Positions 1-64,000 of a DNA stretch of 64,000 nucleotides are shown here, piece after piece (position 1 is the stretch's first letter; every line of letters begins with the position of its first letter). The notes under the pieces were generated by a model. It was not told the DNA's origin. It saw only the letters and a program-made list of their open reading frames with translations, and did not search any database. Made by a program: the position numbers and the translations under genes. Source of the DNA: Phaeosaccion multiseriatum (lineage: Eukaryota; Protista; Ochrophyta, other classes); the NCBI GenBank assembly GCA_965112735.1, contig OZ218953.1, forward strand, positions 1,798,001 to 1,862,000, in the 5' to 3' direction.

Positions 1-1451
1 CAGGCCCGGCAGCCGCCACATGAGTAGCTCCTCCCTCCTCTCTGAGCTCGAAAGGGCCCAACAAGCCACCCAAGCAGACGCAGCAGGAGGAGCCATGACG
101 GTGGTGGGAGGAGAGGCTGGGACAGGGGCAGGGGGGGGCGCTGTGGAAATGCAAAAGATGTCAGGGGAGGAGGCAGGGGCAGGAGCGGGAGCAGGAGGAG
201 TGCTGGGGGGGGTTGTCGTGGATACGGGTGATGAGGTAACGGCGAGTAAGGTCCAGGGCGGTGCGCGGCTAGACTCCAGCCAGGCCCTCGAGGCCCTGCA
301 AGGAGGGAAGAGCGACGAGTGGGAGGCCGAGGAGCCTCCGACCTACATGAAGGGTCGGCGACAGCTCAACTCAGACCTCGAGGAGGAGCTGGTGACCACT
401 CCTTTTGAGACGTACGAGTTGTTCCGTGGGCAAAGGTTCGGCGGAGGGGAGGGCTACCGCTGCGTCGGGTTCTTCAAGTGCCTAGTGAGAGTCACAGAGG
501 AGGACCCTGACGACGACTTGCTCTTTGTGGATGCGAGCGCGTTTGGGAGCTTGGAGGAGGCGCGCAAGGAGAACGCACGGGTATTGGGGGAGCTGCTGAT
601 ACCCAAAGCGTACAAGGTGCGGCTGTACGTGTTGCAGGCCAAGAACCTTACCCCGATGGACCCGGGCATTGGCGGGCGGCCGGGTAAGAGCGACCCTTAC
701 CTCCTCACCAAACTGGGGAAGGAGACGGTGGATGACTCCGACAGTTACATCCTCGATGTAACGGATGCCGACCTGTACAAGTGCGTGGAGTTTAATGCAG
801 AGCTGCCCGGAGCCTCCCGAATGGAGATTAACGTGATGGATTATGACGACATTGGTTTCAATGAGCTCATCGGTCGAACCAACATTGACTTGGAGGACCG
901 CTGGTTCGATTCCCGATGGCAGGCGCTGGGGCTGGAGAATCGAAATATCGATCTCGACAACGTTTCCAAGTCGCGATACCAAACCAAACCCCTGGAGCTG
1001 CGGCCCCTCACCATCCCTACTGCAAAGGCGCCCCAGGGAATGTTGCAATGCTGGGTGGACATTCTCACGCCCGCAGACGCGGGCCTTTTCCAGCCGGATG
1101 ATGTGGCCCTCCCGCCTGTGGCGCAGTTCGAGGTGCGAGTGGTGATATGGAAGTGCAAGGAGGTCGTCGCCATGGACACTTTGGAGAACATGAATGACTT
1201 GTACGTCAAAGCGTGGGTGGAGGGCTGCGATCCGCAAGTGACAGACACGCATTGGCGAGCCAAGAGCGGCAAGGGCAGCTTCAACTGGCGTATGAAGTTC
1301 AAGGTGGACTTGGGGCCACGCACCCGCTCCTACAAGTTCCCCTATTTGACCCTTCAGATGTGGGACAAGGACGTTGTAATGCACAATGACGTCATCGCGG
1401 AGAGCATGGTGGACCTCGGAGCGGCCTTCAGGAGAGCTTTCAAGAAGAAGG

Positions 1452-1498
<47 letters not shown>

Positions 1499-2876
1499 TG
1501 TTTGTGGGTGCGTGGGTACGTGTGTGGGTTGCATGCGTGAGTCGGTTGATGTTCTGCGCGCTGACACTTTCCCCTCATGACTCGCCCACTCACTCATTCA
1601 CTCATCTCTCACCCACTCCCTCACTCGCTCATTCACTCAGTCACTAACTCAGTCACTTACTCAGTCACTCAACTAAGTCAATCAACACAATCTTTCCGCT
1701 CACTCGCTCCCCTCCCTCACTCTCAATCCTACCCACTGTGCGAGAACTGCTACCACTGTGTTTGATGCCTTCTCTCACCCCCCCCCCCTTCCCCCCCCCC
1801 CCCCTCCTCCCCGCCCATCTTCCCTCTCTCCACAGACGGTGATCATGTTCGAAGACACCGCTGAGAAGATTGCCCAGCTCAAGGCGGAGGCGGAGGCGGA
1901 CGCTGCCAACATGGCCATTGACTCCGCTAATCCCAACCCCGCTGATGGGATGGCGCAGCAGTCCCAAGGGCTGTTGCAGCAACAGGGTGACTCTGCAGCA
2001 GGGTCTGTGGTGTCCCTTGAAGGCCTTGAAGAGGGCCAAGCACAGGCAGCAACAGCAACAGCAACAGCAACGGGAGGAGAGGGGGAAGGAGAGACCGACA
2101 TGGTGGGAGGAGTGGTGGGAGGAGCAGGCCAGACGCCGGATCTCATGGCCGGCCTGGGGGCAGCCAAGGTGGGAGACTCAACTGCTGCTGTCCCTCCCGG
2201 GCTGTCCGGCAACACCGGCAAGAAGCCCAAGAACAAGAAGGGCGGCTACGAGGGGATGGCAGACGATGGCGTGGGGCCCGAGGAGGAGGACCGGGAGGCG
2301 GACGGGGGCGATTGGATTTCGCAGACCCTCTTTGTTTCCGACTCCAGCACCAAGCCGAAGCCGAGGCAGAGGCAGCAGCAGCAGCAGCAGCAGCGGCCAA
2401 GGGTTGGTGGCAAGAGTGGCACAAAGGCAAACCCGAAGCGGGCGGGCCGTCCTGCGGAGAAGGACCAGGACAGAGAGGACGCACAGGACTTTATCAACAC
2501 GGTTAAGGAGATGACCGGATTTGGTGGGCGGCCTCGGGAGAGTCAGTGGATTGCGATGGAACGCACCAACTTCTCCAAGGGCGGCGTCAAGGAGCCCATG
2601 GGTCGGTGCCTCATTGGCGTTCAAGTATGGCCTATTGAGAAGGCGGAGATGTATCCGGTGGGAGCTGGAAGGAGCGACCCTAACAGCAATCCTTACTGCC
2701 CCCCGCCCACGGGCAGGCTTCGCTGGAGCTGGAACCCCTTCGTGCTTGGGGCGGAACTGTGTGGGCCGAAGATTTGCTGCTGGCTGTCGTGCGCCTGCTG
2801 CTGCGTGTTGTGTATTCTGTTGCTCGTCTTCTGCCAGCCCATCCTCAACCTCGCCATCGCGATCATGTTCAAGTAG
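1..2876 (+). CDS. Ferlin-family protein, C-terminal part (last two C2 domains + TM anchor); 5' partial
   Basis: Motifs VRLYVLQAKNL..D..GKSDPYL, DYDDIGFNELIGRTNIDLEDRWF, FEVRVVIW, TDTHWRAKSGKGSFNWRMKF and PVGAGRSDPNSNPYCPPPTGR, then a Cys-rich hydrophobic C-terminus. Exons <1-1453 and 1836-2876 join in phase 0 across GT-AG intron 1454-1835. Confidence 0.93.
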
Positions 2877-3310
2877 AGAGAGGACAGGAAAGGGAGGGGC
2901 AAGGGCCAAAGGGGAAAGGGAGACGAGAGAGTTGGAGGGGAGGGAGGGGGCGAGGGAGCGAGGAAGGGAGGGAGCAGAGCAGGGTGGGAGAAGTAGAGAG
3001 GAAGGTACTCAGCCTAGCTGAATTGGATTGGCGTGTTGGCATCGTGATGATGGTGTGATGCCTTGAGCACCAAGCCAGAAAGGGGTTGGGCTAATAATTT
3101 AAACTGAAATTGGTTAGAATTTTTGAATTTTTCCCCATCCTCTCCCTCCTTCACTCACTCCCTCTCTCATCTCACTCTCTTTGCCTCCTGCTGACCTTCC
3201 TCCGCCTCGCTCTCTCTCTCAACCTCCTGCTCTAGCGACCCTTCTGACCTCCTCCCCCTGCACACGCGTCAGGCTTGGGGAAGGGTTGGGATATCCTTTA
3301 GGAGAGGACG

Positions 3311-3991
3311 ATGAGCAGCTCTTGTCCCAAGCGCTCCACCGGCGCTGCGCCGGCGGATTCTTCCGCGAAGAAGGCGAAGGCGACGACGACGCAGTCCCCT
3401 CACGACAAGTTTTTCGACCTGCTGCGTGCCGCCGGAAAAAGAGCCGAGGCGATAGGGCAAATGATCATTCGTGGACTGCCAGACGATGAAGAGGAGGAAG
3501 AAGAAGAGGACACAAGCAAGCTTACTACGGCGGAAATGGAGACCCTCCGCTTTGTGTTCATTACTGAATCGCGGGCAGATGCTCTCACAGACATGGAGCG
3601 CTTGGTGCTTGGCGACCAATACGGGGACTCGATAATGTGTTTCAACACCTCTTTCTCCTACACCATCTTGGACAGCTATGAAACCATCGAGAAGACGCTC
3701 TATGAAACCAAGAGCCTGTCCAAGAAGTTTGATATCTTGTTTGCGTACACGCACACCATCAATACGCATGACGTCTGGATGCAAGACCATGAGGTCGGCT
3801 GGGGCGGGGAGACGTTCATCGCAGACTTGGCCAAGCGCTGGAAGGCGATGCTCAAGGAAAGTGATGCAGACTTGGGCATTGACTCGGAGTTCACTCGGCC
3901 TGGAATCGTTTGCTTTCTGACGCAGTTCAAGGAGCAGTTGGAAGGGGTGGACACGTCCGAGGACCCTCCCATCACCTTCGACTTCCAGTAG
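3311..3991 (+). CDS. Single-exon protein of unknown function (226 aa)
   Basis: Clean ATG-to-TAG ORF with a globular-looking, aromatic-rich core (FNTSFSY, DVWMQDHEVGWGG, LGIDSEFTRPG) and purine-rich 3' flank like neighbouring genes. No family recognised. Confidence 0.75.
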   Translation: MSSSCPKRSTGAAPADSSAKKAKATTTQSPHDKFFDLLRAAGKRAEAIGQMIIRGLPDDEEEEEEEDTSKLTTAEMETLRFVFITESRADALTDMERLVLGDQYGDSIMCFNTSFSYTILDSYETIEKTLYETKSLSKKFDILFAYTHTINTHDVWMQDHEVGWGGETFIADLAKRWKAMLKESDADLGIDSEFTRPGIVCFLTQFKEQLEGVDTSEDPPITFDFQ

Positions 3992-4447
3992 AGAGTACTT
4001 CGGGTAGGTGGAAGGGAGTGGAGTGAAATGGGGGGAGAGTGTGAATAGTTGATACAGGGAACAGTTTGAAATGGAGTGTACACGCGCCCACGCAAGTAGG
4101 AGAAGGGAAACGAAGGGGACAGGGTCGTTGGTAGCAGCAGTAGCAGGAGCAGTAGGAGCACCAGGGAATGCGCTCGCGGGAGTTTCACAACAAAAGGCAA
4201 TACTGGAGCAACGAGGGGGCACGGGGTCGAGGAGAAGGGAGAGACTCGTGTGGAGCTTAGCCGGCTGATATGGACTGGACTGTAGGTGGCGCCTCTAAGC
4301 TCCACAGACGAACGGAGAGGCGAGGCTTTTCGACTGACAACAGGAGATTCGTCGTTTCAGCGATAGGCGCACGGCGAGATTGGGATCGAGGACAATGGCC
4401 CTGCGCGAGCGAGAAAGGAGAGAGCAAGAGAGGAAAGCGGGAGCGGG

Positions 4448-4951
4448 ATGGAAGTCTTTTGCCCCCGCTCGGAGTGCCGTCAAACCCGCGCAAAACTGAG
4501 GCCGCACAAGGGCCCATACGGCGTCTTCATGGGTTGTGAGAACCACAGGCGCGCCGACCCGGCAGACTTTTCGAGCTGCAACATCATGTTCCACGTCACA
4601 ACCTATGGACCCGATAATCTGCTGGCCGAGAGATCAAGGAGTGCTTTGGTTGCGGCGGCCTAATGGCCAAGTACACGCCCTTCGCTCCAATGGCCTCCAG
4701 CACCAACCTTGACCCCCGACACATTCACGCAGTGGGGGATGGATATCATGAAAACCCGACCATGCGCTAAGGTGCCCAAAAAGGCGCGCTGCGCGCTCCG
4801 TCAGTGCGGTGCCAAGTTCACAGCGCACGACAAGGTCTTCGCCCGAAGAACTCGGGGAGCATTCTTTACGTACATGTACACTTGTAGTGCATGTAGCTCG
4901 TGTGCTCTGCTCCCCGAGTTCTTCGGGCGAAGACCTTGTCGTGCGCTGTGA
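4448..4951 (+). pseudogene. Interrupted zinc-ribbon ORF (TopA C4-type ribbon, then a second Cys cluster)
   Basis: 4448-4663 encodes CPRSEC..KGPYGVFMGC..C, resembling the topoisomerase C4 zinc ribbon. ORF 4709-4951 (CALRQC...CSAC) is in the same frame beyond a single TAA at 4661-4663, and its 3' part runs into the inverted duplication. Confidence 0.4.
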
Positions 4952-5061
4952 ACTTGGCCCCGCACTGACGGAGCGCGCAGCGCGCCTTTTTGGGCACCTT
5001 AGCGCATGGTCGGGTTTTCATGATATCCATCCCCCACTGCGTGAATGTGTCGGGGGTCAAG
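4708..5061. repeat. Long near-perfect inverted repeat (154-bp arms, 46-nt loop); candidate hairpin RNA
   Basis: 4708-4861 is the reverse complement of 4908-5061 with one mismatch seen (gcggTgccaag vs gcggGgccaag). The same peptide is encoded on both strands (ORFs 4709+ and 5060-). Confidence 0.97.
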
Positions 5062-5290
5062 TTGGAAGAAAGTGGGAGGAAGGGAGGGATTAGAATAAGT
5101 CAATAAAATATCTCGGCCGCCTCTACTCAACGATCTTCTCTCTCTCAATGACCCTCTGAAGTCTCACCAAGGACCTCTGCATCCCTTTTTTATCGAGTCA
5201 GTTCCAGCGTAAGGGCTAGCACAGTACTGCCCTTCAAACTGTAAAACTGTCCTTGCGCTGATGTGAATTAGAGGCCCGAAGCTAAGCAGT

Positions 5291-8648
<3,358 letters not shown>

Positions 8649-9396
8649 GTGAGTGAGTGAGTTATACGCACTCACTTTCTCTCTCCCTGGTAGGGTTTGC
8701 GTACATGTTATGCTAACCCCTCCGTCACAACCTTTTTTACACAAACTGGACGACATTTTGTCCTCCTTCTATACTTCTCTTACACGATAAGCATTTTGTC
8801 ATGGATGAGAACCTACGCTCAGGCATACCCGCCGAACACGAAAGTTTGCGCTCCACCCCCCCCTCCCTCCGTGGTAATTCGGGTGCAGGAAAAGGGACTC
8901 ATTGCTAAAAAAAGAAGCTCAAATCGCCACACGCTTTTGGGGGCCTTTTGAGCTTCTTTTGAGCAACGAGCTCGAGCTTGTGCGTAGACACCTCTCCCTC
9001 TCCCACTCTCTCTCTCCAATCTGAGCAGTGGGCAGTGGGCCTCTTGGTCGACCTCCTCCTTGTGTGCGGTGCACAGAGGGAGGGAGGCAGACCATCAAGC
9101 TCAGGTCCGACCGACCGACCGACCGACTGACGGGGAGGAAGCAGCAGGAGGCCGTGCATGTATACATCGATGCATCGCTTCTCTCTGTCTGTAACGGTCA
9201 GTGCCCTGGTGCTTGGTCAAGCGACCTCCGGACTCTGATGGACGGTGCCTGCGCCCCAGACTCTTTTGAACATCCATCAGAGTCCTTGAGCATCGATAAG
9301 TCTTGGTTGGATCACTATAGACCAAAACACAAGAGGCACCGGCACATACAAACCAGTTTTAATTCTCTGGGAAACCGGGGCTCACGTCTCGCCCAT

Positions 9397-9807
9397 TCAA
9401 GGCGGTAGCTCGCTCCACAGAAACGCATTTTGCCATTGTCGAAATCTGCACTTGGTTCGCACGGAGCTTGTAGACTTGCCCAGAGGGGAAGCACCAACAG
9501 TGTCCCCGAAGCCCCCCGGCGTACCACCAACTTCAACCCAAACGTTTCTCCAGGAAGAGGATGAGTTCCTACCTCGGCCCTGCCCCATCGATTGCTCCTG
9601 GTGTTGCTGGTGGTGCTGGTGGCCCTGCTGGGCCGAGACGCTGAGGACGGACGGGAAAGTGCTCCTAAAGATTGCGAGCAGGGGAAGAGAGAGATCTCGA
9701 GCATCGCCGGTGCAGGAAGCCATCACTGACACCCTCTTGGGGGGGCGGCGGTGGCGATACTGGGTATTGTCTGGCGATGCCTGGTCGACCTCGAGCTCCT
9801 GCTCATG

Positions 9808-9853
<46 letters not shown>

Positions 9854-10680
9854 GCGTACTCCTCTTGCAGTATCCGGGCGTCTTGCTGCAAAGAGAGTGC
9901 AGCGTACCTTAGCAGGTTGAGAGCTTGCATACAGGCTACACCACCATCACTCAGTGCAGAGCTCCGCCGCTGCTGCTGCTCGGGTGACCGCCTGAGGCGG
10001 TTGGGGGAGGTGGAAGCAAGATCGGCGCCCGTTGTAGTCACGAGTACGTCCAAGTCATCGATAACAAGCACGTCAGGCGGAGCTGCGATGGTGTGCACAT
10101 TGCTTAGCCACCAGATCAAGTCTTCCCGGCAGGAAATGTACTTCAGACTGAGACCAGAGAGCAGAAGGTCGTCAAACCCATCCATAGGAGAACACTCGGG
10201 CGCCCTGGGCTCTGGTGGTTGCTCGACCCCTCCTCCTCCTCCTGCTGTTGCCGCATTCGCCTCCGCCTCACTCTCCCTGCACAATGGTAGCGGGACTACT
10301 TGTTCGAACTTCTCCTTGTCGCATATGAACCACACATCTTTCCCCTCCGCCACCTTGCCCAGCGCGTAATCAAAGAGAAGGCAGGTCCGGGCGGAGTCTC
10401 TTGGCCCCGTCAAAAGGCAAAGGTCAGGAGGTGGGGCAGACCCCGTCCTCCGCTCCTTCTTCCGCTGCTCCTTCTTCTGCGAGGGAGAGTATCGAGACTG
10501 AAGCAAGTACTCAAGGAGGGACGATTCATTCCCTTCGCCCCCCTCGCCCCTTTCCCGCGTGCTCCCTCTAGCCTCAAGCCCCACACCCCGCCCCCCTCCG
10601 CGACGGTCTCCCTGTGACTGTGTGGCTGGCGGTAGAGTCACCGGAGGAAGAGGGCCCACCCCTACGCCTCCATTGAACAT
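9397..10680 (-). CDS. SWSAP1: SWSAP1-like RecA/RadA-fold protein (Shu complex), single exon
   Basis: LCLLTGPRDSARTCLLFDYAL...VWFIC...LSLKYISCREDLIWWLSNVH...PDVLVIDDLD parallels the SWSAP1 layout as I recall it (LLLLGTPGSGKTALLFAAAL...VLFL...IRFQY...RELFRLLCSAH...PSLLLLDGLE). Confidence 0.68.
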
Positions 10681-11047
10681 TAGCCTGTCCTCGTCGCCCC
10701 ATCTAGAACCGACGAGAGGGGAAAAGACGCAAAATCGAAATAAATTATTAGTACGAGTTTCAAGTTTCAGTCTGAAACTTTAACCGTCCGTTGCAAGGGG
10801 GAATTGGGAGAGAGCAGAGCAGGAAACAGCGCCAGGAATACAACCGAGATTTAGGTCGACCAAGCAGTAAAGCGTGGCGAGTACCAAGACCCCAAGGGAG
10901 CAGCAGGGGAAGGCGAAGACGAGACTGTCTTGGCATCGAGCAGCCAGAAGCTGCTGCTCGGTGGGTAGAGTGGGACCCTCCCGGGTTGTCAAACAGCAGC
11001 AATAGTAGCATTATCGGCAGCAGTGGCAGCAGCAGCAGCAGGAAACT

Positions 11048-13038
11048 ATGGAGGTGGCACACTTGTACACCAAGGTGCGGTCGGAGTTCGGCAAGCACGC
11101 TCAGTTCAAAGACGTGCCTGCCTTTCTGCTGGAGACTGTGCCGGGATCTGAGGAGCACAAAGAAGCATACGTCTCACGCAACCCCTGCATAGCTGAGGTG
11201 GACACTTCACCACACATGTCAGAGCACGAAGCAAACACAGAGCGCCTCATCACCAAGCACACCAGCATGCGACACGAAGAGGGAGGGTGGCCCAAGGATG
11301 TAGACTTTACAGAGCAGTCAGACGTGACGCGCTTCCGAAAGAAGGCGGAAAAGGACGAGGACTACAAGGCCAGCGTCAAGGCACTGGGCCCCATCATTGG
11401 CAGCTGCATGCGACAAAACAACACCATTGACATCTACGAAGAGTACTTTGAGGGAAACGAGGTGGACCACTCCTCGGAGCCGCCCTCCGCCAAAGGTCTT
11501 GCTGTCTTTCGCGACCCCAACGCTACGAAGCGGACGGCCACGAGCATCAACTGGCACCCGGACGGCCCTACCAAGATTGCAGTGTCTTACAGCATCCTCA
11601 ACTTCCAGGACCCGCGATTCATGAACAACCGCATGCCCGTGTCCTCCTACGTATGGGATATTGTCAACCCAAACACTCCGGACGTGGAGCTCATCCCCCC
11701 ATCCCCTCTGTGCTGTCTCCGCTTCAACCCCAAGTCCACGGACACATTGGTGGGAGGGAGCTACAACGGACTCATCAACTTCTTCGACCTAAGAAAGCCT
11801 GGCGCTACCACAGGCCAGGCCGTGCCCTTTGACACGTCTGTGATCGAGAAGAGTCATCACGATCCCGTTTACGATGTGTTTTGGATATCATCGAAAACAG
11901 GTGCGTGAGTCTATACATACATCTATAGCCTAGTGTAGGTACACGGGGTTGGGGGGTTGGGGGTGTGGGGTGTGGGGTGTGGGGAAGCATAAGTGAGGGA
12001 GTGAGCCCTGCGGCCTCGTGTCCAATCGTTCCTTCTCCTCTGTGCGTGCGATGCTTCTTTTCCTCTCCTCCTCCTCCTCCTTTAACCACAACAACAGGCA
12101 ACCAGTGCTGCTCGGTATCAACAGATGGACAGATGATGTGGTGGGACACGAGGCACTTGCACGAGCCCACAGACGTGATTCAGCTCTCCACAGACGCCAA
12201 GGGAGGAGGCATGGTGCTCGGAGGCTCCTCAATGGAGTACAACCAAGAGGCGGGCCCGACCAAGTACCTGGTGGGCACGGAGCAGGGTATTGTTATGCAA
12301 GTCAACCTCCGAAACCGCAAGCAAAACAATGGCATTAGCGTCTTCGACACGGGCGCAGGCAAGCACCATGGCCCCATCTACAGCATCCAACGTAACCCTG
12401 CGCAGAACAAGTACTTTATGACCGTGGGAGATTGGACGGCTCGTATCTGGGCGGAGGACCTAAAGACCCCCATCATGACTACAAAATACCATAGCGCCTA
12501 CCTCACCAGCGGCTGCTTCAGTCCCACCCGAGCGGGTGTGTTCTTTGTGACGAGAATGGACGGTGTCGTGGACATTTGGGACTACTTTTACCGCCAAAAC
12601 GAGGTGGCGTATAGTCACAAGGTGGGGGACGCTGCTCTGTCGTCGATTGCGGTGCAGGGTACGGTGCAGTCGGGAGGAAAGCTCGTTGCGGTGGGGGATG
12701 TCAATGGAACAGTGAGTCTGCTGGAGGTGTGCGACAGCCTGGCGGTGCCGGCCGGCAACCAAGAAAAGTCGGGCATCGGCTCCATGTTCGAGCGGGAAAT
12801 GAAGCAGGAGAAGAACCTTGAGCTACGGGAGAGAGACCTTCGGAGGGCCAAAGCGGCTGACACAGAGGCCAAGAACAGAGCGGATGCGGATAAGAAGGAC
12901 GGCAAGGACGAGCGAGTGGAAGAGCTTCTGAGGAAGGTGGATGCGGACTTTTTGGCGATGATCAAGGAGGCGGAGGATGACGAGAGCAAGGGCGCGGATG
13001 GTGCGGGTCTCGACTCGGAGCCAGCGGACGAGATGTGA
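11048..13038 (+). CDS. DNAI2: Outer-arm axonemal dynein intermediate chain 2 (IC69/ODA6), WD40
   Basis: MEVAHLYTKVRSEFG, MSEHEANT, HEEGGWPKDVDFTE, RKKAEKDEDY, QNNTIDIYEEYF, SHHDPVY, HHGPIYSIQRNP, TVGDWTARIWAED. Exons 11048-11900 and 12098-13038. Confidence 0.96.
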
Positions 13039-13539
13039 TGTGAAAATCATTGCGCTTGCTTGCTTGCTTACTTGAGTCAAGTCACTGAGGGGAAGGAGGG
13101 CATCTCCTCATATCTGATGATGGGATTGACGGATGGGTCGGTGGTTAGGTGGGTGGATGGACAGATAGATAAATGGACAGATGGACAGATGGACATGCCC
13201 TGAGGGAAAGGGTGTGTAAGGCGCGGAGGAAGAATCTCTGCGCCAGTCGGCAAAGAGTCATTGCGAGACGGACAGGGGAAGAGAGATCTTTTTACATCAC
13301 AGTCCTGTCCTGAATGGGTCGGAACTACCCCCAATCTCTTGACCAAGCTTGGAGTACAATTGTCGATAAAGAATCCTCCTGATACCTACATAACCATACG
13401 GACATGTACATTATTTGATTCCGTGCGGAAGTATGAGGGACGCGTGACTCCGCGCGAGAAAAACCACGGAGGGAGCCTGACAAGGAAGCATCCCTCGAGC
13501 GATGTAATAACTAAAGACGAAAGACGAAGGCACCCCTCC

Positions 13540-14647
13540 TCACCCTCCGAATCTCTGCCTCAGCGAGGCCAACGCCCCCCCCCCGCTGTCACTACAAGCA
13601 GCAGCAGGAGCAGCAGGAGCAGCAGTTGGTGATACAGCACTGCTCGTCGGCGGTCCTTGAAAGCCCCCAACTCCTCCTCCTACTGCTCCTCCTCCACTCG
13701 CCGATTGTTGTTGTTCTCTCCGAATGGGCTCACCAAACTCATCGTATAGGGCGGCGAAGCGGGTGGTCTCCACTGGCGACGGCGGGGAGCAAGAAGGAGC
13801 TGCAGCGGTTGGTGATACACAATTGCTCGTCGGAGTGACAGCAGTTGATGATACAGAAGTGCGCAAGCCTTCACTTCCTCCTCCTACTGCTTCTCCTCCA
13901 ATGGAGTTTTGCTGTGGTTCTCTCCGAATGGGCTCACCAAACTCATCGTATAGGGCGGCGAAGCGGGTCGTCTCCACTGGCGACGGCGGAGAGCAAGAAG
14001 GAGCTGCAGCGGTTGGTGATACACCAGTGCTCGTCGGAGCGACAGCGGTTGATGATACAGAAGTGCGCAAGCCTTCACTTCCTCCTCCTACTGCTCCTCC
14101 TCCTCTCGCCGATTGTTGTTGTTGGTCTCTCCGAATAGGCTCACCAAACTCATCGTATAGGGCGGCGAAGCGGGTCGTCTCCACTGGCGACGGCGGGGAG
14201 CGAGAAGGAGCCGCAGCGGTTGGTGATACACCAGTGCTCGTCGGAGCGACAGCGGTTGATGATACAGAAGTGCGCAAACCTTCACTTCCTCCTCCTCCTG
14301 CCCCTCCTCCAATGGAGTTTTGCTGTTGGTCCCTCCGAATGGGCTCACCAAACTCATCATATAGCGCGGCGAAGCGGGAGGTCTCCACTGGCGACAGCAG
14401 GGAGCGAGAAGGAGCAGCAGCGGTTGGTGATACAGTAGCACCAGGGACGGGCTCGCCGCTTTCGTCGTACGCAGTCCCCATGCCCCCAGCCAGATGAGCG
14501 AGCTCTTCCTTCTTCAAGCCTTGGCTCCTGCGTGCTGAATCACCAACTGCTGCAACAGGGGTCAATTTTTCCCCCAGGACGGTCCTTTCATAGCTCCTCG
14601 GGAGTGCTGCCGCCGTCCTCACTGTGCATGTGCTCGTCCCTGCTTCT

Positions 14648-14707
<60 letters not shown>

Positions 14708-17700
14708 ATCGCCAACTGCTCCTGCCGCTGCTGGTCCCATCGTCGGAAGCAGCTCACAAATGCTGCCGGCTCCTGCCCGGACATGATCTCCTGCACCTCC
14801 AACGGACGCAGAGCCCTCTCCCACCAGGAGGAGGAGGCGGAGGAAGAGGAGCTGACTCCTTGCTCTTGCTCTTGCTCTTGCTCTTGCTCTCGCCCTTGCC
14901 CTTGCCCTTGCCCTTGCTCTTGCTCTTGCTCATGCCTTTGCCCTTGGTCGCACTTGTCACTCTCTTCGCTCTCCTCGCGAGCTTGCTTCTCCTCCTGCTC
15001 CTGCTGCTCCTGCTCTTCTTTCTCCGCCTCGGCCATCCGGACCACCGCCTTCGCGAACCCGTGTGCTATTTCCAGGCCCAGCCTCCTTCCGGCCTCACTG
15101 GTCTGTGCCCCATGCCAGCAGTACACTACAGATCGTCCCGTGTCCAGCACAAAGCTCTCGTGCGGTGCCAGGTCGAGTTGGGTAAACACCTCCCCGGCCC
15201 CAATCTCACGCACGAACATGGCCCCTGCTATCCGCTCGATGTGTGATACCTTGAACAGGCACACGGGCCGAGTCAGAGCGAGGGTCGCTGCTGTTGTATC
15301 ACCAACTGTTACTGCAGTGGAGTCCGCTCGAGCGCCGCCCTTCTTCCCTCGTGAGTGCACACTACTGTCGAGAGAGAGAGGGAGAGGCGCCTCCTCCTCC
15401 TTCTCCTCCTTGCCACTGCCGCTTCGGACGAGAGCGAGGAAGGAACGCTCGTCCTTCACTTCCCTTGACCGCACTTCGCATTGCTGTATCACCAACTGCT
15501 GCTGCTGCTGCTGCTGCTGCTTCGAGCTCGGGGCAGACAGAGCCGAAATGCTCGCCCCCTCCTTAGCGGTAGCAGCAGCAGCTCTCTTCTGCCTCAACAG
15601 CGCTAGGGCGAGGCGGTTGGGGGTTGAGACGCCTTCTCCGCTTGTTCCGACGGCGGTGGCGGTGGCCGCAATGGCTTGCTCGGCGGCGGCCCGCACCGAG
15701 AGCAGAGAAAGAGGCCCGTGCCATACCACCAACTTGACCACAGACTTGAGCCACCAGGCGGAAACAGAGCGTGAGACCGAGGGTGATGAGGGTGATGAGG
15801 GTGAGGCGAAGGCGGAGTGAGGCGGAGGCTGCTACTGGGTGGAGAGAGATGGAAAGCCATGTGAAGCGGAGGGTGTTACTAGGCGGAGAGAGATGAAAAT
15901 CATGTGAGGCGGAGGCGGAGGCAAAGGTGCGTGTGAGGGTGAGGGTGATGAGGTTGATGAGGGTGATGATGGAGAGTGAGGCGGAGGGTAAAGCCGATGC
16001 GGAGGGTAAAAGTGGAGGTGGAGGGCGAGGGCGAAGGTGAGGGTGATGCTAGTAAGAAAGTAAAAAGGGTGAGGGTGATGCCTCTTACCTCCTCCACACT
16101 CTCCGCCAGCACGTAGCTGCGGTGCGGGGAGAGGCCGTGCAGGAGAAGGGTCGGGGAGTGCTGCTCCACCATCATCACTGCACCCATGCCCCCCTCCTCC
16201 CCCCCCTCCTCTCCTGCCCCTTCTCTCGGACTTGTTCTCCGGCTCCGGAGCTGGCCGAGGAGCTTTCCCTTCCCTGCTCGTGGCCTTTGGCGTCTGTGTT
16301 GGAGAGCAGCCCCGAGGTCGCAGTCTTGCACGGCAAACACACGGGGCCTGTCCTGATGCTGCTGTATCACCAACTGCTGCTGCTGCTGCTGCTGCTGCTG
16401 TTGTTGCTGTATCACTATCTCCTGCGACCCCCCGCGACTCCCGGGGCGGCTGTGCCTTCTTCCTCCATCCCTGCGAGTGGAGTGACAAGAGAGGCATGCA
16501 CCGACAGTGAAGAGGAGTGTCTGGGGCGCAAGCAAGGCTCGGAGCAAAGCAAGAAAAGCCAGGCACAAGACCCCCCAAAACCAAGCAACCCAGCAACTAC
16601 AGGGTGTGCTCCTTTTGCTGCTTAGTACGTACGTTGCGAGAGCCCCGTCGAGCAAAATGAGTGTCCGGTGGAGACCATGCAGTGCCATCCTTAGAAAGGG
16701 AGGCTCTTCTCCCTGCCCGAGGGACACCAGGTCGGCATGTGGGCTCAGCTGCTTGGCGCAGAGGGACGCAAAGCCCTTCTTGGCGGAGTTGACGAGGTCT
16801 CCGATCCACACAAAGAGGGTGAGGTGAGCACCGTTCTTGCACGAGTGCAAAAGGGCTATAGCGTCGGCTGAGGTGATGTGAGGTGGTGGTGTGGTGAGGG
16901 GGGTGGGGAAAGTGGGTTGGTGTGTGTACCATGGGTATGTATGTGGTGCGCGTGGGAGGGTCGGAGCGAGCGAGGGAGAGGAGGGGAGGGACGGGGAGGG
17001 AGGAGAGAGGGACGGTGAGAGGCACAGGCAGGGCGGATCCACGCTGCCACAGATGGCAGCAGCGCAGACCCTCCCGTCCCACTGAGCCTCAGAGCGCCTC
17101 TTCTCCGATCATCCTTTTGGTGTCATTCGTGTACTGTCACTCGTGATCGTGTGGCGGTGTTTTGACAGGGTAAGCAAGTAGGCCACCAAGCATCACTCAC
17201 CTGAAGAGAGTAAGCCCACCTCGGCCTCAGGCACTAGCGCCCACTCCAGATCACTCACGATGCTGCCGCTTCCCTGCCTCCACCCCATGACCTCGATCCC
17301 CCCGCTCCCACCATCACCGGCCCCACTAGTGCCTTCGACCGCTGCTGCTGCTCCTCCTCCTGCTCCTCCTCCTGCTCCTCCTCCTGCTCCTCCTCCTGCT
17401 CCTCCTCCTGCTCCTCCCCTCCCTCCCGCCTGTACTCTCCACATGACCACCTGGGAAGTCTCATCGTCTCGCAGCAGGCGGAACGGCATTGCATGCCCAG
17501 ACATGGCGGTGTCAACTCCATCCTGAGGGCAAGCAAGAAAAGGCGAGGGCGCGACGCACAGGAGAGGAGAAGAACGGGAATCAACAAAGAACAAGGGAGC
17601 GGGGGTCAAGGAAACAACCAACGCCTTCTTTCTCCACCTCGCTAAATCTTTTCGTGTACGCAGTGTGTGGGTTTGTGCGTCTCTCCGGTTCCAATGATCC

Positions 17701-19018
17701 AGCTCTCACCTCTGCCATCTTCCGACTGCCGCAGGAGCTGCTGCACATTCGCTCCACCTCACTCTCCACCTCCCTCTGCTTGATGCCCTTGGCCGCCGTG
17801 GCCGCGAGGGTGGCAGCGCTATCCCCTGTCTCTACCCCCAGCCCCACAGAGTCCGCTGTCTTGGAGCCGAACTGACGCCAGCGCTGGAGGAAGAGCACGG
17901 CCTTCTCATCGTAGGGCGACCCCGAGGGCTCCAGGCAAGTCAAGATGGGAGATGAGGCCAGGGTCAGGAGTGCAGCTTTGTCCTCCTGCTCCCCCTTCTC
18001 TCCTCTCTGCTGCTGCTGTTGCTGCTCCTTCTGCTGCTCCTGCTGTTCCTGCGCCACGAATGCCTTGGCGGCTTGTTTGATGCTCTCCCGGAGCGCCCCG
18101 GTGGGTACGTTCTTGCCGATCCACAGAAAGAGCAGGCTGCCCGGACAGACGACCAAGAACGCCGCTTCGGCTTCTTGCAAAAGGGCGCCGTCGAACTGAT
18201 AGGCAGAGCTGATGAGCTCCCAGCTGCTGCTGTGTGTAACGGCATCCTCTCCCACCGACCCATCCTTCTCCCGTCCTTCCGTCTGTCCCATCCCAGCGTG
18301 TAATGGGCGGTACTTGAGAAGTCTTGCGGGCTGGGAGCCCGTCCGAGCACGAGTACGTGGTCTCAATGCTTCTGCTTCTACTGCTTCTAGGGCCTGCCAA
18401 AAGGCTGTAACGACGCCCGCCTCTGGTGCTTCAGGCGCGAAGCTTGGGCTCGAGTGCAGAGGGCCAATTGCATCCCCACCACCTCCCTCCTTCTGCTGGC
18501 ACTGCTCCAGCACGACGAAGTGCCCTACCCATTCGTGCAGTTCGTCGTGTGATATCTCCTGGCGGAGGTCGAAGAGACAGAGAGAGAGAGTGCACGAGTG
18601 CATGAGTACGGAGGTAGAAATAGAGGGATTGACTGCGATGGCTTGGGGGTCGTAGAGCACGCACCTTTCCCAGATTTTTGGCAAGGTTCCTTCCAAAGGG
18701 ACCACACTCGCTACCCATGAACACTACCACGTCTCTTCGGACCACGTCCACATACACGAAAGACGAGAGGGCGTGGAGAGAAGAAGCCCGTAGAGGCACG
18801 CGCTCAAGCGTCTTCGATACGAGCTCAAGCAGCAAAGGCTGGCAGGGGAACAGGTCCGTCACGCCTGCATGGCATCCGGGACTTGTGCTGTCGAAGGTGC
18901 CCGTGCTTGTACCGGCCCCAAAGCGATCACAGCGACCAGATGTTCTGCTGCCACTATTCTGGCCGCTGCTGCTGGGCTTGATGCAGTGGCTCGAGTCTAC
19001 ATCGATTTCAAGGTCCAT
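13540..19018 (-). CDS. Divergent gelsolin/villin-family protein with low-complexity inserts and C-terminal tandem repeats (about 6 exons)
   Basis: Several gelsolin-like blocks: ERVPLRASSLHALSSFVY..VFMGSE; FLVVCPGSLLFLWIGK; LFVWIG..KKGFAS..LGQGEEPPFL; LAPHESFVLDTGRSVVYCWHG..EIMSGQEPAAFVSCFRRWD. An upstream in-frame ATG at 19162 is an alternative start. Internal junctions are approximate. Confidence 0.75.
13626..14440. repeat. Coding tandem repeat, about 4 units of 204-207 bp (68-69 aa), A-B-A-B arrangement
   Basis: ccgaat(g/a)ggctcaccaaactcatc recurs at 13720, 13924, 14131 and 14335. Peptide core SPVET(T/S)RFAALYDEFGEPIRR. Confidence 0.95.
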
Positions 19019-19512
19019 GTCTCTCCTCTTTGAGAAGCCTACCGTAGCGTGCTCATTGGCCGATGGGGGGGTGCAATGAATAATGGTGGTTCCTATTTCC
19101 TTTTGATATTCCACCGAGATTCGATTAGAAGGTTTGCCTGTTGTAATCTCTGCCGTCGCCATCTGAAATAACCTGTGGGCTGCTTCCAATCCACACAACC
19201 AAATTCGTGCCCTCCTCTCCCCCCCTCACGTATACAGAACTACAGGTGAGGTACATAGAGAGGGGAAATAGAGGAAGGGAGGGAGAGATCATGGAAGTCT
19301 TGTCCCGAGTGTTGGCGTGGTCCCTCGCGTGTGATCTCTGTCCAAGATCTTCTCAGAAAAGGTTCTGCATCCGCTCCACCCATTTTAAACCGATCTTTCG
19401 TGCTCGACCATTCCATCATAATTCCTTTGCGCCCCCTTCCCTCATATCTACGCCGCTACTTCCGGTACACCCGTCCCATCTGGCCAGGTTTATCTTCTCG
19501 TGAAGCTTCAAG

Positions 19513-21312
19513 ATGGCTCGTGCTCCCGTAGAGCTCAAGAAGCGAGACATTGAGCACCGGAGCTCCTTCAGTGAGCTCCAGAAGGAGCGTCTGGCCTCCA
19601 AGTGCATCAAGCCCAGGTGTGTTTAGCCATGGAAATAGCCTCGGCCTGGCTGCTGCCTCAGCCAGACTCCTACCACGGGTGTTGGATTGGATTGGATCCA
19701 AGGAATGAATGTTTGCCTCAACTGCTCCCGCCAACCCAATGCTGCTGTGCTTGCCCGTTCTCTGTTCCCCTTTCCTGCAGAGTGGTCCTCGGGGACTCCG
19801 TCAGGGTCGAGGAGAAGGAGGCTTTGGGCGCGAAGGACCACCACGGTGAGGAGTGAGGGGAGACGCCCGAAGAGTCGAACCCGAAGAGTCGAGCGAAGAA
19901 TAATGGAGCTCGGGAAGGGGCCGACCGAGAGAGCGCCGCTGAGGCTCATTCTGAGGACACGCGAAAGAGAGACGAGACAGCAGTCTGTCGTGGCGGAAGT
20001 GATAGGACGAAGCCCCAGACAACTTGAATGTCCGGGCTGCTTTGAAGTCCCTTGAGGTTGCCCGAATTCTCTCTGTCCCCCCCCTTATCATCCCACCCTC
20101 GCCCCCCTCCTCTCTTCTCTTCTCTTCCGTTCTTGCGTGTCGTCATCACTTAGAGAGGATCGAGGCTCTCTTCCCCAACACGTACGGCAAGCCTCGAGTA
20201 GAGCTGCTGGAGGGGACAGAGTCGGACAAATGCACATCCCCCTTCACCATCGGAGTGGTGCTCAGCGGTGGTCAGGCACCAGGAGGACACAATGTTATTG
20301 CCGGTACGTGTAGGCATAGCAATAAGCAAAAGTACAGTGCACAGAGGCACCAAACGCACACAATGCACGCACGCATAGGGCAGGCTCTCGAAAGACCCGA
20401 TGGGAGATAGAGCTTTGCCGCCACATGACCGTTTCAAGCTGCACTCGCCCACCTGACGCCCCTCACCCCTCGCCCCTCACTCACCCCTACTATTGTCGAT
20501 TCAAGGCATCTTCGATTTTGCCCGGCGGTGCTCCTCCGAGAGCCGAGTCATTGGCTTCTTGGACGGCCCCCATGGCGTGATGAACGGCATCTACATTGAG
20601 GTTAGATAGAAGGAAGGCGTCGCCGGCCGCACCGAACTATATACTTCTGTTGTTTAGTCTGAAGAGCTCTCCTACCAGTCAGGCTGAACTGACCCCCTCT
20701 GCCGGTCACTGTGCCGGCTGTCGTGCCAGCCACCCTTACCCCTGAGCTCTGTGGGCCTTTCAACACTATTCTACTATGTTACCTACCCTCTTGTGTACCC
20801 CAACTCTGCCCCCTTCCCCCCCCCCCTCCTCTCTCCTCACGTCAGATCACCCCCGAGATTATGGACCTGTACCGCAACACGGGAGGTTTCGACATGCTCG
20901 GGTCGGGCAGACACAAGATCCACACCGTAGAACAGATGGAGGACTCTCTCTCTGTGTGCACTCAACTGGGGCTGGAGGGACTCATCGTGATTGGAGGAGA
21001 CGACTCCAACACCAATGCAGCCCTTCTTGCCGAGTTCTTTTCCCAACGAGGCAGCTCGGTCAAGGTGTGTGGCTGCCCCAAGACCATCGATGGAGACCTC
21101 AAGAATGAGTACATTCCCATCTCGTTTGGGTTCGACACGGCCATCAAGACGTTCAGCGAGGAGGTGGGCAATGTGGCTCTGGATACGCTGAGCACGCAGA
21201 AGTACTACCACTTTGTGCGTGTTATGGGCAGAGGAGCGTCCTCCATCGCGCTGGAGTGCAGTCTGCAGTGCCGGCCCAACATGTGCCTCATCAGCGAGGA
21301 GGTAAGGAGATG

Positions 21313-21371
<59 letters not shown>

Positions 21372-24227
21372 GAGTGTGTGAAGAGCCCCGACCGGCCCGT
21401 AGCTGTGCCTGAGTCTTCCTTCCTTCCTTCTTGCTGTGCTTGACATCTTGCTTGACTTGCTTGACTTGGTGTTTGCAGGTGGAGGCCAAGCACATGAGTC
21501 TGATGAAGATCACAGATGACATCGCCGACATGATCGTCAAGCGCTCCAGCAGTGGAAAGAACTACGGCGTCATCGTCATCCCGGAGGGACTCATCGAGTT
21601 CATCCCGGAGTTCAACAAGTGAGTGCGTGAGTGCGCGAGTGAATGGGTATTGTACTCGCCCTACGATGAAAGACTCTTTTGCTCGTGACCCACGGACCCA
21701 CGGCCCTGTGCTGTTCTGTCACTCACTCACTCACTCACTGACTTACCTTGCACGGCACGCCACAGGCTCATTGCTGAGATCAACGACGTGCTGGCGGCCG
21801 GCACTGACCCAACCGAGGAGGTGTGTTATACGCAATGTGATGTATTGTTGTCATGTATGCTAAGTGCAAGGTAGTCATTGTCATGACAAGTTATGGGACT
21901 ATTAAAACGACTCAAGCAACCTTTGTCCCCCTCCCCTGCCCCCATGCAGTAAGTTAGCAACTCAGCAACGTGTACCTATTTCTCCCGCTGCCTCATACAT
22001 GCATATCCAACACAGGCCGTGGTCAACAAGCTGTCGGTGGAAAGCCGAGGTGTATTCCTCTACATGCCCCCCGCCATCAAGCTCCAGCTGCTGCTCGACA
22101 GAGACCCGCACGGGAATGTGCAGGTGCGTGCGTGCGTGCGTGCGTGCATGCATGCATGTGTGTGTGTGTGGGTGCCAATGAGCGTGCCAATTTGCGGAAG
22201 TGTGGAGGAGGCCCAGCTGTGTCCTCCCCTCGCCTCCCCTCGTACACGCGTCCGATGCTGTCCCGTACCTCACCATACTGTCTGCTGTGCCGCATCGCCA
22301 ATTGCTGTGCTGTGCTGTATCACCAACTCCTATGCTGTGCTGTATCACCAACTGCTGTGCTGTACTGTGCTGTGCTGTACTGTGTGTTGTGCAGTTGGCC
22401 AAGATTGAGACGGAGCGCCTGCTAGCCATGACTGTGGAGAGCGAGCTCACCCGCCGCAGGATAGGCGGGGAGTACTCCGGGGCCTACGAGCCGCAGTTCC
22501 ATTCCTTCGGGTGCGTGTATGTGTACGACCGTAAGAGGGGGTAAAGGGGGGGAGGGGTGGCAACGGTGTTGGCAGTGGATAGGGTGGGGGGATTCCGTGT
22601 GATGCATCATTTGGGCTCCGTCTTTCCTCTCTCTCTCTCTCTCTCTCTACATGTCCATTTATCTATGTGTCTGCGCCATGGCCATGTGTGTGCCTCATCG
22701 ATGCCGGTCGTCCTCTCCCCACCTCTCCACCTTGCAGATACGAGGGGCGCTGTGCCGTGCCAAGCCACTTCGACTGCTCGTACTGCTACACGCTGGGCTA
22801 CACCGCCGCCTGCCTCATCGCCAAGGGACTCAACTCCCTCATGGCGAGCGTGCAGGTAAGTCAACAAAAGAGGGGAGGGTCTGCGTTAGGAGTAGGGGAG
22901 AGCGGGGAGGGGCGAGCGAGCGGGCAGGTCAACGTAGCAAACTAGCTACTCACTCCACCACCTTTGACACTCCCAACAGTCCTGTCTGTAACGCCGCGTC
23001 GCCCCACTCACCCCACCCCACCCACCCTCCACTCCTGTCACCGATCCACCCCACCCCGACCCTCAGAACCTCGACCTTCCCATAGAGAATTGGACCATCG
23101 GAGGCGTGCCCATCACCATGATGTGCCACATTGAGAGACGCCACGGTAAAGACAAGCCCGTCATCAAAAAGGCGTTGGTGGAGCTCAGCGGAGACCGAAG
23201 TGCTCCTTTTATGGCCTTTGCCGCCCAGAGAGAGTCGTGGATGTTCAACGACCTCTACCGCGCACCTGGACCCATTCAGTTCTCTGGACCTGGGGCTCGA
23301 GATACCAATATGACGCTCATGTACGAGCTGATGGGTCAGGAGAAGGGAGGCGATGCCACCGGGTGCAACCTCAAGCCTGATGCCGTGCCTCAGCCTAAGG
23401 TAATGTTGAGTTCAGTTTAGAAGCCGGTGGGTGGATGGGTGGGTGGGTGGCTCAATACTTGCTTTCCAGCGCTGGCCTACCCTGTGCTTCTTCGTTCTGA
23501 CGACGATTCACTTTTGCTTTGATTCTCGCGTTGCCTTTTCTCTTGCCCCTCCTTTGGAATCCTCCTCCGCCTCGGCCGTAGAGCTTCGGGTCGAAAGAGT
23601 TTTTGTTCCGCCCTGCGTCTGTGGCGGTGCGCTCCAACCTTGAGAAGGCTCGCCTCTCTTACACACCAAAGGTGTGTGTGTGTGCGTGCGTGTGAGTGCG
23701 TGCGTGCGTGAGTGTGCGTTATCGCTTGAGTGAACTGGGCCGCCGTCGACTTGTCCACTCCTCCTTTCTCTATTTGTCCCCTCCTGCTTACTCTCTGCTT
23801 CGCTGCCTCACTGACCCGCTAGCGTGGTCGCTTGTGCGTCTCTCTCGCGCGTGACTGCATGCCGTGCCCCTTGCGTCACTGCCTCCCTACCTCCCTACCT
23901 CCCTACCTCCCTACCTCCCTACCTCCCTACCTCCCCGCCCACTGCCTCCCTGTCTCTCTTACCTCTCCGCCTCTCACCCCACCCCGCTCCCCCATCCCAC
24001 CACCCCGCCCTCTAGGTGCCTCCCTCCCTCACCGCTCAGTCAGTGACGGGGGTGAGCATCTCCCTCGACGATGTGACTCAATGCTCGCGCGCCGTGGACA
24101 GGGAACCCATCTCGCGCCTCTTCCCCCTCACCTACGGCAGCAAGCTCGTGCAGATGGACAAGGGAGACATGTCCGGTGAGGGGGTCTCCTCCGACGCACC
24201 GGCCATCAAGGTGAGGGCGTGTCGTCT

Positions 24228-24261
<34 letters not shown>

Positions 24262-25372
24262 GTCGCCCTCTCGCTCCCATCACTACTCTTTCACCATGGA
24301 GCCACGCTATTTACTCACGCACTGCTCTTTCTCTTTCTCTCGTATCACAAAGGTTGGTGTCGTCTTCTGCGGGCGGCAGTCGGCGGGCGGCCACAACGTG
24401 GTCTGGGGCCTCCACTCCTTCCTCAAGGGAAACCCAAAGAGCAAGCTTGTCGGCTTTGTCGGCGGCACCCTGGGACTCTTTGAACAGACAGCAGTGGACA
24501 TTACGGACGAGCTCTTGGAGGGTTACAAGAACCAAGGAGGCTACGACCTCTTGGGCAGGACGGTGGATGCCATTCGCTCAGAGGAGCAAGTGAGCTTGGC
24601 CAGCAAGGCTTGTACGAATCTGGCGCTCGACGGTCTTGTGGTGATTGGGGGTACCACGACCCACACCGACGCCGCCTACCTCGCCGAGGCCTTCTTGGAG
24701 CAAGGTGTGTACATGTGTGTGTGTGTGTGCGTGTGTGTTTGCGTGGGTGTATGAGTTGTGCGAGTTGAAGTGTATACTGAAAGTCACCTTTCCCCCTCTT
24801 CCCCCAACACTCACACTCACCCCTCACACACTGCGATTTGAAATACTATTATCCAGGGGTCAAGACCAAGGTAGTGGGTGTGCCGTGCAGTATCAGCGGC
24901 GGCATGAAGAACGAGTTCGTGGAGGCGGCGGTGGGCACGGACACCGCTGTCAAGATCTACTCGCAGCTGGTGGGCAACACCGCCATCGATGGGGCATCGG
25001 CCAGGAAGTACTGGTACTTCATGCGGCTCATGGGACAGGTGAGTACGTAAAGATTTCGTGTCTCTCTCTCACTCCCAGTGTGTGTGAGTACGTAAAGATT
25101 TCGTGTCTCTCTCTCACTCCCTGTGTGTGTGTGTCTGTGTGTGTGAGTACGCAAGACTGCGTGTGCGTGCGTGCGTCGCTGTTTGCCTTCCTCCTTTATG
25201 TGACTCACATTATTGTGACGCCTTCCCATCTCCATCCATCCCGTGTGTGTGTGTGCCGTGTGTGTGTGTGCCGTGTGTGTGTGTGCCCTGTGTGTGTGTG
25301 CCGTGTGTGTGTGTGCCGTGTGTGTGTGTGCCGTGTGTGTGTGTGTGTGTGTGTGTGCCGTGTGTGTGTGTG

Positions 25373-25406
<34 letters not shown>

Positions 25407-25462
25407 CGTGTGTGTGTGTGCCGTGTGTGTGTGTGTGTGTGTGTGTGCCGTGTGTGTGTGTG

Positions 25463-25496
<34 letters not shown>

Positions 25497-26946
25497 CGTA
25501 TGTGTGGGTCGTCGTTCTCTACTCTCCTCATGCACTGAAACTGAACACTGAACACTGAACACAGGACCCGAGCCACATTGCGCTCGAAGTGGCTCTACAG
25601 ACGCACCCCAACGCGGTGCTCCTCACAGAGCAAGTCATGGCCCGGGGCTGGTCTCTCAGAGATGTGAGTCACGACGACAACTCAAGAGTACGCGTCTCAA
25701 CAGAGAGTCTTTAGGTTGTCGTCACCCTGCAGTGCGCTGTCGGGTTAGGCACTCAAGAGAAAAGCCAGCAGCAGACTGACTGATACCCACAACACCCATA
25801 ACACCCATAACGGATATATGCCCCACCCACCAACCCACCCACCCACCCACCCACTTATTCATTCTATAGCTGAACTGATCCCACTTTTGCTGCATGGCAA
25901 CACGACAGGTGGTGCGGCACATTGCAGACGTGGTGGTGGCTCGCTCGGAGACCAACAAGAACTTCGGCACCATCCTTGTCCCCGAGGGGCTCCTCAAGGC
26001 CATCCCGGAGATCAAGGTGCTCATCGACGAGATTGACACCATCTACGTCGAGCACTGTGGTGTCGGTGGCAGCGGTGCCCCCCCCCCACCCCCTCCCTCT
26101 CCGAAGTCGGGAGGCGGAGTAGCCCCTGCCGTCACCACCCCCAGCACGAGCCGCGGAGGAGTGCTGGAGGCCTTGTCGGTGGCCGAGGTGTCGAAGCTCC
26201 TGACGAGTTGGAGCGCGGCTCTGCTTGCCTCTCTGCCGGAGTTCATTCAGGTGGAGCTTTGCCTGGCCAGACAGTCCAACAAGAAGGTCAGGTTGTCGCA
26301 GGTACAGACAGAGAAGATGCTGGCACACTTTGTCGAGGCGGAGTTGGCGAAGCGAAAGGAGAAGGGACAGTACAAGGGAAGCTTTAGTGCGGTGTGCTCC
26401 TTCCTCGGCTACCAGGCTCGCTCTGCCCTGCCCTCCAACTTTGATTGCGACTACGGTTTCACCTTGGGCGGAGCGGCAGCCGTCCTCCTGCACCGAGGCT
26501 GTACCGGGTATCTGGCCATGGTCACCGGCCTCTCGGAGCCGGTCAAGAACTGGAAGGTCGGGGGAGTACCCCTGACCGCCCTCCTCGTGGCGGACGCAGA
26601 GGCGCGCAGCGAACAGGGGCACGTGCGGCCCCATGTCCCCTCGGGCAAGGTGAACTTGCACGGCCCCGCTATGCAAAGGCTCCAGGAACTGCTGACCACT
26701 TGTGAGAAGGAGGACCGCTACCGCAACCCCGGCCCCGTGCAGTACGAGGGCAGCACGGTGGAGTCTCGCCTCGTCACCATGAGTCTGGAGACGAGCGATT
26801 ACCTTGGCCAGCTGCAGAGGCTGAGGGCGGCGCTGACCCACATTCGCGAGAGCTGCCGCCCTGGCTGCAGCTCCAAGCTGTTGAAGTTGTCTACTTTGAC
26901 GCTGCAAGGGCTCACGGAGCTCATGGCGCTGCAAAACTCCTCCTAA
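19513..26946 (+). CDS. pfp: Pyrophosphate-dependent phosphofructokinase, internally duplicated (catalytic N-half + degenerate C-half)
   Basis: N-half [64 protein letters not shown]-half [34 protein letters not shown]. 17 inferred exons: 19513-19616, 19781-19845, 20154-20303, 20506-20600, 20846-21301, 21479-21618, 21766-21820, 22016-22123, 22395-22510, 22738-22855, 23067-23399, 23582-23671, 24016-24210, 24353-24704, 24857-25038, 25565-25663, 25909-26946. Confidence 0.95.
25241..25500. repeat. Interrupted (GT)n microsatellite with periodic CC
   Basis: ccgtgtgtgtgtgtg-type units inside pfp intron 25039-25564. Confidence 0.95.
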
Positions 26947-27054
26947 GTCAGTGAGGCAAGTGAGGGAGTGAGTGAGGATGGGTGTGATGAGTCGAGTCGA
27001 GTCAGAGGAAGAGTGTTCCTTACATACAGAGCTTCGCCGGCGGCCCTGGCTGGC

Positions 27055-27212
27055 GGCTGGCTGGATGGCTGGATGGCTGGATGGCTGGATGGCTGGATGG
27101 CTGGATCATGCTTGCTGGCTGGATGGCTGGATGGCTGGATGGCTGGATGGCTGGATCATGCTTGCTGGCTGGATGGCTGGGTGGCTGGATGGCTGGATCA
27201 TGCTTGCTGGCT
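27055..27212. repeat. (GGCTGGAT)n 8-bp tandem repeat
   Basis: Seen directly, downstream of the pfp stop. Confidence 0.9.
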
Positions 27213-28144
27213 GGCGCGAGATGGGAGTCTGTGCATCGCTTCAGAGGCAGGGGCAGAGTCCAGGGAGGGAGGCGGACGTCAACCGACACTGTGTGACAGA
27301 GGCAGGAACATGCAGGGGTGGGACAGTTTTTGGGGGTTGAGATGAGTAGACCGGGAGCGAGGCATACAATACACACCATTCATGTGGCGAGCCAATTTGG
27401 AGTCCAGTGTGCAGAAAGACGGAAGGGGGGGAGGGGGGGGGGGGGGAGGGCAATTATTGAATGGGGCAAAGGCTGGCAGATACACGCACATGCACACGCT
27501 CACGACTTTTTTCACGTGAGGATTGATTTTTGGGTGCGTTGGTATCGAGGCCTTGTGCAGTGGTTCGGAGGAGGATGAGGGGGAGATTTTTGTGGTTTGT
27601 TGGCAGCGGTTTAGCACTTATTCATGGACAGCTTCTGGATTAGTAGAAGAGGAGGTGATGAATGAGGCAAGTGCTGTTGCTGGGAGAAGAGAAGGGGAGA
27701 GAGGGCGAGGAACGCAAACAGTTCCAAAACACCGCTTTTTCACGCCAAACCTATTACGAATTTCATAACGTACACATATTATATCGGGGGCAAATATGCA
27801 AGGGAACGACTGGGTGTGAAGCAATCGGAGGGTGTGCAGGCAAGTGAGGGAGGAGCCCACCGTCCACAGTTTCAGCTTCAGTCTTTACCCCTTCTCTCCT
27901 GCACGCCCCCGAGTGGTGGCCGGCCGCGGGCGATTACTCGCACTTGCCAACACGTGCACCCACACACACACACACAGCCCATGGTTTTAAACTCAGGAAT
28001 CTTGACTGAAAGTGTATGGTAATTGTAATTGTAGTTCGTTTTATTTTTTTACAACGAGGTAGGCGCCCTTTCTCAAGGGGTAGCCAAAAAACACTCACAC
28101 AAACATAGACCAACCAACCCAATTATGGAGGGAAAACTAGACGA

Positions 28145-30968
28145 TTAGACTGCGAGGGCGGACTGCTCGTCGCAGTTGCTGTTGGTGTAGCCGGCGAAGC
28201 ACTCGCAAAGGCCCGAGGCGGCGTTGCAAAGACCACGGGAGGAGCAAGGAGCGGCGTACTCGTAGCCCATGTCGGAAGGAGGGGTGAACTTGAACATCTG
28301 GATCTGTCCGGTGGCGATGGTGGTGTCGTTGTGGAGATCTCCGAAGGTGGCGGAGCCGTCCGTGAAGATGGGGCGGTCGAGAACGATCTGGTACCGGTCC
28401 TCGGTGGAGTTGGTGGTGGCGGTGTAGTCCTGTACGCTGATCTTCTGGATCTCGTAGAGACCGGCCGAGTTATCCACGGCAAGGGCAGCGGTCAGTGTGG
28501 CAGCGACGCCTGTAGAAGTGAAGGTGTCTCCGGTGGTGTTGGTGGTCTCGTCACCAAAGGTGCTGAAGGGCAGCATGATGAGATCTCCCTTCTCCAGGCA
28601 GTTGGTGTTGTACGTGTCTCCCGAGGAGTTGGTGAAGACCGCAGCCGAGCCCTGGGCGCCCGCGTTCTCACACGAGAAGTCCGCGCTGGTGTAGATGGTG
28701 TTGTCGTACTGTGTCCAGTAGGCAGTTCCCATGGGGTCCTGTGCCTGGTCGTACTCTCCATCGAAGCCGAAAGTCTCATCGTCGGCCCACACACGCTCCA
28801 GCACACCGGAGGTGGCGTAGACGTAGTAATCACCGGGGGTGACGGCGGTGGACAGCTCCAGCTTCTCGTCCAAGCTGTTATAGTACATGACCGCAAAGAC
28901 ACCTCCGTCGTAGTCGTCCGCCGCGGAGGTGCTGACCAGGCGCACCAAGTGAGGGTGCTGCCCGACATAGAGCTTGTCGTGGCTACCGTAGTCCCAGTCC
29001 TCGACACCAACATTGTCCGACGTGCGTCCGTTGGAGTCCCCGAGACACTTCTTTAGGCTCTTGATTGTACCCGTGCTCATGGCCACATCCATGGCAATAC
29101 CGTACTTGGCGTCCCCAGTGGCGGTGTCGCTGAGGGTAACGGCAACGTCGCAGTCGGTGGTGAAGTAATCATAGAACTCGCCCACCACTCCGGTGTCATA
29201 GACGTAGGCAGAAAGAGCTCCACTGGCCGAGTCAGTGGTGGTGTCTCGGCCAACCTCGTCCGTGATGATAATCTCGGGCGCGGGGAGGGCACCCGGGTTG
29301 CCGGTGAAGGTGAGGGAAACGGTGGCAGTGGTCGTATCGGCGGTAAGGGAGCACTTGACGGAACCAAATGCAATGGCATCATTCGGGAGAGACTCCAGGG
29401 CAGCGGGCACCGACTGGCAGCCTGCGGTGGTGTAGTTGGTGACGTCGATGGGGTCGGTGGTCCAATCCTCACCAAACACGTCATAGAACTTGAGGCGGAA
29501 GGTACCCGTGGCCGACGCAATGGCGGCACTGTCCTCAAGCTTAACGTCGTACTGGTTGACTCGGGCGGTGTTCTTGTCGTCCACATAGAGGGGGTCGATA
29601 CCGTACATGCACTCGCGGTTGGAGCAGTCATACCCAGAGTAGCCGGCGTCGCAGTCGCACGACATGATCTTGTCCGCGTCCCAGAGCTCGTACAAGTTCA
29701 TGTCGTCCTTCCACGCCCTCTCTCGGTTGGTGAGGCACACTCCATGCCCGCTGCAGTCGGCGGGGCAGGAGGCGCGCTGGCAAGAGGCGCCCTCGTAACC
29801 GACAAAGCAGTTGCAGTTGCCGGTGCTTCGGTCGCAGAGTCCCTTGTTGGAGCACTCCATGTAGTAGTGGGCTGTGTTGTCGCTGACGGTGTTGCCTGAG
29901 GCGTCCGCCATGATGGGGAAGAGCTCACTGGTTCCATCAGGGTACATCTGAAAAGGGGGGAGGAAGAGGAGGAAGAGGAGGAGTGGGGGGGGATGAAGGG
30001 AGGAGGAGGAGCAGGAAGAGGAGGGAGGAGGAGTGGTGTGTAGTTGTAGTAGTGGTAGAAGGAGGAGAAGGAGCAGAGAGAGGAGGAGGTGGAGGAGGAG
30101 GTGGAGGAGGAGGAGGAGGAGGAGGAGGAGGAGGAGGAGGAGGAGGAGGAGGAGGAGGAGGAGGAGGAGGAGGAGGAGGAGGAGGAGGAGGAGGAGGAGG
30201 AGGAGGGGGAGAGAGGAGAAGCAGGAGGAGAGTGGGGTGTTGGCGGTGAGACACTTTGACGAATGGACGAATGCCGTAGAGGTGACGAGAGGGATGTGCC
30301 ATAGGTATTTCCTTCAAGCGGTATATTCCATCTCAATGGGGGGGACACACACAGAGAGAGACAGTATCTCAGTGGTGAGGACATGTATACACAGATACAG
30401 ATAGGGGAGAAATGAGGCAGCGGGGCACGGCTTCAGAGCCAGCAAGGCGGCGGGGCTGTTGCTGAGCAAGAGTGCACAGGCCCTGGCTCTTCTCACACTC
30501 CCAAGCGTTTCCGTTATTTTCCTCTCGCTCCACTCTCCCTCTCTACTGTTTGCCTGCCCTCAAGCCCAGTGCTGGGCGGCGCCTACGTGACAACGATGTA
30601 GCCTCAGTTACCGGGAGCTCCACTACACTCTCTCACCCCCCCCCCCCCTCTTCCTTGTAACCCCTCCTTCTCTCACCCCCCGCCCTCTCCCTCTCTCTCT
30701 CTCTCTCTATCCATCTCACCTGTGACGACGAAACCACCTTACGGTACTGCACATTGCCGTCCATGTCTAAGTCTCCCTTGGGAGAGTCCACGTGCGCGAG
30801 GTCGAAGGGGCAGATGCGCTGGCTGCAGTCGTTGGCCATGAAGCCCTCATAGCAGGTGCACATATCATAGGCCCCACAGGTTCCATGTCCACTGCAGGCG
30901 TTGGGACACTCTGCTGCTACAAAGCTGAGCGCAGCCAAGGCCACCAGGCCGGTCACTGCGAAACGCAT
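28145..30968 (-). CDS. Tubular mastigoneme protein (Ocm1/Sig1 family), secreted, EGF-like Cys domains, 683 aa
   Basis: Signal peptide, then ECPNACSGHG.C..YDMC.CY....ANDCSQRICPF.LAHVDSPKGDLD, AHYYMECSNKGLCDR, LWDADK..CDCD.GY.GYDCS.REC.YGIDPLY and C-terminal CSSRGLC..SGLCECFAGYTNSNCDEQSALAV. Exons 30968-30720 and 29947-28145. Confidence 0.93.
30081..30206. repeat. (GGA)n intronic microsatellite
   Basis: Seen directly, inside the mastigoneme intron. Confidence 0.95.
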
Positions 30969-31306
30969 GCTCCTCTAACTATGCTTACGAAGGAAGTACA
31001 GTGATGCCCCTCTTCTCTTTGTGTGCGCTCCTGTACTGCTCCTTCCTCTTTTGCTCCTCAAGCCCAGTTCGTTACGCTTTGTTGCTGGCGGTTACCACAG
31101 CAACGGCTCTTAGAACTAGCACTCCGTACTAGCCCAACCCTAAGCAATACGGTTTCAAATTCGATGTGGAATTTAAATTCTTCCTTTTGCGTCCTCTGAA
31201 AAGGGAGGGAGAGGTAAGCATTTTTTTTACCATTCTCGAGGGGGAGGGGGGGTTAGGTCGAGGAACTGCACGACAGATATTATCTTCTTACTGGAGCCAG
31301 GCTTTG

Positions 31307-34300
31307 ATGCAGAACCGCCTGATTGATGCATGGAGCCGCCGAATTGATGTAGAGCTGCCTAAGGTTACGAACGTATGTCGACCAAGGCCGTTCTCAGGGA
31401 CTCGATTGAAGCTTGGAGCGGGTCACTCGAGGGGGGAGGAAGAGTGACGGCGTCTGCTTCGGAACGGGGGTCAGCAACGTGGGACAGTAGCGCAGTCGCA
31501 GGGGGAGAAAGAGGGCAGAGACGCCCTTCACGGGCGAAGGGCAAGGTTGGAGCCTCCTCTCCTCTGGGAGGAGCCTCAGCCGGTATGGGAAGTCCGAGCT
31601 GGGATGGAGGAGGAGGGGGGGGCACAATAACCCAAGTGGGAAAGGGGGGGTGCTGCAAGACTTGGTGGAAGCTCCAGCTCGACAGTGGAAGCGTCGGGCT
31701 TCCCATGAGAGTCAACACCGTCACAGGTGCGTGGCTTGAGACTTGGAGACTTGGAGACTCTCATCAGACACCCTCATCAGGCCGAAACAAGTCTTTTGTT
31801 GTCTTTCTTTTTGCCAGTTTTGTGGTATGTCTTTCCTCAACCTTGTGCCACGGCCGGGGTCTGCGTTCCAAACACGGCACAGACATTGGGTGCCAACGAC
31901 AGGAAGCCTCCAAGCCTCCACACGTACTACCTTAAACCTCCTACTCCTCTTCCACGCATGTACCTTCCTCCTCCTCGTCGTCTTTGTCGTGTGCATGCAT
32001 CAGTTCTCCTGCGGGGTGTGTTGTACGCCTTTGGGGGCCTGGCCGGGGGTCCAACGAGCGAGATGTGGGCCTACGACGTCCGGAAAAGGCTGTGGGATCG
32101 AGTCTCGATCAAACCAGAGGCTCCGATACCTCCGGTAAGAGAGAGCGAGGGAGCGAGAAAGGGAGAGAAAGGAGAAAGAGGGAGGGAGGGAGGGAGGGGA
32201 AAGCCGACGAACAACAAGCTTGACATTCCACGCACGTACTTTTTGGCATACGTCTATATCAATGGCATCATGGCATCATGAGCGCAAGAAATTCTTACAC
32301 TCATCTTCTTCCTTCCTTCCTTCCTTCCTTCCTTCCTTCCTTCCTTCCTTCCTTCCTTCCTTCCTTCCTTCCTTCCTTCCTTCCTTCCTTCCTTCCTTCG
32401 CTCGTTCTTTCCTTCCTTCCCTTCCTTCCCTTTGTTCCTGTGTCTCAGCCCCGACATAGCCATGCCATGGGGTGGGACGGTTTCAAGTCTCTATGGGTGT
32501 TCGCAGGGCAGGGCATGGGCACGGAGGCGACGGAGAGCTGCAAGACGAATCAGGGGCTTAAGGTGTGTGTGGGTGTGTGTGTGTGTGTGTGTGGGTGTGT
32601 GTGGGTGCGTGTAGGTGGGGGCGTGTGGGTAGGTGTGTCAAAGCGGAAAAGAGACGACACAACATGCCAAAAGCGGAAAAGAGTTATCATCACATCCATC
32701 CCCCATCCTCTGCCCTCCTCTCCGCTCAGATTCGAACCACTGCTCGGCGGCAATGTCTCAACGACTTGTGGGAGTTCGACACCTCCACCAACGAGTGGAA
32801 GGACCACGTGCAGGCAGGTGTCTGTCCGGGGGCAAGAAGGGGGCACACCTTCACCTTTGTGGCCAACAGGAGACCCAAGGGGGTTTCTGTAACGACACTT
32901 ATGGAGACTCAGGCCACAAAGAGAGAGGAGAAGAAGGCCAGAGAGGCAAGGGAGAGGAGCATTCGTACCTTCGCCTTCAGCCCGTACAAGTGAGTGCGCT
33001 TTCTCCCTCTTCTTCTCTCCCTCTGTCTCTCTTTCTCTCCTTCTCTCTCTCTGTTTGAGTACTGCAATACAGTCACCCGGTCTATCATGCAATATGTCTT
33101 CATATCACGCACCGGAAACACGCTGACAAACTGAGTGATGAAGTCTTGATAGGGAGCCCATCTGTCTCCATGGCGTTACAGTACCGGGAACACCAAAGTG
33201 CTTACACTCACCCCTGATGTCCGATGGCCTGTCCGCAGATCTACCCCGGATAAGTCAGAGGAAGGGCAGGATCCGTCCAAGAGGGAGGCGGGGAGAGGTT
33301 TGGCCATGCGGGGAGGATCGGCAGCAGGGGAGGGAGGGGATGACGGTAATCAGGCGCAGTACTCACCACGACCACAGCCACGGAAGGTGGCTCGGAGGGC
33401 AGGGGGGCGTGGCACGCCGAATAGCGCTGGAGGCAAGGGCCGAGGGACTCATGAGGCCTCTCGACAACCGACTGTGCCAACCTCCAGAGAGCTCATCATG
33501 ATCGGGGGGGCGGGCTTTGAGGTCATCAAGAAGATGGAAGTGGTCTATACAGAGGTAGGTTGTTATCCTTATTGCCATGCCTCTCTGCTCGCTCTGTTCT
33601 CTGTCTCTCTGTTCTCTCTGTCTGTCTGTCTGTCTCTCTCTCGTGCTTGTCCTGACCACGCTCTGCATCTCTCTCCAGTGTCTGCCTCACCTAAGTTTTC
33701 CTTCCTTCCTTCCTTCCTTCCTTTCTTCCTTCCTTCCTTCCTTCCTTCCTTCCTTCCTTCCTTCCTTCCTTCCTTCCTTCCTTCCTTCCTTCCTTCTTCA
33801 TCCCTCGTATCTGCCAGTTGTGGGTGTTCGACTTGGACTCAAAGGAGTGGCAGCTCATTGAGCAGGAAGGTCCAAGCCCCCCCGCCGTGTTCTACCACTC
33901 CGCCACCACAGCCAACGATGTAAGTCAAAGGCACAAGTCCGTGATGTCATTCGTACTTTCAGCGTGCTAGACATCATGTCAGAGCACCAAAAGCGCAGAG
34001 CGAGGCACATCAACATCATGTCAGAGCAGAGGGAGGAATAGAGGCATACAGGCACAGAGCAGAGCACAAGCCAAGTCTCCATCCCCTTTGCGGTGTTGGT
34101 CAGACTCTTGGAAGTTGAGGCTCCTGCATGTGTGTGCGTGCGTGCATGCATGTGTGTGTGTGCGTGCGTGCGGGTGTACGTGAAGTAGACTATACTCCCT
34201 CACCTCCTCTACCCACACCGCCCCACCTCCCCTCTGTACCCTCCTTCCCCCCGTCCCCCTCCCTCGGCACCGAACATACATGCCCATATGCCCGCAGACG

Positions 34301-34741
34301 CACATCGCCGTAGTGGGTGGGTTGGTCATCGGGGGGGCTGTGAGTTCGAAGGTGTATCTCTTGGAGCTTGAAACGTAAGCCAACGAACGGGAGGATGGAA
34401 AGAGGGAGAGAATCACCACCTCTCTACCACCTCCCCCTCCCCCCCCCTCCTCACACTCCATACATGCACTGCACTACCTGATGGCCCCGTTTGATTCGAT
34501 CACCACCCTTTCACTCCCGCTCAGGCTACTGTGGAGTATTTTGGACCACAACCCGTTGAGTCTCTTCCAACCTTCCGTATACGGACATTCCGCGGTGGAA
34601 GATCCCGACAAGAAGGGTCGACTCCTGATATTCGGGGGGAGGTGCGATAGCAAGCAAGTCTCTGCCAAGATCTTCACCCTCAATGTGGGCACGGGGACGT
34701 GGGCGAAGGTTGTGCTCACGCAACACAAGAAGAGGACCAAG

Positions 34742-34774
<33 letters not shown>

Positions 34775-35590
34775 CGGGTGAGGACGAGACAGCAGTAGGC
34801 GGCAAGACATTGCGCGCGGGACTTGGTGGTAGGATGGAGCTTCAGTTGGGGGCGTGGTGATTGCTGACTCATTACCCTCAACGAGGAAGGGAAGGACCTT
34901 TTTTTTCGTCCCTACGGGTATCCCACTGCTCTCTCTGTGTGTGTGTGTGTGTCTTGTGTGAACTTGTTGACCCGGCACAGAGCGGCTTCCTCCTCTATTT
35001 TGCCTCTCCTCCTTACGTCCTACCCCCTATCTTCGTCTTTGCTACTCTGCTTGGCTACTCTGTTGCGCCAGGGGGGGGTACCGTCCACTGCTGTCGCATC
35101 AATAGGAGAATCGGCAGCAGCAGGAGAAGGAACAGCAGCAGCAGCAGCAGAAGCAGCAGGAGGAGGAGAAGGAGGAGGAGGAGGAGGAGGAGGAGGAGGA
35201 GGAGGAGGAGGAGGAGGAGGAGGAGGAGGAGGAGGAGGAGGAGGAGGAGGAGGAGGAGGAGGAGGAGGAGGAGGAGGAGGAGGAGGAGGAGGAGGAGGAG
35301 GAGGAGGAGGAGGAGGAGGAGGAGGAGGAGGAGGAGGAGGAGGAGGAGGAGGAGGAGGAGAGGGAGGAGGAGGAGGAAAAGGAGCTGGGAATGGAGGAGA
35401 AGGAGGAGGAGGAGGGGGGGGGGGAGGGGGAGGCGGCGGAGGCGGAGGAGGGGTGGCAGCTGAGCCTCCATCTCACCGATCAGGGCACTGCTCCTTCGTG
35501 TGGGATGTAGGCGACCCAAACGCGGTGGGGGAGGCACCGCCCCCCGTCACGAGAAGCTTCGACAATAGGACGCCGGTGAGTGATACGCGC

Positions 35591-35623
<33 letters not shown>

Positions 35624-35632
35624 GTGATGATG

Positions 35633-35670
<38 letters not shown>

Positions 35671-35758
35671 CAGGATGATGATGATGATGATGATGATGAT
35701 GGTGATGATGGTGATGATGTGATGATGATGATGATGATGATGATGGTGATGATGATGG

Positions 35759-35814
<56 letters not shown>

Positions 35815-35823
35815 GTGATGATG

Positions 35824-35890
<67 letters not shown>

Positions 35891-37061
35891 CCATAGAGTG
35901 GAGTCTTTTTGCATTTGGGGAACTGTTACATAAACGTACGGTGTGCCAGGCGCTCAGAAGCGCACGCACCCACGTTAGCCCACAACACAAGACACAACAT
36001 GTGCCGCTGCTGGGCAGTAACCTCACCCTCCCTCCCTCTCTCCCTCCTCTCTCCCTCCCTTCCTCCCTCTCTCCTTCCCTCGCTCCCTCCCTCGCTCCCT
36101 CCCTCCCTCCCTTCCTCCTTCCTCCCTTCCTCCCTCCCTCCCTCCCTCCCTCCTTCCCTCCCTCACTCCCTCCCTCCCTCCCTCCCTCCCTCCCTCCCTC
36201 CCTCCCTCCCTGCCTCCCTCCCTCCCTCCCTCCCTCCCTCCATCCATCCATCCATCCATCCATCCATCCCTCCATCCATCCCTCCCTCTCCTCCCTCCCT
36301 CCCTCCCTCTCCTCCCTCCCTCCCTCCCTCCCTCCCTCCATCCATCCATCCATCCATCCCTCCCTCCCTCCCTCCCTCCCTCCCACCCTCCCTCTCCTCC
36401 CTCCATCCATCCATCCCTCCCTCTCCTCCCTCCATCCATCCATCCCTCCCTCCCTCCCTCCCTCTCCCTCCCTCCCTCCCCCCCTCCCTCCCTCCCTCCC
36501 TCCCTCCCTCCCTCCCTCCCTCCCTCCCTCCCTCCCTCCCTCCCTCCCTCCCTCCCTCCATCCGTCCATCCATCCCTCCATCCCTCCCTCCCTCCCTCTC
36601 CTCCCTCCCTCCCTCCCACCCACCCTCCCTCCCTCCCTCCCTTCCCTCCCACTGTACAATAGGGTGCTGTAATGATTGAAGGTAAGGATATGCTCGCAAC
36701 TTCGTGCGTGTTCAACTTTGGTGGATCGTTGCTGAGCAAGGCCGGAGGCTACTCCGACGTTAGTATCTTTGTGCTTAAAACAACGTCCGGGGAGGTAAGA
36801 TCCTTCCTTCCATCCTTCCTTCCTTCCATCCTTCCTTCCTTCCTTCCTTCCTTCCTTCCTTCCTTCCTTCCTTCCTTCCTCGCTTTCTTCCTTCCTCCCT
36901 TCCCTCCTTCTTTCTTCGCTTCCTTCCCTCTTTCCTTCCTTCCTTCCTTCCTTCCTTCCTTTTCCCTCCTACCCTCCTACTGTCCTTCTTTCTTCCTCTC
37001 TTTCTGACTTGCTTCCTTCCTTCCTTCATCCCCCTCTCTATCGCTCCTTCCCTCCCTCCCT

Positions 37062-37102
<41 letters not shown>

Positions 37103-38398
37103 TCTCTCTCTCTCCCTCTCTCTCTCTCTCTCTATCTATCTCTCTCTCTCTCTCTATCTATCTCTCTCTCTCTCTCTCTCTCTTCCTCTTTATGGCTCTC
37201 AAGATGCTTGAGGAGGAGCGGCGCGAACGCTTGCAGAGGCCCAGTCGCCTTGCAACAGCAGCAGGAGGAGGAGGGCCCGACGAGGAGAAGGAAGGAGGAG
37301 ACTTGAAGCGGACGACGGCAGACGGAGAGGTGGGAGGGCCCTCTTCCGAGGCTTTGGACCCTCTGGTAGGAGTAGGGGGGAGCTCCGCCACGGGTCCTGG
37401 CGGTGGTGCCGCGACTCCAGCGACGACGAGCTGGAATATGGACAGTCCAGGGCCGATAGTGCCAGCACCGCTCGAGCATACCTTAGCAGGTAGGTGTCAT
37501 ACGGAGCGAACGCGGGTTCAATTCAGCTCAGTTCAGCTCAGTCTCAGCTCACGTCGAAATTCCTTCCTCCCTCCCTTCCATTGCCGTCCAACCAACCACC
37601 CCAGCAGCAGGAGCGGGAGGAGGGGCGTCAGCGGCTTCCAAGCTTCGCATAGGGGGGGGCTTTTCTTCTTCTCCTTCTCCTTCTCCAGGGTTGAGCATGC
37701 GTGTGCGAAAGGCTATGACCATCCTTCGCATCTCGCCATTTCAACCCCCGCCCTGGCAAGGAATGGACACGTATAGCTATGTTGACGAGGTGAGAGGGTT
37801 GGTGCTACAGAGGGGAGAGGAGGGGAGGGGAGGGGAGGGGAGGGGAGGGGAGGGGAGGGGAGGGGAGGGGAGGGGAGGGGAGGGGAGGGGAGGGGAGGGG
37901 AGGGGAGGGGAGGGGAGGGGAGGGGAGGGGAGGGGAGGGGAGGGGAGGGGAGGGGAGGAGAGGGGAGGGGAGGGGAGGGGAGGGGAGGGGAGGGGAGGGG
38001 AGGGGAGGGGAGGAGAGGAGAGGGTGGATAGAGGAGGGGATGAGAGCGGAGAAGAGCGCACGCCAAGCAACGAACATACAACCCCTGCTGCTGCTCTTCC
38101 TCCTAACTCTATTTTGGTCGTTGCAACGTCCGTGTGCACTTGGGCTCAACCAGGTTGTGCGCCGAACCATCCTGCTGGAGGAGGTGTCCAGTGAGCAAGA
38201 TTCCTTGGACGGGACGGGGCGAGAGGCGGGTGCGTGTAGCATCAAGGGAAGACCGGCCAGTGCGAGCCTTGCCTTCTTCCCGAGGGGTTACGAGGCGAGT
38301 AAGTCGTTCTTGGTGTCCTCTCGACCAGATCGGCTTACTTCGCGGCTGGGCAGTGCGTACAGCAAGTCCATTCGGCAGAGGCAGCAGCAGTTGGCGAT

Positions 38399-38440
<42 letters not shown>

Positions 38441-38894
38441 CCCGCACCAGCACCAGCACCAGCACCAGCACCAGCACCAGCACCAGCAGTTGGTGACACA
38501 GCGTCGTCGACCCGACACAGCGCCCTGCTTTTCCCAATTTTCCTCCTCCGGCGGCGGCTCCGAGTCGGGGCCGAGGAAGGGCTTATTGACGGGTGGAGGG
38601 GGAGGGAGGGCACATCCGCATCACGCTCATCCCCATCACGCTCTGGCTGACGTCACGAGTCGAAGAGCAGGGTGGGGAGGAGGAGGAGGAGCAGGAGGAG
38701 GAGGAGAGGGAGGAGTAGGACGAGGAGTAGGAGTAGGAGGGATGCGAAGACCCTCAGCGTCTGCCGGTCCACATCGCCACTCACACACTCACGGACACAC
38801 ACAGCAGCTGTCGGCCTTGGGAGCGAGGAGTGGAGGGCCGCGTGGGTCATCAGCATCAGCATCATCTCCATCACCACCATGGGCGGCGTCATGA
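31307..38894 (+). CDS. Multi-exon kelch-repeat protein with low-complexity C-terminus
   Basis: Kelch blades across exons: [95 protein letters not shown]. Start and several junctions are uncertain. Confidence 0.78.
35593..35890. repeat. (GAT)n intronic microsatellite
   Basis: Seen directly. Confidence 0.97.
36027..36650. repeat. (CCCT)n/(CCAT)n intronic microsatellite
   Basis: Seen directly. Confidence 0.97.
37811..38015. repeat. (GAGGG)n pentanucleotide tract, G-quadruplex capable
   Basis: Seen directly, near the 5' end of a predicted kelch-gene intron. Confidence 0.95.
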
Positions 38895-39069
38895 CCCCAG
38901 TCTCTGACAAGAGGAACAAAGAGGAACAAAGAGGTGCTTTGATTGATGCAAAAAGGGCTCCTGTTTGTTCCTCATCTTCTACTGCGGGGCTGCGGCGCTA
39001 TCATTGGTCTGACTGTATTCCCAAAGTTTAGTTTTAAATACAATTAGTACAAATACGGCTACCTCATCA

Positions 39070-56103
<17,034 letters not shown>

Positions 56104-56275
56104 CCGGACCTTGGCTGTGCTTTGCTTTTGTCGGTTGAGAGCCTTCTCAACGAGTTGTTCAAAAAAAAAGTCGGGATGGATGTGGAAGCCTTTAAGGTGG
56201 TCGCCGAAATCACAGGGAGGTGTTTGGGCTCGGATTTGATGACTTGATCCGGATTTCGACAAATCCGCGGGCTGT
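56104..56275. promoter_or_regulatory. Putative compact bidirectional promoter (giant GAF gene / ING)
   Basis: Only 172 bp lie between the inferred divergent ATGs at 56103 (-) and 56276 (+). Confidence 0.55.
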
Positions 56276-58300
56276 ATGTCTCGCTACCTCCGAGACCACC
56301 TCCATCAGGTGGGAAGCTTACCTGTAGTCCTCGGGAAGACGCTGACGGCGATACGAGCTCTGGACTCGGAGACAGAGGTGAGGGCCCTTTAATCACAATG
56401 GGGAGGGAGAGGACAAAATGGGATAAGAAGCATAAGCAGCAGATAAAGGAGGCTGCACGGCTGTCAGTAGCTTTGTATCTTCCGACTACTGGGGGAGTTT
56501 GGATGGTTGATTGCCGCAAAAGGCGTGTTTTAGGCCAATCATTGAAAGCCCGTGACCCTCATCCTCCTTCTCCTCAGGCCCTTTGCAACATCACCGACGA
56601 TGACGTGAGGAGTATAGTGAGATCCCAAGAGCCGAGGGAGAGCGCGCTAAAGGCCGAAAGCATCAGCAGCAGCAGCCACGTGCATCCGGCAGGTGCCGTG
56701 GGTGGGGCAGACCTGCAAGGCGGGGCAGCTCCAGCTACCATCCCCACCCCGAATCTGGCTGCTGCTACGGCTACTACTACTGCTGCTGTTGCTGATGGTT
56801 GTGGTGGTGGTAGGGAGGGGGGGAAGGGTGGTAATGCAGCGCTTGCGGCGGTGGGTACGACCTCAATCGGCGGTGTGCCTTCTGCTGCCCCTCCTACTCC
56901 TGCGGCCCTCCTTTCTCCCGATGGTACGAGGGGTCGGAAGCGAGGCATCGGAGACCCGAGCAGCAGCATACGGGAGGAGAAGAATGAGGTGAGAGACGCG
57001 GAGCACCTTCCTAGACAAGCTTCACCGTGTGGCAGGCGAAGGCCTTCTTCGCTGTTGTGCTCTTGGGAGTTTTTGTTTGGGGAATACAACTGTGGTAGTA
57101 GTTACATCAACTGTGGTAGTAGTATATGTTTTTATGTGGGGAATGCCCATTGTCCCCTGAGTCTCCCCTGCGTCCTGTGAAGCGATCCGGGGGTGAGTAG
57201 GGACGTGAGATTTGGGTACTGCTATACCACTTTGCATTCCTAGACAAAGGAGAGAGGAGGTGCCGAGCTGAGGAGTAGAGACCTCTTTTGTTGCCTCCTT
57301 TTTTCCCTCTTGGACAGGACGAGAATGATAAAGCTCTTCGAACAGTAACCGCGGTAGGAAGAGCAGCAGCAGGAGAAGGAGCAGCAGCAGCAGTAGGAGC
57401 AGCAGCAGTAGGAGCAGCAGCAGGAGCAGCAGCAGCAGCAGCAGGAGGAGGACCAGCAACAGCCGTAGGAGGAGGAGCAGCAGCGGGAGCAACAGCAGCC
57501 GTAGGAGGAGCAGCAGCTGCTGCAACAGTAGAAGGATCAGCACCCACTGCAGCAGCAGCAGCAGGAGGAGGAGGAGGAGGAGGAGGAGGAGGTGGAGGAG
57601 GGGGAGGAGGAGGTGTAGGAGGAGAAGGAGGAGGAGAAGGTGGAGGAGGGGCGCGCGGGACAGAGGAATGCAAGAAGACGATAACAGTGGCGGGCCTGCA
57701 GCGGAAAATTCGCGTCCACGGGCAACTGGCCCTGACGCTCTGCAACGAGAAGGTGCGCCTTGCTCAACAGGCCTACGACATGGTGGACACACACATCAGG
57801 AAGGCGGACGAGGAGCTGAAGCGTATGGAGGTGAGGGAGGGAGGGAGGGAGGGAGGGAGGGAGAGAGAGGGGACGGAGGGAGTACTTCTCCTTACATACC
57901 CTTGCATACACATACTCATGCACTGGCACCATGCTCTTCCGTGCGTGCCTGCCTGCCCTGCAGACCGAGCTTGTTCGGAAGGGCCTGCTACCCAAGCCCA
58001 AGCCTCCTCCCCAGCGCAAGCGGAGACGTAAGGCCTCGGAGGAGCTGTCAGCACGGGACATGCAGCAGCTGCAAAGGGACGCGCCCGTAGACCCCAACGA
58101 GCCAGTCTACTGTGTGTGCAGGTAGGTTGGTGTGTGTGTGGGGGGGGGGTGGGGGGTGAGGGGGGAGGAGAAGGGAGGTGTCTGCCTCCTTCGGGTTTTG
58201 GTTTCCTAGCAGAGGGGTGGGACGCACCGCGGAGTCTGAGTCTACTGGGGGAAGGAAGGAAGATGTGGTGGGAGGAGGTGAGATTGGCTCTGGCTCCTCC

Positions 58301-58341
<41 letters not shown>

Positions 58342-58626
58342 GCCCTTTGCAGGCGACAAGAGTGCTTCGGCCGCATTTGAATTCAAGTTGCCACACCCCT
58401 CCTCAACAACCCCCCCCCTCCACCCCTCTCACCGACTGGTTTCCGCTGCCGCAGGCGAGTGGCCTTCGGCGAAATGGTCGGCTGCGACGACAGCGACTGT
58501 CCACGCGAGTGGTTCCACTTCCGCTGCGTCAACATCTCCAAGCAGCCCATGGGGCGTTGGCTCTGCCCCATGTGTCAGCAGAAGAGAAAGAAGAGGGGCT
58601 CTGGAAGGGCGAGCCCACTTCCGTGA
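56276..58626 (+). CDS. ING: Inhibitor of growth (ING) family PHD-finger protein
   Basis: N-domain YLRDHLHQVGSLPVVL..IRALD, EKVRLAQQAYDMVDTHIRKADEEL, and PHD [45 protein letters not shown]. Exons 56276-56377, 56578-56988, 57318-57830, 57964-58121, 58455-58626. Confidence 0.94.
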
Positions 58627-59055
58627 GAGAAAAAATATCATGACTTGCCTCTTGACGAAATTAAGGCGGATGAAGATAAAAGGGCGTCAAAGGGCGTCGT
58701 CAAAGTGCGTCAAACAGGGCAAAGTGGGTTCAAAAGTCGTCAAACGTCTTCAAAAGTGCCACTCAAACCGTTTTTTTTTTAGTGGTTTTTTGGTGCCTCC
58801 TCGCTGGATTGTAACCGTCATCCCATCTCGTAGCTTCTTGTATCAAGTTGTTGACGTGTGGGTCTCTACATTGAGACGTTGCGGAAGTCATGGAATCAAT
58901 GAGGGTGGCGAATTTACCTCAGCTGCTGCTCGCGTAGAAAGACAAGGCGATGAGGGTGTCTTTTCGCCAAGAAAGGAGGAGGTTGGACAGAGGCCAAGAA
59001 CGAGATCCTTGACGCGGTTTGGAGGAGGAGGATAGGAGGAGGGAGAGAGGGCAGG

Positions 59056-61107
59056 ATGGAGAAAGTGGGGGCCGGCCCGACGTGGAAACAGAACCTCAAA
59101 AGGAAGCTCGCTCCGCGGAGAGTCTACGAGAGCATTTCCGCCCTCTCGGCCAGCGGGAGGTCGGGCGGAACGGGGCAGGGATCGTACCAACGAGCGTCAG
59201 AGTCCAAGGGGGAGGGATCAAGCCAACGAGCATTAGAGTCAAAGGGGGAGGGATCGCTTGAACGAGCATCAGCGGCCGGTGGCAAGCCCGTCGGTGGCCC
59301 TCCAGATGCGCAGCAGCAGTCCCGGCAGCAGCGTGCCTCTGTGGGTCTGCTTTCTTCATCTTTGGGAAAGCCTTCTGCCATCGTCAAGGCCCGATTAGAG
59401 AAGGCCGCCTCTACGAGTATGTTCTCAGTATCGTCGTCTAGAAGCCTCAGAAGTAGCGCAGCCGAGAGTGAGCAGCAGCCGCAGCAGCAGGAAGCAAAGC
59501 AACGGGTTACCCCTGGACGCGGAGTCATTACAGCCGGAAGCAAGACTGCAAAAGTGGTGGCGTCAATAGCAGGAGCGACTCGAGGACTAGGGAGCTCCCG
59601 ACGCGGTGCGCCAGATCAAGACGGCGATGGCGCATCTGTCGGAGGGGCCTCGGCGGTGTCTGCCGTGCCAAGTTACGATGAGCTAGACGTGCTTACACAA
59701 GGATGGACTCTGAACGAGATCTCCTGTGACACAGAGGCCATGGCCGCCTTTCAAAGGTACATAGAGGTCAATTTTTGTGAGGAGTCGCTCAACTTTCTCC
59801 GAGCTGTACGCGAGTACCGGGGAGCGCAAGCGCTGTGGTTGGGATCTGTACCTGCAGCTCTGGAGGCGCAAGCAGACGTAGCGGCCGAAGCAGCGGCCAC
59901 AGCCGCCACAGGGGGCATGACAGCAGTGGGGAAGAAGACGGGAGGCGACGCGAATGCAGCATCGGCAGTAGCAGCAGCAGTGCCACCACTGGCAGCGGAG
60001 GGAGAGGAGGAGGAAGCACCGATCGAAGCAGACGGGGAGGCGAGTAGCAAGAGAGCTCGACGCTACGGAGCGAGGTCGCCATGTGAGATAAGCTTGGCGC
60101 GAGTTCTCTCGGCAGCGGCCGCCAACACCGTCCTGGAAGCGAACAATTCAGAGGCGGTAGCACCAGCACCAGCACCAGCACCAGCAGCACCAGCACCAGC
60201 ACCAGCACCAGCACCAGCAGCAGCAGCACCAGCAACACAAGCGGCAGCAGAGCCAGCAGCAGGAGCCAACACCAGCCTTCCACGGAATAGTTCAGAGGGG
60301 GTAGTATTAGAACGCTCGTTGTCACGGTGGACGACGCTGCGAAGCACCAAAGCCGCAGCTGGTGAGCAGCAGAAAACAAAGTCCATGGGCTGGTCTGCTC
60401 TGATGCGAAGGGCTCACACAGCACGCTCAGTGCTGCCAGTCGACGGGCCTACGAAAGACGATGAGGAAAAAGAAGAGCAAGAAGGAGAGAGCAAGCCGAG
60501 CAAGTCTCCTCCCCGCCTCACCGCCTTGTTGAAGTTCAGACACGCCGCCTTCATGGCCATCGTCAGCGAGTACGTGGTGACGGGTGGTCGGAACGAGGTG
60601 AACATTGGAAGCAGGGACCGCAAGGGTGTGCTTCGGTATACGAATAGTCATGGCTTCTGCTTGCTGTCCACAGAAGAGCAGCGGGCAGTGTTCGACGCGG
60701 CAGCTGTCGAGATTCATCACATGCTCGAATCCAACTGGCTCACGGAGTTTCTGCAGACAGAGGAGTTCCGTCAGGCGGTGATGAAGAGCAGCAACAGCTC
60801 CCCATCCACCGCAGAACCGCCACCACCAGCAGGAGCAGGAGCAGCAGCAGCAGCAGCAGTTGCAGTGAGCCCACCCAGTGGCGGCAGCAGTGCATCAAGC
60901 AGCTCTGCGGCCACAATTGTCGCTGGACCCGGCCCTGGCTGTAGCGATGACGCACGGAACCATATCTCTACTCCGTTGCAAGGGGAGGGCAAGCTCAACT
61001 CGGTAGGGCCCGACGGGCATATCTTCGGGTCTATCGAGCAAAACAAGTCGACCATACCAATTATCGCGAGCGGCAAAATCGTGGACGAGATGCATTGTTG
61101 GGAGTGA
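59056..61107 (+). CDS. RGS-domain protein (split RGS), single exon, 683 aa
   Basis: LNEI..AMAAFQRYIEVNFCEESLNFLRAVREY and IVSEYVVTGGRNEVNIGSRDR..VFDAAAVEIHHMLESNWLTEFLQTEEF. Confidence 0.85.
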   Translation: MEKVGAGPTWKQNLKRKLAPRRVYESISALSASGRSGGTGQGSYQRASESKGEGSSQRALESKGEGSLERASAAGGKPVGGPPDAQQQSRQQRASVGLLSSSLGKPSAIVKARLEKAASTSMFSVSSSRSLRSSAAESEQQPQQQEAKQRVTPGRGVITAGSKTAKVVASIAGATRGLGSSRRGAPDQDGDGASVGGASAVSAVPSYDELDVLTQGWTLNEISCDTEAMAAFQRYIEVNFCEESLNFLRAVREYRGAQALWLGSVPAALEAQADVAAEAAATAATGGMTAVGKKTGGDANAASAVAAAVPPLAAEGEEEEAPIEADGEASSKRARRYGARSPCEISLARVLSAAAANTVLEANNSEAVAPAPAPAPAAPAPAPAPAPAAAAPATQAAAEPAAGANTSLPRNSSEGVVLERSLSRWTTLRSTKAAAGEQQKTKSMGWSALMRRAHTARSVLPVDGPTKDDEEKEEQEGESKPSKSPPRLTALLKFRHAAFMAIVSEYVVTGGRNEVNIGSRDRKGVLRYTNSHGFCLLSTEEQRAVFDAAAVEIHHMLESNWLTEFLQTEEFRQAVMKSSNSSPSTAEPPPPAGAGAAAAAAVAVSPPSGGSSASSSSAATIVAGPGPGCSDDARNHISTPLQGEGKLNSVGPDGHIFGSIEQNKSTIPIIASGKIVDEMHCWE

Positions 61108-61570
61108 ATCATGACGGCGCTGTGTGGCCAGCGAAAGAGCAGGGGCGTTCAATTTTTGTAATCAGAATGAATCACACGCACGCACGCGCGCACACACACA
61201 CACACGTGCTTATTCTTCTCATAGCCGCTGCCTGGAGATGAGACCACAAGTCCCCACCCCCTGTGTGTGATTGGGAGGCTACGATACCATGCAGTAGCCT
61301 GCTCAGCCTGCTCGACAAGTGAGAGCATCGCGCATACGACCATGCTGATTGAGGAGGGCAGTGGTGGGAAGGCTCGTGACATGAGTAGTACACCAAACAA
61401 ACAGAACCCCCCCACTCCGTGTGGAGAGGCGGCGCACAGAGTTATACTACATATGCTTGCGCCCATTTCATTTTTTTTTATAATCAATGAACTGCAAAAT
61501 ATATATGTACACATCTCTACTTCTAACATGGCGGAGAAACGCACGACTACCGTGACAGCCAGGGTGCACG

Positions 61571-61650
61571 CGTGTTTGTGTTCAGCCTTCGAGCAGGGGT
61601 CTCCCCTTCGAGAATTCCTTTATCGCTCCAAGGCGTCATTTCCAAGCACG
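61571..61650 (-). promoter_or_regulatory. Eukaryotic SECIS element (type II-like) in the 3' UTR of the 62390-61998 gene
   Basis: Minus strand reads cgtgcttg gaa ATGAc GCCTTGGAGCG at AAA ggaattctcgaaggggagacccc TGCTCGAAGGC TGAa ca caaacacg. Helix I has 7/8 pairs, the core is AUGA/GA, helix II has 10/11 pairs, followed by unpaired AAA and an apical ministem. Confidence 0.85.
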
Positions 61651-61997
61651 GGCCGGGGTTGTAGGCAAGCCAGCAACACACGGTAGCCAAATGGGACTGA
61701 AGCCGGGACTGAGACGAGACGAGACGAGAGAAAGGCTGCCTACCCACGGGAGGCAATGCCCTCTCTCTCCTCCTATTCATCGTCCATCCATCCCATCCTG
61801 TCAAATCGTCTCCGTGTGTGCTGTGTGTCGTAGTCGTCTCATCTCGCCGTCTATATACAGGGGTCCATGGGCCAATATGGACGACAAAGTCGCCGAATCA
61901 ACGCACGTGTTAGGGGTGAAAGATGTGGGGAGAGGGGGAAGGAGAGATTTCCGTAACAGAAACTCCACCTCTTCCCTTCCTTCCCCCTTCCATCCTT

Positions 61998-62390
61998 CTA
62001 ACACGCGCTCGGTCCTCAGCTTCGCTTGGGAGGCGCAGGTAGATCCTTCATTCCCTTAATGTTAGACCCCCTTCGCCCTCCACCTCCGCCCCCCCCGCCC
62101 CCTCCACCCCCTCTCCGTCTTTGTGAGCTGTCGCCCCCTCCGTTTCTTCCTCCCTCTCGCCGCCCACCGACGTTAGAGGCAGCCATCACGACACTAAACA
62201 CTATCAAACCGGTCGCACCAAACCAGAAGAAGGACGCTGCTCCAGCTACACCAGCATAAAGGGCAGGCACCTGGAAGCCCGCCAAACCGACCGTCTTGTT
62301 CAAAAAGCCGAGGGCCCCTGGGCAGGGCCCCCCTCCTCCTCCACTAGAAGCGCTGTCCTCCACCACGACGCCATTGACGATCCTACTCAT
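61998..62390 (-). CDS. Small membrane selenoprotein candidate (SelK/SelS-like architecture; Sec at TGA 62018-62016), 130 aa
   Basis: [12 protein letters not shown].., a hydrophobic segment, then a Gly/Arg-rich tail [36 protein letters not shown] lies about 365 nt downstream of the TGA on the same strand. Confidence 0.78.
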
Positions 62391-62431
62391 GTCAGCTGCT
62401 CTACTGCCTGCTCCAGCAGGACTAGACCCCC

Positions 62432-62543
<112 letters not shown>

Positions 62544-62755
62544 GGAGAGGGCAGGGAGGGGGGGGGAGCAGAGGAGAGCAGGCAGGTAGGAAAGGGGATC
62601 ACCCTTCTCCTGTTTCCTGCTGTTACTATTCCGCCCACCCTCACCAATTTCCCCGGGGGGTCTCCTCGTCAACATTTTCTTCGACAACTTCTTCCATCTC
62701 GTGTGCAATCTTTGCTTCTCTCCATCCATACGCCAGCCAGACAGATACAACAACC

Positions 62756-63764
62756 ATGGCCTGCTGCCTCATCTGCTTCAAGGGAGATCCCGTGCCGGAC
62801 AGCAAGTATGGGGAGTACTACGGGAACCCCAACGAGTTCCAGACCGGCATGATGAAGGCGCCTCTCAAGAACCCGCTCTGGTTCCTGGGCGGCTGCCTCT
62901 GTTCGTGCTGCTCCCAGTGCTACCTGCGTAAGCGTCTGCTCGAGCAGGACATGACGAAGTACATTTGTTGCCAGGGTTACTTCCGGTGCCCGTGTGGCAA
63001 CTGCTGCACGCCCGGCGAGATGAAAGAGCAAGACTGCCCGACGTGTTGCCTATGTATTGAGAGCTTCTGCTGCTTGAGCTGTGCGGTGGCAGCCAACAGG
63101 ATGTACACGTGAGTTCTCACTGGGGAAATGTGTGGTACGCGACAGGTTGGAAATCGTCGAATGGAGCAAAGAGCTGGAGTAGTATCTTTGGGGGGGAATG
63201 GAAGAGGACTTGTGGGGCTTCCATTCTATCACCCTCTCACTCTGCCCCCCCCCCCCTTCCCCTCTCTCCTTCTCTCTCTCCTTTCTCCCTCTCTCTCTCT
63301 CTCCTTCCCTCTCTCTTCCCCTCTCCTTTCTCCCTCTCTCTCTCTCTAGCATGGACAAGTACCGCCTCGTGCCGGACAAGTGGGACAACCGAATCATCCG
63401 CTTCAACAACTTCTTGCAGGTGCGAACGCGTTGGGGTAAATTAAGCGCCACCTACATTGGTATTAAGTCGAGCCCTATGTTGTGGTATAGGGGTGTGGTC
63501 CCAGTGGTGCTGAAGACCCAAACCCTGTTCCCTTTCCCCTCCCACACTGGTTCTTCATCTCACGTACTTACTTCTCACCTTTCCCTATTGCACGCACTCA
63601 CGCACTCACCCTTCTTCCACCTCCTCTCTTGTTGTTTCTTGTGTGTCTCCTATCCTGCCCAGCTTCTGTCTTGCATCTGCAATATTCTGGCCGCCTTCGA
63701 GCCCAGTTTCAGGGAGGCCGCGCGGATCATTGATATCATCGCTGAGATCGTCTTCTACACGACG
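62756..63764 (+). CDS. PLAC8-family cysteine-rich protein; 3' partial
   Basis: CLCSCCSQCYLRKRLLEQDMTKYICCQGYF..CPTCCLCIESFCCLSCAVAANR..DNRII..LSCICNILA. Exons 62756-63108, 63350-63419, 63663-63764; the gene continues past the window. Confidence 0.85.
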
Positions 63765-64000
63765 GTAAGTGAGGAAGGGAGGGGTGGGGGGGTGGGTATG
63801 TGCTGTGCTGACTATAGAGTAGGACAGTAGGATAGATAGAACCTCTTCCTCCCTCCTTGGCGCTGCTGCTGTGTGTACCCGGGAGGACGGACAAGGGTGG
63901 AACGAAGGAAGGCAATTCGCACACACTTGTACACTTGTCGGGTGTGTGGGGCCTCGATCGTCTTTCCCATGCTTCTTCTGCCCCTGCCGCCTCTTGTGCT

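Follow-up and report, generated by a model that had tools for sequence, protein, structure and literature searches.

A small open reading frame (ORF) on the minus strand of Phaeosaccion multiseriatum DNA appears to stop at a TGA codon, and the question raised by this locus is whether that TGA terminates a small membrane protein or is translated as selenocysteine (Sec). A preliminary description of the window, by which we mean the whole 64-kb stretch of DNA analysed here, had read the locus as a hidden selenoprotein. The comparison with relatives leads to the same answer, as 16/16 homologues carry the TGA and most of them possess a SECIS element with compensatory changes in its helix, and thus what looks like the stop codon of this gene for a small membrane protein is almost certainly a selenocysteine codon.

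Results

The reading frame continues past its TGA

The minus-strand ATG at 62390-62388 opens an ORF of 124 codons (62390-62019, minus strand), which is closed by the TGA at 62018-62016; the 14 relatives that phmmer retrieved can be aligned with it over its full length. Past the TGA, the frame reads GGA CCG AGC GCG TGT, namely five extra sense codons for G-P-S-A-C (62001-62015, minus strand), and then meets a TAG at 62000-61998, the candidate true stop. That the ORF runs on through GPSAC to a TAG had been described before, and the coordinates were reproduced to the base. The ORF encodes an N-terminal motif, a low-complexity spacer, the sequence F-L-N-K-T..G-F-Q-V-P, a membrane helix (residues 43-79, approximately), a tail rich in Gly and Arg, and a conserved stretch. 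The TGA would encode residue 125, and the terminal Cys of the extension is the proposed partner of the Sec.

An exact look-up of the window protein in public assemblies returned no record, and the sequencing runs that contain the window DNA are genomic and of flat depth. No tRNA gene was found within the 64-kb window. For P. multiseriatum itself, Sec insertion at this codon is what we infer from the sequence.

As to the neighbourhood, a (CT)n microsatellite (62436-62535, about 100 nt) is located 46 nt upstream of the selenoprotein ATG, between this gene and a divergent Cys-rich ORF of 118 aa (62756-63112, plus strand) that has no Pfam match. On the other side, a convergent ORF of 683 aa (59056-61107, plus strand) contains an RGS domain (Pfam E 3.8e-9), and its stop and the end of the SECIS element are about 470 nt apart, therefore the 3′ UTRs of the two genes face each other. 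Between these two genes, a CA/GT-rich simple repeat occupies 61163-61211, and public assemblies break there.

The TGA is conserved in an unnamed family of relatives

A word-indexed protein search with the ORF as its sole query gave zero matches. An exhaustive phmmer search against 1.84 billion representatives gave 14 matches (E 2.4e-9 to 8e-4), nearly all of which end within two residues of the query's end; profile searches added further family members, and a metagenome scan added six loci. Word-indexed searches with alignments retrieved family members only, with no SelK or DUF4605 protein at E<=10. The 16 other distinct loci so found come from Heterosigma, Tribonema, MMETSP transcripts and marine metagenomes, and share 25-46% identity. 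The named sources are Heterosigma akashiwo (NCBI 'unnamed protein product'), Tribonema gayanum and the MMETSP transcripts. All the database copies of the family are unnamed, and so is the nearest ESM Atlas cluster, which has 175 members, mostly from diatoms.

The relatives have in common an N-terminal block M-[VS]-[KR]-I-V-N-G-x-[VI]-V, a conserved G-[FY]-x-[VI]-P ahead of the membrane helix, a Gly/Ser/Arg-rich stretch, and the sequence N-I-[KR]-G-x-x-D-L-P-K-P-P, in which D-L-P is invariant. Behind this sequence, TGA stands at the equivalent position in all 16 relatives, that is, at the same alignment column in 17/17 distinct loci when the window is included. It is followed by 2-16 in-frame sense codons per locus, which would place the Sec 3-17 residues from the end. 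In 16 of the 17 loci the sequence extends to the true stop, one being cut off, and this stop is TAA in 11 and TAG in five, but TGA in none. Homologues with TAA or TAG at this position and no SECIS, a contrary case named in the preliminary description, did not turn up: the TGA is there in every relative, and in most it is accompanied by a SECIS whose helix shows compensatory changes. A homologue with Cys in place of Sec was likewise not found among the relatives. Gene callers and database entries end every copy at the TGA.

The transcript of Heterosigma akashiwo (L012:604-1135) carries the TGA, after which 16 codons follow, none of them for Cys; the N-terminus is rich in Cys and devoid of the I-V-N-G block, and the NCBI record annotates a product of 82 aa only.

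Almost every locus places a Cys close to the TGA

A Cys lies within seven residues of the TGA in 16/17 loci, in the arrangements U-C, U-x4-6-C, C-U or C-x5-U, and this nearby Cys is missing only in the Heterosigma copy. The Cys-bearing extensions of the relatives read G-S-S-P-C, G-P-N-M-C, G-A-S-P-C, A-G-R-S-C, G-P-A-S-N-C, G-P-S-P-C-S-V-L and G-P-G-P-G-A-C, and also C-A (in two loci), C-R and C-V. When a Cys is missing from the extension, one is found directly before the TGA in three loci (L004, K-C-U-G; L019, S-C-U-R; L022, G-C-U-G), and in one further locus six residues ahead of it (D-L-P-C-D-P-K-V-G-U). In L022, positions 497-517 read P-A-G-C-TGA-G-P, and the contig ends ahead of the stop.

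The pairing of Sec with a Cys, which the preliminary description had suggested from the single sequence, is thus backed by conservation. Because the partner Cys is conserved, an intramolecular selenenylsulfide, as in SelS, is likely by analogy. The C-terminal Gly-Cys-Sec-Gly of thioredoxin reductase, situated on a flexible tail, forms a selenenylsulfide of its own, and the adjacent Cys-Sec of L022, L004 and L019 is like this tail, the G-C-U-G of L022 matching the redox-tail tetrapeptide of the mammalian enzyme. The algal proteins differ from thioredoxin reductase in that they have no flavoprotein domain, carry the tail on a membrane anchor, and mostly have the order U-x4-C or U-C.

A SECIS-shaped element with a covarying helix lies downstream of the TGA

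At 61571-61650 of the minus strand, where a SECIS had been reported, we find a SECIS-shaped element of the type II shape, with its core at 61639-61581, from an AUGA at 61639-61636 to a UGAA at 61584-61581. Helix II is formed by 61634-61625 pairing with 61594-61585 over 10 positions with one G.G mismatch; the AA motif (61621-61620) sits within an unpaired GAUAA, and the apex has a mini-stem GGGG/CCCC. The core is adjoined by a C.U juxtaposition, with helix I on the outer flanks. The AA motif lies 14 nt past the AUGA, slightly further than in the classic SECIS pattern.

When both strands of the 64-kb window were scanned for the AUGA/helix/AA/GA pattern, two matches were obtained, where shuffles of matched composition gave 0.7 on average, and one of the two is on the same strand as the ORF, 379 nt downstream of the TGA. 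The other, a short one at 58950 of the plus strand (AUGAGGGUGUC...), is found immediately upstream of the RGS ORF, and no ORF ending in TGA is evident upstream of it; this SECIS-shaped match probably arose by chance. The Rfam model SECIS_1 did not report the window element even at E<=10, nor did any of 14 family loci reach its gathering score. The one SECIS match that the Rfam scans gave is the element of a relative (L002), which aligns to the full SECIS_1 model with 14.1 bits, against a gathering score of 35.

Across the family, 13 loci have an AUGACG...(C/U)UGA stem-loop 70-420 nt past the TGA, and a fourteenth, L011, shows the 5′ half of a SECIS at its contig end. As MAFFT alignments of the SECIS elements were gapped inside the helix, core-anchored pair counts were used instead of a covariance model: 12 elements were anchored on their AUGA and UGA cores, and the pairs were tallied by script. 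Helix II positions 2-11 are paired in 77% of cases in register, versus 32-41% with the partner slid by 1-3 nt, and each position shows three to six different standard pair types. Pairing with the own partner occurs in 92/120 cells versus 55.8 when partners are permuted, and 0/20,000 permutations were as high, while the SECIS 5′ arms are only 26% identical between loci. Several of the relatives are transcript contigs (MMETSP and RNA assemblies) with the coding sequence and the SECIS on one molecule, and therefore the SECIS is in the mRNA of those organisms.

The element of Heterosigma (L012) is unusually long, with about 115 nt between its cores. Two loci with ample 3′ sequence gave no convincing SECIS, one (L013) with zero AUGA in 650 nt and the other (L019) with an AUGACG at +178 for which a partner arm is not evident; these two may have a non-canonical core or an intron in the 3′ UTR.

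A strong hairpin follows the UGA directly

A stable hairpin, a candidate Sec-redefinition element (SRE) similar to SL1 of SelS, starts 9 nt past the UGA (61905-62006, minus strand). It spans 102 nt with a folding energy of -48.6 kcal/mol (z -2.63), and 0/200 dinucleotide shuffles fold as well; its outer stem GCGUGUUAG/CUAACACGU spans the last two sense codons and the TAG. Weak miRNA-like Rfam matches at 61900-62010 were set aside, as they merely reflect this hairpin. Most relatives have an equally placed hairpin, starting 4-10 nt past the UGA, that is unrelated in sequence. Over the 80 nt past the UGA, the mean z is -2.37 (n=16) versus 0.03 in controls, 93 windows taken from these loci (Mann-Whitney p 5e-6).

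The SRE of SEPN1 is a stem-loop a few nt 3′ of the Sec UGA that raises recoding efficiency. The algal hairpin resembles the SRE of SEPN1 and SL1 of SelS in beginning a few nt 3′ of the Sec UGA, whereas it is kept as a structure rather than a sequence, and covers the extension and the true stop. In the SelS mRNA, the ORF-proximal stem-loop stimulates insertion of Sec only when it is near the UGA (PMC3628699), and by this analogy, the algal hairpin probably helps Sec recoding.

The protein is predicted to hold one membrane helix and a disordered tail

The product had been described as a small membrane protein, in agreement with its 130 residues and the helix at residues 43-79 predicted by AlphaFold2 from the family alignment, where the pLDDT is 88-91 in the blocks covering residues 41-70 and the mean pLDDT is 64. 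In the same model, the N-terminus forms two short β-hairpins of low confidence, and the tail is disordered except for a short helical turn at 115-117 within the D-L-P motif. Neither a Foldseek search of the model against AFDB Swiss-Prot nor a shape search in the ESM Atlas gave a meaningful match, and a profile search of the PDB gave nothing relevant. Because the tail is strongly basic, it would be cytosolic under the positive-inside rule.

Sub-threshold matches point to both SelK and DUF4605

The window protein itself has no match to Pfam SelK_SelG at E<=10 and none to DUF4605; its only Pfam match, FoP_duplication, was dismissed as meaningless. Among the relatives, three match SelK_SelG (PF10961) below threshold (P0009, 18.4 bits, E 0.0034; P0008, 15.5 bits, E 0.028; P0026, 15.5 bits, E 0.027) over the tail and the terminal part of the helix (positions 26/36-84 of the 86 in the profile), and none of about 25 members reaches the gathering score of 23.3 bits. 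Four other relatives match DUF4605 (PF15378) below its gathering score of 27 bits (P0012, 15.1 bits, E 0.02; P0025, E 0.066; P0002, E 0.11; P0023, E 0.32), over the membrane segment (profile 26-57 of 59). In language-model features, which serve as leads only, two independent members have DUF4605 as their closest named Atlas cluster (0.77, 0.81), while a SelK_SelG cluster is absent among the 100 nearest Atlas clusters of two members.

The preliminary description had judged the protein to look more like FAM241/DUF4605 than SelK. The likeness to DUF4605 stands at the level of a lead, through the closest named cluster and the four weak Pfam matches; its precedence over SelK is offset by SelK_SelG matches on three tails that are equally weak (E 0.003-0.03).

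Discussion

We consider it highly probable that this is a real selenoprotein gene, in which the UGA is decoded as Sec under the direction of a SECIS, and that it belongs to a conserved ochrophyte family with a Sec/Cys tail at the membrane. In the mechanism that we propose, the mRNA would encode a single-pass membrane protein of 130 residues whose codon 125, UGA, would be read as selenocysteine; this decoding would be directed by the SECIS about 380 nt downstream in the 3′ UTR and probably assisted by the strong hairpin that begins 9 nt past the UGA. The family appears to be one of ochrophyte (stramenopile) algae, characterized by M-x-K-I-V-N-G, one membrane helix, a Gly/Arg-rich tail predicted to be disordered, and D-L-P, with C-termini that would combine the Sec with a Cys close by (U-G-x-x-x-C, U-C or C-U). 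To judge from SELENOS and SELENOK, the basic tail most likely reaches into the cytosol from the ER membrane, where the Sec/Cys pair would cycle between the selenol/thiol and the selenenylsulfide forms, and the product may then be a membrane-anchored redox tail of the reductase/peroxidase type.

Two readings of the TGA that involve no selenocysteine have to be weighed against this one. Were the TGA an ordinary stop, the protein would end at Ser124, as every gene caller and database entry has it, and the SECIS-like hairpin and the GPSAC would be coincidental, in line with Rfam calling no SECIS. However, an ordinary stop is unlikely because a conserved 'untranslated' peptide with a Cys is not expected behind one, and it also leaves as coincidence that TGA is present in 17/17 loci, yet in 0/16 visible downstream stops, and that the SECIS covaries to a degree matched by 0/20,000 permutations, which makes this reading very improbable in our view. 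Readthrough of the UGA by a near-cognate tRNA (Trp, Arg or Cys), stimulated by the hairpin, would yield the extension without Sec, and a hairpin 4-10 nt past the stop, as found in most members, is indeed the usual layout of programmed readthrough. However, such readthrough would not need the downstream AUGA/GA kink-turn stem-loop that 13 loci have, the exclusive use of UGA and the neighbouring Cys suit Sec chemistry, and the comparable proximal stem-loop of SelS promotes Sec insertion (PMC3628699); we therefore give very little credence to this reading. The decoding of the UGA as Sec is thus the reading retained below, where its family is considered.

The protein is a genuine SelK/SelS-type membrane selenoprotein. 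As to its kinship, it may be a SelK that has diverged, a relative of FAM241 that bears Sec, or a bridge between the two families, and we file the gene under neither. A highly diverged stramenopile orthologue of classical SELENOK, rather than a separate family, is the less likely interpretation, with several points in its favor. The N-terminus of SelK, M-V-Y-I-S-N-G-Q-V, resembles M-V-K-I-V-N-G, and the three sub-threshold SelK_SelG matches agree in position. The organisation is also the same: like SELENOK, the algal protein is small (~95-130 aa) and single-pass, with a disordered tail rich in Gly, Pro and Arg and basic in charge, a Sec few residues from the C-terminus with Gly behind it, a 3′-UTR SECIS and no CxxU, and both occur almost only in the Sec form, as reported for algal SELENOK (PMC7539508). 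Moreover, SelK is hard to detect by homology, which is poor even among close organisms (PMC3753652), and the diatom T. pseudonana was reported without SelK (PMC2375036), a gap that the algal family could fill. On the other hand, all of about 25 members stay under the Pfam gathering score (best 18.4 vs 23.3 bits), DUF4605 and not SelK_SelG is present among the 100 nearest Atlas clusters of two members, and the membrane helix begins at about residue 43 and not about 20, behind a longer segment of about 40 aa with two predicted β-hairpins; the invariant D-L-P is a further difference from SELENOK. In addition, the Sec of SelK is third from the end and without a partner Cys, forming an intermolecular diselenide (PMC9344019), whereas the algal family keeps a Cys near the Sec, pointing to an intramolecular Se-S bond. 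SELENOK and SELENOS themselves are grouped by organisation, not by sequence, namely by one helix, a Gly/Pro-rich cytosolic tail, a terminal Sec and no CxxU (PMC9344019).

Between its helix and its tail, SelS has a coiled-coil/VCP-interacting region, for which the algal protein of 130 aa has no room, and no sequence similarity to SELENOS was detected. By analogy, the algal proteins are like SELENOS in that a Cys lies close to the Sec and a hairpin follows the UGA, where SelS has a conserved stem-loop. SelS crosses the ER membrane once and has a basic, disordered tail, in which the penultimate Sec188 forms a selenosulfide with Cys174 (PMC3628699); it differs from the algal proteins in its length of 189 aa and in a Cys-Sec spacing of 13 residues, compared with 0-6 in the algal family. 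FAM241 proteins consist of a conserved N-terminal block of about 20 residues and a conserved one-helix segment, are about 120-130 aa long and ER-associated, and were reported absent in unicellular eukaryotes (PMC11880036). The algal proteins resemble FAM241A/B in this two-block layout of an N-terminal block and a helix segment, whereas FAM241 stops just past the helix and includes no selenoprotein, and the algal tail adds 50 residues. It is conceivable, if rather doubtful, that the algal family represents a unicellular, Sec-bearing relative of the animal orphan family FAM241, with the N-terminal block and membrane segment of the latter and a Sec tail like that of SelK, and that FAM241, SelK and the algal family form one ancient superfamily of ER membrane proteins, in which FAM241 descended from a membrane-anchored Sec/Cys redox ancestor by loss of the tail.

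Surveys of algal selenoproteomes found SELENOK among the least widely distributed selenoproteins and described three new families, none like this one (PMC7539508); the literature that we searched, which cannot prove absence, held no description of the present algal family.

In conclusion, this work reports a genuine, conserved and currently unannotated family of membrane selenoproteins, built like selenoproteins K and S with a partner Cys. The ochrophyte algae, a group that includes the diatoms, where classical SelK was reported missing, thereby gain a conserved membrane selenoprotein family, whose copies are all cut at the Sec codon by annotation pipelines and left without a name. The occurrence of U-C, C-U and U-x4-C on one scaffold provides a natural series for the redox chemistry of a flexible Sec/Cys tail at the membrane. 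The family-wide hairpin after the UGA adds to SelS a second case of a local structure that may aid recoding where the Sec lies few codons before the real stop. If the weak links to both SelK and FAM241 are true, they would hint at what an orphan family of human proteins does.
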